A program made the translations under genes and the position numbers. The notes beneath the pieces are model-generated. The model ran no database searches. It saw only the letters and a program-made list of their open reading frames with translations, and had not been told where the DNA came from. Below, in pieces: positions 1 to 64,000 of a DNA stretch of 64,000 nt. Numbering within the stretch: position 1 is the first letter of the stretch; every line of letters begins with the position of its first letter. Source of the stretch: a virus; IMG/VR virus record IMGVR_UViG_3300037743_000151, positions 1 to 64,000 of that record. One strand, 5' to 3'.

Positions 1-25
1 GGCTCAGAACCGGAACGCGTTCACG

Positions 26-310
26 GTGGACTGCCTGATCGACGGCAGCAACCTGCCGGCGCCGGTGCGGATTCCGCGGGCGGAGTCGGTGCACGTGATG
101 TGCGCGGACGTCGACGACCTCGGTGAGTGGCTGCGCGCCCTCGGGGGTGAGATCCACGTGAGCCCGGAGTTCGAGGGTGTGGAGTTGTGGACGTTGCACG
201 CGTCGACGGAGCCGCGTGAGGACGGCAGCAGTACCGCGGTGTTGGTGTCGGTGCCGGTGCCGTCGGGCGAGCTGGTCATGGAGTGGATCCGTAAGGCGGT
301 CCGTCGATGA
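26..310 (+). CDS. hypothetical protein (possibly 5'-truncated at window edge)
   Basis: GTG ORF of 94 aa. The frame stays open back to nt 2, so the start may lie upstream. Stop overlaps next start (ATGA). GC-rich third codon positions. Confidence 0.5.
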   Translation: MDCLIDGSNLPAPVRIPRAESVHVMCADVDDLGEWLRALGGEIHVSPEFEGVELWTLHASTEPREDGSSTAVLVSVPVPSGELVMEWIRKAVRR

Positions 311-858
311 GCGCCCCGGTGACGCACGACCCGCTGGTCGTGAACACGCAGGACGGTAGCTGCTGGCGACGGCGTGCGGTGACGCGTGAGGGCCGCGGGC
401 TGTACGCGCTGGCGGATGTGCAGGGCGACGTGCCCGAGCTGATGCTGTCGACGCTGGCCGAGTTGGCGGAGCACGGGCTGTCGTCGATGTCGATGTACGC
501 ACTGCCGGTGCCGGCGGGTCCGGTGCTGCGGTCGGAGTTGGACCAGGCTCGCGACGATGTTGCGGGTGCCTGTCTCGCTCGGTGGGAGGAGGAGCAGGAG
601 AACGCCCGTCTGCGGTTGGCGTTGGCGTCGGCGCAGCGTGGGCGTCGGGAGCTGCGTGCTCGGGTCGCTGACCTAGAGCAGGTGATTGCGGATGCTCCTG
701 CCTCGTATGTGCTGATGGAGCGGGCCCGCGCGGCCGCAGCGGACGCGATGACTCAGCGGATTGCGCCGACGCAGGCGCTGCGCGAGGACGACGAGTTCCA
801 CCTGCATCACGACTACCGCACCCCGCACGACCTGCCCGAGCCGGGTGGTCAACGGTGA
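307..858 (+). CDS. hypothetical protein
   Basis: ATGA overlap with upstream stop; 183 aa; Ala/Arg-rich coiled-coil-like centre; no motif recognised. Confidence 0.6.
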   Translation: MSAPVTHDPLVVNTQDGSCWRRRAVTREGRGLYALADVQGDVPELMLSTLAELAEHGLSSMSMYALPVPAGPVLRSELDQARDDVAGACLARWEEEQENARLRLALASAQRGRRELRARVADLEQVIADAPASYVLMERARAAAADAMTQRIAPTQALREDDEFHLHHDYRTPHDLPEPGGQR

Positions 859-1136
859 ACGCGACGACGACGGCTGCTGAGTGGTTGCAGATGGTGTCGC
901 TGGCGGCTGGCTTGTACGCCGCGGTGAGTGCCCCGTATTTCCTGCTCGTCGACGCGGAGGTGTGGGCGTGGCCGCGTCCCCTCGTTGGCGCCGTGGACGG
1001 TGCCCGGCCCATCGTCCGGCAGGCCGCTGACCGACTGCTCGTCGAGATCTGCCGTGCCCGTCACACCCCGCGCGAGCTGGCCGTAGCCGCCGCCGCGCTC
1101 CTCATGCTCCTGACCGCCTCGGAGGCGACGTCATGA
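855..1136 (+). CDS. hypothetical membrane protein
   Basis: GTGA overlap; 93 aa; hydrophobic stretches LQMVSLAAGLYAAVSAPYFLL and AVAAAALLMLL. Confidence 0.55.
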   Translation: MNATTTAAEWLQMVSLAAGLYAAVSAPYFLLVDAEVWAWPRPLVGAVDGARPIVRQAADRLLVEICRARHTPRELAVAAAALLMLLTASEATS

Positions 1137-1501
1137 CGTACCGCGTTGAGGGCCCGTTCCCTCTGACTGTCCGTCCCACCGAGTCGGGTGCCGACCTCGA
1201 CGTCTCCCGCTTCCTGGTCCGTGCGGTGTTGGTGCAGTTGTTCGCGGATGCGGCGGAGGATCCGGCCGGGTTCGGTGAGGAGTTCGCCGACCTGCACTTC
1301 CTGTCGCAGTCGGCGCAGGTCCAGGGCCGCGACAGCCATGCCCGGCACGAGTTTGACGAGCGGGTCGACAAGATGCTGGGCGCGTTCGGCGACGGCCGCA
1401 TCGACCTGTACACGACGGGGCTCCGGCAGTTGCGGGACGCGTTGGACGAGGTGCTGAAGCCGCGCGAGATCCCAGCGCAGCGCGAAGCGGGTGCCGCATG
1501 A
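1133..1501 (+). CDS. hypothetical protein
   Basis: ATGA overlap; 122 aa; no motif. Confidence 0.55.
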   Translation: MTYRVEGPFPLTVRPTESGADLDVSRFLVRAVLVQLFADAAEDPAGFGEEFADLHFLSQSAQVQGRDSHARHEFDERVDKMLGAFGDGRIDLYTTGLRQLRDALDEVLKPREIPAQREAGAA

Positions 1502-2082
1502 GCTTCGCGACCATCACCGCCGTGTCCCTGCCGCCGCAGGTGTACGCCCACACCGCGAGCCACGACGTGGCTCTCACCGCCGACCCGACACGCTTCCGCG
1601 CCGTCACCAGCAAGAACTACGGCTGGGTCAAGCCGACGTCCTGCTGCGGCCTGTGGACCTCCCCGGTCACGGCCCGCGCCAACGACGGCCTGCCCTCGGA
1701 CAGCGCGTGGCTGGAGTGGTGTCGGTGCGAGATGGACTCGGACACCAGCGATCTGCTACTCACCGAGATCCTTCCGGTGCGGGAGGCCAGGCTGCTGCTG
1801 ATCGACTGTCAGGAGCATCTGGTGGCGATCATTGACGCCTACCCGGAGAGCGGTAGTCAGTGGCCCGGCCGCGGGCGCCTCTACCCGAACTGGTCAGGGC
1901 TGGCTGCTGATGGCTGGGACGGCGTCTACCTCACCGACCGGGGGCAGCGGGCGACGCGCCTTCCCCGGTCGGGTCCGGATCTGTACTCGTGGGATCTGGA
2001 GTCGATGCTGTGGCTCCGGCACGCGTACACGGTGGGACGGACGGTGCGCTCTGCGGTGCGCACCGAAGCAGGTGCGACGTGA
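1498..2082 (+). CDS. hypothetical protein
   Basis: ATGA overlap; 194 aa; Trp/Cys-rich; no motif recognised. Confidence 0.6.
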   Translation: MSFATITAVSLPPQVYAHTASHDVALTADPTRFRAVTSKNYGWVKPTSCCGLWTSPVTARANDGLPSDSAWLEWCRCEMDSDTSDLLLTEILPVREARLLLIDCQEHLVAIIDAYPESGSQWPGRGRLYPNWSGLAADGWDGVYLTDRGQRATRLPRSGPDLYSWDLESMLWLRHAYTVGRTVRSAVRTEAGAT

Positions 2083-2387
2083 ACGCCCGTGCCCGTATCC
2101 ACGCCATGTTTCCGCTGACCGAGTTGGCGGAGTGCGAGCTGGACGCCCGCCTGGACGACCTCGTCCGGCAAGCGTTCGCGGCGGGCCGTGAATCGGCTGG
2201 CGCGGACGGCTTCCACCTCGACGACTTCCGGGCGGTGTGGACGAGGAGCGACGGCAGCGACACGCCCGTCTCCGAACTCCGTGGGACGTGCGGCTGCCTC
2301 CTCCAACGCGTCGGCCCGACCTCGCTGCTCGACCTCCTGATCGCCGCCACCCTCCACACCTGCCCGCCCACCGGAGACACCGCATGA
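2079..2387 (+). CDS. hypothetical protein
   Basis: GTG at 2079 overlaps upstream stop (GTGA). Preferred over the longer 1989 start, which would overlap the previous gene by 90 nt. Confidence 0.5.
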   Translation: MNARARIHAMFPLTELAECELDARLDDLVRQAFAAGRESAGADGFHLDDFRAVWTRSDGSDTPVSELRGTCGCLLQRVGPTSLLDLLIAATLHTCPPTGDTA

Positions 2388-2731
2388 GCGCCGGTCAGCG
2401 GTCCGAGATCGACGTCCTCCGCACCCTCGTCCACGACATCCGCACCGCCGCCCACCGGGGCGACGTCGCTGAAGTCCGACGCCTCCTCGACGTCCACGCG
2501 ACGAAGCCCACCGCACGACGTGGCGCCCTGCTGGCTGCGATCCGTCGCAGTCCGGCCGGGCGGTGGAAGTCGGGGCGCGCGGTGACCGTGCTGCGGCCCC
2601 TCGGCTTCCACCCCATCAGCCCCGGCACTGCCGGACACGACCTCGCGGCGCTCGCCAAACAAGGCCACCTCATCCGCCATGACGAGCCCGGCTGCACCTG
2701 GTACGAGCTGCGCAAGGAGGCGACCCGATGA
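2384..2731 (+). CDS. hypothetical protein
   Basis: ATG at 2384 in the 2237..2731 ORF; ATGA overlap with upstream stop; 115 aa. Confidence 0.5.
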   Translation: MSAGQRSEIDVLRTLVHDIRTAAHRGDVAEVRRLLDVHATKPTARRGALLAAIRRSPAGRWKSGRAVTVLRPLGFHPISPGTAGHDLAALAKQGHLIRHDEPGCTWYELRKEATR

Positions 2732-2919
2732 CGTACCGCCTCCTCCTCGTCGTCTACGTCGCCGCGGTTACGGCCATCGCCTGCACGGTCACGTGGGCGG
2801 CCAGTCTCCTCCCCGTCAGCCCGACCACCGGACAAGCCGTCTGCATCGTGACGGGCGCGATCGCCGTATGGCTGGCCACCGCCTTCCTCCCCTGCCCCAC
2901 CCGAAAGGAGCGTCCGTGA
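2728..2919 (+). CDS. small membrane protein
   Basis: ATGA overlap; 63 aa with two hydrophobic helices. Confidence 0.5.
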   Translation: MTYRLLLVVYVAAVTAIACTVTWAASLLPVSPTTGQAVCIVTGAIAVWLATAFLPCPTRKERP

Positions 2920-3203
2920 CGACGACCGTGCAGGCCGAGGCTCCGACCTCGGCCGCCGGCCCGGTCCCCAAGTGGCCGACGGACTGGGACCAGGTCCTCG
3001 ACACCGCCATCCGCACCTGGCGCGGCGAGTGGACCACCAACCGGGTCCAGCAGCTCTACAAAGCCCGCTACGGCGACAGCATGCACCGCGCGGACGCCCG
3101 GGCGTTCCTGTCCCGCCGCGCCCATCAGGGCGTGCTGCGCCTCAACAACCGGGCCGACGCCCGCTACTACACACTCCGCACCACGCGAGGAAACCAGTCA
3201 TGA
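2916..3203 (+). CDS. hypothetical protein
   Basis: GTG at 2916 (GTGA overlap) in the 2679..3203 ORF; 95 aa. Confidence 0.5.
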   Translation: MTTTVQAEAPTSAAGPVPKWPTDWDQVLDTAIRTWRGEWTTNRVQQLYKARYGDSMHRADARAFLSRRAHQGVLRLNNRADARYYTLRTTRGNQS

Positions 3204-4084
3204 CAGAGCTGACCAGCAGGCTCACCGACCAGCAACTGAAGGTGCTGTACTCCGCACTCCACAACGACCGGGTGGGCCACAACCAAAAGGGGTTCGCCCA
3301 CGTCCAGCAGTGGGACGTGCGCCGCTTCCTCATCCGCGTCTTCGGGTTCGGCGGTTACGACACCGAGTTGGTATCGATCGACCTGATCCGCGAGATCGAG
3401 CACCCGCCGAGCAACCAGGGCGGCAAGCCCCGATGGACCGTCGCCTACCGCGTTCACCAGCGGCTGACCGTGAAGGACATCGCCGGGCGTCCGATCGCCA
3501 CCTTTGACGGCGTGGCCACGGGCGACGCGCAGAATCAACCGAGCCTCGGCGACGCGCACGACGGCGCCGTGAAGGAGGCCGACTCACAGTCGCTCAAGCG
3601 GGCCGCAGTCAATCTCGGCGACGCGTTCGGTTTGTCTCTCTATAACGGTGGCAAGACGGCTCCGGTCGTTCTCTGGTCGGCAGCGCACCCGCACCTCACG
3701 ATCAAGGGACCTGTCGCAGGCCAGGACGATACGAAGCCCCAGGACCCGCCAGTCGAGCCCGAGCCGGATGCGACACCGGACAGCTCAGACCCGGACCCGA
3801 CGCCCCCGGCCTCCGCTGCCGCCCTGGCGCAGCAGCCAGCGCCGTCTGCGCCCACCGCCGTCCCGGACCCGCCGCAGCAGCAGCGTCCCGGCGCGATGCC
3901 GGCCGCCGGACCGAACGAGCGGCAGGGCGCCCTTGACGCGATGTGGGGCGCCGCCCGCGCCGCCAACTTCGCCGACGGGCTGCCCGCCCAGTTCGAGTCG
4001 GCGTTCGGCCACGCCATCGAGCAGGGCACCGCCGCCGAGTTCCGGCAGGCCACCGATCTGATGCGCGGCTCCGTCGCCGCCTGA
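3200..4084 (+). CDS. Rad52/22-family single-strand annealing protein
   Basis: ATG at 3200 (ATGA overlap). The motif KEADSQSLKRAAVNLGDAFGLSLYNG matches the Rad52/22 annealase signature (A.KRA...fG..fG..LY). Pro/Ala-rich C-terminal tail. Confidence 0.75.
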   Translation: MTELTSRLTDQQLKVLYSALHNDRVGHNQKGFAHVQQWDVRRFLIRVFGFGGYDTELVSIDLIREIEHPPSNQGGKPRWTVAYRVHQRLTVKDIAGRPIATFDGVATGDAQNQPSLGDAHDGAVKEADSQSLKRAAVNLGDAFGLSLYNGGKTAPVVLWSAAHPHLTIKGPVAGQDDTKPQDPPVEPEPDATPDSSDPDPTPPASAAALAQQPAPSAPTAVPDPPQQQRPGAMPAAGPNERQGALDAMWGAARAANFADGLPAQFESAFGHAIEQGTAAEFRQATDLMRGSVAA

Positions 4085-4147
4085 CCACCGCCGCACACCA
4101 AGGGGCGCCCCGCGGCTATCGGGGCGCCCCGCCCACCAGGAGATCAC

Positions 4148-4675
4148 ATGAACGTGAAAGAAGCAGCGGCTCGGGCCGCCGTCCTCGACACCCTCCACAA
4201 GGCCATCGGCGACGAGCTGAAGGCCGCCAAGCGCGACCTGGAGGACGGACTGCGCGCAGCCAAGGCGGAGACCGGAACCCAGAAGGTCACCATCAGCCTC
4301 GACGAGCAGCAGGACATCGGCACCGCCACTCTCGTCCAGCCGGCCGCCGCGGCCGTCGTCGCCGACGTCGAGAAGTTCAAGGCGTGGGTGATGGACCACT
4401 ACACGAGCGAGATCGAGCGGAAGTTCGTCACCGAGGTCCGCGCCTCGTTCACCGCCCGCCTGCTGAAGGAGATGACCGCCGCCGGGGTAGCGCAGTGGGC
4501 CGACCCGGAGACGGGTGAGATCCACGAAGTGCCGGGTGTGGAGATGCAGGGCCGGGCTGCGTACACGCGGATGACCGTGCCGGACGAGGGCAAGCAGGCA
4601 ATCGCGCAGGCGTGGCAGTCGGGCGCGCTCTCGTATCTGGTGCTTCCCCAGCTCACCGCCGGGGGTGCCCAGTGA
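4148..4675 (+). CDS. hypothetical protein
   Basis: ATG preceded by AGGAG RBS; 175 aa; sits between annealase and exonuclease. Confidence 0.65.
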   Translation: MNVKEAAARAAVLDTLHKAIGDELKAAKRDLEDGLRAAKAETGTQKVTISLDEQQDIGTATLVQPAAAAVVADVEKFKAWVMDHYTSEIERKFVTEVRASFTARLLKEMTAAGVAQWADPETGEIHEVPGVEMQGRAAYTRMTVPDEGKQAIAQAWQSGALSYLVLPQLTAGGAQ

Positions 4676-5400
4676 AGTTCTCCAACCTCCGCCGCAGCGG
4701 CTGGGACACGGAAACGACCGGCGTTCGAGTCGACGAAGCCCGCATCGTCACCGCGGCCATCGTCGTACGCGGCGGCAACCTGCCCGACCGAACCTTCTCG
4801 CACATCATCAACCCCGGCGTGCCGATCCCCCCCGAGGCGAGCGCCGTCCACGGCGTGACCAACGAGCGGGCCCAAGCCGAAGGCGCCGAACCCAAGGAAG
4901 CGCTGGAAGACATCGCGAGCAGGCTCACCGCGGCCCTGATCCACGGCATGCCGGTCGTCGCGTTCAACCAGTCCTTCGACTGGAGTGTCCTGCACTACGA
5001 GCTCGTCCGGTACGGCCTGCCCACCATGGCCGACCGGCTCGGCCGCGAGCCGTACACGCTGCTGGACCCGCACGTCATTGATCGGCAGTGCACGCCGCGG
5101 CTGCGTGGCAGCGGGCTCCGCAAGCTGAAGCCAACGTGCGAGCGGTATGGCGTTGCTCTGGACGACTGGCACACCGCAGAGGCGGACGCGCTCGCGGCGC
5201 TGCTGCTGGCCGACGCACAGTTCGACTACCACCCGCAGCTCGCCGACATGGAGCCGCAGCAGTTGTATGCGGCTCAGAGGGTGTGGAGGGCGGAGCAGCA
5301 GGCGTCCTTGCAGGAGTACCTGCGGCAGACAAAGCCGGAGGCGTACTGCGCTCCGGAGTGGCCGCTGATCGCTGTGGACAGGCAGGGGGACGGACAGTGA
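4672..5400 (+). CDS. DnaQ-like DEDDh 3'-5' exonuclease
   Basis: GTG at 4672 (GTGA overlap). Exo motifs: I WDTETTG, II VAFNQSFDWSVL, III HTAEADA. Confidence 0.8.
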   Translation: MKFSNLRRSGWDTETTGVRVDEARIVTAAIVVRGGNLPDRTFSHIINPGVPIPPEASAVHGVTNERAQAEGAEPKEALEDIASRLTAALIHGMPVVAFNQSFDWSVLHYELVRYGLPTMADRLGREPYTLLDPHVIDRQCTPRLRGSGLRKLKPTCERYGVALDDWHTAEADALAALLLADAQFDYHPQLADMEPQQLYAAQRVWRAEQQASLQEYLRQTKPEAYCAPEWPLIAVDRQGDGQ

Positions 5401-5882
5401 AGAAGCCTCTCCTCGAAGTGCTCATGGCAAAGATCGATAAGGACGCTGAACCGCCACAGCATCGGCCAGAGCTTGGCCCCTGCTGGCTGTGGACCGGGTC
5501 TCTCGACCGGCACGGATACGGCAGGTACAACCACCGCAGGCCCGGTACCAGGTTCGTCCACCGCCTGATGTACGAGCTCTTGATCGGGCCTGTCGCCCAG
5601 GGCCTCGACATGGATCATCTGTGCCGCGTCCACGCCTGCTGTAACCCGGAGCACCTGGAGCCGGTAACGCATGCCGAGAACGTACGGCGCGGCCGGGCAG
5701 TCGACGTGGCCCGTCGCCTGGCTGCCTCGCGGACGCATTGCGCCAATGGCCACCCGTATGAGGATGACAACTTCCGGATCAACACTCGCGGCCCGAAGAA
5801 GGGGCGTCGCCGCTGCCTGGTGTGCGCACGCGCACTGAACCGGAAGTACCGGGCTGCCCAGCGCGTCGAGGGTGCGGCATGA
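5397..5882 (+). CDS. HNH endonuclease
   Basis: GTG 5397 (GTGA overlap; alternative ATG 5424). CWLWTGSLDRHGYGR ... DHLCRVHACCNPEHLEPVTHAENV is an HNH_3-type signature. Confidence 0.75.
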   Translation: MKKPLLEVLMAKIDKDAEPPQHRPELGPCWLWTGSLDRHGYGRYNHRRPGTRFVHRLMYELLIGPVAQGLDMDHLCRVHACCNPEHLEPVTHAENVRRGRAVDVARRLAASRTHCANGHPYEDDNFRINTRGPKKGRRRCLVCARALNRKYRAAQRVEGAA

Positions 5883-6208
5883 GGCTTGTCAGTGCCGCCA
5901 AGTACGCCGCCCTGCAAACCCGCTACGACCGCACCGCCGCGGCCCTGGAGAAGGCTGAGAAGCAGGCCGCGGACCGTCTGGCCACCATCACCCGGCAGGG
6001 CGCCGAACTCGACCGGCTCCGCGACACCCACCCCGACACGCCACTCCCTCAGCCGCCTACGCCGCAGGGGGATGTGGAGCTCCGCCGCCAACTGCACCTG
6101 GCCCGGCGTGCGATCCGCGAGCTGGCACAGCAGATCGACGAGTTGCAGACGTCGCACATTGCGGACACGCGGGAGCTTCACGACCTGCGGCAGGGGGTGG
6201 CGTCGTGA
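5879..6208 (+). CDS. hypothetical coiled-coil protein
   Basis: ATG 5879 (ATGA overlap); 109 aa; heptad-like Leu/Arg/Glu pattern. Confidence 0.55.
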   Translation: MRLVSAAKYAALQTRYDRTAAALEKAEKQAADRLATITRQGAELDRLRDTHPDTPLPQPPTPQGDVELRRQLHLARRAIRELAQQIDELQTSHIADTRELHDLRQGVAS

Positions 6209-6456
6209 TTCCGGAGGTCACTGTCGGTGCCGCCTCCCTGATGGGCGCCCTCGTGTTCGCGACCGGTGTTGTCCGGTGGGCGGTCACTCCGGTGGCGAAG
6301 CCCGGCCAGCACCGTGCCCGCCGCTCCCGTCCGGTCCGCCGGGTCGAGGAGTACGTGCCCGCCTACCTCCTCGTGCCCGCCCAGCAACTGTCCGCCCCGT
6401 GCCCCGACTGCGGCAGCCACGTCACCATCACCACCACCACGGGGAGCACCCTGTGA
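6205..6456 (+). CDS. hypothetical protein
   Basis: GTGA overlap; 83 aa; N-terminal hydrophobic helix; CPDCG motif. Confidence 0.45.
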   Translation: MIPEVTVGAASLMGALVFATGVVRWAVTPVAKPGQHRARRSRPVRRVEEYVPAYLLVPAQQLSAPCPDCGSHVTITTTTGSTL

Positions 6457-6965
6457 CCACACCCCGCATCCTCGCACTCGACCTGTCGATCACCGCCACC
6501 GGCTTCGCCCTCCCCGACGGACAGACCGGCACCTTCAAAGGCCCGTGGAAGGGCGACTGGCGCCTCGTCGCCATCAAGCACGCCGTCGCCGGACACGCCA
6601 CCGACGTCGACCTCGCCGTCATCGAAGACCTCCCCACCCACGCCAAGTCCGCCGGCATCACCGGCATGGTCCACGGCGCCGTCCGGGCGGTCCTCATGGA
6701 AGCCAGCGTGCCCTACGTCCTCATCACCCCGGCCACGCTGAAGGCGTACGCGACCGGCAAGGGCAACGCGGACAAGACCGGCATGGCGATCGCCGCGCTG
6801 AAGCGGGCCGGCCGGGAGTTCGCCGACGACAACCAGACGGACGCCGCGTGGCTGCGATGGGCCGGCCTCGACTGGTACGGGCACCCCGAGTTCCCCCTCC
6901 CGCAGACGCAGCGCGACCGGCTCACCAAAGTCGCGTGGCCCGACCTGAACGGGGAGCCGGCATGA
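6453..6965 (+). CDS. RuvC-like Holliday junction resolvase
   Basis: GTG 6453 (GTGA overlap). ILALDLSITATGFA ... AVIEDL ... KAYATGKGNADK ... DDNQTDAAWL resembles the RuvC/RNase H-fold acidic motifs. Confidence 0.7.
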   Translation: MTTPRILALDLSITATGFALPDGQTGTFKGPWKGDWRLVAIKHAVAGHATDVDLAVIEDLPTHAKSAGITGMVHGAVRAVLMEASVPYVLITPATLKAYATGKGNADKTGMAIAALKRAGREFADDNQTDAAWLRWAGLDWYGHPEFPLPQTQRDRLTKVAWPDLNGEPA

Positions 6966-7612
6966 ACGCCTACACGGGGTCCGTCCCCGACAGCGAGCGC
7001 CCCGCTGATTGGAGAAAGGCGGCGGCCTGCCGCGCCTATGACCCGGAGATGTGGCACCCGCTGCCCAACAACATTGCGGGCGTGAAGGCTGCGAAGGAGA
7101 TCTGTTTCGGCTGCCCGTCGATGCTGGCGTGCGCGCAGTCCGCCCTGACCCGCCGTATCCGGGACGGTGTCTGGGGCGGTCTCAGCGAGGGCCAGCGGAC
7201 GACGCTGTACAAGAAGTACCGCAGCACGGACTTCAACAACATCAACACCGTCCGTGCGGCCGTCGGCGCCGTGCTCCGCGAAGAACTCAATCCGCTGCGC
7301 AGTCTCCGCGACGTGTGGGACGACCGCACCTACCCGCTGCCCGGCGGCCACATCGGATGGCGCGGCGACTCCGGTTCGTTCTCGTTCCGCGGGCATTCCC
7401 TCACGCCGAAGCAGTTGGCGTTCCTCATCGACCGCGGCCACAAAGCGGACGGGAACGTCCGGCGGCGTACGGCGGTCTGCCCGGTCGTTGACTGCGTCCA
7501 TCCACGCCATTTGGCCGACAACACGGAGCGGGGCCAGCAGAAGAAGGCCGCCGAGGACGCCGCCGCACGGGCTGCCGCCGCAGCCCAATACGAGGCAGAG
7601 CTGGCGTCATGA
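6962..7612 (+). CDS. WhiB-like Fe-S transcription factor fused to a degenerate HNH_3-like C-terminal domain
   Basis: ATG 6962 (ATGA overlap). C-x25-CFGC-x5-C plus the GVWGG turn is the WhiB signature. The C-terminal 130 aa (CPVVDCVHPRHLADNTERG) resembles an HNH_3 DNA-binding module. Confidence 0.75.
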   Translation: MNAYTGSVPDSERPADWRKAAACRAYDPEMWHPLPNNIAGVKAAKEICFGCPSMLACAQSALTRRIRDGVWGGLSEGQRTTLYKKYRSTDFNNINTVRAAVGAVLREELNPLRSLRDVWDDRTYPLPGGHIGWRGDSGSFSFRGHSLTPKQLAFLIDRGHKADGNVRRRTAVCPVVDCVHPRHLADNTERGQQKKAAEDAAARAAAAAQYEAELAS

Positions 7613-7788
7613 CCGGCTGGCTCGGCGGTCTGCAAGTGCGTGCAGGTCAAGTCCCGGTCGCGGACTGGCTGTGCGCCGCCTGCCTTGCACACCGCCGGGC
7701 CACTGGCAAACGCCGCGTGATCGACCTCCTCACCTCCGACCCCACCACCATCCACCGGGACCAATGCCCGGCCCGCAAAACCACCTGA
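7609..7788 (+). CDS. small hypothetical protein (59 aa, below ORF-track cutoff)
   Basis: My own translation: ATG 7609 (ATGA overlap) to TGA 7786-7788. GC-rich third positions. Followed by a hairpin terminator. Confidence 0.35.
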   Translation: MTGWLGGLQVRAGQVPVADWLCAACLAHRRATGKRRVIDLLTSDPTTIHRDQCPARKTT

Positions 7789-7798
7789 CCAGCAGACA

Positions 7799-7825
7799 GC
7801 CCCGCCGATCCGAACTCGGCGGGGC
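7799..7825 (+). terminator. GC hairpin terminator
   Basis: GCCCCGCCGA (7799-7808) pairs with TCGGCGGGGC (7816-7825); 7-nt loop. Confidence 0.5.
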
Positions 7826-7843
7826 CCCAACAAGGAGACCACG

Positions 7844-8128
7844 ATGACCATCCGAATCTTCACCCCCGACCAGCTCGAAGAGTTCGACGTCCCCTACACC
7901 AACCTCCACGACGAGCAGGTCGACAGCCGCCGCTGGGCTGATACCCGCTGCTGCGTCTTCCGCGCCCCCGACGACGGCAAAACCTACGAGGTCACCTACC
8001 AGGTCCCCGCAACAGAGCACCAGGAGTGCGACCTCTGGTTCGACCAGGAGCAGGTCAAGGCGATCGAGGTCGAGCAGCAGCCGGTGACCGTCATGCAGTG
8101 GAAGCCCGTCTTCCCGGCAGCCGACTAG
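7844..8128 (+). CDS. hypothetical protein
   Basis: ATG after AAGGAGA RBS; 94 aa. Confidence 0.65.
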   Translation: MTIRIFTPDQLEEFDVPYTNLHDEQVDSRRWADTRCCVFRAPDDGKTYEVTYQVPATEHQECDLWFDQEQVKAIEVEQQPVTVMQWKPVFPAAD

Positions 8129-8165
8129 CCACCCCTCCCGGCGCCGCCCCAACAAGGAGAACGTG

Positions 8166-9638
8166 ATGAGTACGAGACTGACGGAACTGTCGCCAGACCA
8201 GGTGGCGGCTCTCGCCACTACCCGCGATAAATGGCTCGCCCACGGTCTCGCGACCGGCCCCGCCGACCGTGCGGAGGCGGAGGCGGGGGTGCGTGATGCG
8301 TATCGTGCTGCTGGTTTGGAGCCGCCGCAGACTGTGATCTGGCTTGACTCGCCGATGGCTGGCGCGATCGCTGCCTGGATGTTCACGACTGCTCGGGCTC
8401 AGGTCGGGGATCAGGTCGGGGCTCAGGTCCGGGCTCAGGTCTGGGCTCAGGTCCGGGATCAGGTCTGGGATCAGGTCTGGGATCAGGTCGGGGATCAGGT
8501 CTGGGCTCAGGTCGGGGATCAGGTCCGGGATCAGGTCTGGGATCAGGTCTGGGATCAGGTCGGGGATCAGGTCGGGGATCAGGTCGGGGCTCAGGTCCGG
8601 GCTCAGGTCCGGGCTCAGGTCGGGGATCAGGTCGGGGATCAGGTCCGGGATCAGGTCGGGGATCAGGTCTGGGCTCAGGTCCGGGATCAGGTCGGGGATC
8701 AGGTCTGGGCTCAGGTCGGGGATCAGGTCTGGGCTCAGGTCTGGGCTCAGGTCGGGGATCAGGTCCGGGATCAGGTCCGGGCTCAGGTCTGGGCTCAGGT
8801 CTGGGCTCAGGTCTGGGCTCAGGTCGGGGATCAGGTCCGGGCTCAGGTCGGGGATCAGGTCCGGGCTCAGGTCGGGGATCAGGTCGGGGATCAGGTCTGG
8901 GCTCAGGTCGGGGATCAGGTCCGGGCTCAGGTCGGGGATCAGGTCTGGGCTCAGGTCGGGGATCAGGTCGGGGATCAGGTCTACAAGGCCGTACCCGGAC
9001 AGCACGACGCCGGATGGCTCTCGTTCTACGACTACTTCCGCACCCACTGCACCATCCAAGAAGCCGACCGGCTCACCGGCATGATGCGCGTCTCCCAGTC
9101 CGCCGGCTGGTGGTGGCCCTTCCAGAACGCCGTCATCCTCACCGAACGTCCCACCAGCCTCCACCGCGACGGCCAAGGCCGCCTCCACAACGAGACCGGC
9201 CCCGCTCTCGCCTACCCCGACGGGTTCGCCATCTGGGCATGGCACGGCACCCGCGTGCCGCGCGACCTCATCGAAACCAACTGGAACCTCAAACAGATCT
9301 TCGACGAACCCAACGCGGAAATCCGCCGCTGCGCCATCGAAAAAATCGGCTGGGACCAGTTCATCCAAGAGTCCGGCCTACGCAAGGTGGCCTCCTGCCC
9401 CGACCCCGGGAACGCCCCCTACCACCTCGCCCTCTACGAGCTGCCCGAGCAGCTCGACAACCTCTACGACGAGCCAGCACGCATCCTCCTCGCCGTCAAC
9501 GGCAGCCCGGAACCCGACGGCGAACACCGCCGCTTCGGCCTGCCCGTCCCCGCACACCACACCGACCCCGTCGAAGCCGCAGCCGAAATGTACGGCTGGC
9601 CCGTGGCCGCCTACCAGCAGCTCGAACACCGCCGCTGA
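8166..9638 (+). CDS. DUF6745-like protein with central 49-unit tetrapeptide repeat
   Basis: ATG 8166 after AAGGAGA RBS (GTG 8163 also possible). Conserved N- and C-terminal domains flank ([D/A]QV[G/W/R])x49. The C-terminal WWWPF...ILTERP...HNETGPA pattern recalls DUF6745 (from memory). Confidence 0.75.
8397..8984 (+). repeat. 49 tandem 12-bp in-frame repeats, consensus G[A/C]T CAG GTC [G/T/C]GG
   Basis: Read directly from the sequence. Every unit has invariant CAGGTC and GG. Only unit positions 2 and 10 vary. The last unit ends TAC. Confidence 0.95.
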
Positions 9639-9675
9639 CCGGCCACCACAACACCCATCACAGAAAGGCACACAC

Positions 9676-10089
9676 ATGATCACCCTGTCCCAGCTCGAAA
9701 CCCTGGCCGCCACCCGCGCCCTGGACCACCTCGACCGCGACGCAGCCCTACCCGTCGTCACCCGCGCCGCCTGCCAGGGCGACGTATCCGTCCTCCGCGT
9801 CACCACCCGGCCCGCCACCACCCCCATCCCGCAGGCCGGCGTCCCCGTCGTCCGCGGCGAGGCCGGAGGCAACACCCACTCCCTGCACGCCGCCCCCGCA
9901 TCGGGCGTGTGCTGGGCCCCGGCCGACGGCCGCGAGGGGGAACTGGCCCTCGGCACGCTCACCGTCCCGGCGGGCGCGGAGGCGTACCTGCTGCACCCGG
10001 AACACGGCGGAATGGCCATCGCCCCGGGCACCTACCGGATCGGCCGGCAGCGTGAGTGGGCTGGTGAGTGGCGTGTCGTCGCGGACTGA
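9676..10089 (+). CDS. hypothetical protein
   Basis: ATG after GAAAGG RBS; 137 aa; followed by two tandem hairpins. Confidence 0.6.
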   Translation: MITLSQLETLAATRALDHLDRDAALPVVTRAACQGDVSVLRVTTRPATTPIPQAGVPVVRGEAGGNTHSLHAAPASGVCWAPADGREGELALGTLTVPAGAEAYLLHPEHGGMAIAPGTYRIGRQREWAGEWRVVAD

Positions 10090-10108
10090 CCGTGTGACCA
10101 CCTGAATC

Positions 10109-10130
10109 GGCGGCCGCCCCAACGGCCGCC
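10109..10130 (+). terminator. GC hairpin
   Basis: GGCGGCCG (10109-10116) pairs with CGGCCGCC (10123-10130). Confidence 0.45.
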
Positions 10131-10132
10131 CA

Positions 10133-10168
10133 CCCGGGAGCCCGCCACTTCCCCCGCGGGCTCCCGGG
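10133..10168 (+). terminator. GC hairpin terminator (13-bp perfect stem)
   Basis: CCCGGGAGCCCGC (10133-10145) pairs with GCGGGCTCCCGGG (10156-10168). Confidence 0.55.
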
Positions 10169-10198
10169 CCCCCAACCACCAACAGGAAGAACCCCACC

Positions 10199-10399
10199 AT
10201 GACCGGCACCACCACCCGCGGCGACGCCCGCATCCGCCTCCGCGAACACGCCGCCCACCTCTACATCGAAGGCTGCACCATCGCGAGCACCGCCCGCCAG
10301 ATCGGCCGCTCCTACGGCTGCACCCGCACCCTCCTCCTCGAAGCCGGCGTCCGGCTCCGCAAGCCCGGCGGGCACCGCGGCACCACCTTCCGCAAGTAA
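10199..10399 (+). CDS. small helix-turn-helix DNA-binding protein
   Basis: ATG after CAGGAAG RBS; 66 aa. CTIASTARQIGRSYGCTRTLLLEAG looks like an HTH. Confidence 0.55.
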   Translation: MTGTTTRGDARIRLREHAAHLYIEGCTIASTARQIGRSYGCTRTLLLEAGVRLRKPGGHRGTTFRK

Positions 10400-10416
10400 C
10401 CGCATTGGAGGCCCCG

Positions 10417-10746
10417 ATGCCCGCCCAACAACCCACCCTCGACGGCACCCTCCCCACCCCGGACGACAGCCTCAGCTACCAGGAATGGGCCGACCACATC
10501 CGGCCCGCGTTCGTCGAGGCCGCCGAAGCCGGCCGCCGCTTCACCAGCTACGAAATCGCCCGCGACCACGACCTCCCCGAACCCGCCAACCCCCGTGCCG
10601 ACTGGGGCAACTTCGTTCAGTCCCTCGTCCGCGACCACGTCATCGAGCACTGCGGCTGGGACGAAACCATCCGCCCCGGCGGAGAGCACTCCGGGGTGAA
10701 GGTTTGGCGCGGCACACGCGCCGCACAAGCCGGACACGCCGCGTAA
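10417..10746 (+). CDS. hypothetical protein
   Basis: ATG 10417 five nt after GGAGG. Preferred over the TTG 10405 given in the ORF track. Confidence 0.55.
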   Translation: MPAQQPTLDGTLPTPDDSLSYQEWADHIRPAFVEAAEAGRRFTSYEIARDHDLPEPANPRADWGNFVQSLVRDHVIEHCGWDETIRPGGEHSGVKVWRGTRAAQAGHAA

Positions 10747-10802
10747 CCGCACACGACAACGGCCCCGCACAAGGCGAGGCCGGAGAGGAGGGAGGGGACG
10801 TG

Positions 10803-11141
10803 TCAGGAGTCGACAGCCAGGGCAGCCGAGTGGATCGCCTCGCGGATGATGCGGGACGTCGCCTCGTCGTAGGACTTCGCGTCAGCCCCCGGCGTCTGGG
10901 TGCGTCGGTGCAGCTCGTCGATGATCGCCCGGTCGCGAACCGCCTGTTCGTAGAACTCGGGCGGCACCACCATCGCCACCCTCTTGCCGCGCTCCGTGAA
11001 TGCGCCCGGCCGCTGGCCCCAGCTGACCTCACGGATCAGCGAGGTCAGCGCGGCGCGGGCGTCGGTCATTGCCACGTCGGCGACGCCGTCGTCCTTGATC
11101 TCGATCTTCGGGTGCAGGGCCATGGCCAGAGTGTAAGTCAT
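10803..11141 (-). CDS. Phd/YefM-family antitoxin-like protein (orphan)
   Basis: VAMTDARAALTSLIREV...GAFTERGKRVAMVVPPEFYEQ matches the Phd/YefM N-terminal fold signature. ATG 11141 has a GGAAGGA RBS (alternative starts 11165 and 11123). No toxin ORF lies on either side. Confidence 0.6.
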   Translation of the reverse strand: MTYTLAMALHPKIEIKDDGVADVAMTDARAALTSLIREVSWGQRPGAFTERGKRVAMVVPPEFYEQAVRDRAIIDELHRRTQTPGADAKSYDEATSRIIREAIHSAALAVDS

Positions 11142-11143
11142 TG

Positions 11144-11166
11144 CCAATCCTTCCAATATCACCAAT
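11144..11166 (-). promoter_or_regulatory. three ATTGG (top-strand CCAAT) direct repeats at 9-bp spacing over the RBS/5' region of the Phd-like gene
   Basis: CCAAT at 11144, 11153 and 11162, inside a locally AT-richer divergent intergenic region. Confidence 0.3.
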
Positions 11167-11247
11167 CTTTAAAGCAGTATGGCAGTGCAAGCCCGACACC
11201 GCCAGACCGCAAAACGAGCCATGCCAGATAGACGAAAGGAGGACTGC

Positions 11248-12033
11248 GTGACCGACATCGTGCAGGCACCGAACACCGAGGAAGCCCGAGCCCGAGCCGA
11301 CCGCATCCGCTCCGGCATGCGCGTCCTCGCCGCGTGGCAGCAAGACGTAATCGCCGCCTACGCCGCCCGCGACTGGGACACCCTCGGCTACGAGACATGG
11401 GACGCGTACATCGACGGCGAGTACGGCGAGCACCGCGTACGACTCCCGCGCGAGCAGCGCCGCGAGATCGTCGCCGGGATGTCCGCCGCGGGCATGTCCA
11501 CCCGAGCTATCGGGGCCGCAGTCGGTGTCCACCACGACACCGTGAACCGCGACGTTCAGGCGACTGTCGGAAATACGACAGACGACCAGCCGCGCACGGT
11601 GCTGTCCCTCGACGGTCGCGAGCGCCCGGCCACCCGTCCTGCGGTCGACGAGAACGTATGGATCGAGCCCGGCACGGACGAGGTGGTCGACGCCGAACTC
11701 GTCGACGAGCCCGCGCGCGCCGAGCCCTCCAGGCCGAAGCGTCGCCCCTTCCCCGAGGCGTTCACTGACGCCTCCCATGACCTCGCCCGCATCGCGGAAC
11801 GCCTCGACCGCCTGCGCGACGACGACCGGTTCACCCGCAACCGGCACCAGACCCACCACAGGGCCTCCGACATCGTCCGAGCCCTGGACTCCGTCACCCA
11901 ACTCGCCGTCGACATGGACCTGTCCACGGCTGAGACAAGCGAAGAGGCCCGCCGCTGGTGGGCGACGAGCCTCCACAAAATCTCCGACGCCCTGCGCGAC
12001 GTCGCCAACTCCCTCGAACAGGAGCACTCATGA
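11248..12033 (+). CDS. helix-turn-helix DNA-binding protein
   Basis: GTG 11248 after GAAAGGAGG RBS. The segment GMSTRAIGAAVGVHHDTVNRDV is HTH-like. Confidence 0.6.
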   Translation: MTDIVQAPNTEEARARADRIRSGMRVLAAWQQDVIAAYAARDWDTLGYETWDAYIDGEYGEHRVRLPREQRREIVAGMSAAGMSTRAIGAAVGVHHDTVNRDVQATVGNTTDDQPRTVLSLDGRERPATRPAVDENVWIEPGTDEVVDAELVDEPARAEPSRPKRRPFPEAFTDASHDLARIAERLDRLRDDDRFTRNRHQTHHRASDIVRALDSVTQLAVDMDLSTAETSEEARRWWATSLHKISDALRDVANSLEQEHS

Positions 12034-12911
12034 ACAACTCCATCGTACCGAGCCCCGCCCACGACGGCCCGATCTACACCGTCGTCGACATCACCCCCGA
12101 CCTCGCCAAGAAGTGGCTCGGCCAGAACACCCACAACCGCAACCTCCGCGAGCGCGTCGTCAACGGCTACGCCGCCGACATGCGCGACGGCAACTGGGTC
12201 GAGGACGGCCAGAGCATCAAGTTCGCCAAGGGCGACATCGTCCTCCTCGACAACCCGCCCATCATCGGCGGCGCACTTCTCGACGGCCAGCACCGTCTCA
12301 GCGCCGTCGCCACCGCCGACACCACCATCCGCATGCTCGTCGTCTCCAACCTGCTCGACAGCACGCAAGAGACCATGGACACCGGCGCCAAGCGCAGCCT
12401 CGGTGACGTCCTCAAGCTCCGCGGCGAGGACCACTATGTCTCGCTGGCCGCCGCTCTTCTCCGCGTCTTCGTGTGGAAGCACGGAGCCCGCCGGAACCTC
12501 AGGCTCGCAGGCGAAGCGCGCCCCACACACCGTCAGCTCCTCAAGGTCCTCGAAGAGCACCCTGAACTGCGACGTTCCGCCGAGATCTCTGGCCGTGTCA
12601 GGAGTTCCGTGCGCCTCACATCCAGCACCGCCGGCCTGTGCCACTGGCTCTTCAACCAGATCGACCAGGGCGACTGTGCCTTCTTCTTCGCCCGCCTCTG
12701 CGACGGCGCTGGCCTGATGCCCGGTGACCCCGTCTACGCCCTGCGCCGGGTGGTGGAGAACCTCGCCAAGGGGCCTGGCCGCCCCGACGAGGCATACATG
12801 ACCGCGCTGGTGATCAAGGCGTGGAACCTCTACCGGGCTGGCCAGGAAATCCAGACGCTCGCGTTCAAGTCTGGCGGCGCCACCCCGGAGGCGTACCCCG
12901 AACCCAAGTAG
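12030..12911 (+). CDS. ParB-like nuclease domain protein
   Basis: ATG 12030 (ATGA overlap). LLDGQHRL core motif of the ParB/Srx N-terminal domain; 293 aa. Confidence 0.7.
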   Translation: MNNSIVPSPAHDGPIYTVVDITPDLAKKWLGQNTHNRNLRERVVNGYAADMRDGNWVEDGQSIKFAKGDIVLLDNPPIIGGALLDGQHRLSAVATADTTIRMLVVSNLLDSTQETMDTGAKRSLGDVLKLRGEDHYVSLAAALLRVFVWKHGARRNLRLAGEARPTHRQLLKVLEEHPELRRSAEISGRVRSSVRLTSSTAGLCHWLFNQIDQGDCAFFFARLCDGAGLMPGDPVYALRRVVENLAKGPGRPDEAYMTALVIKAWNLYRAGQEIQTLAFKSGGATPEAYPEPK

Positions 12912-12920
12912 CCCCACCGC

Positions 12921-12944
12921 GGGGCCGTCCACCGCGGCGGCCCC
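12921..12944 (+). terminator. GC hairpin
   Basis: GGGGCCG (12921-12927) pairs with CGGCCCC (12938-12944). Confidence 0.4.
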
Positions 12945-12983
12945 GCTCCTCTCCCCAATCAGCACGGACGGAAGAAGCTCTTC

Positions 12984-13925
12984 ATGGCCTGGTTCGCCCT
13001 CGATGACGGGTTCGACACGCACCCCAAGGTGCGCAAGGCGGGCAACGCCGCCGTCGGTCTCTTCGTGCGCCTCGGCGTCCACGCCACCAGGCACCTCACC
13101 GAGGGCCACCTCGACGGCGACATCGTCCGCCAGTACGGCACCGAGCCCAACGTCCGCAAGCTCATCGCCGTCGGAATGCTCCACCCGTCCGGGCACACCT
13201 GCCCGCGGTGCGAGCAGCCGGCCGACGGCGACTACGTCATCCACGACTACCTCGACTACAACAAGTCCCGCGCGCAGATCGAAGCCGCCCGCGAGGCGGC
13301 CCGGAAGCGGCAGCAGAAAGGCCGCGACAACGCCCGCTCGAACCGGAATCGCGCTGGAAACGGCTCGGATTCGGGCTCGATTCGGAGCGGAAACGGATCC
13401 GAATCGGAGCGGAATCGGACCCGAAAAGACCCCCTGTTTGAGGACTCCACCGCAGGTCAGGAAGACCTGTCACGGCGTGACACCCATGAGGGTGCAACGG
13501 TTGTCCCCTCCCCTCCCCTCCCCTCCCATAACTACGACGGGGCTGAGGTAGATGGGGGATCTACCGGTAGTAGGGCCGCTGATCTTGACGCTTACGCGCC
13601 CACACCCATCGAGGTCGACGGCTTCCAACTGACCGACTCAATGCGCCGCTGGTCCGCCGCCACCTACCCCGGACTCGACATCGACCACGCCACCGCCCAG
13701 TTCATCTCCCACTACCGCTCCACCGGCGCCCGCCGGAAGTCGTGGCCCGACGCCTGGCAGAAGTGGATCCGCGACGACGCCAAAAAGGCCGCCGAGCGCC
13801 GCCCATACGGCACGTCGAACGTCATCGCCCTCCCCGGCCAGCACCAGCCCCTCACCGGCACCGACGCGAAAGTCGCCGGCTGGGCAGCCATCGCCGACCA
13901 ACTCCGCGAGCAGGGCTCAGCATGA
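12984..13925 (+). CDS. putative replication organiser / DNA-binding protein
   Basis: The N-terminus MAWFALDDGFDTHPKV... is typical of actinophage replisome-organiser-like proteins (from memory). Low-complexity linker, then a conserved C-terminal domain. Function uncertain. Confidence 0.45.
   Translation: MAWFALDDGFDTHPKVRKAGNAAVGLFVRLGVHATRHLTEGHLDGDIVRQYGTEPNVRKLIAVGMLHPSGHTCPRCEQPADGDYVIHDYLDYNKSRAQIEAAREAARKRQQKGRDNARSNRNRAGNGSDSGSIRSGNGSESERNRTRKDPLFEDSTAGQEDLSRRDTHEGATVVPSPPLPSHNYDGAEVDGGSTGSRAADLDAYAPTPIEVDGFQLTDSMRRWSAATYPGLDIDHATAQFISHYRSTGARRKSWPDAWQKWIRDDAKKAAERRPYGTSNVIALPGQHQPLTGTDAKVAGWAAIADQLREQGSA
13344..13418. repeat. five iteron-like CGGAWTCG motifs inside the linker-coding part of the putative replication gene
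   Basis: CGGAATCG 13344, CGGATTCG 13366, CGATTCG 13378, CCGAATCGG 13399, CGGAATCGG 13410. Confidence 0.5.
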
Positions 13926-14080
13926 CCGGCCGCCAGCTCCCCGACGACTGCCCCTGCCCATGGGTGCGACACCCCGACGGCAACCCCTGGATCCGCTGGC
14001 CCCACCCCAACTGCCCGCACCACAGCCCGCCCTTCCGGGCCGGCCCGCCCACCACCTCGATCCGAAAGGCCGAGCGATGA
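13922..14080 (+). CDS. small hypothetical protein (52 aa)
   Basis: ATG 13922 (ATGA overlap) in the 13742..14080 ORF; Cys/His/Pro-rich. Confidence 0.35.
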   Translation: MTGRQLPDDCPCPWVRHPDGNPWIRWPHPNCPHHSPPFRAGPPTTSIRKAER

Positions 14081-14814
14081 ACCCCACCGAAGCGGCCGAA
14101 CTCCTCGGCCACTGCTCCTCCTTCGACAACCGCAAGCCGTCCCTTGCCGCCGCCGTCGCGTGGGCATCCGCCCTGCACGACATCCCGCTGGATGCCGACG
14201 CCAAGGCCGCCGTCGCCAGCTACTACACGACGCCGCCGAGGGATCCGGACGCCAAGTTGTGGATCATGCCGCACCACGTCCGCACCCTCCGCTCGAAGCT
14301 TCGGTCCGTGCGGCTGGAGAACTTCCGGTACGAGCCCATCGCGGGCGAGACCGTCGGCGAGTTCATGGCCCGTTACCGCGGCCAGGTCCAAGCCATCGCT
14401 TCCGGCCGCATCCCGGCCCCGTCCGGCCGGCTCGCGCTGGAGGGCGGACCGACGCGGGAGTTCATGCAGGAGCTGGAGGCCCGCGGCTGGGACGGCCTCC
14501 GCACGGTCCCCGACTCCGACGAGGAAGCCGCCGCCAACACCGTGCGCCGGGCCGGTCCGCTCGGCGTGATCTGCCCCGCCTGCTCCGCGGCCATAGGACG
14601 CCCGTGCAAGACGCCGGGGGGCAACGACCGTCAGCCGCTCGGCAAGCCGCGCCTCAAGCCCCACAGCGCCCGCCTGAGAGCCGCTCAGGGCGTCCCGGAG
14701 GCCACGGAGGCGGAACGGGCCGCACGCGAGCAGCGGATCCGCGAGAGAGCCGCACAGCACCTCGCCCAACACGACGACGACATCCCCGACGCCGAGATCG
14801 TCGAGACCCCGTGA
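14077..14814 (+). CDS. hypothetical protein with C-terminal zinc-ribbon-like motif
   Basis: ATG 14077 (ATGA overlap); 245 aa; motif CPACSAAIGRPCKTPGG...KPHSAR. Confidence 0.6.
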   Translation: MNPTEAAELLGHCSSFDNRKPSLAAAVAWASALHDIPLDADAKAAVASYYTTPPRDPDAKLWIMPHHVRTLRSKLRSVRLENFRYEPIAGETVGEFMARYRGQVQAIASGRIPAPSGRLALEGGPTREFMQELEARGWDGLRTVPDSDEEAAANTVRRAGPLGVICPACSAAIGRPCKTPGGNDRQPLGKPRLKPHSARLRAAQGVPEATEAERAAREQRIRERAAQHLAQHDDDIPDAEIVETP

Positions 14815-14966
14815 CCCGCCACCCGCCCGCCTGGCAGATCCGCTGCCCCTGGTGCCACGCCCCACCCGGTACCCGCTGCACCAGCCCCCGCGGCCGACGA
14901 CTCGCCATCGACACCCACGACGCACGCACCACCGCATGGACCCGACGACCCCAGGAGACCAAGTGA
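14811..14966 (+). CDS. small zinc-ribbon-like protein (51 aa)
   Basis: GTG 14811 (GTGA overlap). CPWCHAPPGTRCTSPRG...THDAR repeats the motif of the upstream gene. Confidence 0.4.
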   Translation: MTRHPPAWQIRCPWCHAPPGTRCTSPRGRRLAIDTHDARTTAWTRRPQETK

Positions 14967-15301
14967 CCGCCACGCCCGAGCCCGTCGTCCGCGCCACGCA
15001 GTACGCCGTCAACTGCCTCCCCGAAGACGGCATCGACAGCCACGTCTTCGAGATCACCGTCGAATACCGCGGCAACGACCGGTGGGCCGTCAAACGCCAC
15101 TCCCAATGCCTCGACATCAACGGCGTCTGGGACTGGGAGATGCGCCCCTCCGAACGCGAAGACGACTGGCTCGACACCCACCGCTTCGACCTCGACACGG
15201 CGCTGCGGCTCGCGAAGGAACAGGCGCCGCTCGTCACCGTGAACGGGCACACCGTCACCGACGCCCTCCGTCTGGCACAGCAACGACGGGAAGCCCAGTG
15301 A
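14963..15301 (+). CDS. hypothetical protein
   Basis: GTG 14963 (GTGA overlap); 112 aa. Confidence 0.55.
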   Translation: MTATPEPVVRATQYAVNCLPEDGIDSHVFEITVEYRGNDRWAVKRHSQCLDINGVWDWEMRPSEREDDWLDTHRFDLDTALRLAKEQAPLVTVNGHTVTDALRLAQQRREAQ

Positions 15302-15525
15302 CCGCGCCCGTGGTCCTGTGTCGCTGCGGTCGCCGTCTTCGTACGCCGGAGTCCCGCGCCGTCGGCATCGGCCCCGTATGCGCCAGGAAGCTAGCTGGAT
15401 TGCCCGCAGACGGCCGCGCAGCCTCTCAGGGCACCCGACTGCCACCCGGACTCTCGCAACGCCCCACGCGCCTTCCTACGCCCCCACAGCCCGGACAGAC
15501 CGAACTCCCCCTGGAGGACACGTGA
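15298..15525 (+). CDS. DUF6011-like protein
   Basis: GTG 15298 (GTGA overlap). CRCGRRLRTPESRAVGIGPVC matches the DUF6011 pattern (from memory). Confidence 0.5.
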   Translation: MTAPVVLCRCGRRLRTPESRAVGIGPVCARKLAGLPADGRAASQGTRLPPGLSQRPTRLPTPPQPGQTELPLEDT

Positions 15526-15725
15526 CCCCGCTGGAGCGCCTCATGCAGGAAGCCATCCCGGTACGCCCCCCAGCCAAGCCCGCCTACGAGCCCTGGACCC
15601 CCGAGGAACAAGCCCAACACCGCGCCGACCTCGCCGCCGCCGTAGCCGACTGGCACTCCAACGACCACCGCGACATCCGCAAACGCACCCGCCACCACCG
15701 CCTCACCACCCGCACCGCCGCCTGA
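15522..15725 (+). CDS. hypothetical protein
   Basis: GTG 15522 (GTGA overlap); 67 aa. Confidence 0.45.
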   Translation: MTPLERLMQEAIPVRPPAKPAYEPWTPEEQAQHRADLAAAVADWHSNDHRDIRKRTRHHRLTTRTAA

Positions 15726-15750
15726 CGCCGCGACCCGAAAGGCCAACCAC

Positions 15751-16209
15751 ATGACCAGCCCCACCCGCATCCAACGCCGCACCAAGGGATGGACCCTCGG
15801 CAGGGCAGCCGACCCCATCCGAGGCGGCGTCATCGTCAGCCGCCCCTCCCGCTACGGCAACCCCTGCAAGATCGCACTGATGCAGGAGATGGGCTACGAA
15901 GACCCGCACGCCGCAGCCGCCGACAACTTCCGCATCTGGCTCGCCGGATCCCGCTCCGACGCACCCACCGACGAAGCCGACCGCCGCCGCGAACGCATCC
16001 TCGCCGGACTCCACCTGCTGCGCGGCAAAGACCTCGCCTGCACCTGCGCCTACGGCAAGGCATGCCACGCCGACGAGTTGCTGCGCCGCGCCAACATGCC
16101 CGCCGCCGAACTCGCCGCCTGGATCAACGTCGTCCGCGCCCGCGTCGACCGCCAGCGGATCGCCTGGGGCGAACAGCCCATGTACAGCCCCACCCCCGCC
16201 CGCCCGTGA
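15751..16209 (+). CDS. DUF4326-like protein
   Basis: RRTKGW...VSRPSRYGNP...LRGKDLACTC...CHADELL matches the DUF4326 pattern (from memory). Confidence 0.65.
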   Translation: MTSPTRIQRRTKGWTLGRAADPIRGGVIVSRPSRYGNPCKIALMQEMGYEDPHAAAADNFRIWLAGSRSDAPTDEADRRRERILAGLHLLRGKDLACTCAYGKACHADELLRRANMPAAELAAWINVVRARVDRQRIAWGEQPMYSPTPARP

Positions 16210-16297
16210 TCACTACCGCGAACCCGCCGACACCCAGACGCCCATCACAACACGCAGCGTCTCGCCACCCGCCCGCCACACACAGCTTGGAGACGAC

Positions 16298-16597
16298 ATG
16301 ACCACACCCGCCGACGAACTCCGCACCGCCGCCCAGGCGCTGCGTCCATCCTCGCCCGCAGTCGCCGCTCACACCGTGGCGGTACGGATCACACCCGCTG
16401 TCGCGGAGGCCTTCGCCGACTGGCTGGCCGAGACCGCCGAGCACCACGACGCCTCTGTGGTCGCCGCTCGGCAGGTGTGGGGCAGCGAGGCTGAGGACGA
16501 GGCGCATGAGTGGCTCACCACCGGCTACGGCCGCGTGGCCCCGCAGGCGCTTGCCGTCGCTCGCGCGATCAACGCTGCCGCTTCTCCCGCCCCGTGA
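16298..16597 (+). CDS. hypothetical protein
   Basis: ATG after GGAGA RBS; 99 aa; followed by a hairpin. Confidence 0.55.
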   Translation: MTTPADELRTAAQALRPSSPAVAAHTVAVRITPAVAEAFADWLAETAEHHDASVVAARQVWGSEAEDEAHEWLTTGYGRVAPQALAVARAINAAASPAP

Positions 16598-16608
16598 CCG
16601 CAGAAGGC

Positions 16609-16633
16609 CGCCCGCTGATCGAAGCAGCGGGCG
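16609..16633 (+). terminator. GC hairpin terminator
   Basis: CGCCCGCTG (16609-16617) pairs with CAGCGGGCG (16625-16633). Confidence 0.5.
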
Positions 16634-16670
16634 CCCGGCCCAACCATCCCACACACACCGGAGGACACCC

Positions 16671-16940
16671 GTGCCCACCCCTGACGACGCCACCGTCGCC
16701 CGCATGTACGACGCCATCGAGTACGCCCGGTGGCAGGACCTAGCCGACGCCCTCAACGCGCTCACCGAATGGGGCGCCAACCCCCTATTGGCCCTCGCCG
16801 ACCGTCTCGGCGTGAACGGCATCACTGAGCTGGACCCGGCCGAGGACCACCACACGTACCGGCTGCGGTACCGGGCGCCATTCAGCGACGAGCGATCCGA
16901 CGGCCGTGGTGGCTGGGCTGTCGAGTCCCGCACCCCCTGA
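16671..16940 (+). CDS. hypothetical protein
   Basis: GTG 16671 after GGAGGA RBS in the 16506..16940 ORF; 89 aa. Confidence 0.5.
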   Translation: MPTPDDATVARMYDAIEYARWQDLADALNALTEWGANPLLALADRLGVNGITELDPAEDHHTYRLRYRAPFSDERSDGRGGWAVESRTP

Positions 16941-16995
16941 CCACCCGCCCCCTTGCCGGCCGTCTCGTGCGGCCGGCCCTACCCCTGGAGACCCC

Positions 16996-17973
16996 ATGAC
17001 CGACCAGACCCGGCACACCCCCGCCGAGGCCGTGCAGTACTGGTACGACGCCGCCGTCGAGCGGCTTGAGGAGCGCGACCGGCTGCGTGCCGTCGTCGCG
17101 CGGATCCGACAGATGGCCGACTACTGGGAGCAGCAACTCCCGGAGGTGATCCGGACTCCGGCTGTCGTGTCCGCGCTCCGTGCCGCGATGGAGCCTGTCG
17201 TCTCGTCTGTCGGGCAGGCGCCCGCCCCCGACCGCACGGCGCTTGTTGCCCTTGGCGCCGAAGCAATCCGTGCCGCCGCATGCCCTGGCTCAGACTGCCC
17301 TCACACGGAGGAGGAGTGCGCCGAGCAACGGATCCAGCCTGCGGCTTGGGAGCGGGGCGTGCTTTCCGAGGTGTACGGCCGCCCGGAGTGGTTTGCTGAC
17401 GCGGTGCTTGCGGTGCTGCCAGCACCCGCCGACCGGACGGCCGTGCTGCGGGAAGCCGCCGACGCTCTGGACGCGTACATCGACCGCTACCGCAGCCCCA
17501 GCATCGCCAACTGGACCGGCGCTGTGGCATTCCTGCGCCGCCTGGCCGACGCTGCCGTCGTGTCGGGTCGGACGGCCGACGAGACGGGGGACGACCTGAC
17601 GCCCGTCGGCGGCGCGAAGGGCAACCCGTTCGACTACCACCCCGAGGACGAGGCCGCAGTGCCGGACCAGACCAGCGAGGCGCCCCGTCGCGGCGACCAG
17701 TTCGAGGCGTGGCTGACGATGCAGCGCGACGAACACCGCGACGACGACCGCGGCCAGTGGACCACCCTCGACAACCTCCTCAACCTGTACCGCCTCCACG
17801 CCGACGCGTCTGCCGGTGGCGGGGCGCAGCAGCCGACCGAGGCCCGGACCGTCCTCCCCTGCAACTGGGCCCACACCCGGACCGAGCACAACTCGCACGA
17901 CTGGGCGCCGCAGCCCGGCATAGACCCGGTGCACTGCCCCGGGTTCGAGCAGCCGACCGAGGCCCGGCCGTGA
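16996..17973 (+). CDS. hypothetical protein
   Basis: ATG 16996 after GGAGA; 325 aa; no motif recognised. Confidence 0.6.
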   Translation: MTDQTRHTPAEAVQYWYDAAVERLEERDRLRAVVARIRQMADYWEQQLPEVIRTPAVVSALRAAMEPVVSSVGQAPAPDRTALVALGAEAIRAAACPGSDCPHTEEECAEQRIQPAAWERGVLSEVYGRPEWFADAVLAVLPAPADRTAVLREAADALDAYIDRYRSPSIANWTGAVAFLRRLADAAVVSGRTADETGDDLTPVGGAKGNPFDYHPEDEAAVPDQTSEAPRRGDQFEAWLTMQRDEHRDDDRGQWTTLDNLLNLYRLHADASAGGGAQQPTEARTVLPCNWAHTRTEHNSHDWAPQPGIDPVHCPGFEQPTEARP

Positions 17974-18860
17974 CGGAGGCGTGGGAGACCGGCGACCTCG
18001 TCATCACCGCGCTCCTCCTGTGGCTGGCCGCGGGCGCGTTCCTCGCCGGGATGCTGTGTGCGGCTGTCGGGAGCGGGGTGGTGTGGGCGTGGAGGCGGCT
18101 GTACGGCCGCTGGAGGCACGCGCAGGCGCGGGACGCACCGCCGGAGCCCCAGCCCCCTGACAGCCCCTCACAGGCCCGCCTAAGCCACTCGCCGGGGCTC
18201 GTACCACCCGAGCCCCGGACTTGGCACCACAAGCCGCCACACGGGTCGCCAGACCCCACGAAGGAGCAACACATGACCATCGCCATCGACTTCGACGGCG
18301 TCATCCACACCTACGACAAGGGCTGGCACGACGGCACCATCTACGGCGACTTCCTGCCCGACGCGATGCCCGCCATCGAGACGCTCATGGACCGCGATGC
18401 CGTGTTCATCCACACCACCCGCAACCCCCGCCAAGTCGCCCGCTGGATCGAGCGCACCTCCGGCCACAACATCGACTGCACCACCCACCTGCCCCGCACC
18501 TGGTACGGCCGCCGCAAACCGTTCTGGAACACGCGCGGCCTGCTCCTCGTCACCGACCGGAAACTGCCCGCGACCGTGTACATCGACGACCGGGCGCACC
18601 ACTTCGAGTCCTGGGCACAGACGTTGCCCGCGCTCGGCGTCCCGGACTACCGCAGCGAGCAGGGCGCCCCCGTCGACTGGCAGGCCATAGCAGGCGAGCG
18701 GGAGCAGCAGTTGAAGGCGGCGCTCACCGCCCAGCAGCGGGTGAAAGACGCTCTCAAAGTCATCCACGAGTGGCAGCGGGACGGCGAGTCGAACGACTAC
18801 ATGACCCGCGTGCACAAGGCCCTCAACCCGCCCGTGTCCGGCACCTCGCAGTCCGCCTGA
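17970..18860 (+). CDS. HAD-superfamily phosphatase/nucleotidase-like protein, possibly with N-terminal membrane anchor
   Basis: GTG 17970 (GTGA overlap) gives a TM helix plus Pro-rich linker. A strong internal start at ATG 18273 (GAAGGAG RBS) begins MTIAIDFDGVIH, which is the HAD DxDG motif. Confidence 0.55.
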   Translation: MTEAWETGDLVITALLLWLAAGAFLAGMLCAAVGSGVVWAWRRLYGRWRHAQARDAPPEPQPPDSPSQARLSHSPGLVPPEPRTWHHKPPHGSPDPTKEQHMTIAIDFDGVIHTYDKGWHDGTIYGDFLPDAMPAIETLMDRDAVFIHTTRNPRQVARWIERTSGHNIDCTTHLPRTWYGRRKPFWNTRGLLLVTDRKLPATVYIDDRAHHFESWAQTLPALGVPDYRSEQGAPVDWQAIAGEREQQLKAALTAQQRVKDALKVIHEWQRDGESNDYMTRVHKALNPPVSGTSQSA

Positions 18861-18872
18861 CCCCGCCGCGTC

Positions 18873-18896
18873 GGCCGCCCCCACCCCGGGGCGGCC
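18873..18896 (+). terminator. GC hairpin terminator
   Basis: GGCCGCCCC (18873-18881) pairs with GGGGCGGCC (18888-18896). Confidence 0.5.
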
Positions 18897-18916
18897 ACCA
18901 CCCCAAAGGACCCCAC

Positions 18917-19147
18917 GTGACCGACACCCCGACCCCCGCCATCGGCCAGATCTGGCAGGACAACGACCCCCGCGCCTACGGCCGCAAGCTCCGCATCATC
19001 GAAATCACCGACACCCACGCCCTCGTCGAACTCCACCAGCCGAGACTGCCCATCAGCAACGCCAAGCCCGGGCGCCGCACCCGCATCCGCCTCGACCGCT
19101 TCCGCCCCACCAGCACCGGCTACCGCTACATCGGGACCACCCCATGA
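18917..19147 (+). CDS. hypothetical protein
   Basis: GTG 18917 after AAAGGA; 76 aa. Confidence 0.5.
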   Translation: MTDTPTPAIGQIWQDNDPRAYGRKLRIIEITDTHALVELHQPRLPISNAKPGRRTRIRLDRFRPTSTGYRYIGTTP

Positions 19148-19245
19148 CCCTCGCCACCGCGCTCGGCCTCGCCTGCCCCGGCATCAGCCTTCTCGCCGCA
19201 CTCGCACTCGCCATACACGCCATCCGCAACCGGAGGAAACCATGA
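19144..19245 (+). CDS. tiny membrane protein (33 aa, below ORF-track cutoff)
   Basis: My own translation: MTLATALGLACPGISLLAALALAIHAIRNRRKP. ATGA overlaps at both ends. Confidence 0.3.
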   Translation: MTLATALGLACPGISLLAALALAIHAIRNRRKP

Positions 19246-19607
19246 CCGAACAGCCCTGCCCCTTCTGCGAGATCGTCGCCAGCCGCGCACCCGCCACCGT
19301 CGTGCACGAGTGGTCCGACGTCATCGCCATCGTCCCGCTCAACCCCGTCGTCGACGGCCACACCCTCATCATCCCGAAGCGCCACGTCCGCGACTTCGCC
19401 ACCGACCCCGAGGTGTCCGCCGACGCCATGCTGCACGCCGCCCAGCTCATGCGGTGGACCGACCGCCCCATGAACCTGATCACCAGTCGGGGGCGCGAGG
19501 CGACGCAGTCCGTGATGCATCTTCATCTGCACCTAGTTCCCCGCGCGGCCAACGACGGCCTGGCGCTGCCCTGGCACAGCGGCCGATCCAAGGCAGGCAC
19601 CCCGTGA
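19242..19607 (+). CDS. HIT-family (histidine triad) nucleotide hydrolase/transferase
   Basis: The N-terminal CPFC and the HLHLHLVPR histidine triad are unmistakable. Confidence 0.8.
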   Translation: MTEQPCPFCEIVASRAPATVVHEWSDVIAIVPLNPVVDGHTLIIPKRHVRDFATDPEVSADAMLHAAQLMRWTDRPMNLITSRGREATQSVMHLHLHLVPRAANDGLALPWHSGRSKAGTP

Positions 19608-19825
19608 CCGCCGCCCTGCTCGCCGTCCTCGCCCTGGCCGCCAGCTGGTACATCTGCCACCGCATCGGACGCCACCTCCAGCGTGCAGCCGTAACCGCCG
19701 AACGCCTGACCCGCCCAAGTTCCGACCCCGCACCCATACCCGACCGGGAGCAACTGGACGAGCAGGCCGCCATCGACGAGACGTTCGACGACATGATCAG
19801 CCGCTGGAACGAGGACGCCACATGA
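19604..19825 (+). CDS. small membrane protein
   Basis: GTG 19604 (GTGA overlap); N-terminal TM helix. Confidence 0.5.
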   Translation: MTAALLAVLALAASWYICHRIGRHLQRAAVTAERLTRPSSDPAPIPDREQLDEQAAIDETFDDMISRWNEDAT

Positions 19826-20025
19826 CCGACCTGTCGTCGTCTCCCCGCGGCGAGCACACGCCTTGGCCGGGCGTCACCTGGGACACCCGCATTGTTCGCA
19901 CCGAGCTGACGGTGGATGACGCGGAGGACACCTCCGGCCCCGACATGAATCAGCCACTCCCGCCCCGACCCAACCGGGCCACCCGCCGCGCACAAGCTCG
20001 CGCCAAACGGAAGAAGAACCGTTGA
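19822..20025 (+). CDS. hypothetical protein
   Basis: ATGA overlap; 67 aa; basic C-terminus. Confidence 0.45.
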   Translation: MTDLSSSPRGEHTPWPGVTWDTRIVRTELTVDDAEDTSGPDMNQPLPPRPNRATRRAQARAKRKKNR

Positions 20026-20150
20026 CCGACCGCACCCGCGAGCAGCCCGCGCCCGGCCCGGCTTGACGCCCATGCCACCATGGTCCTGCTGTCCGAGTCG
20101 CACAAGCTGGCGCGGCCCGGGGACGAATGCGGTACCGGTGATGCAACAGC

Positions 20151-20186
20151 GCGAAGGCCCCGTCGACTTTTCGGCGGGGCCTTCGC
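20151..20186. terminator. bidirectional hairpin terminator between convergent genes
   Basis: GCGAAGGCCCCG (20151-20162) pairs with CGGGGCCTTCGC (20175-20186); 12-nt loop. Confidence 0.6.
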
Positions 20187-20198
20187 TGCATTCCGGGG

Positions 20199-20645
20199 TC
20201 AGGGCCGCCACGACTCCAGGTAGCCGGGCCGGTCCGCGTAGGGCAGCGCGAGCAGGCGCAGCACGTAGTCGCCGTGGAACCGGCGCTTGTTTGCCTCCAG
20301 GTGCCGCGAGCACGAGTCGTACTCGTCGAAATCCTCGGGGCGTGCGCCCTCGTAATTGATGCAGGGCAGGCCGGGGTGCGGGTCAGCACCGGGCGGGAGG
20401 TAGGCGTCGAGCATCTGCCGTTTCGCGTCGATCTCCCGCAGCACCCGCGCCGGATCATGGCGGACGATGTGCTCAGCGACGCCAGCCCAGTTCGCGGAGG
20501 CACACTCCTCTGCGCGGTCACCTTCGGTAGCCACGATGACGCCGGTCTCGCCGATCTGCCGGAAGCTGTCGCCTGCTCTCCGCGCGATCCGCTCATCCTC
20601 ATCGAGGCAGGCCGTCAGCCACTGCACCAGATCCACGCCGCTCAC
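20199..20645 (-). CDS. DUF6221-like protein
   Basis: LDEDERIAR...HIVRHDPARVLREIDAKRQML...LALPYADRPGY matches the DUF6221 pattern common in Streptomyces (from memory). Confidence 0.65.
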   Translation of the reverse strand: MSGVDLVQWLTACLDEDERIARRAGDSFRQIGETGVIVATEGDRAEECASANWAGVAEHIVRHDPARVLREIDAKRQMLDAYLPPGADPHPGLPCINYEGARPEDFDEYDSCSRHLEANKRRFHGDYVLRLLALPYADRPGYLESWRP

Positions 20646-21187
20646 TCCTCAGCCTCCTCCCGGTCCGCCCACGCCAGCAGCACCGCCGCCAGATCGCGGG
20701 CGTACTGCGGGTCATCCACGACCCGGAGTCGGTTGAACCGGATCGACTGGCCGCGCCCCTGAACGATCACGTAGGCGTCGCCGCCGCTCGGGTAGTCGGC
20801 GATGCTCATGCGGGCGTACTGCCCCGCTTCGGTGCTCGCCAGAAGTGCGGCGAAATCCTGCCGGGTGTACTTCAACGGCACCCGCCAGTCGGCGTCGTTG
20901 ACGGACTCGTTCTCGTCTTGGGCGACGGCAGCCATGGACTCTCCTTGATCGGCTTCCGGGGTGAGGTCGGTCCGCTTGCCCTGCCGCTTCGGGTTGGCCT
21001 CGAACCACGCGGCCACCTCGTCGGCGCGGTAGCGGATTCTCGTGGAGCCCTCCGCCGGAACGGGCTGAGGGAAGGTGGCGCTGCGCCGGTACGTGTGCAC
21101 CGACGACCGGCTGACGCCGTGCTCCTCCGCGATCTGCCCGATGGTGATCAAGCGCGGACTCCCCTCGTGTTCAGGGCTTTTGGGCAC
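20642..21187 (-). CDS. HTH (excisionase/AlpA/MerR-like) DNA-binding protein
   Basis: ITIGQIAEEHGVSRSSVHTYRR...RYRADEVAAWFE is an HTH_17-like motif. GTG 21187 has a GGGAGG RBS 8 nt upstream; the ORF-track start at 21235 has no RBS. ATGA overlap with the downstream gene. Confidence 0.6.
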   Translation of the reverse strand: MPKSPEHEGSPRLITIGQIAEEHGVSRSSVHTYRRSATFPQPVPAEGSTRIRYRADEVAAWFEANPKRQGKRTDLTPEADQGESMAAVAQDENESVNDADWRVPLKYTRQDFAALLASTEAGQYARMSIADYPSGGDAYVIVQGRGQSIRFNRLRVVDDPQYARDLAAVLLAWADREEAEE

Positions 21188-21208
21188 GGCTACATCCTCC
21201 CTGAACAT

Positions 21209-21223
21209 CTGGACAATGTCCAG
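21209..21223. promoter_or_regulatory. 15-bp palindrome CTGGACAATGTCCAG
   Basis: Perfect 7+1+7 inverted repeat just upstream of the preferred start of the reverse HTH gene. Confidence 0.45.
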
Positions 21224-21258
21224 AAGTTCTGCCACTGTGGAACAGCACCAACGAGTAA

Positions 21259-21301
21259 GCCCCTCGGCCCACTACGGAGCAGCAACTCCGGGCCGAGGGG
21301 C
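21259..21301. other. 12-bp perfect inverted repeat with 19-nt spacer
   Basis: GCCCCTCGGCCC (21259-21270) and GGGCCGAGGGGC (21290-21301), in a roughly 300-bp divergent non-coding region. Confidence 0.5.
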
Positions 21302-21485
21302 GGACCCACCTCAACCTCTACGAAAAGGCAGGCCCTGACGTGGATCGTATCCACCAGCCCCAAGCCGAACCCACCCCCACGCACGAGCGTGCCGGGCACG
21401 ACCTTCCCCAACGCCTCCCCGTCCCCGCCCCCCGCCCGCACCCCGAGCCCGCCCAGCTCCCCCGCCGCGCCCCCGGGGACTCCCT

Positions 21486-21611
21486 GTGAGCGACATCGAC
21501 GCCGACATCGACGCCGCCTGGGCCCTCACCCAGCAACGCATCGCCGCAGCCGCAGCCGCCGCCGAGGCAGCCGCCCAGGCCGCACGCGCCGCCGAGGAGG
21601 CCACCCGATGA
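21486..21611 (+). CDS. small Ala-rich protein (41 aa)
   Basis: My own translation from GTG 21486. GC-rich third positions. Stop overlaps the next ATG (ATGA). Confidence 0.3.
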   Translation: MSDIDADIDAAWALTQQRIAAAAAAAEAAAQAARAAEEATR

Positions 21612-21712
21612 CCTGCTGCGGACGCCCCATGCAACAAGACGGCAACCAGTACGTCTGCCGCAAATGCGGCGCCTGGACCGACCCCGGCACACAAGCCGGA
21701 GGGCAGCACTGA
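21608..21712 (+). CDS. small zinc-ribbon protein (34 aa)
   Basis: MTCCGRPMQQDGNQYVCRKCGAW has paired Cys-Cys motifs. ATGA overlap. Confidence 0.35.
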   Translation: MTCCGRPMQQDGNQYVCRKCGAWTDPGTQAGGQH

Positions 21713-21903
21713 TGGGCTGGTTCAACCGCCGCGACCAAACAACCCGCGCCTACCCCGCCGCCGGCACCTCCGTCACCGGCGACAGCCGCCGCTTCCTTCG
21801 GGCCAAGACCGGCGGAGCCCGCCAAGCCGGACGGGGCGCCCAGGCATGGGAGGACGCCGACCGAGCCGACGAGCGCGCCCGCCGCGGCCGCTGGTCCCGC
21901 TAA
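21712..21903 (+). CDS. hypothetical protein
   Basis: ATG 21712 overlaps the upstream stop by 1 nt; 63 aa, basic. Confidence 0.4.
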   Translation: MGWFNRRDQTTRAYPAAGTSVTGDSRRFLRAKTGGARQAGRGAQAWEDADRADERARRGRWSR

Positions 21904-21914
21904 CCCACCAGACC

Positions 21915-21954
21915 GCCGGCCCAGCGCCTACAACCCCCAGAGCGCTGGGCCGGC
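21915..21954 (+). terminator. GC hairpin terminator (13-bp stem)
   Basis: GCCGGCCCAGCGC (21915-21927) pairs with GCGCTGGGCCGGC (21942-21954). Confidence 0.55.
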
Positions 21955-21982
21955 TTCCGCTCCAGAACAGGACCACACCGCC

Positions 21983-22141
21983 GTGACCCGCCGCCGCACC
22001 ACCACCCACCGCATCGGCCTACACAACCCGCTCGGACGCTTGGGCTTCACCGTGCTGGCGGCATTCGCACTCCTCAACGGACTCCTACTGCCCGGCCTCA
22101 TCTGCACCGCCATCGCCATCTACGCCTGGAGGAACCGGTGA
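21983..22141 (+). CDS. small membrane protein (52 aa)
   Basis: My own translation from GTG 21983. Basic N-terminus followed by two hydrophobic helices. GTGA overlap with the next gene. Confidence 0.35.
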   Translation: MTRRRTTTHRIGLHNPLGRLGFTVLAAFALLNGLLLPGLICTAIAIYAWRNR

Positions 22142-23205
22142 AGAAACTCACCGGAGGACAGCGCACCGTCCTCGCCCTCACCACGATCCCCATGATCGCG
22201 GTCGGGATCGGCGGGGCCATCGGCACCTACGCCAACGCCGCCTCCGTCCTCCACCGCAAAGAGACCGCCCTCGGCGTCGTCGCGGCCGGCGAAGGCGCCA
22301 CCCTCGTCGCCGCACTCGTCATGATCGTCGTGACGATGCTCGGGCAGAGCGCACCGGCCGTCGTGCGCGCAGCACTCTGGCTCCTCCCCGCCACCGCCTC
22401 CGTCATGGGCCTCGCCATCGCCCCCACCCTCCGCGAGGCCGTCGTCTTCGCCCTCACCCCCCTCGCCATGACCGCCAGCGCCGAGGGCGTTTCCTTCCTC
22501 GCCCGCCGGATCGTCGTGCACCGCACCGGCGTCGACATCGAGGCGCAGCAGCGGAACGCCTCCACGTTGCGGCAGATCGCCTACCACCGGGCGCGCGCCG
22601 AACGGCACCCGTGGAAGTGGGTACGCAGGCGGTCAACGCTGAAGGTGTGGCGGCTCCTCGGCCACGCGGGCGACGGTGACGCGCAGCTGGGCGCCGGGCT
22701 CATGGTGGTGCAGCGAGCCCGACTCACCGAGGGCGCCAGCGATGCGCTTGGTGAGCTCCTCAGCGGCAGCCCGGCTCAGCTTGAGCTCACCGCGGCTCAG
22801 CCCCCTGTGAGCCCTGAGCCTGAGCCCACCGACTTCAACGAAGTCGCCGAGACCGCGATCCACGTCGCCACGCCCGAGCCCCTCAGGGATCCGACACCGG
22901 TACCAGTCCTTGACACGGACGTCCTCCGCACCATCTCTGACCTGCCCGTCTCACGTGAGCCCGGCTTGAGCCAGGCTGAGCCAACCACCGTGAGCCGCGC
23001 TGAGCCGAGCCCCGAGCCCGCGCCTGAGCCAGAGATCAACGAGCAGGAACGCCAAGTCCTCGAACTCGCCAACCGGCTCAGAAACGGTGAGCCGCTCACC
23101 AAGACCACCGCCGCCCAGATCCTCGCCGTGAGCCCGGCCACCGCCGGCCGACGACTCAAGGAAGCCCGCGGCCGAATCAACGACGGAACGGGGCTGTACC
23201 TATGA
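22138..23205 (+). CDS. polytopic membrane protein with C-terminal HTH (DUF2637-like N-terminal domain)
   Basis: Four hydrophobic helices in the first 130 aa, a Pro/Glu-rich linker, and a C-terminal HTH-like segment (LTKTTAAQILAVSPATAGRRLKEAR). Confidence 0.65.
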   Translation: MKKLTGGQRTVLALTTIPMIAVGIGGAIGTYANAASVLHRKETALGVVAAGEGATLVAALVMIVVTMLGQSAPAVVRAALWLLPATASVMGLAIAPTLREAVVFALTPLAMTASAEGVSFLARRIVVHRTGVDIEAQQRNASTLRQIAYHRARAERHPWKWVRRRSTLKVWRLLGHAGDGDAQLGAGLMVVQRARLTEGASDALGELLSGSPAQLELTAAQPPVSPEPEPTDFNEVAETAIHVATPEPLRDPTPVPVLDTDVLRTISDLPVSREPGLSQAEPTTVSRAEPSPEPAPEPEINEQERQVLELANRLRNGEPLTKTTAAQILAVSPATAGRRLKEARGRINDGTGLYL

Positions 23206-23822
23206 GCCGCATCCCAGGCGCCGACGAGCTACGTGTGCGCGCCCTCCTCATCGCCCGCCAGGTCGGACCCGACGCCATCCCGCCGAAGCCCACGACGAGG
23301 CCGAAGGACTGGCTCGACGACATCATCACCACCGACATGGCACCCGCCGCCGAGAAGCCGGCGGAGCCCGAGCCGAAGGAGAAGCCCGCGCCGGCCGCGC
23401 CCGCGAAGGCAACCAAGCCGCGCCCCGCCAAGACCGCTACGAAGAAGAAGCCGAAGAAGGCCAAACGGCCCAAGCCCGGCACCCCCCGCGCGGCGTTCGA
23501 CGGCCGTCCGCCCGCACCCCGCCAGTCCCTCGCCGACGCCTGGGACCGGGTCCCGTACCGGCTGAAGTGGCTGGCCTACCACGCCTCCGCCGCCTATCTC
23601 GGCTGGTCAATAGGCCTGGTCGACTGGGCCACCTACGTCACCGCGTGGATCGCCACCACCGGGCTCGTTGGCCCGCAAGCCCTGTTCTGGTACTGCGCGG
23701 CCGGCGGGACCGTCCTCGTCTACCGGCGTACTCGCGGCTGGTGGACGCCCGCCGCGTGGCTTGCTGCCGTCCCTGTTACGTCCACTGTCGTCGGCGTGCT
23801 CCTGTACGCCCCGCACCCATAA
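23202..23822 (+). CDS. membrane protein with Lys/Pro/Ala-rich (histone-H1-like) cytoplasmic region
   Basis: ATGA overlap. KPAPAAPAKATKPRPAKTATKKKPKKAKRPKP is followed by 3-4 TM helices. Confidence 0.6.
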   Translation: MSRIPGADELRVRALLIARQVGPDAIPPKPTTRPKDWLDDIITTDMAPAAEKPAEPEPKEKPAPAAPAKATKPRPAKTATKKKPKKAKRPKPGTPRAAFDGRPPAPRQSLADAWDRVPYRLKWLAYHASAAYLGWSIGLVDWATYVTAWIATTGLVGPQALFWYCAAGGTVLVYRRTRGWWTPAAWLAAVPVTSTVVGVLLYAPHP

Positions 23823-23833
23823 AGGAACCTGTC

Positions 23834-24238
23834 GTGAACAGCGTGTTCGGCAACCTCGGCCCGGTCGGTCTCGCCCTCGTCCTGACGGTGCTGCTGGTGT
23901 TCGGCATCCCCGGCGGCGGGCAGTTGAAGCCGCTCGGCTGGTGGCCGACGCTGCTCCTGTCGATGCTCGCCGGGTCGGCGTACAAGGCGGCAGGCGGCCT
24001 ATTCAAGATCGTTCCGGATCTGGTTGGCAGCCTGATCGGCACCGTCAACAGTGTTCTGCCCGGCGCCACGATGCCCGCACTCGCCCTCGCGTTGGCGATC
24101 TTCATCCTGTTCAAGAAGCTGACCACCAAGCAGGTCGGCCTCCTCGGCATCGCCTTCTGGTACGTCGCTGCAGGCGCGGGCGGCACGTGGTCGTACCTGT
24201 CCGACTCGATCGCTCACCTCGGAACGAGCCTCGCGTGA
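23834..24238 (+). CDS. polytopic membrane protein
   Basis: GTG 23834 after AAAGGAA; 134 aa, almost entirely hydrophobic helices. Confidence 0.55.
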   Translation: MNSVFGNLGPVGLALVLTVLLVFGIPGGGQLKPLGWWPTLLLSMLAGSAYKAAGGLFKIVPDLVGSLIGTVNSVLPGATMPALALALAIFILFKKLTTKQVGLLGIAFWYVAAGAGGTWSYLSDSIAHLGTSLA

Positions 24239-24954
24239 GCTACTTCAACCTGCGCAAACGCGACACCGAGGCCGAGGTCGAGCCCGGCGGAGCCGAGGCG
24301 GAGGAGCCCGCGGAGACGCCGGAAGAGACCGCCGAGGAGCCGGAAGGGGAACCGGAAGGGGAGCAGCCCGCCAAGCAACACGGGCCGCTCCTCACCGGCA
24401 TCCTCGGCCCCGGACGGTGGATCGCCGCCCGCCTCGGATCTAGCTGGGCCCTCGGCGTGCACGTCGTGGCCGTGTGGGCGATCGGCTTCTACGGCGGGTG
24501 GATTGCGGCCGGCGTCATCCTCGGATGGCTGGCCGCGGTCCTCGTCTTCGTCCCGCGCGAGTTCAAGGATCGGGTCTCCGGGTGGATCGAACGGTGGATC
24601 AGCGGCCGCTCAGAGCCCGATGAGCAGCCCGAAGAGGAGCGCCCCGCAAGCGCCCCCGAAGAGGTCTACGCCGCCACCCTCCAATGGGTGCGCGGCCAGG
24701 TCGGCGACAGCAACGGAATCCACCTCTCCGACCTCCTGGCCCACGCCCACGCCCACAACCTGCACACCGACCTCGATGTGACCGCCTTCCGGGCAGTGCT
24801 GGAGAGGTGGGGATTCCCCATCCGCCAGCAGCTCAAAGTGGGTGGCAAAAACCGGCCCGGAATCCACCGCGACGACCTTCCGAAACAGCCCCTTCCGACC
24901 CCCTCCCCCGAGGAGACTGGTTCCGCAACTACCACCGCCGTCTACCCGATCTGA
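24235..24954 (+). CDS. membrane protein with acidic N-terminus and winged-helix-like C-terminus
   Basis: GTG 24235 (GTGA overlap). Glu/Pro-rich N-terminus, two TM helices, then a globular C-terminal domain. Confidence 0.6.
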   Translation: MSYFNLRKRDTEAEVEPGGAEAEEPAETPEETAEEPEGEPEGEQPAKQHGPLLTGILGPGRWIAARLGSSWALGVHVVAVWAIGFYGGWIAAGVILGWLAAVLVFVPREFKDRVSGWIERWISGRSEPDEQPEEERPASAPEEVYAATLQWVRGQVGDSNGIHLSDLLAHAHAHNLHTDLDVTAFRAVLERWGFPIRQQLKVGGKNRPGIHRDDLPKQPLPTPSPEETGSATTTAVYPI

Positions 24955-25001
24955 TCTGCGCAAATACCTTGTCGACTACCTGACTTACCTGGACGGTAAC
25001 C

Positions 25002-25838
25002 GTGCCTACCAAGGGCTCCATCTACACCCTCACCGATCCGCGCGACGGCACCATCAGGTACGTCGGCAAGACCACGAAAACCCTGCCAGAACGTCTCGCT
25101 GGCCATCTCGCGTCGCCGACCAACCCAGCCATGCGGCTGTGGATCAACACGTTGGCATCGCAGCGGATGCTTCCCCTCATCACCCTCGTGACGACCGCGG
25201 CGCAAGAGCGGCTCGGAGCCGAAGAAGAGCGACAGATCAGGAGGCACGCCGGGCGAGGGCATCGACTCTTCAACGCGCCGTACTACCACCAGCATCTGAA
25301 CGATCTCACCGCCCCGTCCGCAACCCGTAAGCCGAACGTCGCCCTTCTGTCTTCCGAGTTTCCGACCTCGCTGCCCGCCTTCTATGAGAAGCAGTACGGG
25401 GCGCTCGCCCGAGTGCGGATCACGGAGAAGCGGACTGCTGTACTCGTGGCCGCCATCGTCGCTCTCCTGGCCGTCGGAGTGGTCGCTTACATGCTCCTGA
25501 GGCTCCGGCTCGTTCGTTTCGTTGCAGCCGCCAGCATGGTCGGGTTGTACCTCTCCGGCGTCGGTTTCGATCGGCTCGTGCGGGAACAGTTGCTGCCCCG
25601 TCTGCCGGTCGAGCGGATCGTGGCCCTCTGGGACGCATACCTGGCACATCCGCTGATGCTGGTTGCGCTGCACGTTCTGGCGGCGATGTACTTCCACGCG
25701 CTGAGCGTGTACGTCGACATGCGGCGGAGCCTCCCGAAGGCGGTCGATGTGGGCCCCCCGCGCGAGTTTGGCGCCGTGGAAATTGCTGCGGCAGCGGCCC
25801 GTGACCTAGATCTGGCGGTTTTGGAAGCGAGGCCCTGA
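25002..25838 (+). CDS. GIY-YIG nuclease domain fused to three transmembrane helices
   Basis: GSIYTLTDPRDGTIRYVGKTTKTLPERLAGH ... EEERQIRRH ... LFN is a GIY-YIG signature. Residues about 150-250 form three hydrophobic helices. Codon third positions are less GC-rich than in neighbouring genes. Confidence 0.65.
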   Translation: MPTKGSIYTLTDPRDGTIRYVGKTTKTLPERLAGHLASPTNPAMRLWINTLASQRMLPLITLVTTAAQERLGAEEERQIRRHAGRGHRLFNAPYYHQHLNDLTAPSATRKPNVALLSSEFPTSLPAFYEKQYGALARVRITEKRTAVLVAAIVALLAVGVVAYMLLRLRLVRFVAAASMVGLYLSGVGFDRLVREQLLPRLPVERIVALWDAYLAHPLMLVALHVLAAMYFHALSVYVDMRRSLPKAVDVGPPREFGAVEIAAAAARDLDLAVLEARP

Positions 25839-26086
25839 TGCCGTGGATCTACGAATGCCGCGCCTGCGACGCCGTGTCACCGGACCAGCACGACCGCAGC
25901 GAGGACGCCGAAGCGGAGCAGGAACAGCACCGCACGGACGCGCACGGCGAGCTTGCGCCGGCCGCGGGGGACGGGGTACGGCGGGTGCACGCGGAGGCCC
26001 GCGGTGACGGCTGTCTACCGGCCGGATCGTGGTGGGCTGTGCTGTTCCTGCTGGCGTTGTTCCTGTCGAACTGCTGGGGCCGCTGA
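25838..26086 (+). CDS. small protein with C-terminal membrane helix
   Basis: ATG overlaps the upstream stop by 1 nt; 82 aa. N-terminal CRAC motif; C-terminal WWAVLFLLALFL. Confidence 0.45.
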   Translation: MPWIYECRACDAVSPDQHDRSEDAEAEQEQHRTDAHGELAPAAGDGVRRVHAEARGDGCLPAGSWWAVLFLLALFLSNCWGR

Positions 26087-26139
26087 CCTGTTTGACAGTG
26101 CTGGCAGACTGGGTTCACGCGCCGGGACCGCTCGGCAAA

Positions 26140-26181
26140 ACGAAGGCCGCCAGACTTTCCCCCCCATCTGGTGGCCTTCGT
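26140..26181. terminator. hairpin terminator (13-14 bp stem) between convergent operons
   Basis: ACGAAGGCCGCCAG pairs with CTGGTGGCCTTCGT (one G-U pair). Confidence 0.55.
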
Positions 26182-26188
26182 CATTCCC

Positions 26189-26212
26189 GCCCCGCTCGAT
26201 TCCGGGCGGGGC
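26189..26212. terminator. second GC hairpin
   Basis: GCCCCGC (26189-26195) pairs with GCGGGGC (26206-26212). Lies 6 nt beyond the stop of the reverse operon. Confidence 0.45.
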
Positions 26213-26217
26213 CTTCG

Positions 26218-26676
26218 TCATGCGGTGGGCTCCTCGTCCAGGTTGAGCGACACCTCTGGCCACGCCTTCCCGCCCGAGGGCATCAGCGTCGCGGCCGCGA
26301 CCCGCCAGCCGCGCATCACCACGGTCATATCGCTGGGGTCATCAGCGAGCGCGGCCAGCTCGGGCTCGAAGGCTGCGCGCCCGCGATGCTGGTAATCCAT
26401 GTCTGCCACGTCTGCGTCGAGCATGCCGACGAGGCGCCCCGTCCGAATCTCGGCCGCGATGCTCTCGGCGTCCGGGTGGTCGTCGTCCATGATTCCGGCG
26501 TAGCGGATCAGGTCGCCGTCGAGCCATACGCGGTCGATGCGGCCGATGCCGGGTTCGCCGGGGCGGATGAGCGGGAGTGGCAGGGGTCGATGGAGTGCGG
26601 GATGTGGGTCGTCAAGTCGGCGCCCGTCGGCCGTGCGGGTGTGGAGGACGGCGAGGACGCCGGTGAAGGTGGTCAT
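26218..26676 (-). CDS. prohead-protease-like (S78-like) domain protein, probably inactive paralogue
   Basis: ATG 26676 (AAGGAG RBS, ATGA overlap). GIGRIDRVWLDGDLIRYAGIMDD...GRLVGMLDADV aligns with residues about 570-700 of the 45652..49023 polyprotein (NVGRIDKIWRDGSLIMGEGVLD...KFLRGVSIDAD). The Ser of GVSID is replaced by Leu. Confidence 0.5.
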   Translation of the reverse strand: MTTFTGVLAVLHTRTADGRRLDDPHPALHRPLPLPLIRPGEPGIGRIDRVWLDGDLIRYAGIMDDDHPDAESIAAEIRTGRLVGMLDADVADMDYQHRGRAAFEPELAALADDPSDMTVVMRGWRVAAATLMPSGGKAWPEVSLNLDEEPTA

Positions 26677-27200
26677 GCGGTGGGCTCCTTGCTGGCCTTC
26701 GGGTCGATCAGGTCGGCGACGCCGCCGTGTTCCCCGCAACAGCCGATGCCGGTGCAATAGTCGTCGCGGCCGGACGCCCGCTGCTTCTCGGCCAGCTCGT
26801 GCGCGTAGTCGTCGAGCGCGTCACCGAACGCCGACGCTGTGTCGGGGTGCTGGTACAGATGCCACAGCCTGTCACGCGCGCTCATCCGCTCATGCTCCTC
26901 GCTACTCACCGGGCGCTCGCGCAGTGCGGCCACCTCAACCCGCAGGTCGTGGATCACCGTGACGAACTGCTCGGTCGTGTGCGTGGCCAAGTGCTCTCGC
27001 GCTGCGGCATCCGTCTGCCGCGCCTCCGTGAGGTAAGCCTGGCGAGCAAACGAGGTCACGTCGTTGACGTCCAGGGCAGCCGGGTCGATGGCGGCGCCCA
27101 GCTCGGCGAGCCGCTCAAGGCTGACTGGTGGGACGTCGTGGTGCCAGCAGCATTCGAGGGGGCACAGGTAGCGGGTCGTACCCGGGACGGTCTCGCTCAT
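26673..27200 (-). CDS. hypothetical Cys-rich protein
   Basis: ATG 27200 (AAGGAG RBS, ATGA overlap); 175 aa; CPLECCWHH and CTGIGCCGEHGG motifs. Confidence 0.55.
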   Translation of the reverse strand: MSETVPGTTRYLCPLECCWHHDVPPVSLERLAELGAAIDPAALDVNDVTSFARQAYLTEARQTDAAAREHLATHTTEQFVTVIHDLRVEVAALRERPVSSEEHERMSARDRLWHLYQHPDTASAFGDALDDYAHELAEKQRASGRDDYCTGIGCCGEHGGVADLIDPKASKEPTA

Positions 27201-27487
27201 CGGGTCTCCTTCTCGCCCGGACGCGCCGCACCCGCGCCGACGGTCGGGTACAGGTCGGGGAAGGCGAAGCACGCGTCGGCCACCAGAGCCATGACCGCCG
27301 AGTCCTTCGGGCATCCCTCCTCCCGGTCACGCATGAGGCCCTGGACGTAGCCCATGACGGCCGCGTCGTGGAAGAGGCCGCGTTCCCGGTCGGTGAGGCT
27401 GGTTAGGAAGGCGTCGACAGCGGTGGCTCGTTCGGCGTCCCGCGCTGCCAGGTAGGTGATCAGGGGGCCGAGCACGGTCTCGCTCAT
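27197..27487 (-). CDS. hypothetical protein
   Basis: ATG 27487 (AAGGAGA RBS, ATGA overlap); 96 aa. Confidence 0.55.
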   Translation of the reverse strand: MSETVLGPLITYLAARDAERATAVDAFLTSLTDRERGLFHDAAVMGYVQGLMRDREEGCPKDSAVMALVADACFAFPDLYPTVGAGAARPGEKETR

Positions 27488-27672
27488 GGGGTGTTCTCCT
27501 TGCTGCTTACCTCCCACGAGAAGCGGATCACGACCGCGCCGTCCGATCGTCGTTCCATTCGGGTTTCAAGTCTTCCGATAGTGAAGGCGTCGTGCTCTTC
27601 CGCCAGGGTGAGCGCCTCGCCGTGGGCGTGGTCCAGGTCTTCCCGCAGCTTCTTCTGTGCTCTCGCGCTCAT
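27484..27672 (-). CDS. hypothetical protein
   Basis: ATG 27672 (GAGGGG RBS, ATGA overlap); 62 aa. Confidence 0.5.
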   Translation of the reverse strand: MSARAQKKLREDLDHAHGEALTLAEEHDAFTIGRLETRMERRSDGAVVIRFSWEVSSKENTP

Positions 27673-27926
27673 GCGGTCTGCCCCTCGCTGCCCACCGGGG
27701 GCTGGTGGGCAAGCACCGCACTCAGGACCGCATCGGCCAACTCGTAGATGCTCACCTGGCCGTCATACTCCGGCTCGCTCGCCCAGGGCTGCGGCGGCAT
27801 CACGCCAGGCATCTGCGCACCCCAGTCCGCTGCGTCCAGTCGTGTGCGGATGGCGTCGGCGATGTCCTGGCGCAGGCGCTCGTGGGGGTCGATCGTGCCG
27901 TCGGCGCGTCGTACTGGCTCGATCAT
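27669..27926 (-). CDS. hypothetical protein
   Basis: ATG 27926 (GAGGAG RBS, ATGA overlap); 85 aa. Confidence 0.5.
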   Translation of the reverse strand: MIEPVRRADGTIDPHERLRQDIADAIRTRLDAADWGAQMPGVMPPQPWASEPEYDGQVSIYELADAVLSAVLAHQPPVGSEGQTA

Positions 27927-28381
27927 CCGCTCGTCTCCTCGCTGCCCACCGGGCGCTCCTCGGGGGACAGGTCGAACCCCGTCGCCTCCCTCAGCCGCGC
28001 CTGCTCCTTCTCCAGCCACGCGTCCATACGCTCGGGCGCCACGTCGTCCCTGACGCTGAAGTCCCCGGCAGGCTCGGTGAACACCGGGCTGGCCGGGCGC
28101 CTGAACTCCGACGGGTCCATGTCGGCGAGGAGCAGCAGGCGTTCCCGGCTCCGCTTGTCCCGCTCCCACCCGTCGAGACCCGCGCTCACGATCTCGTTCA
28201 GCACCCGCTCCGCCGAGTCGTACGGGATGCCCTCGCGCTGCATGGCGGCCTCCATCGCGGCGAGCATGCCGCGCGTCCGCTCGATGTCGTTGTGCATGGT
28301 CGGGTCGTGGTGGTAGGCGTGACGTGCGCCGGGGCGACGCCTGATCTGATCGTCGATGATCCGGTCCGTGAACTCGCTCAT
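27923..28381 (-). CDS. hypothetical protein
   Basis: ATG 28381 (GAGGAG RBS, ATGA overlap); 152 aa. Confidence 0.55.
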   Translation of the reverse strand: MSEFTDRIIDDQIRRRPGARHAYHHDPTMHNDIERTRGMLAAMEAAMQREGIPYDSAERVLNEIVSAGLDGWERDKRSRERLLLLADMDPSEFRRPASPVFTEPAGDFSVRDDVAPERMDAWLEKEQARLREATGFDLSPEERPVGSEETSG

Positions 28382-28968
28382 GCGGTCTGCTCCTCGCTGG
28401 CGGCCGGGCGCTCCGGGGCGGTCGTCTTGCGAAGCCGATCGGCGCGGTCCTTGTAACGCGCGTCCGGCTCGATGCGCTGGGCGGGGACCAGGATCCGATG
28501 GGGTCCGAAGCGACGGTTCAGCTCCCCCCACCGCAGATCGGCGCTGCGGTACCCCGCCATGTGCCGCCACTTCTCACCTTCCCGACGCCAGCGCCGACGG
28601 TTCGGCATGACGGTCACCTCGGTCCCGACGGGAGGCTCAGGCTTGATCTCTGGGCTCAGCCCCTGCTCCGCGAGCGACCTGCGCCACCAGGGGTCACTCA
28701 TGTACGCATCGAACTCCGGGCTGAAAGACGGCGACACCGTGATGTTGGTGTTGCACGGGGTACAGAGCAAGCCACGCACCGCCCACTGCCCCACCGTCGC
28801 GTCGTGGTCAACCACCAAGAAGCCGTGCTTCGTGTCTTGCGGAACCGCGCGACAGATCTGGCATCGGCCTTCGGCATGGGCCAGGAGGCGGTCGTACTCT
28901 GCGCAGTCCATCTGGTACACGCGATGGCTGCATGGGCTCTTGGGCGGCTTGATGTGGTTCATCGTCAT
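28378..28968 (-). CDS. endonuclease VII-family (HNH-type) nuclease
   Basis: GRCQICRAVPQDTKHGFLVVDHDATVGQWAVRGLLCTPCNTNI matches the Endonuclease_7 signature (C.IC...L.VDHDH.TG.VRGLLC..CN). ATGA overlap. Confidence 0.7.
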   Translation of the reverse strand: MTMNHIKPPKSPCSHRVYQMDCAEYDRLLAHAEGRCQICRAVPQDTKHGFLVVDHDATVGQWAVRGLLCTPCNTNITVSPSFSPEFDAYMSDPWWRRSLAEQGLSPEIKPEPPVGTEVTVMPNRRRWRREGEKWRHMAGYRSADLRWGELNRRFGPHRILVPAQRIEPDARYKDRADRLRKTTAPERPAASEEQTA

Positions 28969-29225
28969 CCCAATTCCTGCTCGGCGCGGACTTTGCGTGC
29001 GGCCTCGACGACTTCTCGGTCCGGCCTGTCCGGCAGCTTGGCGCCGGGCTCGCGGATGTACCAGTCGATCAGCTGCCGGATCACGGCGGCGCGCTCGGTG
29101 CCCATGGCCTTGGCGGCGGCGTCGAAGTCGTACCAGGTGTCGCCAATGCGGATCTGGCGGGCGGGGGTCTTCGGCACGTTGGGCGACATGCGCCGACTGT
29201 ATTCGGGTGTAGCTACCTGCGTCAT
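28965..29225 (-). CDS. ribbon-helix-helix (CopG/Arc-like) transcriptional regulator
   Basis: RQIRIGDTWYDFDAAAKAMGTERAAVIRQLIDWYI fits a beta-strand/helix/helix RHH pattern. It is the first gene of the reverse operon. Its 5' end overlaps operator copy 1 (alternative start 29189). Confidence 0.6.
   Translation of the reverse strand: MTQVATPEYSRRMSPNVPKTPARQIRIGDTWYDFDAAAKAMGTERAAVIRQLIDWYIREPGAKLPDRPDREVVEAARKVRAEQELG
29206..29219. promoter_or_regulatory. operator copy 1 (GGTGTAGCTACCTG, 12/14)
   Basis: Imperfect copy of the palindrome GGTGTAGCTACACC. Confidence 0.6.
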
Positions 29226-29239
29226 CTCTGGGCCTCTCT

Positions 29240-29253
29240 GGTGTAGCTACAGA
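29240..29253. promoter_or_regulatory. operator copy 2 (GGTGTAGCTACAGA, 12/14)
   Basis: Lies 34 bp from copy 1. Confidence 0.6.
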
Positions 29254-29273
29254 ATCTCGGTCGAAGTGCTTGC

Positions 29274-29287
29274 GGTGTAGCTACACC
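29274..29287. promoter_or_regulatory. operator copy 3 (GGTGTAGCTACACC, perfect 14-bp palindrome)
   Basis: Lies 34 bp from copy 2. Confidence 0.7.
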
Positions 29288-29296
29288 CAACTGTAC

Positions 29297-29310
29297 GGTG
29301 TAGCTACACC
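29297..29310. promoter_or_regulatory. operator copy 4 (GGTGTAGCTACACC, perfect 14-bp palindrome)
   Basis: Lies 23 bp from copy 3 and 35 nt upstream of ATG 29345. Confidence 0.7.
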
Positions 29311-29344
29311 CCAAGCAAGGGGTCGAACCACCGAGGGGACCCCG

Positions 29345-29728
29345 ATGACTGCCGCCACCCGCACCCGCCGCAACACCCTCCGCACCGCCACCCGCACCAA
29401 CCGCGCCCTCGGCTACCGCACCCTCTCCGGCCACATCGCCGCGCTCGTCGACCAGGGCAAGCTGATTCGCACCAGCACCTTCCTCGACCGCATCGGCGGT
29501 GGCGACCTCCCCGACGGCCAGCAGTCCTGGTACGGCCGCCACGCCAAGAAGGCCTACAAGGCACAGCACGGCGCCGACCCCGTCCGCGTCTGGGCGCAGC
29601 ACCGCACCACCGGACGCTGGATCCACGTCCACGTCTACGGCCCCATCGACGAAGCCCTGTACGCCGGCCTCCGCTCCTACAAGGCCACCCGCCACCTCCT
29701 CGCCTCCTCGTACACGGAGGCCGCCTAG
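29345..29728 (+). CDS. hypothetical basic protein
   Basis: ATG 29345 after GAGGGGA RBS; 127 aa. First gene transcribed rightward from the operator region. Confidence 0.55.
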   Translation: MTAATRTRRNTLRTATRTNRALGYRTLSGHIAALVDQGKLIRTSTFLDRIGGGDLPDGQQSWYGRHAKKAYKAQHGADPVRVWAQHRTTGRWIHVHVYGPIDEALYAGLRSYKATRHLLASSYTEAA

Positions 29729-29782
29729 ACCAACTCCACGACGCAGCAGACGACTCAGATCGCCCCCTCCGAAAGGCCCGCC

Positions 29783-30226
29783 ATGCGCTTCCAGACCTGC
29801 CGCCGCCACCCCAAGTCTGCCCCCTTCATGGCCACCTGCTCCGGCTGCGCCCAGGAGCTGTACGACATCGAGCAGGCCAACCGCGCCCGCGCCGAAGCCG
29901 GACGCATCGCCAAGGTCGCCCATGCCCTGGGGTTCCGCAACGGCTGGAAGCCGGACCCCCGCCTCGGCGAGACCGCCACCAGCCTCACCACGTGGTCCCA
30001 GCACGAGCTGAACGACCTGTACGAGCACGTCGGCGGCACGGTCACCGCCCGCGTCGTGCAGCGCACCGGCTCCGACTCGACCTGGCAGGCCACCGAGATC
30101 ACCCTCACCGTCGACGTGCCCGGCGTCGGCCCGGTGACGGTCTCCACCGACTGGTACGAGGAGTACGGCGGCCGCGACCTGCCGCTGATGCAGGCCATCC
30201 CCGACGTCGAGCTGATCGCCGCCTGA
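29783..30226 (+). CDS. hypothetical protein
   Basis: ATG after GAAAGG; 147 aa. The start context GAAAGGCCCGCCATGC is repeated at 30353. Confidence 0.55.
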   Translation: MRFQTCRRHPKSAPFMATCSGCAQELYDIEQANRARAEAGRIAKVAHALGFRNGWKPDPRLGETATSLTTWSQHELNDLYEHVGGTVTARVVQRTGSDSTWQATEITLTVDVPGVGPVTVSTDWYEEYGGRDLPLMQAIPDVELIAA

Positions 30227-30239
30227 TCCATGCAGCAGA

Positions 30240-30266
30240 AGGCCCCGGTCCACCGAGCCGGGGCCT
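30240..30266 (+). terminator. GC hairpin terminator
   Basis: AGGCCCCGG (30240-30248) pairs with CCGGGGCCT (30258-30266). Confidence 0.5.
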
Positions 30267-30352
30267 CACCACCGTCCTCTACCCCGTCGATCTCCCCATC
30301 GCCGCCCGCGTCCAGCTCCTCGCCGACGCGCTCGCTGCTTGAAAGGCCCGCC

Positions 30353-30541
30353 ATGCTCACCCAGACCACCGCGCTGCCCACCGCTCCCGCCAAGCTGGCC
30401 GACCTGCTCCTCGCCCCCACCGCCGACACCAACGCCCTTCACCGGCAGCTTGCCGACCAGATCGGCGGCCGGCCCGCCCGCCAGATCCTGGCCGCCGCCC
30501 ACCAAATCGCAGCCGACCGACTGTGGAACGCAACCGCCTGA
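30353..30541 (+). CDS. hypothetical protein (62 aa)
   Basis: ATG 30353 in the 30230..30541 ORF after GAAAGG. Confidence 0.45.
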   Translation: MLTQTTALPTAPAKLADLLLAPTADTNALHRQLADQIGGRPARQILAAAHQIAADRLWNATA

Positions 30542-30551
30542 CCCCGCTCTA

Positions 30552-30580
30552 CTGGGGCCGTCGACCCGTCGCGGCCCCAG
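30552..30580 (+). terminator. GC hairpin terminator
   Basis: CTGGGGCCG (30552-30560) pairs with CGGCCCCAG (30572-30580). Confidence 0.5.
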
Positions 30581-30601
30581 CCTCGAACAAGGGAGAAACC
30601 C

Positions 30602-30874
30602 ATGTACCGCATCGCCATCGTCCGCAAAGGCCAGGCCGCAGACCGCCGCACCTGCGACGGCCGCGGCGAACTCCGCGACATCGTCTGGGAAGTCATCCGC
30701 GCCGAAGGCAGCACCATCACCGACGCCGACCATGGTCCGCTCATGCAGCTCATCGGCAACGCCCGCAACCTCGCGGACAACGAGGGGTTCGCCGCACTGG
30801 AGTTCGGGACCACCGGGATTACCATCCGTCCCGGCCCGATTCCCGCGCCGACGGTCCCCGGCGGCGGATTCTAA
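30602..30874 (+). CDS. hypothetical protein
   Basis: ATG after AGGGAGA RBS; 90 aa. Confidence 0.55.
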   Translation: MYRIAIVRKGQAADRRTCDGRGELRDIVWEVIRAEGSTITDADHGPLMQLIGNARNLADNEGFAALEFGTTGITIRPGPIPAPTVPGGGF

Positions 30875-30917
30875 CCAGCCGCACCCACCACCCGCCCGAC
30901 CACCAAGGAGAACCCGT

Positions 30918-31808
30918 ATGGGACGCGAAATCCGCCGAGTACCCCTCACCTTCGATTGGCCCCTCAACAAGGTCTGGGAGGGCTTCCTCAGCCCCGCCTC
31001 CCTCGACGGGGAAAAGTGCCCCGACTGCGAGGACGGCTACTCACCCCAAGCCGACAACCTGCACGCCCTCTGGTACGGACACATTCCCTTCGACCCCACC
31101 AGCACCGGATCCACCCCGTGGCGCGCCGACACCCCGGCAATCCGGGCCCGAGCCGAACGCAACGTGGCCGACGCCCCGGACTACTACGGAAGCGGAGAGG
31201 GTGCCATCGCCCGCGAGGCGCAGCGGCTGGCCGACCACTTCAACAGCGGATGGCTACACCACATCTCTCAAGACGACGTTGACGCGCTCATCGCGGCCGG
31301 GCGACTCCACGACTTCACCCACACGTGGACCCGCGAGGACGGCTGGCAGCCCGAGGACCCGCCCGTCACGCCCACCGCCGCCCAGGTCAACGAATGGTCC
31401 CTGTCCGGCTTCGGCCACGACGCCATCAACGCGAGCGTTGCGGTCAGCGCCCGCTGCGAGCGTGAGGGCGTCAACCCGACCTGCCAGACCTGCGACGGCC
31501 ACGCCACAATCGAGGCTTACCCCGGCCAGCGCGCCGACGCCGAAGCATGGGAGCCCACCGACCCGCCCGCAGGTGACGGCTGGCAGCTGTGGGAGACCGT
31601 GTCCGAGGGCTCCCCGGTCAGCCCCGTGTTCGCCACCGCCGACGAGCTGGCCGCGTGGATGTCCGACCCGGAGCGCGGCGACCGCTGGGTCCCGGCTGCC
31701 GTGGCCGCGAATTTCATCGCCGACGGCTGGGCGCCAAGCTTTGTAGGAACCGCCAGTGCAGGTTTCGTGTCGGGTGTCGAGTGGGTCGGCACCCAAGACG
31801 ACGCCTGA
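30918..31808 (+). CDS. hypothetical protein
   Basis: ATG 30918 after AAGGAGA RBS; 296 aa; CPDCEDG and CQTCDGH zinc-like motifs. Confidence 0.6.
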   Translation: MGREIRRVPLTFDWPLNKVWEGFLSPASLDGEKCPDCEDGYSPQADNLHALWYGHIPFDPTSTGSTPWRADTPAIRARAERNVADAPDYYGSGEGAIAREAQRLADHFNSGWLHHISQDDVDALIAAGRLHDFTHTWTREDGWQPEDPPVTPTAAQVNEWSLSGFGHDAINASVAVSARCEREGVNPTCQTCDGHATIEAYPGQRADAEAWEPTDPPAGDGWQLWETVSEGSPVSPVFATADELAAWMSDPERGDRWVPAAVAANFIADGWAPSFVGTASAGFVSGVEWVGTQDDA

Positions 31809-31854
31809 CCCCGCCGTACGCTCGAACCGCCACCACGCAACCAGGAGAACCCGC

Positions 31855-32244
31855 ATGACCGACACCCGCTCATTCGCCCTCGCCGACGTCCTCTCCATCA
31901 CCACCCCCGCCCTACTCTCCCGCCGCGGCATGGACGGACTCGGCGACCTCCTCAACTACATGACCGGCGACACCCTCAAGACATGGCAGTTCCTCCGCGC
32001 CGCCGACGAATGCACCGCCGCCCTCTGCGCCCAACACCCCTTCCTCGCCGACCTCCAGCCCCCGCAGGGCCTCGACAAGCCGGACCTCTACGCGTGGCTC
32101 GTCGAAGCCGAACGCACCCACGGCGGCCTGATCCGGGTGACGCCACTCGCCGACTGGCAGCACCAGGACCCGAGCACCGAGCTCCTCGACCGGATCCACC
32201 TCGCGCGACTGCGCACCACCGAGTCCGAGCCGCCGCAGGACTGA
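31855..32244 (+). CDS. hypothetical protein
   Basis: ATG 31855 after CAGGAGA RBS; 129 aa. Confidence 0.55.
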   Translation: MTDTRSFALADVLSITTPALLSRRGMDGLGDLLNYMTGDTLKTWQFLRAADECTAALCAQHPFLADLQPPQGLDKPDLYAWLVEAERTHGGLIRVTPLADWQHQDPSTELLDRIHLARLRTTESEPPQD

Positions 32245-39918: not shown

Positions 39919-41331
39919 ATGGGCACCAACGACAGGGCGACAGTAGCGGCACGCGCCGCCGCCCTCCTCGGCGCCCAACTCACCCCACGCTGGACACCAC
40001 TACCCCACCAAGTACCGCCCCCCGGCAACTGGTATGGCTGGCTCCTCCTCGCCGGCCGCGGCGCCGGCAAGACCGACGCCTGCGCCGAATACATCGCCCG
40101 CCACATCGCCGGACCACCCTGCCTCCCGGGCCCGGTACCCCACTGGGTCGGCATCATTGCGCCCACCCAGGGCGACGCCGTCACCGCCTGCGTGTCCGGG
40201 CCGTCCGGTATCAAAGCCCATGACCCCACCGCCGTCGGCCCGATCACCACGGCAGGCGGCACCGTCGTCCGCTGGCCCAACGGGAGTCAGGCCAAGCTGT
40301 ACGGGGCGAATAGTCCGGAAGATGTGGAAAGGCTCCGCGCTGGGGGCAATACCTGCGTGGCCTGGTTGGAGGAATTTGCCGCGTGGCGGCACATGCAGGA
40401 CGCCTTCGACCAACTCCGCTTCGGCCTCCGCTCCGGTCCGCGCCCACACTGGGTCGCCTCCACCACCCCGAAGCCCAAACCCCTACTGAAGCGCCTCATG
40501 CAAGGCGAGATCCCGAACGTCGTCACCACCACGGCGACCATGTACGACAACCCACATCTCCCGCAGCACATCCGCGACATGCTCGAAGACGCCTACGCGG
40601 GAACCGACCTCGGCGAGCAGGAGCTGTACGGCCGACTCCTCGACGAGATCAAGAACGCCCTATGGCGAAGGAAGTTCCTCGCCGCCGGCCGCATGCGCCT
40701 CGACGACCTGCCGGACCTCATCCGCCGAACGGTCGGCGTCGACCCTTCCGGCGGCGCAGGGGAGCAGGGCATCGTCGTCACCGCGAAGTCGGGGCTTCTG
40801 CTACCCGGACTGCTGCCCGGCCCCGAGCTGGACCCCGACGAACCGGCCCCGGTCGGTGCACCACGCCCGCAGCCGCACGGCTTTGTCCTGGACGACCGGT
40901 CGTGCCAGCTCCCGCCGGAGGGCTGGGGGCAGCGCGCGGTACAGGCCGCGATCGACTGGGAGGCCGAGGACGTGGCGGTAGAGGTCAACTACGGGGGGGA
41001 CCAAGCGATCGCCGTGATCCGCACAGCGATGGAGAAACTCGGGGTGGATATCCCGATCCGGAAGGTGCGCGCGTCGCAGGGCAAGGCGATCCGTGCACAG
41101 CCAGTGGCCGCGCTCAGCGCTCAGGGCCGGTGGCATCACGCGGGCACATTCCCGGAATTGGAGGACCAGCTAGCCACGTGGTACCCGGAGTTGGGCTGGT
41201 CGCCCGATCGCCTCGACGCACTCGTATGGGGACCATGGCATATGAAACTCGTGGGCACGATGACGCACGGCCAGGGTTCGTTGGGCGGGGATCTGGCCAG
41301 AAAGCAGATTGTCGGGGGGCGGCTACGGTGA
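39919..41331 (+). CDS. terminase large subunit
   Basis: ATG 39919. Walker A LLLAGRGAGKTD, WLEEFA (Walker B-like), and a C-terminal RNase H-like nuclease region with acidic residues; 470 aa. Positioned ahead of the portal. Confidence 0.8.
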   Translation: MGTNDRATVAARAAALLGAQLTPRWTPLPHQVPPPGNWYGWLLLAGRGAGKTDACAEYIARHIAGPPCLPGPVPHWVGIIAPTQGDAVTACVSGPSGIKAHDPTAVGPITTAGGTVVRWPNGSQAKLYGANSPEDVERLRAGGNTCVAWLEEFAAWRHMQDAFDQLRFGLRSGPRPHWVASTTPKPKPLLKRLMQGEIPNVVTTTATMYDNPHLPQHIRDMLEDAYAGTDLGEQELYGRLLDEIKNALWRRKFLAAGRMRLDDLPDLIRRTVGVDPSGGAGEQGIVVTAKSGLLLPGLLPGPELDPDEPAPVGAPRPQPHGFVLDDRSCQLPPEGWGQRAVQAAIDWEAEDVAVEVNYGGDQAIAVIRTAMEKLGVDIPIRKVRASQGKAIRAQPVAALSAQGRWHHAGTFPELEDQLATWYPELGWSPDRLDALVWGPWHMKLVGTMTHGQGSLGGDLARKQIVGGRLR

Positions 41332-41336
41332 CGGGC

Positions 41337-41585
41337 ATGAGCATCTGGAGAACGGTCGGCCACGACGGGCCGGAGGTCGTTGGGATCCCAGACGAGACGG
41401 ACGCCGTGCACTATCGAGGCGGCGGGGAGGCCACCGCCACCGTCGACGTCGCCGTGACCAGCATGCACGGCGGGGTGCGCCTCGGTATCGAGTTCGATGG
41501 CTCGACGAAGGATGTCCTCCTCGACCGGGAGAACGTGGCGCTGTTGCGTGACCGGCTGACGGTCGTACTGGAGGGTGAGTCGTGA
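41337..41585 (+). CDS. hypothetical protein
   Basis: ATG 41337 (GTG 41328 would give a GTGA overlap with the terminase stop); 82 aa. Confidence 0.5.
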   Translation: MSIWRTVGHDGPEVVGIPDETDAVHYRGGGEATATVDVAVTSMHGGVRLGIEFDGSTKDVLLDRENVALLRDRLTVVLEGES

Positions 41586-42016
41586 GTCTGTGGTTGCTGC
41601 TGCTCGTGATGGCGCTCGCGGTGTACCGGCTTACCCGCTTGGTCGTGGCTGACACGTTCCCGCCGGTGCTGTGGCTGCGTGACCGGCTTGTCGGTGGGTG
41701 GCGTGAGCCGACGATGAAGGAGCAGCATCACGATGCGTTCCCGACCGGGGAGGTCGAGGAGGGCTGCTTCAAGAGCATTCCAAACCTGGGCATGTTCGGG
41801 CTGCTCGACGGTGAGTTGCAGATTTACGGCCGCCGGTGGAAGTGGTCGCCGTTCTGGTTGGCTGATCTGTTGTCGTGTCCGTTTTGCGCGTCGGGGTGGA
41901 TTGCTGTCGGGGTGACGGCGGGTGTGTGGGCCACGGTCGGTCTGCCGGTGCCGCTGCTGGTGTGGCTGGCGGTGTGGGCGGTGGGCGGCCTGTTGGCGTC
42001 GCAGGAGTGGGCGTGA
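41582..42016 (+). CDS. DUF1360-like membrane protein
   Basis: GTGA overlap. VYRLTRLVVADTFPP ... LLSCPFCASGWIAV matches the DUF1360 pattern (from memory). Four hydrophobic helices. Confidence 0.6.
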   Translation: MSLWLLLLVMALAVYRLTRLVVADTFPPVLWLRDRLVGGWREPTMKEQHHDAFPTGEVEEGCFKSIPNLGMFGLLDGELQIYGRRWKWSPFWLADLLSCPFCASGWIAVGVTAGVWATVGLPVPLLVWLAVWAVGGLLASQEWA

Positions 42017-42099
42017 CGCCGGAACGCGGGCCGGAGACGGGCCCGTAGCATTCAGGGTGTAGGAGCCGGGCCTTCGGGTTCCGGGGTGGTGGCGCACAG

Positions 42100-42130
42100 G
42101 GGCCGTCCGCAGTGGGCATGCGGACGGCCC
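42100..42130. terminator. hairpin terminator (11-bp stem)
   Basis: GGGCCGTCCGC (42100-42110) pairs with GCGGACGGCCC (42120-42130). Confidence 0.6.
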
Positions 42131-42154
42131 TCGCTGCTGCTCGGGGTGTGGGAA

Positions 42155-42180
42155 GGGGCCGCCTCCGTAGAGACGGCCCC
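42155..42180 (-). other. hairpin of module A1
   Basis: GGGGCCG (42155-42161) pairs with CGGCCCC (42174-42180). It directly abuts the ACCAAGAAGAGCC box. Confidence 0.5.
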
Positions 42181-42233
42181 ACCAAGAAGAGCCACGCCAC
42201 GCCCTGCCTTGCCTCGCCCTGCCGAGCCATGCG
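42181..42233 (-). repeat. module A1: box ACCAAGAAGAGCC followed by GCC every 5 nt (G-rich sense on the minus strand)
   Basis: GCC at 42191, 196, 201, 206, 211, 216, 221 and 226 (8 of 8), then GCG at 42231. Confidence 0.85.
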
Positions 42234-42253
42234 CTGGTCAGCTTAACGGCGAA

Positions 42254-42275
42254 GGGCTCCACCGAAGTGGAGCCC
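42254..42275 (-). other. hairpin of module A2 (UUCG loop in minus-strand sense)
   Basis: GGGCTCCAC (42254-42262), loop CGAA, GTGGAGCCC (42267-42275). Confidence 0.6.
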
Positions 42276-42358
42276 ACCAAGAAGAGCCTTGCCATACCAC
42301 GCAATGCCGAGCCGAGCGCTGCCCAACCGAGCGCTGCCTTGCCATGACCAGCCAAGCG
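42276..42358 (-). repeat. module A2: box ACCAAGAAGAGCC followed by 15 phase-locked NNGCC units
   Basis: Phased triplets from 42286 to 42356: 8 are exact GCC and the rest differ at one base. Confidence 0.8.
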
Positions 42359-42394
42359 GAGGCTAGCCCGAGGGCTTCACAGTACCGCCAGAGC

Positions 42395-42450
42395 CGTCAT
42401 TCTGAATACATCTCTTCTTTCGGAGTGACACATGACGGTATATATTCGCG
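42395..42450. promoter_or_regulatory. AT-rich core between inverted arrays (candidate divergent promoters)
   Basis: CATTCTGAATACATCTCTTCTTTCGGAGTGACACATGACGGTATATATTCGCG is the most AT-rich stretch I noticed in the window. Possible leftward promoter: -35 TTCAGA (42406-42401) and -10 TACTGT (42384-42379). Confidence 0.35.
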
Positions 42451-42469
42451 TGGTGCCACCGGCACGCTC

Positions 42470-42582
42470 GGCGTGGCACTGCCCGGCAAGCTGAGGCATG
42501 GCATGGCCTGGCGGGGCACGGCGGGTCATGGCTAGTCAAGGCCAGGCGGGGTAAGGCACGGCGCGGCTCTTCTTGGCTTGGT
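42470..42582 (+). repeat. module A3: (GGCNN) array plus box GGCTCTTCTTGG (42565-42576), immediately upstream of the RBS of gene 42614
   Basis: Exact GGC at 16 of 23 positions spaced exactly 5 nt apart (42470...42580). Confidence 0.85.
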
Positions 42583-42613
42583 TCCCACCACCACACGGCA
42601 CGGAGGACACCGA

Positions 42614-43186
42614 ATGCAGTTCCGCATCACCATCACTGGCACCGCCGAACTCCTCATGCACAACGCCCGCTTGTCCAACCCCATTGACCCCGCAGCCAAA
42701 GCGATGAAGGCCGTCACCTCCAAGCGCGTCAAGACCGACGACGACCACGAGGAGTTGGCCCGCCTCGAACACCTCGGCTCGCTTTACTACGACCCCGAGA
42801 TCGGACCGTTCGTCCCCGGCCAGAACATCGAACGCGCTCTCGTCGACGCCGCCAAGGTCACCAAGTCCGGCGTCAAGGTCACACGCGGCGTGTTCATCTC
42901 CACCAACGTCAACCCCCTCGCCTACAAGGGGCCGCGCGACATCGACGGCCTGTGGGCAGACGAGAACTTCCGGCACATGGCATCCGTCAAGGTCCAGCAG
43001 AACCGCGTGATGCGCTGCCGCCCCATGTTCCGGACCTGGCGCACCGAGGCGGAAGGCACACTGGACACCCGAGTTCTGTCCCTCGAAGAACTCCAGGGCA
43101 TCGCGGACACGGCAGGAGCGATGATCGGTCTCGGTGACTACCGCCCCCGCTACGGCCGCTTCACTGCGGAGGTAACCAAGCTGTGA
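42614..43186 (+). CDS. hypothetical protein (190 aa) of the array-flanked cassette
   Basis: ATG 42614 after GGAGGA RBS. Native-looking GC-rich codon usage. The N-terminal beta-strand-like MQFRITITG and the C-terminal glycine-rich IGLGDYRPRYGRF weakly recall RAMP/RRM-fold proteins. No firm family. Confidence 0.6.
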   Translation: MQFRITITGTAELLMHNARLSNPIDPAAKAMKAVTSKRVKTDDDHEELARLEHLGSLYYDPEIGPFVPGQNIERALVDAAKVTKSGVKVTRGVFISTNVNPLAYKGPRDIDGLWADENFRHMASVKVQQNRVMRCRPMFRTWRTEAEGTLDTRVLSLEELQGIADTAGAMIGLGDYRPRYGRFTAEVTKL

Positions 43187-43695
43187 ACGGCGTCAAGACC
43201 CGCGTGGACGTCCTGTACGAGCTGTTCCAGCGTGCAGACCTAGTCACTTACGAGCAGGCCGCAGAAGCCCTTGGGCTCGACCCGATACAGGACCGGAAAG
43301 CCATCCGGGACACCATGGGACGCGTCAGAAGGAAGCTGCTCGCCAGGGATGGGCGGGCGCTCCGTTCCGTCCCAGACGTCGGCTACCGGATCGCTGAACC
43401 GAACGAGCACATCACCCTGTACCGCGAGCGTAAGAAGCGTGGGACAAATCAGCTCGTGACGGGTCGCGACGAGCTGAAAGGCACTGACCTTTCGAGCCTG
43501 ACGCAGGAGGGCCGGGATGCTGTCCTGGCGGAGAGTGTCGCGGCATCTCGGATCATCGACTTCATCGTGTCGACGGATCGTCGCTTGCGGAAGCAGGAGG
43601 CGAAGATCGATGAGATCAAGGGTGAAGTGACCCGCAACGCCGAGGAGTCTGCGGAGATCAAGAAACGCCTCACCCAGTTGGAACAGCCTGGGTAG
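43183..43695 (+). CDS. winged-helix (OmpR/PhoB-type-like) DNA-binding protein with C-terminal coiled coil
   Basis: GTG 43183 (GTGA overlap). VRRKLLARDGRALRSVPDVGYRIAEP resembles the OmpR-type wing. The C-terminal 60 aa are heptad-like. It uses codons rare in high-GC actinomycetes (CTA, ATA, AGA, AGG, AAT, AGT). Confidence 0.6.
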   Translation: MNGVKTRVDVLYELFQRADLVTYEQAAEALGLDPIQDRKAIRDTMGRVRRKLLARDGRALRSVPDVGYRIAEPNEHITLYRERKKRGTNQLVTGRDELKGTDLSSLTQEGRDAVLAESVAASRIIDFIVSTDRRLRKQEAKIDEIKGEVTRNAEESAEIKKRLTQLEQPG

Positions 43696-43702
43696 AGGTT
43701 GC

Positions 43703-43794
43703 GGCCGGACATGGCGTGACGTGTCCTGGCACGGTGCGGCCGGACATGGCGGGGCAAGGCCGGGCGGGGCGCGGCGCGGCGGGGCTTCTCTGGG
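43703..43794 (+). repeat. module A4: (GGCNN) array plus box GGCTTCTCTGGG (43783-43794)
   Basis: Exact GGC at 12 of 17 phased positions (43703...43783). Internal 16-nt direct repeat GCGGCCGGACATGGCG at 43701 and 43736. Confidence 0.85.
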
Positions 43795-43795
43795 T

Positions 43796-43821
43796 GGGCC
43801 CCCACCTTCGGGTGGGGGCCC
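43796..43821 (+). terminator. 11-bp GC hairpin with UUCG tetraloop following array A4, 75 nt upstream of the portal start
   Basis: GGGCCCCCACC (43796-43806), loop TTCG, GGTGGGGGCCC (43811-43821), then CCCTTCGCC as in module A2. Confidence 0.65.
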
Positions 43822-43895
43822 TTCGCCATGCCCGGAATGATCTTCTCGGCCGCGCTCTTACCCTCCCCTCGCAGACCGCGAACAGGGAGACCCGG

Positions 43896-45677
43896 ATGGC
43901 CTGGTGGCACACCTTCACCCGACGCGGCACACCCACGCCCACACCCCTCCCCACCCACACCGAACAGCAACCCAACGCAATCACCGCCGCCGCAGCACCC
44001 GTCTCCAGCCCCCGCACCGACCTCATCCGCAACACCGACGGCTGGCAAGAAGAAGTCTGGGGATTCCACGACACCCTCGGCGAATTCCGGTACGCCACCG
44101 ACTGGGAAGCCAAACGCTTCTCCCGCGTCCGCCTCTACGCCGCCAAGCTGGAGCCAGGGGCCGACGAGCCCGTACGCGCCAAGGCCGGAACCGCCGTCGA
44201 CCTCATGACGGCGTTCGCTGGTGGCCCCGCCGGACAAGCGCAGATCATGGGCGGCCTCGCCACGCAACTACGGGTCCCCGGCGAGGGCTACCTCATCGTC
44301 GAGAGCGTGAGCGGTATCGAGCAGTGGTCGGTGCGCTCCATCGACGAAGTCCGTGCCGCACGCCAGCGGTACGAGGTCATCGACGAGAACAGCCCGCAGT
44401 CCGGCAACAACTGGCGCCCCCTCGCCCCCGACTCGATGGCACCGATCCGGGTATGGCGGCCGAACAAGCGCTGGCACCACATCGCCGACAGCCCCACCCG
44501 CGCCGCGCGTTCCACGATGCGGGAACTGGAGTTGGTGAACCGGCACATCGTTGCCCAGTACCTGTCGCGGCTCGCGTCCGCCGGTGTCGTCATGTTCCCG
44601 TCGGAGGTCACCTTCCCGCAGAAGGAGGAGTTCGCCGACGCGCCGGACCCGTTTGTCGCCGAGTGGATCGAGAACGCGAGGGTCGCGATCGATCAGCCGG
44701 GCACCGCCAGTGCCGTGATCCCGATGCCGATCAAGGTGCCTTCCGAGCTCGTCGAAAAGATCAAGCATCTCGACTTCACCCTGAAGATCGACGAGAAGAT
44801 CATCGAGAAGCGGGACAGCGCCATCAAGCGCCTCGCCTCCCAGCTCAACGTGCCCGCCGAAGTCCTACTCGGCATGGGCGATTTGAACCACTGGAACGCC
44901 TGGAGCAGCGACGAAACCAGCCTCAAAGTCGACGTCGCCCCCGACGCCGAACTCATCTGCCAGGCCATGACCACCGGCTACCTCCAGCCCCGCCTCAAAG
45001 CATCCGGCGTCGAAGACTGGGCGAACTGGGTCATCTGGTACGACATGTCAGAACTGACCCTGCGCCCCGACCGGTCAGACGACGCCATCGCCCTGTACGA
45101 CCGCCTGGAACTCAACGGCGCAGCCCTCCGCCGCGAAACCGGATTCAACGAAGCCGACAAGCCGACCAACGAGGAACTCAAAGAGCAGGCCCTCAAGGTC
45201 ATCATCCACACCCTGCCGTCCGGCGCCGGTAGCGCGCTCACCGAACTCATCGGCGAGCAGGTCACCATCGCCGCGACCGCACCCATCGCCCCCGGCGAAC
45301 AACCCGAGCCGGAGCCCCCGCCGGAAGACCGCACACCACCCGACCCCGACATTGCACGCGAGGCGACCGCGCAAGCCCGCGAGGACCGCATGGTTGCGCA
45401 GGCCCGCGAGCTGCACGCCGTCCGGTTCACGGTCGGCCGGCCTACGGAGCTGCTGCACCCGGCGGCGTGTTCGCAGCACGCCTACTCCTGCCCGTTCACG
45501 CACGCCGCATTGAAGCTCGCCGACCTGCCGAGGCCCGGGACGTCGGGTGTGTATGAGGCGCGCCTGGATCCGTTCGGCCGGTTCACGATCGGCCGGCATG
45601 CGCCGCTGATGGACACGTCCGGCTTCTTCTCGACGATGACTCGGAGCAGTAATGGATTCGCTCGCAGCCGCGGCTGA
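43896..45677 (+). CDS. portal protein
   Basis: ATG 43896 after AGGGAGA RBS; 593 aa. Assigned from position (after terminase, before the MuF/protease gene), size and acidic/helical composition typical of actinophage portals. Confidence 0.7.
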   Translation: MAWWHTFTRRGTPTPTPLPTHTEQQPNAITAAAAPVSSPRTDLIRNTDGWQEEVWGFHDTLGEFRYATDWEAKRFSRVRLYAAKLEPGADEPVRAKAGTAVDLMTAFAGGPAGQAQIMGGLATQLRVPGEGYLIVESVSGIEQWSVRSIDEVRAARQRYEVIDENSPQSGNNWRPLAPDSMAPIRVWRPNKRWHHIADSPTRAARSTMRELELVNRHIVAQYLSRLASAGVVMFPSEVTFPQKEEFADAPDPFVAEWIENARVAIDQPGTASAVIPMPIKVPSELVEKIKHLDFTLKIDEKIIEKRDSAIKRLASQLNVPAEVLLGMGDLNHWNAWSSDETSLKVDVAPDAELICQAMTTGYLQPRLKASGVEDWANWVIWYDMSELTLRPDRSDDAIALYDRLELNGAALRRETGFNEADKPTNEELKEQALKVIIHTLPSGAGSALTELIGEQVTIAATAPIAPGEQPEPEPPPEDRTPPDPDIAREATAQAREDRMVAQARELHAVRFTVGRPTELLHPAACSQHAYSCPFTHAALKLADLPRPGTSGVYEARLDPFGRFTIGRHAPLMDTSGFFSTMTRSSNGFARSRG

Positions 45678-48600
45678 CGGCTCGCACATGTCGGGCGCGA
45701 TGGTGGCGCTGATGCCGACGCCGGAGGATGCGGCCCGGCTGGCGATCGAGGGCGGCGAGGACGCGGAGCAACTGCACCTGACGCTGTACTTCCTCGGCGA
45801 CGACGGCGACGCGTGGACCGAGGACCAGCAAGCAGAGCTGATCGGCAGCCTGCGAGCGCTCGCCGCCTCCCAACTATCCGGGCCCATCACCGGGTTCGCG
45901 TTCGGTGCGAACCACTGGAACGCAGGCAGCGACTCCCCGTCGTGGGTGTGGGCCGTCGGCGACGACCGCGACCGGGAGGCCGACGCACCCTCACTGGCCG
46001 CCGCGCGCACGGTCACCACGATGGCGCTGGAGGACATCCACGAGCGGCCGTATCTCCCTGTGCAGCACTCGCCTTGGGTGCCGCATATCTGTGCCGCGTA
46101 CTCCGATGAGCTGGACCTCATCATCGCCCTGGAGGAGCGCCTCGGACCGGTCGTCTTCGACCGGATCCGGGTGGCGTTCGCCGGGGACTACACCGACATC
46201 CCCCTCGGCGGCGCGGTGACTGCGGCGGCCGAGTGCACTTGCCCTCCGCAGGCTGCAGCCGAATCGGACAGCGATCCGGACTGTCGGCACCATGCGTACA
46301 ACATCCTGATCGCCGCCGGGGCGTCACTGCGTCGTCAGCCCACCGAGTTGGAGCTCGCCTCCCGCGTCGACTTCGCCGCCATGGACAAGGCCTGGCACGA
46401 AGCCGTCGACAGCACCGTCGAAGCCTGGGCCGACATCCAGACCGCGATGCGAGCCGAGGTCACCGCCAGCATCCAGGCCGCAGCCGAAGCCGACGACTTG
46501 GACAGCCTCGACGGCCTCACCATCGACACCGCTGACGGCGCCGCCCTCCTGATCGCCCGCATGATCGCCTACGCGCGGGAGGCAGGCGAGCAGCAGCAGG
46601 CCGAGGCCGAAGCGCAGGGCGTCAGCGTCCCGGAGTGGTCGCTGGACGATGAGGCGATCACCGCAGCTGCGATCCGGGACCGGCTGCGGCAGATCGGCCG
46701 GACGGCCGCGCGGGTGCTGGGTGTCGGGCTGGTGCAGTCCGCGGTCCGGCAGGCGATGCGCGTATGGGGCTCCGGGTCGGCGCAGCAGGTGGCGGCGCAG
46801 GTCGACGAGCACCTTGCCGGGCTGTCGGGTGCGGCTGTCGAGGAGCAGGTTGGCGGGGCGATGTCGGCGGCCCAGAACGAGGGGCGCCTCGCGGTGCTCG
46901 CGGTCGCGCCGGCCGCCCTGCACGTGGCCACGGAGGCGCTCGACCTCAACTCATGTAAGCCCTGCCGCGACATCGACGGCACCGAGTACGACACCCTCAC
47001 CGCGGCCCGTACCGCTTACCCGTCCGGCGGCTACACGGGCTGTCTCGGCGGCGCGCGCTGTCGGGGCACGCTCGTCACCGTGTGGCCTCAGGACAGCGAG
47101 CAGGCCGCCGCCGGAATGATCTTGGCTGCGAGCGCGGCCACAATACCGCCGACCGACCACGAGCAAGGAGGCGGCAGCGTGCCGTACAGCATCGTGCAAG
47201 ACCACCCGGACTGCGGTGCCGACAAGCCGTGGGCCGTCACCAAGGACGCCGACAACAGCCTGATGGGCTGCCACGACAGCGAGGCCGCAGCCGAGGAGCA
47301 GCGCGCCGCCCTGTATGCCGAAGAGGGCGGCATGCCCAACGACATGGACAAGCCCGACGACGAGGACATGGACTACGCAGGCAAGACCGCCCCCTGGCGT
47401 GGCCCCCTCGCCATCGAAGGACAGGTCACCGGCGACGGCCGCGAATTCGCCCCCGAAGCCCTCACCTGGGCCGAACTCCCCGTACCACTCCGGTGGAACA
47501 AGGAAGACTCCCACGGCGGAGAAGCCCGCACCATCGCAGTCAACGTGGGCCGCATCGACAAGATCTGGCGCGACGGCAGCCTCATCATGGGCGAAGGCGT
47601 TCTCGACCTCTCCGACGACGACGGCCGCCGCGTCCACGCCAAGATCGAAGGCAAGTTCCTCCGCGGCGTGTCCATCGACGCCGACTCCATCGCCGACGCC
47701 GACGTCGAGTTCGTGTGGCCCGAAGACGCCAACGCCGGAACCGAAGAAGGCGAAGAGGGCGACCTGCTGGAGATGCTGTTCGCCCAGCCGGAGAAAATGA
47801 TTTTCCACGGCGGACGCATCCGCGCCGCGACCCTCGTCGACATCCCCGCCTTCGCCGAGGCGTACATCGCACTCCTCGACGAGGCCGGCGCGGTCGTGGC
47901 CGGAGGGCAGCCCATTGGCGAGGCCGCGCTTCAGCTGGCGTTGCAGGAGATGGGTGCGGTAGGCACCCACACCACCGCCACCTCCGATGGGCCCTGGGAC
48001 GCAGGCGTGAACGAGAAGCGCATCGACGGCCCGCTGACGGTCGCGAAGGCGCGGGCGGCGTACGGCTGGTACGACGGCGCCGCAGTCTCCGACGGCGAAC
48101 TGCCGAAGTCCGCGGCAAAGTTCCTGCACCACGAGATCAACGCCGACGGAACCGCGGGCGCGGCGAACCTTGCCGCCTGCTCGGCATCCATCGGCGCCTT
48201 GCACGGCGCCCGCGGCGGCACGAGCATCCCGGACGCGGACCGGCGCGGCGTGTACGACCACGTTGCCGGGCACCTGCGGGACGCGGGGCAGGAGCCGGAG
48301 CCGTTCCGTTCCCTGCGTTCCGTCACCGCCAGCGCTCCGGCCTCGCATCCGGCGATGACCGGCATGTGGAAGCCTCCCGCCGAGTGGTTCAGTGATCCGG
48401 ATCTGCCGTTCCACTGCGGGATCGTCGTCACCGACCAGGGGCGCCTGTACGGGCATGCGGCGCCGTGGGGCGCCTGCCATATCGGGTTCGACGGCGAGTG
48501 CGTCACCGTCCCGAGGGAGAGTGAGCACTCGCACTACATGACCGGTGAGACGGTCTGTGACGACGGGTCGCGGGTGGCGGTCGGTCAGATCACTGTGGGG

Positions 48601-49023
48601 ACGGGGCATGCGCCGCTGCATTTCGGGGCGCAGCCTGCGGCGGAGCACTACGACAACACGGGCACCGCGGTGGCGGATGTCGCGGTCGGCAACGACAAGC
48701 ACGGCATTTGGGTCGCGGGTGCGATCCGTCCGAACGCCGACCCTCTGAGTGTGTACGAGCTGCGGGCATCCGGGCGGGTGTCGGGTGACTGGCGGCGTAT
48801 CGGCGGCCAGCTGCGCATGGTCGGACTGCTCGGGGTCAACGTCGCCGGGTTCCTGGAGGAGGCGAAGATGCGGACGTTGGTTTCCGCTGGGCGGCCTCAG
48901 GCGTTGGTGGCGGCGGGTGTTCCGAAGCAGCGGTGGGCCATGTCGAAGGACGAGATGGAGCGTCAGGCCGTGCGGGTCGTGATGCGGATGCTCAGCCGTC
49001 GCGTGCACCCGGGAAGGGGGTGA
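45652..49023 (+). CDS. polyprotein: 2H-phosphoesterase-like domain + MuF-like head morphogenesis domain + prohead protease-like domains
   Basis: 1123 aa. The N-terminus has HLTL (H42) and PHICAAY, which are 2H HxT/S-type motifs. CKPCRDIDGTEYD...GCLGGARCRGTLV is MuF-like. ELPVPLRWNKEDSHGG...VGRIDKIW...RGVSIDAD is S78-like. The C-terminal YGHAAPWGACHIGF...GIWVAGAIRP...SGDWRRIGG resembles actinophage capsid maturation proteases. Confidence 0.7.
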   Translation: MDSLAAAADGSHMSGAMVALMPTPEDAARLAIEGGEDAEQLHLTLYFLGDDGDAWTEDQQAELIGSLRALAASQLSGPITGFAFGANHWNAGSDSPSWVWAVGDDRDREADAPSLAAARTVTTMALEDIHERPYLPVQHSPWVPHICAAYSDELDLIIALEERLGPVVFDRIRVAFAGDYTDIPLGGAVTAAAECTCPPQAAAESDSDPDCRHHAYNILIAAGASLRRQPTELELASRVDFAAMDKAWHEAVDSTVEAWADIQTAMRAEVTASIQAAAEADDLDSLDGLTIDTADGAALLIARMIAYAREAGEQQQAEAEAQGVSVPEWSLDDEAITAAAIRDRLRQIGRTAARVLGVGLVQSAVRQAMRVWGSGSAQQVAAQVDEHLAGLSGAAVEEQVGGAMSAAQNEGRLAVLAVAPAALHVATEALDLNSCKPCRDIDGTEYDTLTAARTAYPSGGYTGCLGGARCRGTLVTVWPQDSEQAAAGMILAASAATIPPTDHEQGGGSVPYSIVQDHPDCGADKPWAVTKDADNSLMGCHDSEAAAEEQRAALYAEEGGMPNDMDKPDDEDMDYAGKTAPWRGPLAIEGQVTGDGREFAPEALTWAELPVPLRWNKEDSHGGEARTIAVNVGRIDKIWRDGSLIMGEGVLDLSDDDGRRVHAKIEGKFLRGVSIDADSIADADVEFVWPEDANAGTEEGEEGDLLEMLFAQPEKMIFHGGRIRAATLVDIPAFAEAYIALLDEAGAVVAGGQPIGEAALQLALQEMGAVGTHTTATSDGPWDAGVNEKRIDGPLTVAKARAAYGWYDGAAVSDGELPKSAAKFLHHEINADGTAGAANLAACSASIGALHGARGGTSIPDADRRGVYDHVAGHLRDAGQEPEPFRSLRSVTASAPASHPAMTGMWKPPAEWFSDPDLPFHCGIVVTDQGRLYGHAAPWGACHIGFDGECVTVPRESEHSHYMTGETVCDDGSRVAVGQITVGTGHAPLHFGAQPAAEHYDNTGTAVADVAVGNDKHGIWVAGAIRPNADPLSVYELRASGRVSGDWRRIGGQLRMVGLLGVNVAGFLEEAKMRTLVSAGRPQALVAAGVPKQRWAMSKDEMERQAVRVVMRMLSRRVHPGRG

Positions 49024-49106
49024 ATGGATCGTGTGCAGTTGCAACAAGAGGCGTCGCCCGACACCTCCTCCGCCACCTCCTCCGAGCGTCTGACCTTTAC
49101 AAATGC

Positions 49107-49141
49107 CGGTCCGGCCAACCTAATTGACGTTGGCCGGATCG
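49107..49141 (+). other. hairpin in the 193-nt capsid-gene leader
   Basis: CCGGCCAAC (49111-49119) pairs with GTTGGCCGG (49129-49137), extendable to 49107/49141. The 11-nt direct repeat GGATCGTGTGC occurs at 49026 and 49136. Confidence 0.45.
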
Positions 49142-49216
49142 TGTGCTATGCGCTAACCTCGGCGATCAAAGGGCGCCAACACCGCAGGCGCACACCCCTT
49201 CACGCCGGAGGACAAC

Positions 49217-50977
49217 GTGCCAGCCGAGGAACTCTTCAGCGCCCCCACCGACCTCACCCTCGTCGGCGACGACGAACTCGCCGCCCTCGAAACACAGGGC
49301 ATCGCCGAGTTCGAGCGCGTCGAAGTCCTTCAGGACGTCGACCCCGAGACCGTCGGCTACGCGCTGCGCCTCGCCAACGACCTCGACCGCGTCCGCGCCG
49401 AACTCCGAGTCCGCGAGGTCCGCGCCCAGGCCAACGCCGAACTCCAGAGCACCCGCGTCGGCGAACAGCTCGCCGCACTCAAGGCCCGCGTCCACGGCGA
49501 ACCCGCAACCCCCGCCGCCGCCGGCGCAGCCGCCGCGGCCATCGACCCCGAAGCGATCGCCGCCGCCGCCGCACGGGGCGTCACCGCAGGCATGATCGCC
49601 ATGATGGGCGAACGCCGCGGCAACCTCGACCCCGAGGCCCTCGCACGGCGGGCCACCGCGTCCCTCGCCGAGACTGCCCGGCACGCCCCCGCGCCGAAGG
49701 TCCCCGCCGCGAAGCTCGCGGTCACCGCATCGGTGGACATCCCCGGCGTCGCCCACGGCGGTGAACTCCCCACCCTGCGCAGCCTGGCCGAGGTCGTGTC
49801 GCGCAAGGCCAAGTCGATGCCGGTCACGCAGGACAACCCGAACCACCAGCTCGTCGCGTCGATCCGCAACGACTTCTCGCACACCATCGACGACCGCACC
49901 AGCCCCGGACAGGTCAAGGACCTCATCGAGTTCCTCACCGGCCCCGACAAGCAGCAGGCGTTGGTGGCCGGCGGCGGATGGTGCGCCCCGTCCGAGATCC
50001 GCTACGACTTCTTCAACATCGCCTGCGAAGACGGCATGATCGACCTGCCCACCTTCGGCGTCAGCCGCGGCGGCATCCAGTTCCCCGTCTCCCCGAGCCT
50101 CGCCGACGCACTCGGCGGCGGCACCGCCTTCGCCGGATTCGCCGCCACCCTCTCCAACACGTCGACGCCGTTCCTGTGGACCGAGGCCGACGACATCGCC
50201 GCCGCCACCGGCTCCCCGACGAAGCCGTGCATCCGCGTTCCCTGCCCGGACTTCGACGAAGCGCGCCTTGAGTGCTACGGCTACTGCCTCACCGCAGGCA
50301 ACCTCACCGACGACGCCTACCCCGAGGCGACGCAGCACATGCTGCAACTCCTCATGTCCGCGCACGCGCACGTCATCAACGCCCAACTGATCGCCCAGAT
50401 GCTCCTCGCGTCCAGCGCGACCACCACCATCACCGGCGGCGCAGTCACCGACGCAGCAGCCCCCAAGATTTACAACGCGGTCGGACTGGCCGCCACCGAC
50501 TACCGTGCCCGCTACGGCATGTGCATCGACGACGTCCTCGAAGTCGTCCTCCCGTACTGGGTCCGCGAAGTCATTCGCGGCGACCTCGCCTGGAAGGCAG
50601 GCGTTGAACTCCAGGCCGTCACCAACGCGGAGGTCGACTCCTACTTCGTCGCCCGCAACGTCCGCCCGCAGTGGGTCAACGACTGGCAGGTCCGCGGCGC
50701 CTCGCAGTTCGGCAACGCCACCGCGATGACGGCTTGGCCGACGACCGTGGACTTCCTCATCTACGCGGCCGGCACGTTCATCCACGGCAACGGCCTGTCC
50801 CTGGACCTCGGTGTGATCCGCGACTCGGTTCTCAACGAGACCAACGACCACACCGCGGCCTGGTCCGAGGAGTGCCACCTTGTGGCCCGGGTCGGCCACG
50901 AGTCCCGCCGCTACACGGTCGGCTTCAACGTCAACGGCTCCACGTCGGCGCTCCTCACCGGCACTGTCCGCGTCTGA
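49217..50977 (+). CDS. major capsid protein with N-terminal scaffold-like (delta) domain
   Basis: GTG after GGAGGA RBS; 586 aa. The first roughly 200 aa are coiled-coil/Ala-rich, followed by a capsid-like body (GGGWCAPSEIRYDF...). Positioned after the protease. Confidence 0.7.
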   Translation: MPAEELFSAPTDLTLVGDDELAALETQGIAEFERVEVLQDVDPETVGYALRLANDLDRVRAELRVREVRAQANAELQSTRVGEQLAALKARVHGEPATPAAAGAAAAAIDPEAIAAAAARGVTAGMIAMMGERRGNLDPEALARRATASLAETARHAPAPKVPAAKLAVTASVDIPGVAHGGELPTLRSLAEVVSRKAKSMPVTQDNPNHQLVASIRNDFSHTIDDRTSPGQVKDLIEFLTGPDKQQALVAGGGWCAPSEIRYDFFNIACEDGMIDLPTFGVSRGGIQFPVSPSLADALGGGTAFAGFAATLSNTSTPFLWTEADDIAAATGSPTKPCIRVPCPDFDEARLECYGYCLTAGNLTDDAYPEATQHMLQLLMSAHAHVINAQLIAQMLLASSATTTITGGAVTDAAAPKIYNAVGLAATDYRARYGMCIDDVLEVVLPYWVREVIRGDLAWKAGVELQAVTNAEVDSYFVARNVRPQWVNDWQVRGASQFGNATAMTAWPTTVDFLIYAAGTFIHGNGLSLDLGVIRDSVLNETNDHTAAWSEECHLVARVGHESRRYTVGFNVNGSTSALLTGTVRV

Positions 50978-51018
50978 CCATCTCAGTGGAACAAGTAGCA
51001 GAAGGGTGGTGAGCGCCG

Positions 51019-51900
51019 GTGGCCGGAGCACGCCAGATCATCGCGCCGCCGACGTTCACCGCCCTGTCGTACGGGCTGTGGGACACCATCCAGCACCCCG
51101 CCCCGCCGCCGCACTGGCAGCAGGGCGTCACCTGGATCGAGCACTGCCCCACCGCGGACACGACGTACGACGAATGCCTCGCCGTCACCGGCACCGGGGG
51201 CGCACCGCCCGAACCGCCCGCCAAGACCAGCAACGTCGAGCAGACGTTCCGGGGTGCTACCCCGTTCACGGTGTCCGCCGAGTTCGAATGCTCTCCGGTG
51301 GGTGTGGGCGAGGCAGGGTCGGTTGCCGCTGATGCGCTGGCCCGGGTGGAGCAGCAGCAGGTAGAGGCGGCGTTCTGGACGGGCACGGCCGGCGGGCAGC
51401 CGGTGGTGTTCCCGCATCTTGCGGCGGACGCCGAGGTGCTGGACTCGCAGGACATTGTGCTTCAGCCCGTCGCCTCCCCAGTTGTGACGGGCGCTGATGT
51501 GGCGCATGCGCTTGGTGAGCTGGAGCAGGATCTCGCCGCCTGCTACGCCGGGCAGGGCCTTATTCACGTCCCGCGTCTGGCGCTGCCCACCCTCGCTGCC
51601 GCCTATCTGGTTGTCGAGCGGGACGGGCTGCTGTACACCCCGGCCGGGAACCGGATCGTGGTCGGCGGCGGCTACACCGGCACCGGCCCCGACGGCGCCG
51701 CGCCAGCCGCCGGAACGGCGTGGATCTATGCGACCGGGAGCGCGTTCGGTTACCGCAGTGACGTGTTCTTCACCGAGGTCCGCGACTCCCTGGACCGGTC
51801 CGCGAACACCATCCGCATGATCGCCGAGCGCACCTACGTACTCGGCTTCGAGTGCTGCTTGCTGGCGGCGCACATCGTCCTGGGCGTGCCCACCGAGTAG
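51019..51900 (+). CDS. structural protein of uncertain role (HK97-capsid-like C-terminal pattern)
   Basis: 293 aa. LIHVPRLALPTL...LYTPAGNRIVVGGGY...AWIYATGSAFGYRS recalls the C-terminal part of HK97-type capsid proteins. Role unresolved. Confidence 0.4.
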   Translation: MAGARQIIAPPTFTALSYGLWDTIQHPAPPPHWQQGVTWIEHCPTADTTYDECLAVTGTGGAPPEPPAKTSNVEQTFRGATPFTVSAEFECSPVGVGEAGSVAADALARVEQQQVEAAFWTGTAGGQPVVFPHLAADAEVLDSQDIVLQPVASPVVTGADVAHALGELEQDLAACYAGQGLIHVPRLALPTLAAAYLVVERDGLLYTPAGNRIVVGGGYTGTGPDGAAPAAGTAWIYATGSAFGYRSDVFFTEVRDSLDRSANTIRMIAERTYVLGFECCLLAAHIVLGVPTE

Positions 51901-51912
51901 GAGTAGATCACC

Positions 51913-52590
51913 ATGGCAGCTACGTCGACGTGTGCAACTCCCATCAAGGGCACGCACATGCGGATCATCGAACTCGACGCGTGCGGGGTGCCGGTCACCG
52001 GCACTGACGGGATGGTCGGTGTCTCGTCCGGTTTCGTGCAGGTCGAGATGGAACCCGACTACGAGGACGGCGAAGAGTTCTTCGAGCGGACCGCCTCCGG
52101 GCAGCCGTGCGTAAACCAGAAGGACGACCCCACGTTGAAGCGGATGGGGCTGACGGTGCAGATGTGTGAGGTCAACGTCTCCCTCATCTCGTACATCATC
52201 AGCGCCCGCGAACTGGTCACCGGGACACCGACGACGGGCACCGGCTTCGCTGTGGCGGAGGGCAACTCGACAAACCGGTTCAGCCTGGAGGTGTGGCAGG
52301 AAGTCGCAGGGTCCGGGGCGTGTGACGCGTCGGGGAACCAGCGGTACATCTACCACGCGTGGCCCAACGTCGGCGCCACCCAGATCGGCTCCTACACCAT
52401 CGAGAACGGGCGTAGCACGTTCGAGTTCACCTCCGAAACCAGGGGTGCGGGCGCAACGTGGGACACGCTCGTCGGGGAGGACTTCCTCCCTGCCGGTGAG
52501 TCGGTGGACACCGACGAGCATTGGGTGTGGAACGTGACCACGACCGCACCGCCGACCGTGGCGTGCGACCCGACGACGCTCGCCGCATAG
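51913..52590 (+). CDS. putative major tail (tube) protein
   Basis: ATG after TAGGAG RBS; 225 aa; beta-rich; Thr/Pro-rich C-terminal tail (NVTTTAPPTVACDPTTLAA). It is the only tube-sized candidate, because no gene lies between the gp10-like gene and the chaperones. Confidence 0.35.
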   Translation: MAATSTCATPIKGTHMRIIELDACGVPVTGTDGMVGVSSGFVQVEMEPDYEDGEEFFERTASGQPCVNQKDDPTLKRMGLTVQMCEVNVSLISYIISARELVTGTPTTGTGFAVAEGNSTNRFSLEVWQEVAGSGACDASGNQRYIYHAWPNVGATQIGSYTIENGRSTFEFTSETRGAGATWDTLVGEDFLPAGESVDTDEHWVWNVTTTAPPTVACDPTTLAA

Positions 52591-52600
52591 GCCGCACGCC

Positions 52601-53134
52601 GTGGCAATGACCCTGCTCCAGGCACACAGCGCGGTCCCCGATGCCCACGGAGACCGCGCTTACGCCGACGCGAAATTCGTACCCCTCGAAGGGGACGTCA
52701 TCAGCAAGACACGCACCGTGGACAAGCCCACAGACGAACCCAGAACATCGACCACCCTGGAAGACGACACCAGCCTGACAGTTGAGGTCGCCGCAAATGC
52801 CAGGTACGCCGTGGACGCCTTCCTCATCGTCGACGGTGACCCCGAGGCGGCCATGAGTCTGACGTTCACGGCCCCGTCCGACGCCTCGGGTTCGTGGACC
52901 CCTATGGCACCGACAACGGCCGGGGGGGCGGAAATCCAACTGAAGCCCCTCTCCTTCGGTGAGGGCGCCACCGTCGGCGTCACCACCGAAGGCGTGATCA
53001 TTCCCCCGCGGGGCTCCCTCGCCACCGGTGCCACCGCAGGAGCGTTCACACTCCGATGGGCGCCGGCCACCACACCCGCCGGGCCGCTTACCTTGCAGGC
53101 CGGGTCCTGGCTGCTGCTGACACGTACGGGGTGA
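52601..53134 (+). CDS. beta-sandwich structural protein (fibre/decoration-like)
   Basis: GTG 52601 or ATG 52607; 177 aa. Its composition and ending (LQAGSWLLLTRTG) resemble the minor tail protein gene at 62243. Confidence 0.45.
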   Translation: MAMTLLQAHSAVPDAHGDRAYADAKFVPLEGDVISKTRTVDKPTDEPRTSTTLEDDTSLTVEVAANARYAVDAFLIVDGDPEAAMSLTFTAPSDASGSWTPMAPTTAGGAEIQLKPLSFGEGATVGVTTEGVIIPPRGSLATGATAGAFTLRWAPATTPAGPLTLQAGSWLLLTRTG

Positions 53135-53140
53135 GGCGGC

Positions 53141-54319
53141 ATGCCTCTGGCGCAGTACACCGACACCTTCTGGTTCCCCAACGGCAGTCCTGCGGTGAAC
53201 ATTGCTGTCCAGGTGTTTCCGCGCAACTCCAGCATCCCGGCCACTTTGTACACCGACGCCACCGGTACCACCCAGATTGTCAGCCCTGCCACCTCCGGCA
53301 CTGGCGGGCTGTCGTTCTGGGCCGAGTCGGGCGACTACTGGGTGCACCTGGACACCGAAACTTTCGATGTCACGGTGGGTATGTCGCAGGAGCAGGCCGA
53401 CCTGTCCACTGGTGTTGCGTCCGGCGGTGAGATCTCCGTCAATGCCCTGAACCCGTCTGCGGTGGACATCACTGAGATGGATGGCTACATCGTCGACTAC
53501 ATCGCAGGCAACCAGGCAGAACCGGTGATCACGCGGGTGAAGACGCCTGCGCAGACGATCCCGATGGATGCTGCCGCACTGGCGAGGGCGGTGACGTGGT
53601 GGGTTGCCGACAGTGGCGGGAACATCATCCAGCAGGCAGGCAAGCCCGATCCGGTGCAGCGCCGCACGCACATCATGCTGGGTGTGACCGCGCATACCGG
53701 TGGTGTGATCGGTGTGGATCAGACGCTGCCGGTGATCCTGCCGTGGGTGGGTAATCAGCTCGTCGACTTGATGGAGGCGTTGGGGCCGTTCAGCGTTTCC
53801 GGGAACGTGATCACCGCGAACGGTGCGAACCTGATGCTGAACCACAGTGCGGGCACGATGTTCGCCCGTGCTTTCAACCACTACTCCAGCGGTGTCCTCA
53901 CCCGCAACCCGCATATTTCGACGACGCAGGCGCAGACGCCGGCCACTTTCATTCAGATCACCGGTTCGGCGACCACCGCGCCAGCGTTGACGCAGACGGT
54001 CGATGTCGCGAACTGGGACAACGCTGGGGTGATCACTCCAGTGGGTGGGGGTACCAACGCTTCAACCATCCTGCGCGTTTTCCTGTTCGCCAACAACAAC
54101 ATCAACTTTCAGTTGATCATCCAGTACGGGCAGGCCACCTACAGCAGCCTCTCTGCTGCGGTGAACGCGATCGGCGCGGCGCCGTTCGTGGTCAACCCGA
54201 CTTTCAACCCGGGCACCGGCACTTTGATCGCGTGGATTGCCGTGACCCGCACGGCAACCAACCTGTCCGACATCACGCAGGCCGTGATTGTGACGGCCCC
54301 CAAATTCGCGACACCCTAG
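53141..54319 (+). CDS. structural protein, possible head or tail fibre
   Basis: 392 aa. N-terminal prealbumin/Ig-like segment; Thr/Gly/Asn-rich beta-rich remainder. Confidence 0.45.
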   Translation: MPLAQYTDTFWFPNGSPAVNIAVQVFPRNSSIPATLYTDATGTTQIVSPATSGTGGLSFWAESGDYWVHLDTETFDVTVGMSQEQADLSTGVASGGEISVNALNPSAVDITEMDGYIVDYIAGNQAEPVITRVKTPAQTIPMDAAALARAVTWWVADSGGNIIQQAGKPDPVQRRTHIMLGVTAHTGGVIGVDQTLPVILPWVGNQLVDLMEALGPFSVSGNVITANGANLMLNHSAGTMFARAFNHYSSGVLTRNPHISTTQAQTPATFIQITGSATTAPALTQTVDVANWDNAGVITPVGGGTNASTILRVFLFANNNINFQLIIQYGQATYSSLSAAVNAIGAAPFVVNPTFNPGTGTLIAWIAVTRTATNLSDITQAVIVTAPKFATP

Positions 54320-54328
54320 GAGGCTGCG

Positions 54329-55168
54329 ATGCCGGTCATCAACCCGACGCCGCAGGCCACCCCTAGCGGCAGTGGCGGCACTACCGGGCCGTGCGCGGAC
54401 TGGCCGGTGACGTGGACCTGCGACGTGACCACCCTGAATCCGGCCGTGACCGGGCTCGCCGTGTCGATGGCGACGGAAACCCTGTGGGCGCTGACCGGAA
54501 TGCGGTTCGGAACCTGCGAAATCACACTCCGGCCGTGCGCCCGCTCATGCGACGACGGCCGCTTCTATGACGACTTCGGGCCCCCGTGGGAAGGCGGCCG
54601 CTCCTACCCCCAGCCCGCCCTCATCGGCGGCCTCTGGTTCAACCTCACCTGCGGCTCCTGCGGCGGGAACTGCTCCTGCTCCACCGTGTCCGAGGTGCTG
54701 CTGCCGGCGCCGGTCCACACGATCGTGGAAGTGCTGATCGATGGGACGCCGATGGCGAGCGGCGCCTACCGGGTGGACAACCACCGGCTGCTGGTGCGCA
54801 CGGACGGCGGTGTGTGGCCGCGCTGCAACGACCTGTCGAAGGAGGACACGGAGGAAGGGACTTGGAGCGTCACAGCAACGTACGGTGAGGCACTACCGGA
54901 CGGGGCGTCCCTGGCTGTGGGCCAGTTGGCGTGTGAGATCGCGAAGGCTGCGGCGGGTGGGGACTGCAAGCTGCCTGCCGGTCTTCAGCAGTTGGTGCGG
55001 CAGGGTGTGACGATCTCCTATCCGGATGTGGGGGAGTTGTTCCGGCAGGGCCGCACGGGCTTGTATCTGGTGGACATGCTCGTGTCGACGTGGAATCCGT
55101 ATGGGTTGCGGCAACGCTCGCGGGTGTACTCCGTGGACCGGCCGTCGGTGCGTAGGGCGGGGACCTGA
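54329..55168 (+). CDS. head-to-tail adaptor
   Basis: ATG after TAGGAGG RBS; 279 aa. The ending LAVGQLACEIAKAAAGGDCKLPAGLQQLVRQGV is typical of actinophage adaptors (from memory). Confidence 0.55.
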   Translation: MPVINPTPQATPSGSGGTTGPCADWPVTWTCDVTTLNPAVTGLAVSMATETLWALTGMRFGTCEITLRPCARSCDDGRFYDDFGPPWEGGRSYPQPALIGGLWFNLTCGSCGGNCSCSTVSEVLLPAPVHTIVEVLIDGTPMASGAYRVDNHRLLVRTDGGVWPRCNDLSKEDTEEGTWSVTATYGEALPDGASLAVGQLACEIAKAAAGGDCKLPAGLQQLVRQGVTISYPDVGELFRQGRTGLYLVDMLVSTWNPYGLRQRSRVYSVDRPSVRRAGT

Positions 55169-55170
55169 CC

Positions 55171-55677
55171 ATGCCGATGATCTCCGGCCCGTTGAAGTGG
55201 TACACCGTCGCCTCCATCATCGAGCAGGCCGTATACGCCAAACTCACCACCAAGCCCGACCGCCACAGCGTGGTGCCGGGTGCGATCGCCTGGGATGAGT
55301 GCGACTGCGGACTCCTCGCCGTCAGCGCGGCCCGGATCTTCCTCAGCGAGACGTTCCCCGACGAACTGTCGCGCCGTATCGGCAACGCCTGCGACGCACC
55401 CTACGAGGTCGCTGAGGTCGTCATCCAAGTCGTGCGGTGCGCGCCGAACCCGGACGACCCGCTGACCGCTCCCACGACAGCCGAACTGGACGCCTCCGCA
55501 CAAGAGGTGCTGCGGGACGCGGACGAGATGCTGAAGGGCACCTCGGTGAATCTGTGCGAGATGAACCGGGACCGGGACATCGCCGACTTCATGGTGCGCC
55601 CGCTGACCGCGCAGGGCCCGTCGGGTGGCTGCGTCGGCAACGAGCTGCGGGCGTACGTCGCCCTCGGCCGGAACTGA
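55171..55677 (+). CDS. head-to-tail connector (stopper-like) protein
   Basis: 168 aa. VVPGAIAWDECDCGLLAVS...FP...VVRCAP pattern seen in actinophage connector proteins. Confidence 0.5.
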   Translation: MPMISGPLKWYTVASIIEQAVYAKLTTKPDRHSVVPGAIAWDECDCGLLAVSAARIFLSETFPDELSRRIGNACDAPYEVAEVVIQVVRCAPNPDDPLTAPTTAELDASAQEVLRDADEMLKGTSVNLCEMNRDRDIADFMVRPLTAQGPSGGCVGNELRAYVALGRN

Positions 55678-55691
55678 CCGGGAGGCCGCCC

Positions 55692-56084
55692 ATGTTCACG
55701 GTGTCCACGAGCTTCAATCTCGACCGCACCCGCATACAGCGGATGCTGCGTCTGCCGGGCGGCATCGTCTACCGCGACATGGAACGCAGGCTGCGCCGTG
55801 TCGAAACCGAAGCGATCCGCCGCGCGCCCGGAAGCATGGGCTCCACCATCCGGGCGCAGATCCGCCGCGGTCCGGGCGGCGACTTCCAGGGCGTCATCCG
55901 GGTGAACCACCCAGCCGCCATCTTCGTTACTGGAGGAACTCGCCCTCACCGCATCACTCCCCGCAGGCAGGGCGGTGTGCTGCGGTTCACGGTAAACGGG
56001 CAGGTCGTGTACGCGAGGTACGTCAACCACCCTGGTACAAAACCGAACGATTTTTTGAGGCAGGCGCTGAGGGCGGCTCTCTAA
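55692..56084 (+). CDS. HK97 gp10-like head-tail joining protein
   Basis: ATG 55692 after GGAGG; 130 aa. The C-terminal VNHPGTKPNDFLRQAL matches the gp10 family signature. Confidence 0.6.
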   Translation: MFTVSTSFNLDRTRIQRMLRLPGGIVYRDMERRLRRVETEAIRRAPGSMGSTIRAQIRRGPGGDFQGVIRVNHPAAIFVTGGTRPHRITPRRQGGVLRFTVNGQVVYARYVNHPGTKPNDFLRQALRAAL

Positions 56085-56127
56085 CCGCCCGGAATGATCA
56101 TGCCCGGGGGCGACCTACCGTCCCACC

Positions 56128-56577
56128 ATGACCGAGCCCACCACCAGCGAGCCGCCCGTCAAGGACTTCAGCCGCCAACGCAAGCGGCTCCAGTTCCGCA
56201 TCGACGACGACCTGTTCGAAGCCGCCCGCGCACTGCCCGGCAAAACCCTCGCACGATTCGCCGCCCGCTTCGCCGACATCGAGAACACCCCCGTCACGCA
56301 GCAGCTCGACATCTTCGCCGAAGCCCTCAGCATGGTCCTCCTCCCCGAGTCCAACGCCCGCTTCCAAAAGCGACTGGACGACCTGGAACAGCCCATCGAA
56401 CTGGAGCAGGCCAGCGACGTCATCACCTGGCTCCTGGAGGAGTACGGCCTGCGCCCTACCGAGCCGTCCTCGGAATCGTCCAGTGGGCCGTCCAGCCCGG
56501 CATCTGGCACGAACTCGACGGGCGTGCAGCAGCCGCAGGCTTCGATCCCGGCGACCTTCCAGCCGACCGCTTCCTGA
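56128..56577 (+). CDS. tail assembly chaperone (G-like)
   Basis: 149 aa, acidic, immediately upstream of the tape measure. Low-complexity tail after about residue 110. Confidence 0.6.
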   Translation: MTEPTTSEPPVKDFSRQRKRLQFRIDDDLFEAARALPGKTLARFAARFADIENTPVTQQLDIFAEALSMVLLPESNARFQKRLDDLEQPIELEQASDVITWLLEEYGLRPTEPSSESSSGPSSPASGTNSTGVQQPQASIPATFQPTAS

Positions 56578-56804
56578 ACTGGATTTACGCCGAAATGGTC
56601 CAGCGCCTCAGCGTCCGCGAGAACGAAAAGCCCGAGACCGCCCGCCGGCGGTTCGACGGGCAACTCAGCGTGCGCGCATGGACCACCCCCGGCACAGAAG
56701 ACAAGACGCCTGAGCCGCGTGATTCCAGGGCCCCGTATTGGTGGGACGGCGACGAGGACGCCAGCCAGTCCTTCCTCACCGCAATGGGGGTGACCCTCAC
56801 GTGA
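56128..56804 (+). CDS. tail assembly chaperone, putative -1 frameshift product (G-T-like)
   Basis: The -1 frame (ORF 56094..56804) is open across the whole G gene and continues to 56804, where its stop overlaps the tape measure GTG (GTGA). I did not identify a slip site. Confidence 0.4.
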
Positions 56805-59581
56805 GCACCCCCGCAGGCGGCGGCCTCCTCGGCGATGCGACTATCCGCGTCGACGCCAACACCGACCCCGCGATCCTCGCCCTCAACGGTTTCTCCCGCG
56901 ACGCACAGGGCCGCATCCGAGACGTCCGCGGCCGGTTCGTTGCCGACGGCACCGTCATCACCCGCTCCCTCACCACCGCGGCCGGAGGCGGCAACCGCTT
57001 CAGCGCCAGCCTGCGCGGCCTGACCAGCATCGCCGGGAGCGCCGGCGCGGTCCTCGGCAGGGTGGGTCTCGGTCTTGGGGCCGTGGGCGCGGCGGCCGGA
57101 ACAGCGGCGCCCCTGCTCGCCGGGATCGTCACCACCTTGCAGAACGTTGCCCCCGCCGGCGCGGTCGCGGTCACCGGAATGCTGGCCGTGACGCAGGCCT
57201 CTGCCGCCATCAAGCTGGGCATGGTCGGCGTGCAGGACGCTGTCACCGCCGCGTTCGACACGTCGGAGGACGGGGCGAAAAAGTTCGACGAGGCTTTGAA
57301 GAAGCTCGCGCCCAACGCGCGCGCGTTCGCCGTCCAGGTCCGAGAGTTGCAGCCCGCGTTCCAAAAGTTGCAGCAGGGCGTTCAGAACCGGCTGTTCGCC
57401 GGGTTCGCCACCGAACTTGAGCGACTGTCCACCAGCGCCCTGCCAGTGTTCCGCGCCAACCTCAACAACACCGCCACCATCCTCAACAGGATGGCCCTCG
57501 GCGCAGGCAGCGCGGCCCGCACGCTGGCCACGAACGGCACCCTCGGCAAAGCCATGGCCGGAGCCAACACCGGTCTGTCGAACCTGCGGACGATCCCCGG
57601 GCAGGTCGTCACCGCGCTCGGCCAGCTCGCTGCGGCGGGCTCTCCGGCATTCGACAGGCTGACTGCCAGGGCTGCGTCGGCGGCTACGACGATCACCGAG
57701 AAGCTGTCGACGGCGTTCAAATCCGGGGCGCTACAGAACGCTGTCGATACGGCGATCGGCCTGCTGAAAGATTTGGGCACCGTAGCCGCGAACGTGTTCT
57801 CCGCTCTCGGCAACATCATGGCGCCGGTCCAGGCAGCGGGCGGCGGCCTGATCGGCACGCTGGTGCAGATCACGGGCGCCCTCAAGTCGGCGACGGGCAC
57901 TGAGCAGTTCCAGGCTGCGATCAGTTCGCTGGCCAACGTCATGGGTACTTTGGCCCGCACCGTGGGTCCGCTACTCGGGCAGGCGCTGGCCAGCGTCGCC
58001 CCGATCTTTATCGCACTCGGTCCACCCGTTCAGCGCTTGATCGAAAACTTGGGGGCCGGGCTTTCACCAATCATCGTCGGGCTCGGTCCCGTCCTGGCGG
58101 CTGCGGCGGATGCCTTCGGGATCCTCATCGACGCCGTGTCACCTTTGCTGCCGATCGCCGGGGATCTGATTGCGTCACTGCTGCCCCCCCTGGTGCCGCT
58201 TCTGACTGCCGTCGGCGACGCCTTCGCCCAGGCCGGGCCTGTCGTTCAAATCCTCGGCAACGCCTTGCAGTCCGCCCTTCAGCCCGTCCTGGCGAAACTG
58301 CCTTCCCTGGTCGCGCCGTTGGCTGAGCACTTCTCGACAATGGCGTCGGAGGTCTTCCCGGTCCTCGCCGAGACCGCTATCGCCCTGGCCCCCTCCCTCC
58401 TCCAAATAGGGCAGGCGTTCGGGGATGTCCTGGTGGCGTCCGGTCCCCTCATCGCCGCCCTGTCCCAACTCACCGTGCAACTCCTGCCCGCGCTCCTGCC
58501 GCTGCTCACCCCGCTGATCAACACCGTCGTTGCCCTGGCGTCCGCACTCGCGGGCCAGCTTGCCTCCACCATGACCAACCTGGTAGTGCCCGCCCTCCAG
58601 CTCGTCACCAATCTCCTGCGCGGCGACTTCTCCGCAGCCTGGACTTCCCTGAAAACGCTGGTCGCCGGCGTCGCGGCACACTTCACTGGCACCCTGTCGA
58701 GGATCGCCGGCGTGGTCGGGTCCATCCTGCGCGGCATCGTCGACCGCTTCACGTGGCTGTACAACGTCCTCATCGGGAACAGCATCATCCCCGACCTGGT
58801 GCGCGGCATCGTGTCCTGGTTCGGCCGTCTGGCCAGCATGATCCTGGCCCCTCTGGAGCGTTTCCGGTCCTTCGTCGTCGCCAGGTTCACCGCAGTTGTG
58901 AACTGGGCTCGCGGGTTCCCCGGCCGCATGGTGTCCGCTCTGGCCGCGCTCGGTGGCCAACTCGCGTCGCTCGCCGGCAGCGCCCTGTCCCGTTTCCGTA
59001 ACGCCGTCGTCTCGGGCGGCAACTCGGCAGTCTCGTGGATACGCGGCCTGCCCGGCCGTGCGCTGAGCGCGCTCGGCAACCTCAGCGGCTACTTGGTCAG
59101 CTCCGGACGTTCACTGATCAGTGGTTTCGTCCAGGGCATCCTGAGCAAGATCGGGGATGTGACGAGCGCGGTCGGCAGCGTCGTCAGCAAGGCCCGCGAT
59201 CTTCTTCCCTTCAGCCCCGCGAAGGAAGGCCCCTTCTCGGGACGCGGATGGACGCTCTACTCCGGGCGTGCGATCAGTGAGTCCATCGCAGAAGGCTTGG
59301 TGCAGCGGGCGGCTTTGGTGCAGCGGGCTGCGGCTGCGGTGGCACAGTCGGCGCGGGATGCGGTCGCATTGCCGATGGCGGGCAGTTCGGCGTTGTCGGG
59401 GCGCTCGGCCGGGGCGTCTCTCGGCGTGAACACCGTGCGGACTGCGGCGGGCGGCGCGCCCACAACAGTGATCCTGAACGTGAACCTGACCAATGCCGGA
59501 CTGATCGGTTCGCAGCGGGACCTGAAGAACTGGCTCGTCACCTCAATGGATGAACTGCGCCTGCAAGGACGCCTCCCATGA
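56801..59581 (+). CDS. tape measure protein
   Basis: GTG 56801; 926 aa. Ala/Gly/Leu-rich with long hydrophobic helical repeats. Positioned after the chaperones. Confidence 0.8.
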   Translation: MSTPAGGGLLGDATIRVDANTDPAILALNGFSRDAQGRIRDVRGRFVADGTVITRSLTTAAGGGNRFSASLRGLTSIAGSAGAVLGRVGLGLGAVGAAAGTAAPLLAGIVTTLQNVAPAGAVAVTGMLAVTQASAAIKLGMVGVQDAVTAAFDTSEDGAKKFDEALKKLAPNARAFAVQVRELQPAFQKLQQGVQNRLFAGFATELERLSTSALPVFRANLNNTATILNRMALGAGSAARTLATNGTLGKAMAGANTGLSNLRTIPGQVVTALGQLAAAGSPAFDRLTARAASAATTITEKLSTAFKSGALQNAVDTAIGLLKDLGTVAANVFSALGNIMAPVQAAGGGLIGTLVQITGALKSATGTEQFQAAISSLANVMGTLARTVGPLLGQALASVAPIFIALGPPVQRLIENLGAGLSPIIVGLGPVLAAAADAFGILIDAVSPLLPIAGDLIASLLPPLVPLLTAVGDAFAQAGPVVQILGNALQSALQPVLAKLPSLVAPLAEHFSTMASEVFPVLAETAIALAPSLLQIGQAFGDVLVASGPLIAALSQLTVQLLPALLPLLTPLINTVVALASALAGQLASTMTNLVVPALQLVTNLLRGDFSAAWTSLKTLVAGVAAHFTGTLSRIAGVVGSILRGIVDRFTWLYNVLIGNSIIPDLVRGIVSWFGRLASMILAPLERFRSFVVARFTAVVNWARGFPGRMVSALAALGGQLASLAGSALSRFRNAVVSGGNSAVSWIRGLPGRALSALGNLSGYLVSSGRSLISGFVQGILSKIGDVTSAVGSVVSKARDLLPFSPAKEGPFSGRGWTLYSGRAISESIAEGLVQRAALVQRAAAAVAQSARDAVALPMAGSSALSGRSAGASLGVNTVRTAAGGAPTTVILNVNLTNAGLIGSQRDLKNWLVTSMDELRLQGRLP

Positions 59582-60360
59582 CCTGGTCCCCGTGCGTCAC
59601 CGGCACCGCCTACCAGATCGCCGTCGACTGGGCCGCCGACGATGACTTCATCGACCCCTTCGACGACATCACCGCAGACATCCTCGACCGCACCATCAGC
59701 ATCGCCTACGGCCGCGACCAAAACCGGCAGCTGTCACCCGGCCGCGTCGGTAACGCCGCGTTCGCCCTGTGCAACGTGGATCGCCTGTACTCGCCCGAAA
59801 ACCAGGACAGCAGCCTGTACGGCGACCTCGAACCCGGCCGGGAAACTCGCATCCAGGCCACCTACCAGGGCACCGTCTACCCGCTGTTCTACGGGCGCCT
59901 CAACGATTTCACCGTCCACCCCGACCGCTCCGACCGCTCCGTTGATTTCACCGCCCTCGACGGCCTGTCCACCCTCCAGGGCGTCAAAATTTCCACCGCC
60001 CTCTACCAGGCCTTGCGCACCGGGGAGATCGTCAACATCATCCTCGACCACGTCGGATGGCCTGCCGGGCGCCGTGACATCGACGCCGGCGCCACCTTCA
60101 CCCACTACTGGTGGGAGGAAGGCACGACCGCCTTCGACGCCATCCAGAACGTGGTCGGCGCCGAGGGGCCGCCGTCGATCGCCTACATCGCATCTGACGG
60201 CACGTTCACTTTCCGCGACCGGCATCACCGGCTGCTGCGCCCCGCATCGGTGACGTCGCAGGCCACCTTCGCCCAGACACCCAGCGCAGCCCAGTGCTGC
60301 GACATCACCGGTTACGGCGACGCCGGATACGGCGACTGCGCTTACGGAGGAGGAGCCTGA
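59578..60360 (+). CDS. minor tail protein (distal tail protein-like)
   Basis: ATGA overlap with the tape measure; 260 aa. Confidence 0.55.
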   Translation: MTWSPCVTGTAYQIAVDWAADDDFIDPFDDITADILDRTISIAYGRDQNRQLSPGRVGNAAFALCNVDRLYSPENQDSSLYGDLEPGRETRIQATYQGTVYPLFYGRLNDFTVHPDRSDRSVDFTALDGLSTLQGVKISTALYQALRTGEIVNIILDHVGWPAGRRDIDAGATFTHYWWEEGTTAFDAIQNVVGAEGPPSIAYIASDGTFTFRDRHHRLLRPASVTSQATFAQTPSAAQCCDITGYGDAGYGDCAYGGGA

Positions 60361-60974
60361 TGATTACGGTGCCCACGATTGGGCAATCCGGCTGGGGGCC
60401 CGTACTGAACACGGCCCTGACGGACCTGGACACTGCCGCTACGAGCGCGCGTGCCGGATCCAACCCAGCCGATCAGCTGTTTATCGCCTGGGGCTACGAC
60501 TCCGAGCACGCCAGTTCCACCAACATCCTCACCTCCGGCACCGTGTACCTGCACAAGCTGTGGCTCCCCGCCGGGTCGACGGTGTCCAGCCTCGGCTGGA
60601 CCATTACTACTGCCGGCGCCACCCTGACCGCCGGGCAGTCGCTGATGGGCCTCTACGACGCTGCCGGAACCCTGCTTGCGGTCACCGCCGACCAGTCGGG
60701 CAGCTGGACTTCCACCGGTTTCAAGAACCCCGCCGTCACTGCTCCACTCGGCATCACCACGTCCGCCTACTACTACGTTGCGATCCTCTCGGTCGGTACC
60801 ACGCCACCCACCGGGGCGTCCTCCCCCGGGTTGCAGACCACTTACAACGCGGGCGTGACCGGGGCGGACCTGCGTCACGCGGTCGGGGCCACCGCGCAGA
60901 CCACACTGCCCGCGTCGATCACCATGTCAGGCAACACGTCCACCAACGTGTCCACCTGGGCCGTAGCGGTGTAG
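60360..60974 (+). CDS. minor tail protein
   Basis: ATG overlaps the upstream stop by 1 nt. The N-terminus MITVPTIGQSGWGPVLNTALTDLD is typical of actinophage tail proteins. Confidence 0.5.
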   Translation: MITVPTIGQSGWGPVLNTALTDLDTAATSARAGSNPADQLFIAWGYDSEHASSTNILTSGTVYLHKLWLPAGSTVSSLGWTITTAGATLTAGQSLMGLYDAAGTLLAVTADQSGSWTSTGFKNPAVTAPLGITTSAYYYVAILSVGTTPPTGASSPGLQTTYNAGVTGADLRHAVGATAQTTLPASITMSGNTSTNVSTWAVAV

Positions 60975-60986
60975 GGGAGGCGCCTT

Positions 60987-61862
60987 GTGACGTTCGACTT
61001 CACCGCCCCGTTCGAGTACCAGCACGGCTGGCGCGACATCGTCAACGACGTCCTCCAGGACGTCGACCAGCGCGCACAGAACGCGGACCTGACGTCGGTG
61101 TGGAGCACGGAGTCACCGTTCTCGATCCTCACCGGGCAGACGGTGGAGATCAAGGCTGTCGCCTCTGACCCGTTCCTCAACGCGGTCGCTCCGACAGCGT
61201 CCGGCGACGACCCGGACATCGTGTACACCGGCACCGGAACCGTATCGACCACCCTCACCCGGGACTCGGGGCAGTCGACCATCATCCGCATCACCTCTGC
61301 GGGCGGACCCGCGACGGTGCTGTCGATGCGGCTGCGTGCCCGCGCGGTGCCGGTCGGACACACCATCCAGATCCGCGAGCAGGACCCCGGATCAATCACC
61401 GTCCACGGGCTGCGCACATATCCGCAGGACATTCCCCTCGCCACCGCCAACGATGTGGAGGCGGTCGCGGAGGTGATCGTCGCGCAGTACGCGACCCGCC
61501 GCCCGATCGTGTCGATGCGGATCGTGGCGCAAGATCCGGCGCACCTGGTGGAAATCTTCACCCGGACTCTGTCGGACCGAATCCACATCCGTAACACGGA
61601 ACTCGGTATGGACGCGGACTTCTTCATCGAGCAGCTTGAGCACACCATCACCCGCATCGATCCGGACCGGCCGCCGATCCACGCCCTTGTCCTGGGCTGC
61701 GAGAAAGATCGTGACGCCCCGAACAAGAACCCCTTCACGTTCGACAAGACGGGCGCCGGATTCGACGACGGGTTTTTCGACCCGATCGCCGCAGACGACC
61801 CGGACACCGTATGGATCTGGGACACCCAGTCGGAGTTCGACACCCACGAGTTCGGAACCTGA
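60987..61862 (+). CDS. minor tail protein
   Basis: GTG after GGGGAGG RBS; 291 aa. Confidence 0.5.
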   Translation: MTFDFTAPFEYQHGWRDIVNDVLQDVDQRAQNADLTSVWSTESPFSILTGQTVEIKAVASDPFLNAVAPTASGDDPDIVYTGTGTVSTTLTRDSGQSTIIRITSAGGPATVLSMRLRARAVPVGHTIQIREQDPGSITVHGLRTYPQDIPLATANDVEAVAEVIVAQYATRRPIVSMRIVAQDPAHLVEIFTRTLSDRIHIRNTELGMDADFFIEQLEHTITRIDPDRPPIHALVLGCEKDRDAPNKNPFTFDKTGAGFDDGFFDPIAADDPDTVWIWDTQSEFDTHEFGT

Positions 61863-61871
61863 GGAGGCGTG

Positions 61872-62243
61872 ATGCAACTGTTGACGGCCACCGCGCGCGC
61901 GTATGTCTACAACGGCATGTGGGTGGCGGACTGCCCGCAGGACTGCGGCGGCGTGGAGCCCCTGTTCGAGGCGAAACGACGGGGCGGCCCGCGGGTGATC
62001 CGCTGCACGCTGTTCCACTGCTCGTACTGCAAGTTCGCGACGAGCCGCATCGACTGGCCGGACAGCGAGCAGGAGATCACGGCCGTCCTCGATTTGCGGC
62101 CGATCCCTCACAACCGGAACTGGTATCCGGCCGGTCATCCGACGGCGCTCCGGTTCGGAATCCCGCACGGCCAATCCGTGAGAGACCTACAGGACGAGAA
62201 CGCCGAGCACGGCGTGCCCGCATCCCCGAGCGAGGTGGCCTGA
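61872..62243 (+). CDS. hypothetical Cys-rich protein in tail module
   Basis: ATG 61872 (GTG 61869 possible) after GAGGAGG; CPQDCGG and CSYC motifs. Confidence 0.5.
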   Translation: MQLLTATARAYVYNGMWVADCPQDCGGVEPLFEAKRRGGPRVIRCTLFHCSYCKFATSRIDWPDSEQEITAVLDLRPIPHNRNWYPAGHPTALRFGIPHGQSVRDLQDENAEHGVPASPSEVA

Positions 62244-62779
62244 TGGCTTGGACAGCGCCAATGACGGCGGTCGCAAATACCGTATTCACGGCGGCACAGT
62301 TCAATACGCATGTTCGAGACAACCTGAACGAAACCGCTCCCGCGAAGGCCACCGCGGCGGGCAGGATCTTCGTCACCACCGGCGCCAACTCGATCGCAGA
62401 ACGGCCGCTCGAAACCGCTGCGATCTCCACACCACAGACCACGACATCCGTCACCTACGCCGACCTAGGCACGATCGGCCCGTCGGTGACCATCACCACC
62501 GGGCCAGCCGCGATCGTGTGGGTCTCCTCGTTCCTACAGAACGACACGTCGGGTGCTTCGAGTCACGTCAGCTTCGCGGTCACGGGGGCGACGGCGATCG
62601 CCGCCTCCGATGTGGAAGCGATCCGCTTCAACGCGTCTACCGTGAGCGACTTCATGCGGGCCGGGATCACGTCGAAGGTGGTTCTGACCCCGGGTTCCAA
62701 CACGTTCACGATGAAGTACCGGGTGTCTGGCGGTACGGGGACGTTCGCAAACCGGTCCATCACCGTCATGTCCCTGTGA
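62243..62779 (+). CDS. minor tail protein
   Basis: ATG overlaps the upstream stop by 1 nt. MAWTAPMTAVANTVFTAAQFNTHVRDNLNE is a common actinophage minor tail N-terminus. Confidence 0.55.
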   Translation: MAWTAPMTAVANTVFTAAQFNTHVRDNLNETAPAKATAAGRIFVTTGANSIAERPLETAAISTPQTTTSVTYADLGTIGPSVTITTGPAAIVWVSSFLQNDTSGASSHVSFAVTGATAIAASDVEAIRFNASTVSDFMRAGITSKVVLTPGSNTFTMKYRVSGGTGTFANRSITVMSL

Positions 62780-62785
62780 GGAAGC

Positions 62786-63289
62786 ATGTATCCCGCCAAG
62801 ACGATCTACAACATCGAGTGCCCGACGATCCTCGGCCTGTACACCACGGACGAGGTCACCGCGTCGAAGCTGAACGTCAACGGCGGTGACCCCGACCTGT
62901 ACGCCACCATGCTCCGCGTCGTTGTCCCCGTCGCGGCCGGCGACTTCATACGCGCCGAGGGCTGGGCGCGCGTCACCAACGACCTGGGCTACAACGTCGG
63001 TGTCGGCTGGCACCTGTGGATGTACGACGCCGACAACGGCCTCGGCGCGTCCGGGGTGTGGGCGCAGATCTCCCCGCTGTGTGGGGAGAACGTCACCCCG
63101 AACATGCACCACATGCCACTCGCGATCAAGGCCACCTACCAGGTTCCCGACGCGTGGCCCGAAGACCACCGCGCCGTCGTCGTGCTCCGTGCCAGCGCGC
63201 ACTCCACCGCCTGGCAGCCCGGCCACCAGATCACCGTCGACAAGCCTTACGGCTACCTCGAAGCCGAACGCCTGAGGGAAGGAGTCTGA
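62786..63289 (+). CDS. hypothetical protein (tail/lysis boundary)
   Basis: ATG after GAGGAAG RBS; 167 aa. Confidence 0.5.
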   Translation: MYPAKTIYNIECPTILGLYTTDEVTASKLNVNGGDPDLYATMLRVVVPVAAGDFIRAEGWARVTNDLGYNVGVGWHLWMYDADNGLGASGVWAQISPLCGENVTPNMHHMPLAIKATYQVPDAWPEDHRAVVVLRASAHSTAWQPGHQITVDKPYGYLEAERLREGV

Positions 63290-63293
63290 CGCC

Positions 63294-64000
63294 ATGGCCG
63301 CACCACTCTCCCCAGACAGACTGATCGCGATCCTCAAGGCCGAGGGCGTGAAGGTCTCCGAGTACTCGGGCTGGCGGACGCGCGAGCGTGACGACGAGAC
63401 CGGCAAAACGTTCGGCCCCGTCCACATGATCCTCAACCACCACACCGCGGGCCGCGACGACCTGCACGTGGTGGCTCGCAACGGCTACAGCGGACTGCCC
63501 GCCCCCCTCGCGCACATCTGGCTCGGCCGAACCGGCGTGGCCTGGCTGTGCAGCGCTGGCCGCGCCAACCACGCCGGCCTCATGGCGCAGAATGCGTACA
63601 ACGCGTTCCTCAACGAGGCGACCACGCACCCGGCCCCGGCCAAGTCGTCCGGCACGGTCGACGGCAACGACGTCGCCTACGGCATCGAGACGGAAAACCG
63701 CGGCGACGACAAGGACATCTACCCGCGCGTCCAGTACGACGCCTGGGTACGGATCAACGCCGCGTTCTGCCGCGAGTACGAGTGGACGGCCGAGTCGTGC
63801 GGCGCCCACAAGGAAACCTCGATCGAGGGCAAGCCGGACCCGCGCGGCCCGGTCGAGGGCTACGGCACCCGCAGCAAGTTCGACTTCACCCCGGGCCAGT
63901 TCCGCAAGGACGTGGCCGAGCGGCTGAAGCACGCCGCCTCGTGGTCGCCCGGCACCGCGCCGCCGGCGCCGAAGGCGCCGACCGTTGAGGAGCGGCTGGC
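63294..64000 (+). CDS. N-acetylmuramoyl-L-alanine amidase endolysin (3'-truncated by window end)
   Basis: My own translation from ATG 63294 (GGGAAGGAG RBS). HHTAG, AYGIETEN and HKETSIEGKPDP are amidase_2/PGRP zinc-site motifs. The frame is open to nt 64000. Confidence 0.75.
   Translation, partial: MAAPLSPDRLIAILKAEGVKVSEYSGWRTRERDDETGKTFGPVHMILNHHTAGRDDLHVVARNGYSGLPAPLAHIWLGRTGVAWLCSAGRANHAGLMAQNAYNAFLNEATTHPAPAKSSGTVDGNDVAYGIETENRGDDKDIYPRVQYDAWVRINAAFCREYEWTAESCGAHKETSIEGKPDPRGPVEGYGTRSKFDFTPGQFRKDVAERLKHAASWSPGTAPPAPKAPTVEERL

What the first reader, a model, noticed from the sequence alone, without database searches (positions are those of the whole stretch)
42155..43821. Four phase-locked pentanucleotide (GGCNN)n arrays with a conserved box and UUCG hairpins, inserted between terminase and portal
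No ORF explains this signal. On the top strand, 42191-42233 reads acGCC acGCC ctGCC ttGCC tcGCC ctGCC gaGCC atGCG, with 8 of 8 exact GCC at 5-nt spacing. 42286-42358 continues the pattern for 15 units, 8 of them exact. In the opposite orientation, 42470-42582 has GGC at 16 of 23 phased positions (for example GGCAT GGCAT GGCCT GGCGG GGCAC GGCGG), and 43703-43785 has GGC at 12 of 17.

Each array abuts a conserved box: ACCAAGAAGAGCC at 42181 and 42276, its complement GGCTCTTCTTGG at 42565, and GGCTTCTCTGGG at 43783. Three of the four then run into a GC hairpin (42155-42180, 42254-42275, 43796-43821). Read in the G-rich sense, two of these hairpins have a UUCG tetraloop and are followed by the same CCCTTCGCC.

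A 5-nt period cannot come from codons, so the constraint acts on the nucleic acid itself. By rough estimate, an exact GGC at a given position should occur only about 4-5 percent of the time at this GC content.

Established precedent: B. subtilis TRAP wraps 11 (G/U)AG triplets separated by 2-3 nt (the same 5-nt geometry) to control a downstream terminator, and Csr/Rsm sponge RNAs carry repeated GGA.

Inference: these are RNA (or ssDNA) tracks for an oligomeric, possibly ring-shaped, binding protein. Alternatives are two-tetrad G-quadruplex-forming G2N3 runs, or dsDNA sites for the winged-helix protein encoded by the cassette. I know of no described phage element with this architecture.
Basis: partly seen in the sequence, partly recalled or inferred. 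Interest (0 to 1): 0.88.

Follow-up and report, generated by a model that had tools for sequence, protein, structure and literature searches.

The report
Phage VIPR guide-RNA arrays
The five-base GGC repeats are real and are almost certainly the guide RNAs of a VIPR system, a phage-borne relative of CRISPR that silences rival phages and was first described in two 2026 preprints, so this is a new member of a known kind.

Summary
Strong 5-nt phasing of GGC/GCC (at least 6 of 12 positions, up to 10) occurs in the 64-kb window only at the four reported arrays.

The explanation is already published. The 190-aa gene between the arrays (42614..43186) matches the solved "SUSP1 Vipr protein" (PDB 36pp, E 3e-34; profile E 9e-47). 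Its model has a Cas7/Csm3 RAMP fold, and it keeps the residues that grip the two guanines.

VIPR systems (bioRxiv 10.64898/2026.04.26.720920 and .720927) use vrRNAs made of GGY/NN pentanucleotide repeats plus a conserved 3' tail. One Vipr protomer binds each repeat, and the NN dinucleotides pair with dsDNA, skipping every third base, to silence competing phages.

The locus has all the sequence-level parts:
- vipr and a winged-helix vap gene
- four vrRNAs, two of them divergently transcribed
- conserved tails and hypervariable NN in relatives (73 of 80 related viral contigs carry arrays)

Local differences are plain GC hairpin tails instead of a pseudoknot, and one tail-less array inside the vipr leader. 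No natural target was found.

The TRAP/sponge function and the novelty claim were not.

Verdict: new member of a known kind.

The parts
42150..42233 (-). vrRNA 1. In the minus sense it has 7 clean GGCNN repeats (42228->42194; NN = TC AG GA AA AG GT GT). These are followed by the tail box GGCTCTTCTTGGT (42193->42181), an 11-bp GC hairpin with UACG loop (42180->42155) and TTCCC.
   Evidence: The hairpin folds at -31.7 kcal/mol, z -4.0. The same tail is present in relative L011 with different repeats.
42248..42368 (-). vrRNA 2. In the minus sense it has 16 units (42368->42289, several degenerate but in register). These are followed by the box GGCTCTTCTTGGT (42288->42276), a 9-bp hairpin with UUCG loop (42275->42254) and TTCGCC.
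   Evidence: This tail is absent from L011, where a single 22-unit array occupies the place.
42396..42469 (.). AT-richer spacer between the divergent arrays. It contains TATATATT (42439-42446), a partial box copy CTCTTCTT (42412-42419) and a small hairpin GTGCC-ACC-GGCAC (42454-42466). It is probably the divergent promoter region; this is inferred.
   Evidence: From about 42404 onward this is the best-conserved non-coding block between the window and L011; its first bases (42396-42403) are not conserved. No sigma-70 consensus match was found.
42470..42576 (+). vrRNA 3. It has 19 units: the first 5 are conserved with L011, and the next 14 (42495-42564) are variable (NN = AT AT CT GG AC GG AT TA AA CA GG AA AC GC). 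The box GGCTCTTCTTGG follows at 42565-42576. It has no tail hairpin.
42577..42613 (+). C/A-rich leader CTTGGTTCCCACCACCACACGGCAC with the ribosome-binding site GGAGGA (42602-42607), 6 nt before the vipr ATG.
   Evidence: The same CCACCAC...ACGGAG leader follows the upstream array in L011, L013, L014 and L210. It shows no stable fold (z +1.05).
42614..43186 (+). vipr: a 190-aa RAMP (Cas7-like) protein that coats the vrRNA.
   Evidence: PDB 36pp_D 'SUSP1 Vipr protein', E 3.4e-34 and 9.4e-47 with a profile. phrog_4652, E 7e-60. AF2 pLDDT 90. Foldseek top hits are Csm3/Cas7. The GG-contact residues H16, R136, D175, Y176 and R177 are kept.
43183..43695 (+). vap: a 170-aa accessory protein with an N-terminal winged-helix-like domain and a C-terminal helical extension. 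It overlaps vipr by 4 nt.
   Evidence: Weak Trans_reg_C match (E 0.004, below Pfam cut-off). It aligns with the gene downstream of vipr in SUSP1-type phage wV8 (BLASTP E 2e-4) and in the Gordonia, Mycobacterium and Pseudomonas phages, with an invariant GYR motif.
43703..43827 (+). vrRNA 4. It has 16 units, of which the core 11 (43728-43782) carry NN = AC GC CG AT GG AA CG GG GC GC GG. These are followed by the box GGCTTCTCTGGGT (43783-43795), an 11-bp hairpin with UUCG loop (43796-43821) and TTCGCC.
   Evidence: The tail is 82% identical to that of L011 against 62% for the repeats.

Best explanation
This is a VIPR (Viral Interference Programmable Repeat) locus of the SUSP1/P. fulva kind (type II-like), carried by a Streptomyces-type phage or prophage between its terminase and portal genes.

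Shown here:
- A two-gene operon, vipr (42614..43186) and vap (43183..43695), is flanked by four arrays of GGC-NN pentanucleotides.
- Each array ends in a conserved box, GGCTCTTCTTGG.
- In three of the four arrays the box is followed by a GC hairpin.

Inferred by homology with the experimentally studied SUSP1 and P. fulva systems:
- The arrays are transcribed as about 60-130-nt vrRNAs.
- Vipr protomers polymerise along each vrRNA, one per repeat, into a right-handed filament that buries G1, G2 and Y3 and presents the two variable bases.
- R-loop formation proceeds from the tail end toward the 5' end.
- The bound complex blocks transcription of genes of a competing phage, prophage or satellite. 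Vap, a DNA-binding accessory protein, strengthens the effect.

My inference on transcripts: two transcripts start in the spacer around 42400-42450. One runs leftward (vr2, hairpin, vr1, hairpin). The other runs rightward (vr3, vipr, vap, vr4, hairpin). The hairpins serve as 3' caps and/or terminators.
For: 1. The protein is a Vipr.
- Sequence match to the solved SUSP1 Vipr chain.
- RAMP fold.
- The residues the cryo-EM paper names for G1/G2 recognition and DNA backbone contacts are kept: SUSP1 H17, D177, R138, W178, R179, K33, R39, K82 correspond to window H16, D175, R136, Y176, R177, K32, R38, K81.
- The first five of these are invariant in 54 related loci.

2. The RNA part fits the published definition, GGY/NN repeats followed by an invariable tail.
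- Over 2571 units in 219 arrays next to Vipr genes, G1 is 96%, G2 is 94%, position 3 is 87% pyrimidine, and positions 4 and 5 have 1.94 and 1.99 bits of entropy.

3. The association is conserved across hosts.
- Phased GG arrays flank the gene pair in Gordonia, Mycobacterium, Pseudomonas and E. coli phages.
- They occur in 73 of 80 IMG/VR contigs encoding a relative.

4. The locus shows a guide-like evolutionary pattern.
- Against a relative with 93% identical Vipr, vipr DNA is 92% identical and the tails 82-85%.
- The repeat tracts are only 50-68% identical, with different NN.

5. The tail hairpin is kept by compensatory changes in 6 of 10 pairs.

6. No site in the window matches any of the four guides under the 1-nt-skip rule better than under control skip rules. 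This agrees with the paper's finding of no self-targeting.
Against: - Nothing here shows transcription, RNP formation or silencing in this organism.
- No natural target was found for any of the four guides. This covers seven exact-seed scans (six of IMG/VR, two per guide for vr2 and vr3; GTDB genomes with a vr3 seed; JGI metagenomes with a vr2 seed), the portal relatives, and the fetched loci.
- Several units are degenerate (GTC, GAC, CGC, TGC in place of GGC).
- vr1 has only 7 clean units, against 9-16 reported for SUSP1.
- vr3 has no tail hairpin.
- The tail is a plain hairpin, not the pseudoknot of the SUSP1 clade.
- Two residues of the pyrimidine pocket differ (SUSP1 E71/M72, window Q70/N71).
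- The type assignment could not be checked against the authors' classification tables, which are not held.
Confidence: 0.93

Rival explanations
1. One reading: the arrays are cis- or trans-acting regulatory RNA tracks. They would be TRAP-like attenuation leaders or Csr-like sponges. Their only job would be to bind an oligomeric protein and control the adjacent hairpin terminators or titrate the protein, with no base-pairing to a target.
For: - Three arrays abut GC hairpins that could act as terminators.
- vr3 lies in the vipr 5' leader, 25 nt from the ribosome-binding site, and has no hairpin of its own. Vipr coating could therefore feed back on vipr/vap translation.
- This leader arrangement recurs in relatives.
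Against: - The binding protein is a RAMP homologous to a protein shown to use such RNAs as DNA guides, not a TRAP, CsrA or Hfq fold.
- Positions 4-5 of the units are maximally variable between close relatives, while the protein-contacting GGY is fixed. This is expected of a guide and not of a pure binding track.
- Arrays occur upstream, downstream and on the opposite strand, with no fixed relation to a regulated gene.
Confidence: 0.05
2. The arrays are double-stranded DNA sites (iteron- or centromere-like) for the winged-helix protein encoded at 43183..43695, or for another DNA-binding protein.
For: - The second gene has a weak winged-helix signature.
- The arrays flank the operon on both sides, and two are inverted relative to the others.
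Against: - A 5-bp period puts successive sites on opposite faces of B-DNA.
- The invariant part is only GGY, and the rest is hypervariable.
- The arrays track vipr, which stays 92% identical, while vap has diverged to 56% DNA identity in the same pair of loci.
- In the studied systems the arrays are transcribed and co-purify with Vipr.
Confidence: 0.02
3. The G2N3 runs act through two-tetrad G-quadruplexes in RNA or single-stranded DNA.
For: Runs of GG every 5 nt could in principle form two-layer quadruplexes (sequence).
Against: - A pyrimidine is selected at position 3, and the arrays are tied to a specific protein family.
- In the solved complexes each GG is held in a protein pocket in the syn conformation.
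- Degenerate units are tolerated as long as the register is kept, which a quadruplex would not require.
Confidence: 0.01
4. The locus is a decaying or inactive VIPR remnant. The genes and repeats are recognisable, but the guides no longer direct anything.
For: - Many units are degenerate.
- vr4 carries an internal duplication.
- vr1 is short.
- No target was found (and the scans listed above).
Against: - vipr is intact with all key residues, and its closest relatives are 82-93% identical.
- The tails keep their pairing.
- The authors also note frequent internal degeneracy of functional vrRNAs.
- Exact-seed searches cannot find targets with even one mismatch in the seed.
Confidence: 0.08

Closest known systems
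Type II VIPR systems of Escherichia phage SUSP1 and a Pseudomonas fulva prophage (bioRxiv 10.64898/2026.04.26.720920; cryo-EM 10.64898/2026.04.26.720927; PDB 36pp)
   Same: - Homologous Vipr protein: 38% identity to SUSP1-type phages and 42% to Pseudomonas phage Medea1 by tblastn, and E 3e-34 to the solved chain.
- Homologous vap directly downstream.
- GGY/NN pentanucleotide arrays both upstream and downstream of the operon.
- Conserved 3' tail.
- Viral genome context.
- No self-target.
   Different: - Position 3 is almost always C here (GGC), against mostly GGT in the SUSP1-type phage wV8.
- The tail is a 13-nt box plus a plain 9-11-bp tetraloop hairpin, not a hairpin-pseudoknot.
- Two vrRNAs are on the opposite strand, which is seen in only 4 of 80 related contigs.
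- The upstream vrRNA has no hairpin and runs into the vipr ribosome-binding site.
- Vap carries an extra C-terminal helical segment of about 40 residues.
- The host is an actinobacterium.
- Targets are unknown.
Class 1 CRISPR-Cas backbone (Cas7/Csm3/Cmr4 filaments on crRNA)
   Same: - RAMP fold with thumb and glycine-rich loop.
- One protomer per fixed RNA increment.
- Periodic base flipping that interrupts the guide-target duplex.
   Different: - There is no CRISPR repeat-spacer array and no other recognisable cas-like gene in the cassette or its immediate neighbours.
- The increment is 5 nt, with three bases buried and two paired, instead of 6 nt with one flipped.
- Specificity is written inside the repeats themselves.
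B. subtilis TRAP bound to (G/U)AG repeats in the trp leader
   Same: A protein oligomer reads a short conserved motif repeated every about 5 nt in single-stranded RNA, next to a hairpin.
   Different: - The protein fold is unrelated, and TRAP is a closed 11-mer ring.
- The spacer bases carry no information in TRAP, whereas here they are the information.
- TRAP controls an overlapping antiterminator. No such overlap is present here.

Membership tests
VIPR system | A Vipr protein: a minimal RAMP (RRM core, glycine-rich loop, thumb) homologous to the characterised Vipr proteins | tested here: met
   - PDB 36pp_D SUSP1 Vipr, E 3.4e-34 (single sequence) and 9.4e-47 (profile).
- AF2 pLDDT 90.3.
- Foldseek best hits are Csm3/Cas7 of types III and VII.
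VIPR system | Residues that recognise G1 and G2 and contact the DNA backbone are kept | tested here: met
   - H16, D175, R136, Y176 (W in most relatives), R177, K32, R38 and K81 align with SUSP1 H17, D177, R138, W178, R179, K33, R39 and K82.
- H, R, D, W/Y and R are invariant in 54 loci.
- Pyrimidine-pocket residues differ (Q70/N71 against E71/M72).
VIPR system | Tandem YNNGG (GGY/NN) repeats, at least four units, in the intergenic DNA flanking vipr | tested here: met
   Four arrays of 7-19 units. This is the only strong (at least 6 of 12) 5-nt GGC/GCC phasing in the 64-kb window.
VIPR system | GGY conserved and NN hypervariable among related loci | tested here: met
   - Logo over 2571 units.
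- Window against L011: repeats 50-68% identical with different NN, against 92% for vipr.
VIPR system | An invariable, structured 3' tail after the repeats | tested here: met
   - A box plus GC hairpin follows vr1, vr2 and vr4, and is conserved and covarying in relatives.
- The form differs from the SUSP1 pseudoknot.
- vr3 has the box but no hairpin.
VIPR system | An adjacent vap accessory gene (type II: predicted DNA-binding, winged-helix-like) | tested here: met
   - 43183..43695 overlaps vipr by 4 nt.
- It aligns with the corresponding gene of the SUSP1-type phage wV8 (E 2e-4) with an invariant GYR motif.
- It gives a weak Trans_reg_C hit.
- Assignment to the authors' type II could not be checked against their tables.
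VIPR system | Viral or proviral context without CRISPR array or cas operon | tested here: met
   - The locus lies between terminase large subunit and portal.
- Tandem-repeat scan shows no CRISPR-like array in the window.
VIPR system | vrRNAs are expressed and co-purify with Vipr | not testable with these tools
   This needs small-RNA sequencing and pull-down.
VIPR system | Guides match DNA of competing mobile elements under the 1-nt-skip rule (at least 80% of NN) and do not match their own genome | tested here: inconclusive
   - No self-match above control skip rules.
- No convincing external target in the exact-seed scans (vr1 and vr4 one IMG/VR seed each, vr2 and vr3 two each; GTDB with a vr3 seed; JGI metagenomes with a vr2 seed), nor in the related loci held.
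- Mismatch-tolerant searches of Streptomyces pangenomes could not be run.
TRAP-type RNA-binding attenuation | A TRAP-fold ring protein, (G/U)AG triplets, and an overlapping antiterminator/terminator | tested here: not met
   The protein is a RAMP, the motif is GGY, and there are no alternative pairings with the hairpins.
CRISPR-Cas class 1 | A repeat-spacer array with cas genes for processing and adaptation, and a 6-nt guide periodicity | tested here: not met
   - The cassette has only two genes, and its immediate neighbours are terminase, DUF1360 and portal.
- The period is 5 nt, and no repeat-spacer array is present.

The most novel reading that the evidence does not exclude
In actinobacterial VIPR loci the 3' tail of the guide may have been swapped for modules that the host's own tRNA-maturation enzymes recognise. 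These are plain 9-11-bp GC minihelices in this window, and full acceptor-stem/T-arm mimics with a canonical GTTCRANTC loop in at least 22 related loci. Cutting of multi-guide transcripts into single vrRNAs would then be outsourced to RNase Z or RNase P, as hammerhead ribozymes do it in other VIPR types. In addition, the tail-less guide embedded in the vipr leader may make Vipr production self-limiting. The word 'tRNA' does not occur in the held text of the two VIPR preprints; leader-based autoregulation was not searched for in them.
Probability: 0.3. Interest if true: 0.55.

Novelty: new member of a known kind. Interest (0 to 1): 0.35.

Why it matters
It shows that a reader working from raw sequence alone picked out a genuine RNA-guided system, one recognised in the literature only months before the databases used here were frozen. 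The strange 5-nt code has a solved structural basis.

For VIPR biology the locus adds:
- an actinobacterial, high-GC member
- a different tail
- divergent guide transcription
- a guide fused to the vipr leader

The family-wide survey done here suggests that tail type is modular. That bears on how vrRNAs are made, and on how compact programmable repressors might be ported into Streptomyces.

The four guides predict gapped 33-57-bp DNA sites. These could identify which phages compete in the host once a mismatch-tolerant search is run.

Tried and rejected
1. Rfam, all families, permissive threshold, on 41000-45000: no hit. tRNA scan of the window: none.
2. blastn against 50,697 phage genomes: only weak hits inside the vipr gene and no close relative of the phage.
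3. Sigma-70 promoter and intrinsic-terminator consensus scan of 41900-44000: no promoter, and none of the tail hairpins qualifies because they lack a U-run.
4. [quoted passage not shown] - Guides from seven related loci scored against the window give background only.
- Exact seeds of 7-10 units gave only chance hits in low-GC or unrelated contigs: 5-120 hits each, with no extension beyond the seed. These covered all four guides in IMG/VR (scored in 46, 58, 77), GTDB genomes and JGI metagenomes.
- Nine viral contigs encoding portal relatives of this phage gave no match.
5. A lead that did not hold:
- Read as codons, vr3 gives VTP(K/N)(D/E)(I/M)(I/M)LGTG(I/M)Y(K/N)(H/Q)G(K/N)TA. Its best self-match is in frame in the phage's own portal gene (NVPAEVLLGMGDLNHWNAW).
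- vr2 antisense best matches the N-terminus of the phage's own Vipr.
- The scores equal those of out-of-frame chance hits (z about 6 for all), and no portal or vipr homologue in hand reaches 80%.
- A peptide-profile search of the protein database for the vr3-coded peptide returned no candidate. The method may have been defeated by the X padding needed to reach the minimum length.
6. Link between the pyrimidine-pocket residue and C versus T at position 3: M at the SUSP1 M72 position goes with T-rich arrays and N with C-rich ones. However, genome GC content explains the trend equally well.
Full report
OBSERVATION

I read 41500-44500 and parsed the four arrays in register. In the G-rich sense they are:

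- vr1 (minus strand, 42228->42194): GGCTC GGCAG GGCGA GGCAA GGCAG GGCGT GGCGT
- vr2 (minus strand, 42368->42289): 16 units, several degenerate
- vr3 (plus strand, 42470-42564): 19 units
- vr4 (plus strand, 43703-43782): 16 units

Each array runs into GGCTCTTCTTGG(T) (GGCTTCTCTGGGT for vr4). For vr1, vr2 and vr4 a 9-11-bp GC hairpin with a UACG or UUCG loop follows, and then TTCCC or TTCGCC.

A scan of the whole window (68.6% GC; GGC at 3.6% of positions) finds at least 6 of 12 phased GGC or GCC at period 5 only in these places, with a maximum of 10 of 12. Periods 3, 4, 6 and 7 give lower maxima elsewhere. The signal is real and unique in the window.

SURROUNDINGS

- The arrays flank two overlapping genes: 42614..43186 (190 aa) and 43183..43695 (170 aa).
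- Upstream lie a terminase large subunit (39778..41331) and a DUF1360 membrane protein (41582..42016).
- Downstream lies the portal gene (43896..45677).
- The 190-aa protein has no Pfam domain but belongs to phrog_4652 (E 7e-60, function unknown).
- The 170-aa protein has a weak winged-helix signature (Trans_reg_C, E 0.004).

THE ASSOCIATION IS CONSERVED

tblastn of the 190-aa protein finds it in 130 phage genomes. Most are Felixounavirus phages of E. coli and Salmonella. Others include Gordonia phages MakoManhole and Trine, Mycobacterium phage LittleE, Pseudomonas phage Medea1 and Vibrio phages.

- In the five loci I opened, the gene sits in different neighbourhoods: tail genes, replication genes and genome ends.
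- It is always followed by a gene of 146-267 codons as annotated. In Trine that annotated gene begins in the arrays, and the real start looks later.
- In every one of them, 5-nt phased GG(C/T) arrays flank the pair.
- The big protein collection holds 849 relatives. The closest are 82-93% identical, from Streptomyces genomes and soil metagenomes, and all are unnamed.

IDENTIFICATION

A profile of 41 relatives matches one solved structure, PDB 36pp chain D, "SUSP1 Vipr protein". The E-value is 9.4e-47, or 3.4e-34 with the single sequence. An AlphaFold model (pLDDT 90.3) matches Csm3/Cas7 RAMP subunits of type III and VII CRISPR effectors.

The literature search led to two preprints from one laboratory:

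[quoted passage not shown] They define VIPR systems as follows:

- a vipr gene (a minimal RAMP) and a vap accessory gene
- vrRNAs made of 9-16 YNNGG repeats, in which GGY is conserved and NN hypervariable, followed by an invariable structured tail
- location mainly in phages and prophages

Their mechanism:

- One Vipr protomer binds each repeat in a right-handed filament.
- G1 and G2 are held by H17, D177, R138 and W178, and the pyrimidine sits in a narrow pocket.
- The NN bases pair with double-stranded DNA in which every third base is skipped.
- R-loop formation starts at the tail end.
- The outcome is transcriptional silencing of competing phages, satellites or prophages, and vap1 enhances protection.

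HOW THE WINDOW FITS

- The alignment to the solved chain keeps H16, D175, R136, Y176 (W in most relatives), R177, K32, R38 and K81. The first five are invariant in 54 related loci.
- The second gene aligns with the gene downstream of vipr in the SUSP1-type phage wV8 (E 2e-4) and in the actinophage and Pseudomonas loci. The GYR motif is invariant. The actinobacterial versions add a C-terminal helical segment.
- Of 80 IMG/VR contigs encoding a relative, 73 carry phased arrays next to the gene, almost always on the same strand.
- Over 2571 units: G1 96%, G2 94%, position 3 C 73% and T 14%, positions 4 and 5 at 1.94 and 1.99 bits.

Comparison with L011, a contig whose Vipr is 93% identical and which has the same terminase-DUF1360-cassette-portal order, shows the guide signature:

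- vipr is 92% identical at DNA level.
- The tails and the leader are 82-85% identical.
- The repeat tracts are 50-68% identical with different NN.
- vap is only 56% identical.

The tail hairpin is maintained by compensatory changes in 6 of 10 pairs across 11 tails. It folds strongly (-31.7 and -34.8 kcal/mol for vr1 and vr4).

I therefore file the locus as a VIPR system, type II-like. I could not check this against the authors' classification tables.

WHAT IS PARTICULAR HERE

- The tail is a box plus a plain hairpin, not the pseudoknot described for the SUSP1 clade.
- Two vrRNAs are transcribed divergently from the operon. Opposite-strand arrays occur in only 4 of the 80 contigs, and in L011.
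- vr3 has no hairpin. Its box is followed by a C/A-rich unstructured leader and the vipr ribosome-binding site 25 nt later. This arrangement is shared with L011, L013, L014 and L210. Vipr coating of this array could therefore limit vipr/vap translation, which is inference only.
- The first five units of array 3 and the AT-richer spacer (from about 42404 onward) are conserved with L011. This block probably holds the promoters and a 5' leader, and the variable guide is 42495-42564. No sigma-70 consensus was found.

TARGETS

Following the authors' rule (GGY replaced by one wildcard), I scored each guide against the following:

- the window itself
- related loci
- exact 7-10-unit seeds in IMG/VR, GTDB genomes and JGI metagenomes

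Nothing rose above chance.

Two suggestive in-frame self-matches did not beat the background and found no homologue at 80% or better. One was vr3 against the phage's own portal motif LLGMGDLNHW. The other was vr2 antisense against the phage's own Vipr N-terminus.

So absence of self-targeting is shown, and the natural targets remain unknown. The searches available could not tolerate mismatches in the seed.

VERDICT

It missed that the variable bases are the message, and that the element had just been described.

This is a new member of a known kind, with variant tail and array layout. It is of moderate interest in itself.

The most interesting loose end is outside the window. Many actinobacterial relatives end their vrRNAs in tRNA acceptor/T-arm mimics. 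The word 'tRNA' does not occur in the held text of either preprint.

Noticed in passing
L001 (Gordonia phage MakoManhole) 1640-1700 and 2985-3150; L002/L248 (Mycobacterium phage LittleE); L003/L250 (Gordonia phage Trine); L012 2690-2880; L013 2820-2870; 19 of the 80 loci L209-L288: In many actinobacterial VIPR loci the vrRNA tail is a tRNA-like minihelix. It has a 5-6-bp acceptor-like stem, an 8-11-nt linker (often GATGGTC), a 5-bp stem, a canonical T-loop GTTCRANTC, and then (A/G)CGC.

Over 38 tails the T-stem pairs at 4.8 of 5 positions and the acceptor at about 5 of 6, with many compensatory pair types.

ARAGORN calls one an odd tRNA, and Rfam gives a sub-threshold mascRNA hit (E 0.6). The word tRNA does not occur in the held text of either VIPR preprint.

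This suggests processing by RNase Z or RNase P.
   Followed up: partly
window 8395-8981, inside ORF 8163..9638 (+): There are 49 tandem copies of a 12-nt unit (GGGATCAGGTCG, 89% matches). They encode (D/A)QV(G/W/R) tetrapeptide repeats in a 491-aa protein whose C-terminal half is a DUF6745 domain (E 7e-44).
   Followed up: partly
window 43183-43695 against L011 3570-4106: The accessory gene vap diverges far faster than vipr. In the same pair of loci, vap is 56% identical at DNA level (34% protein) and vipr is 92%. This suggests module exchange or rapid evolution of vap.
   Followed up: partly
window 43703-43716 and 43738-43751: vr4 contains an internal direct duplication (GGCCGGACATGGCG; TRF period 35, 2.1 copies). 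Relative to L011, the window also has an extra tail that splits one long leftward array into vr2 and vr1. Arrays seem to grow and split by local duplication.
   Followed up: no
window 44847-44903 (portal codons 318-336) and 42623-42670 (vipr codons 4-19): The best 1-nt-skip self-matches of vr3 and vr2 fall in frame on conserved motifs of the phage's own portal and vipr genes (22 of 38 and 19 of 32 NN bases). The scores are at background level, so this may be chance. It would fit guides aimed at homologous genes of rival phages.
   Followed up: yes
window 42412-42419 and 42454-42466: The spacer between the divergent arrays holds a partial copy of the tail box (CTCTTCTT) and a small hairpin, GTGCC-ACC-GGCAC. 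Both are conserved in L011.
   Followed up: no
L209-L288: C versus T at repeat position 3 varies between loci, from 93% C to 60% T. It tracks both genome GC content and the residue aligned with SUSP1 M72 (N in C-rich loci, M in the T-rich loci L274 and L275). The two explanations could not be separated.
   Followed up: partly
L014 2696-2780: ARAGORN predicts an 85-nt tRNA-Glu(UUC) immediately upstream of the vrRNA arrays of this metagenomic VIPR locus. It is unclear whether it is a true tRNA gene or another tail-like mimic.
   Followed up: no
window 42017-42131: Three further GC hairpins lie between the DUF1360 stop codon and vr1. The last one (GGGCCGTCCGCAGTGGGCATGCGGACGGCCC, 42100-42130) is conserved in L011. 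They are probably terminators that insulate the cassette.
   Followed up: no

What the first reader, a model, noticed from the sequence alone, without database searches (positions are those of the whole stretch)
42614..43695. Two-gene cassette enclosed by the arrays: an unknown 190-aa protein plus a winged-helix/coiled-coil protein with foreign-looking codon usage
Terminase and portal genes are normally adjacent. Here they are separated by about 2.5 kb. The two translationally coupled genes (GTGA overlap) sit exactly between array A3 (ending 20 nt before the RBS) and array A4 (starting 8 nt after the stop).

Gene 1 matches no family I recognise. Its beta-strand-like N-terminus (MQFRITITGTAELL), the internal VPGQNIERALVDAAK, and the C-terminal glycine-rich IGLGDYRPRYGRF are weakly reminiscent of RAMP/RRM-fold RNA-binding proteins (glycine-rich loop).

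Gene 2 has an OmpR-type wing (VRRKLL...VPDVGYRIAEP) and a heptad-repeat C-terminus that would favour oligomerisation. It uses CTA, ATA, AGA, AGG, AAT and AGT codons that are unusual for this genome, which suggests horizontal acquisition.

Together with the arrays, this looks like a self-contained module of binding protein(s) plus cognate repeated sites. Possible roles include late-gene or packaging control, superinfection exclusion, or anti-defence.
Basis: partly seen in the sequence, partly recalled or inferred. Interest (0 to 1): 0.7.

Follow-up and report, generated by a model that had tools for sequence, protein, structure and literature searches.

The report
VIPR RNA-guided system in Streptomyces phage
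The two genes and the GGC repeat arrays around them form a VIPR system, a recently described phage-borne relative of CRISPR in which a small protein uses repeat-encoded guide RNAs to silence competing phages, so this is a new example of a known system.

Summary
Genes 42614-43186 and 43183-43695 overlap by GTGA and lie between four 5-nt-phased GGY/NN arrays. My detector finds no other such array on either strand of the 64-kb window.

Gene 1 is a Vipr protein, a minimal Cas7-like RAMP. It matches PDB 36pp "SUSP1 Vipr protein" at E 1.8e-46, the RNA-contact residues are conserved, and its AF2 model hits Csm3, Cmr4 and type VII Cas7. Gene 2 is the winged-helix accessory protein Vap (hhalign 94.5% to the Felixounavirus partner).

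The arrays are guide-RNA (vrRNA) genes, each a run of GGYNN units followed by a conserved tail hairpin. Metagenome contigs encoding a 100%-identical Vipr carry unrelated NN dinucleotides. Of 80 viral loci with Vipr homologues, 74 have such arrays nearby.

This matches the VIPR systems described in two 2026 bioRxiv preprints, probably type II. The idea of DNA-site arrays for packaging or late-gene control is not supported, and the codon-usage argument is weak.

Local peculiarities are two vrRNA genes on the opposite strand, UNCG-hairpin tails, and a position between terminase and portal. No natural target was found. This is a new member of a known kind, of moderate interest.

The parts
42100..42130 (.). 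Perfect 12-bp GC hairpin between the DUF1360 gene and the leftward vrRNAs. It is a probable terminator; its function is inferred.
   Evidence: Inverted repeat I7, 100% complementary. It is conserved in L004 and L008.
42150..42193 (-). 3' tail of vrRNA A1': GGCTCTTCTTGGTGG followed by a hairpin with a UACG loop.
   Evidence: The tail is conserved in L004, and 6 of the 14 hairpin pairs show compensatory changes among 7 tails.
42194..42233 (-). Guide region of vrRNA A1': 7 canonical GGCNN units plus one degenerate unit.
42248..42288 (-). 3' tail of vrRNA A2': GGCTCTTCTTGGTGG followed by a cUUCGg hairpin and CCTTCGCC.
42289..42353 (-). Guide region of vrRNA A2': 13 GGYNN units, 9 of them canonical.
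42395..42450 (.). The only AT-rich stretch in the locus, conserved in L004 and L008. It is a putative divergent promoter region; this is inferred, and the sigma-70 consensus scan found no site.
42451..42494 (+). Conserved leader of the rightward transcript, with a GTGCCAC/GTGGCAC hairpin. It is invariant between loci whose guides differ.
42495..42564 (+). Guide region of vrRNA A3: 14 GGYNN units. NN = AT AT CT GG AC GG AT TA AA CA GG AA AC GC.
42565..42613 (+). Conserved tail of vrRNA A3 (GGCTCTTCTTGGCTTGG...), which also serves as the 5' UTR and RBS of vipr.
42614..43186 (+). vipr: a 190-aa minimal RAMP (Cas7-like) protein.
   Evidence: PDB 36pp 'SUSP1 Vipr protein' at E 1.8e-46 (profile) and 3.4e-34 (single sequence). 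AF2 model pLDDT 86. Foldseek top hits are Cas7, Csm3 and Cmr4. phrog_4652 at E 7e-60.
43183..43695 (+). vap: a 170-aa winged-helix protein with a long helical hairpin, the VIPR accessory protein (vap1-like).
   Evidence: hhalign 94.5%, E 7.6e-8 against wV8 gp094. AF2 model. A homologue lies directly downstream of vipr in about 47 of 80 loci.
43703..43782 (+). Guide region of vrRNA A4: 16 GGYNN units, 12 of them canonical.
43783..43827 (+). 3' tail of vrRNA A4: GGCTTCTCTGGGTGG followed by a cUUCGg hairpin and CCTTCGCC.

Best explanation
The region 42150-43827 is a complete VIPR (Viral Interference Programmable Repeat) locus carried by a Streptomyces-type phage, most like type II.

Shown here:
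- Gene 1 is a Vipr protein, a minimal Cas7-like RAMP.
- Gene 2 is its winged-helix accessory protein Vap.
- The four arrays are vrRNA genes. Each has a run of 7-16 GGYNN units followed by a conserved tail (GGCTYTTCWTGGTGG plus a UNCG-capped hairpin).
- Two vrRNA genes are on the vipr strand (one upstream, one downstream). Two lie divergently on the other strand.

Inferred by homology to the SUSP1 and P. fulva systems:
- Vipr protomers polymerise along the vrRNA, one per pentamer. They sequester each GGY and present the NN dinucleotides.
- The filament binds double-stranded DNA whose sequence reads NNx NNx... (one skipped base, usually the codon wobble position), and blocks transcription there.
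- Vap enhances the effect.

Inferred function: the phage uses the guides to silence competing phages, prophages or satellites in the same host. The guide content turns over quickly while the protein stays constant.
For: 1. Homology. A profile of gene 1 hits PDB 36pp_D 'SUSP1 Vipr protein' at E 1.8e-46 over residues 4-187. The single sequence scores 3.4e-34.

2. Contact residues. The residues that the structural preprint names as contacting RNA or DNA (H17, K33, R138, D177, W178, R179) align to H16, K32, R136, D175, Y176 and R177. H16, R136, D175 and R177 are invariant and K32 is nearly invariant across 42 homologues; Y176 is W in the family consensus.

3. Independent fold evidence. The AF2 model (pLDDT 86, pTM 0.80) gives only Cas7-family RAMPs as top Foldseek hits: type VII Cas7 at E 3.6e-5, plus Csm3 and Cmr4.

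4. Arrays fit the published vrRNA definition. That definition is 9-16 YNNGG repeats with GGY conserved, NN hypervariable and an invariable structured 3' tail. Four arrays are present, 40 of 50 units are GGY, and no other array is detected in the window.

5. Hypervariable guides. Contigs L004-L007 encode a 100%-identical Vipr (96.5% nucleotide identity). They have the same leader, promoter region and tails. In-phase NN identity is only 25-32% (chance level), while GGY identity is 72-81%.

6. Tail structure. The tail hairpin has 14 pairs, 6 of which show compensatory changes.

7. Co-occurrence. Of 80 IMG/VR loci with Vipr homologues, 74 have GGYNN arrays within -1.5/+2.2 kb. Array density is 0.67 per kb near vipr against 0.0105 per kb further away. 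The same holds in phages LittleE, MakoManhole, Trine and wV8.

8. Vap. Gene 2 is homologous to the gene downstream of vipr in Felixounavirus wV8 (hhalign 94.5%, E 7.6e-8). It is predicted to be a winged-helix protein, as the preprint reports for type II vap.

9. No self-target. [quoted passage not shown]
Against: - No natural target was found for any of the four guides, so the biological role is inferred only.
- Ten of the 50 units are degenerate (GTC, GAC, CGC, TGC).
- A1' has only 7-8 units, below the published 9-16 range.
- The consensus scan found no sigma-70-type promoter or intrinsic terminator, and expression is untested.
- The tail is a simple hairpin, not the pseudoknot described for the SUSP1 clade.
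- The opposite-strand arrays are an uncommon layout: 5 of 215 arrays in the 80 loci.
- The type assignment could not be checked against the preprint's tree, because no supplementary files were held.
- The mechanism rests on two preprints that are not yet peer reviewed.
Confidence: 0.87

Rival explanations
1. One reading: the arrays are double-stranded DNA sites bound by the winged-helix protein and/or gene 1. The module would control late transcription or DNA packaging at the terminase-portal junction, like a pac/cos region with a TerS-like protein.
For: The cassette lies between TerL and portal. Gene 2 has a winged helix followed by long helices, an architecture also seen in small terminases. 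A1 and A3 form a 50-nt, 78% inverted repeat.
Against: - Homologous cassettes with arrays sit in unrelated contexts: LittleE tail genes, Trine replication genes, wV8 next to DNA ligase. Relatives with 77-93% Vipr identity lack the TerL/portal context.
- Array orientation is tied to the vipr strand in 210 of 215 cases. That is expected for transcripts, not for duplex binding sites.
- The NN positions are scrambled between phages with an identical protein. A conserved binding site would not tolerate this.
- The homologue is solved as an RNA-bound filament.
- The A1/A3 inverted repeat is explained by two paralogous vrRNA genes in opposite orientation.
Confidence: 0.04
2. A VIPR-derived module that no longer targets foreign DNA. 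It could be a decaying remnant, or a system repurposed to regulate the phage's own genes or the host.
For: No external target was found in any collection. Twenty percent of units are degenerate. A1' is short.
Against: All key residues are conserved and Vipr is under strong purifying selection, with 65-93% identity across hundreds of homologues. Guides turn over while leader and tails are kept, which implies ongoing selection on guide content. No self-target reaches 80% NN match in the 64-kb window. The searches required exact seeds in collections that sample Streptomyces phages poorly, so absence of a hit is weak evidence.
Confidence: 0.07
3. A TRAP-like or sponge-like RNP: a ring or filament protein binding GGC triplets spaced by 2 nt, either to regulate translation of the downstream genes or to titrate a host factor, with no DNA targeting.
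For: The 5-nt triplet-plus-spacer periodicity resembles the TRAP (G/U)AG NN sites (from my own knowledge of TRAP). A3 lies in the 5' UTR of vipr.
Against: Gene 1 is a RAMP homologous to a protein shown to use such RNAs as DNA guides. Hypervariable NN positions would be unnecessary for a sponge or attenuator. Three of the four arrays are not in a 5' UTR.
Confidence: 0.02

Closest known systems
Type II VIPR systems (Escherichia phage SUSP1, Pseudomonas fulva prophage); bioRxiv 10.64898/2026.04.26.720920 and 10.64898/2026.04.26.720927; PDB 36pp
   Same: - Homologous Vipr: 38% identity to the Felixounavirus protein, E 1.8e-46 to the solved chain, with contact residues conserved.
- A two-gene vipr-vap operon.
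- A vap1-like winged-helix partner.
- vrRNA genes both upstream and downstream of the operon.
- GGY/NN pentamers with hypervariable NN and a conserved structured tail.
- No self-target.
- Carried by a phage.
   Different: - Y is almost always C here (GGC), whereas it is GGT in the low-GC wV8/SUSP1-type locus.
- Two vrRNA genes lie on the opposite strand, probably transcribed from a shared divergent promoter region.
- The tail is a UNCG-capped hairpin rather than the reported pseudoknot.
- The host is an actinobacterium (Streptomyces). The preprint's main text does not mention Streptomyces, Mycobacter- or Actino-.
- The cassette sits inside the structural module between terminase and portal.
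- The targets are unknown.
Cas7-family RAMPs of class 1 CRISPR-Cas (Csm3, Cmr4, type VII Cas7)
   Same: RRM core, glycine-rich loop and thumb fold. Foldseek E 3.6e-5 to 1e-3, TM about 0.5. They also form a helical backbone along a guide RNA.
   Different: Sequence identity is only 10-15%. The window has no CRISPR repeat-spacer array. Nothing resembling other cas genes was seen among the window ORFs I examined, but I did not scan the whole window for them. The RNA periodicity is 5 nt with three bases sequestered, not 6 nt with one base flipped. The system is not a CRISPR-Cas member.
Cassettes annotated only as 'hypothetical protein' in actinophages: Mycobacterium phage LittleE gp34/gp33, Gordonia phage MakoManhole gp78/gp77, Gordonia phage Trine gp41
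   Same: Vipr identity is 54-57%. A vap homologue lies directly downstream in LittleE and MakoManhole. GGYNN arrays flank the genes.
   Different: Their arrays are all on the vipr strand. Their vrRNA tails are tRNA-like minihelices (T-arm plus acceptor stem) instead of UNCG hairpins. Their genomic positions differ.
TRAP (trp RNA-binding attenuation protein) with (G/U)AG-NN repeats
   Same: A protein oligomer reads a triplet repeated with a 2-3-nt spacer on RNA. This is an analogy only, from my own knowledge.
   Different: The fold is unrelated, and TRAP has no guide function. I considered it before the homology result and rejected it.

Membership tests
VIPR system | A Vipr protein: a minimal RAMP (RRM core, G-loop, thumb) homologous to characterised Vipr proteins | tested here: met
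   PDB 36pp 'SUSP1 Vipr protein' at E 1.8e-46 and 3.4e-34. The AF2 model hits Cas7, Csm3 and Cmr4.
VIPR system | Conservation of the residues that bind GGY and the target backbone (SUSP1 H17, K33, R138, D177, W178, R179) | tested here: met
   These align to H16, K32, R136, D175, Y176 (W in the family consensus) and R177. H16, R136, D175 and R177 are invariant and K32 nearly invariant in alignment A1. The pyrimidine-pocket residues E71 and M72 are Q70 and N71 here.
VIPR system | Tandem YNNGG (GGY/NN) repeats, at least 4 units, flanking vipr | tested here: met
   Four arrays of 7-16 units. 40 of 50 units are GGY and 50 of 50 have a pyrimidine at position 3. No other array is detected in the 64-kb window on either strand.
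VIPR system | GGY conserved while NN is hypervariable between related loci | tested here: met
   L004 has a 100%-identical Vipr. In-phase GGY identity is 0.72-0.81 and NN identity is 0.25-0.32.
VIPR system | An invariable, structured 3' tail after each repeat tract | tested here: met
   A conserved GGCTYTTCWTGGTGG plus a hairpin. Of 14 pairs, 6 show compensatory changes. The tail class differs from the SUSP1 pseudoknot. The upstream vrRNA (A3) has the conserved sequence but no hairpin.
VIPR system | An adjacent vap accessory gene (a DNA-binding protein in types II, VI and VII) | tested here: met
   hhalign 94.5%, E 7.6e-8 to the gene downstream of vipr in wV8. A winged-helix model. Homologues lie directly downstream of vipr in about 47 of 80 loci.
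VIPR system | vrRNAs are expressed as ~100-nt RNAs and co-purify with Vipr | not testable with these tools
   This needs small-RNA sequencing and a pull-down. The consensus promoter scan found nothing. A conserved AT-rich region at 42395-42450 is the only candidate.
VIPR system | Guides match natural DNA targets under the 1-nt-skip rule (at least 80% of NN positions) | tested here: inconclusive
   No credible target was found in IMG/VR, the GTDB representative genomes or JGI metagenomes using exact seeds. The best hits are judged to be chance.
VIPR system | No self-targeting on the source contig | tested here: met
   The best 1-nt-skip match in the window is 22/38, 20/32, 16/26 and 11/16 for the four guides.
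VIPR type II specifically | Placement in the type II clade of the Vipr phylogeny | not tested
   The preprint's tree and tables were not available. The inference rests only on 38-42% identity to the Felixounavirus and Pseudomonas phage Viprs and on vap1 homology.
CRISPR-Cas | A repeat-spacer array plus cas genes (adaptation and effector modules) | tested here: not met
   No repeats of 20-40 nt with spacers were found. The two genes gave no PADLOC or Pfam cas hits. Only a single RAMP is present.
Small terminase / pac site | A conserved position next to TerL, and arrays that function as packaging sites | tested here: not met
   The cassette occurs in unrelated positions in other phages, and close relatives lack the TerL/portal context.

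The most novel reading that the evidence does not exclude
The actinophage branch of VIPR may use vrRNA architectures and maturation routes that are not described in the main text of the preprints.

In this lineage, guide genes are transcribed divergently from a shared promoter region and end in UNCG-capped hairpins. In sister loci (LittleE, MakoManhole, L042/L043, L084-L086 and others; 23 of 83 loci) each vrRNA is followed by a tRNA-like T-arm-plus-acceptor minihelix. Host RNase P and RNase Z could therefore cut the arrays into single guides.

In addition, vap and the guide set are exchanged independently of vipr: Vipr is 100% identical in L004 while Vap is 61% identical. This would make the locus a three-part modular system.
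Probability: 0.4. Interest if true: 0.55.

Novelty: new member of a known kind. Interest (0 to 1): 0.35.

Why it matters
VIPR is a newly described RNA-guided DNA-recognition system proposed to predate CRISPR. This locus shows it in a high-GC Streptomyces-type phage, with a GGC-only repeat, divergent guide genes and a simple hairpin tail.

The comparison with contigs encoding an identical protein gives a clear natural example of rapid guide replacement on a fixed scaffold. That helps define which parts of a vrRNA are scaffold and which are programmable. It could also support actinobacterial tools based on a 20-kDa effector.

Practically, it re-annotates a widespread group of 'hypothetical proteins' (phrog_4652, LittleE gp34/gp33 and others) and warns that some annotated ORFs overlie vrRNA arrays. 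It does not reveal a new kind of system.

Tried and rejected
1. Database searches that gave no useful family for the two genes:
- Pfam, NCBIfam and PADLOC on both proteins gave nothing useful.
- Rfam on the locus and on three related loci gave no family.
- ARAGORN found no tRNA in the window.
- Megablast of the region against phage genomes gave no match.

2. Before the homology result I considered a TRAP-like ring RNP, a protein-sponge RNA, G-quadruplex DNA, a pac site with TerS, and a Cas6-like processing enzyme. All were dropped once the PDB Vipr hit and the preprints explained the periodicity.

3. Target prediction with the 1-nt-skip rule:
- Self-scan of the window was negative.
- Exact 11-unit patterns of A3, A4 and A2' in IMG/VR gave 0 hits.
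- A 9-unit A3 seed in GTDB genomes gave 31 hits. None is actinobacterial and none extends beyond chance.
- A 10-unit A3 seed in JGI metagenomes gave 0 hits.
- An 11-unit A4 seed gave one hit, lying out of frame in a bacterial mraZ gene at 26/32 overall. I judge it chance.
- 8-unit seeds of A3 and A2' in IMG/VR gave only low-GC contigs with no extension.
- A2' matches 22/26 positions, in frame, in the 49%-GC viral contig L101. This beats 300 of 300 shuffled guides (maximum 21). I rejected it as biologically implausible for a Streptomyces phage and marginal after testing five guides.

4. The sigma-70 promoter and terminator scan found nothing in 41950-43950.

5. The codon-usage foreignness of gene 2 is not significant.

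6. The preprint's supplementary tables, needed for type assignment, were not held.
Full report
**Observation**

The window is a 68.6%-GC phage genome. It encodes a recombinase, RuvC, a replication initiator, TerL, portal and a major head protein.

Gene 1 (42614-43186, 190 aa) and gene 2 (43183-43695, 170 aa) overlap by GTGA. They lie in the 2.56-kb gap between TerL (ends 41331) and portal (starts 43896).

A phase-aware scan finds 5-nt-periodic GGC/GCC arrays at four places only, all in this gap. A stricter GGY detector run on both strands of the 64 kb finds the same four and nothing else.

Read on their own strand, each array is a run of GGYNN units followed by GGCTYTTCWTGGTGG. In three of the four this is followed by a GC hairpin capped by UUCG or UACG.
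- A3 (+, about 42495-42564, 14 units) lies upstream of gene 1.
- A4 (+, 43703-43782, 16 units) begins 8 nt after the stop codon of gene 2.
- A2' (42353->42289, 13 units) and A1' (42228->42194, 7-8 units) are on the minus strand and point away from gene 1.

The 50-nt A1/A3 'inverted repeat' is simply two paralogous units in opposite orientation.

**What the proteins are**

Gene 1 has no Pfam, NCBIfam or PADLOC family. It belongs to phrog_4652 (E 7e-60, unknown function) and to a large, well-conserved family annotated everywhere as hypothetical (849 proteins at E <= 1e-5).

A profile of 42 members hits one solved structure, PDB 36pp chain D, 'SUSP1 Vipr protein', at E 1.8e-46 over nearly the full length. 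The single sequence scores 3.4e-34.

That name led to two 2026 bioRxiv preprints from the Doudna laboratory describing VIPR systems. According to these preprints:
- A ~20-kDa RAMP protein (Vipr) polymerises on vrRNAs made of 9-16 YNNGG repeats plus an invariable structured tail.
- It sequesters each GGY and presents the NN dinucleotides.
- It binds dsDNA that matches the NNs with one skipped base per unit, usually the codon wobble base.
- It represses transcription.
- Natural guides target competing phages, prophages and satellites.
- A second gene, vap, is a DNA-binding protein in types II, VI and VII.

The residues reported to contact G1, G2, Y3 and the target backbone (H17, K33, R138, D177, W178, R179) align with H16, K32, R136, D175, Y176 and R177 of gene 1. 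H16, R136, D175 and R177 are invariant and K32 is nearly invariant in the family; Y176 is W in the family consensus.

As an independent check, an AF2 model (pLDDT 86, pTM 0.80) retrieves only Cas7-family RAMPs from a PDB library that predates the Vipr entry (type VII Cas7, Csm3, Cmr4; E 3.6e-5 to 1e-3).

Gene 2 has only a sub-threshold Trans_reg_C hit. Its AF2 model (pLDDT 89.9) is a winged helix (residues 7-70) followed by two long helices. Foldseek gives only weak matches to winged-helix regulators such as MntR, MarR, ArsR and Sso10a (E >= 0.012).

The gene 2 family includes LittleE gp33 and MakoManhole gp77. By profile comparison it is homologous to the gene that follows vipr in Felixounavirus wV8 (94.5%, E 7.6e-8). 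A pairwise BLASTP alignment of gene 2 with wV8 gp094 covers the shared VGYR..EP motif. It is therefore a vap1-like accessory protein.

**The arrays as guide-RNA genes**

Three lines of evidence were obtained here, independently of the preprints.

1. Metagenome contigs L004-L007 encode a 100%-identical Vipr (96.5% nucleotide identity) in the same synteny (DUF1360 - arrays - vipr - vap - array - portal). Their AT-rich inter-array region, leader and tails are conserved. The repeat tracts differ in length and content. In phase from the tail, GGY positions are 72-81% identical and NN positions 25-32% identical, which is chance level.

2. The tail hairpin is supported by covariation. Of 14 pairs, 6 show compensatory changes among seven tails.

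3. Among 80 IMG/VR loci encoding Vipr homologues, 74 have GGYNN arrays within -1.5/+2.2 kb of the gene. Density is 0.67 per kb near the gene against 0.0105 per kb in the outer flanks. Of 215 arrays, 210 are on the vipr strand.

The same association is seen in cultured phages. LittleE has genes 34/33 inserted antisense between the tape-measure and minor-tail genes. It also holds in MakoManhole, Trine and wV8, where the units are GGT rather than GGC.

**Mechanism and what is inferred**

Shown here: homology, conserved contact residues, the repeat code, hypervariable NN, structured tails, the vap partner, and absence of self-targets under the 1-nt-skip rule (best 58-62% of NN).

Inferred from the SUSP1 and P. 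fulva work: filament assembly, gapped R-loop or triplex binding, and transcriptional silencing of competitors.

Also inferred: divergent transcription from the conserved AT-rich stretch at 42395-42450. The consensus promoter scan found no canonical site there.

The NN positions of A3, A2' and A1' are 57-69% A+T in a genome that is 31% A+T (counted from the parse). This fits positions that carry target information rather than genome-typical sequence.

**Targets**

- 11-unit exact patterns in IMG/VR gave no hits.
- A 9-unit A3 seed in GTDB genomes gave 31 hits, about the number expected by chance. None was actinobacterial and none extended.
- Of the two metagenome scans, one was empty. The other gave a single out-of-frame hit in a bacterial mraZ gene.
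- 8-unit seeds in IMG/VR hit only low-GC contigs with no extension.
- A 22/26 in-frame match of A2' in a 49%-GC viral contig exceeded 300 of 300 shuffled guides. It is implausible for this host range and marginal after multiple testing.

The biological role (inter-phage competition) therefore rests on analogy.

**What differs from the described systems**

- Y is C in nearly every unit.
- Two guide genes are on the opposite strand, which is rare: 5 of 215 arrays. This layout is shared by L004-L008. L042 also has one opposite-strand array.
- The tails are UNCG hairpins rather than a pseudoknot.
- A1' is shorter than the reported 9-16 units.
- The cassette sits inside the structural module in this lineage only. 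Vipr relatives at 77-93% identity have other neighbours, so the cassette moves between phages.
- Vap is only 61% identical in L004 despite the identical Vipr. Vap and the guides are therefore exchanged independently of vipr.

**Verdict**

The finding is real and the module reading is right. It is explained by a system published in 2026, so it is a new member, probably type II, of a known kind.

Interest is moderate to low for the locus itself. It is somewhat higher for the side observations on divergent arrays, alternative tails and modular exchange.

Caveats:
- The mechanism comes from preprints.
- The type assignment could not be checked.
- Expression and targets are untested.

Noticed in passing
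L001 1650-1700 and 2990-3150; L002 (LittleE) 3750-3790 and 5200-5400; also L042, L043, L053, L061, L063, L084-L086 and others: In 23 of 83 Vipr loci the vrRNA repeat tracts are followed by tRNA-like minihelices: a 5-bp T-stem, a TTCGANT loop and a 7-bp acceptor-like stem. An example is GCTCGGATGGTCGCAGGTGGGGTTCGACTCCCCACCCGAGC. Neither strand of the window has one. ARAGORN and Rfam do not call them. The main text of the VIPR preprint never mentions tRNA. They could recruit RNase P or RNase Z to cut the arrays into single guides.
   Followed up: partly
L002 3557-3946 (LittleE gene 35) and L003 4591-5394 (Trine gene 40): These annotated 'hypothetical protein' CDSs overlap GGYNN arrays (LittleE arrays at 3669-3738 and 3794-3863; Trine array at 4634-4693). 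They may be mis-annotations of vrRNA genes.
   Followed up: no
L004 1238-2319 compared with window 42614-43695: There is a sharp mosaic boundary. Vipr is 100% identical in protein (96.5% nucleotide identity), but the overlapping downstream vap is only 61% identical in protein. This suggests recombinational exchange of vap alleles at the vipr/vap junction.
   Followed up: partly
window 8163-9638 (+), tandem repeat 8395-8981: A 491-aa protein with a C-terminal DUF6745 domain (E 7e-44) contains about 49 tandem copies of a 12-nt unit (GGGATCAGGTCG, 89% matches). These encode a four-residue repeat, (G/W/R)(D/A)QV, spanning about 196 aa. This is an unusual tetrapeptide-repeat protein.
   Followed up: partly
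window 41582-42016 (+): A DUF1360 membrane protein (phrog_781) lies between TerL and the VIPR locus. It is conserved in that position in L004 and L008 but absent from VIPR loci of other phages, so it is a neighbour rather than a component.
   Followed up: partly
L121 (phage wV8) 2250-2307 and 3643-3700: The record annotates 58-nt direct repeats 'DR_4' flanking the vipr-vap pair. These coincide with the conserved tails of the GGT-type vrRNAs, so the repeats were noticed by the annotators in 2009 without a function being assigned.
   Followed up: no
window 43701-43775: The A4 guide region contains an internal 35-nt duplication: GCGGCCGGACATGGCG appears at 43701 and 43736 (TRF period 35, 2.1 copies, 77% matches). 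This may reflect growth of the guide by duplication, or two staggered guides.
   Followed up: no
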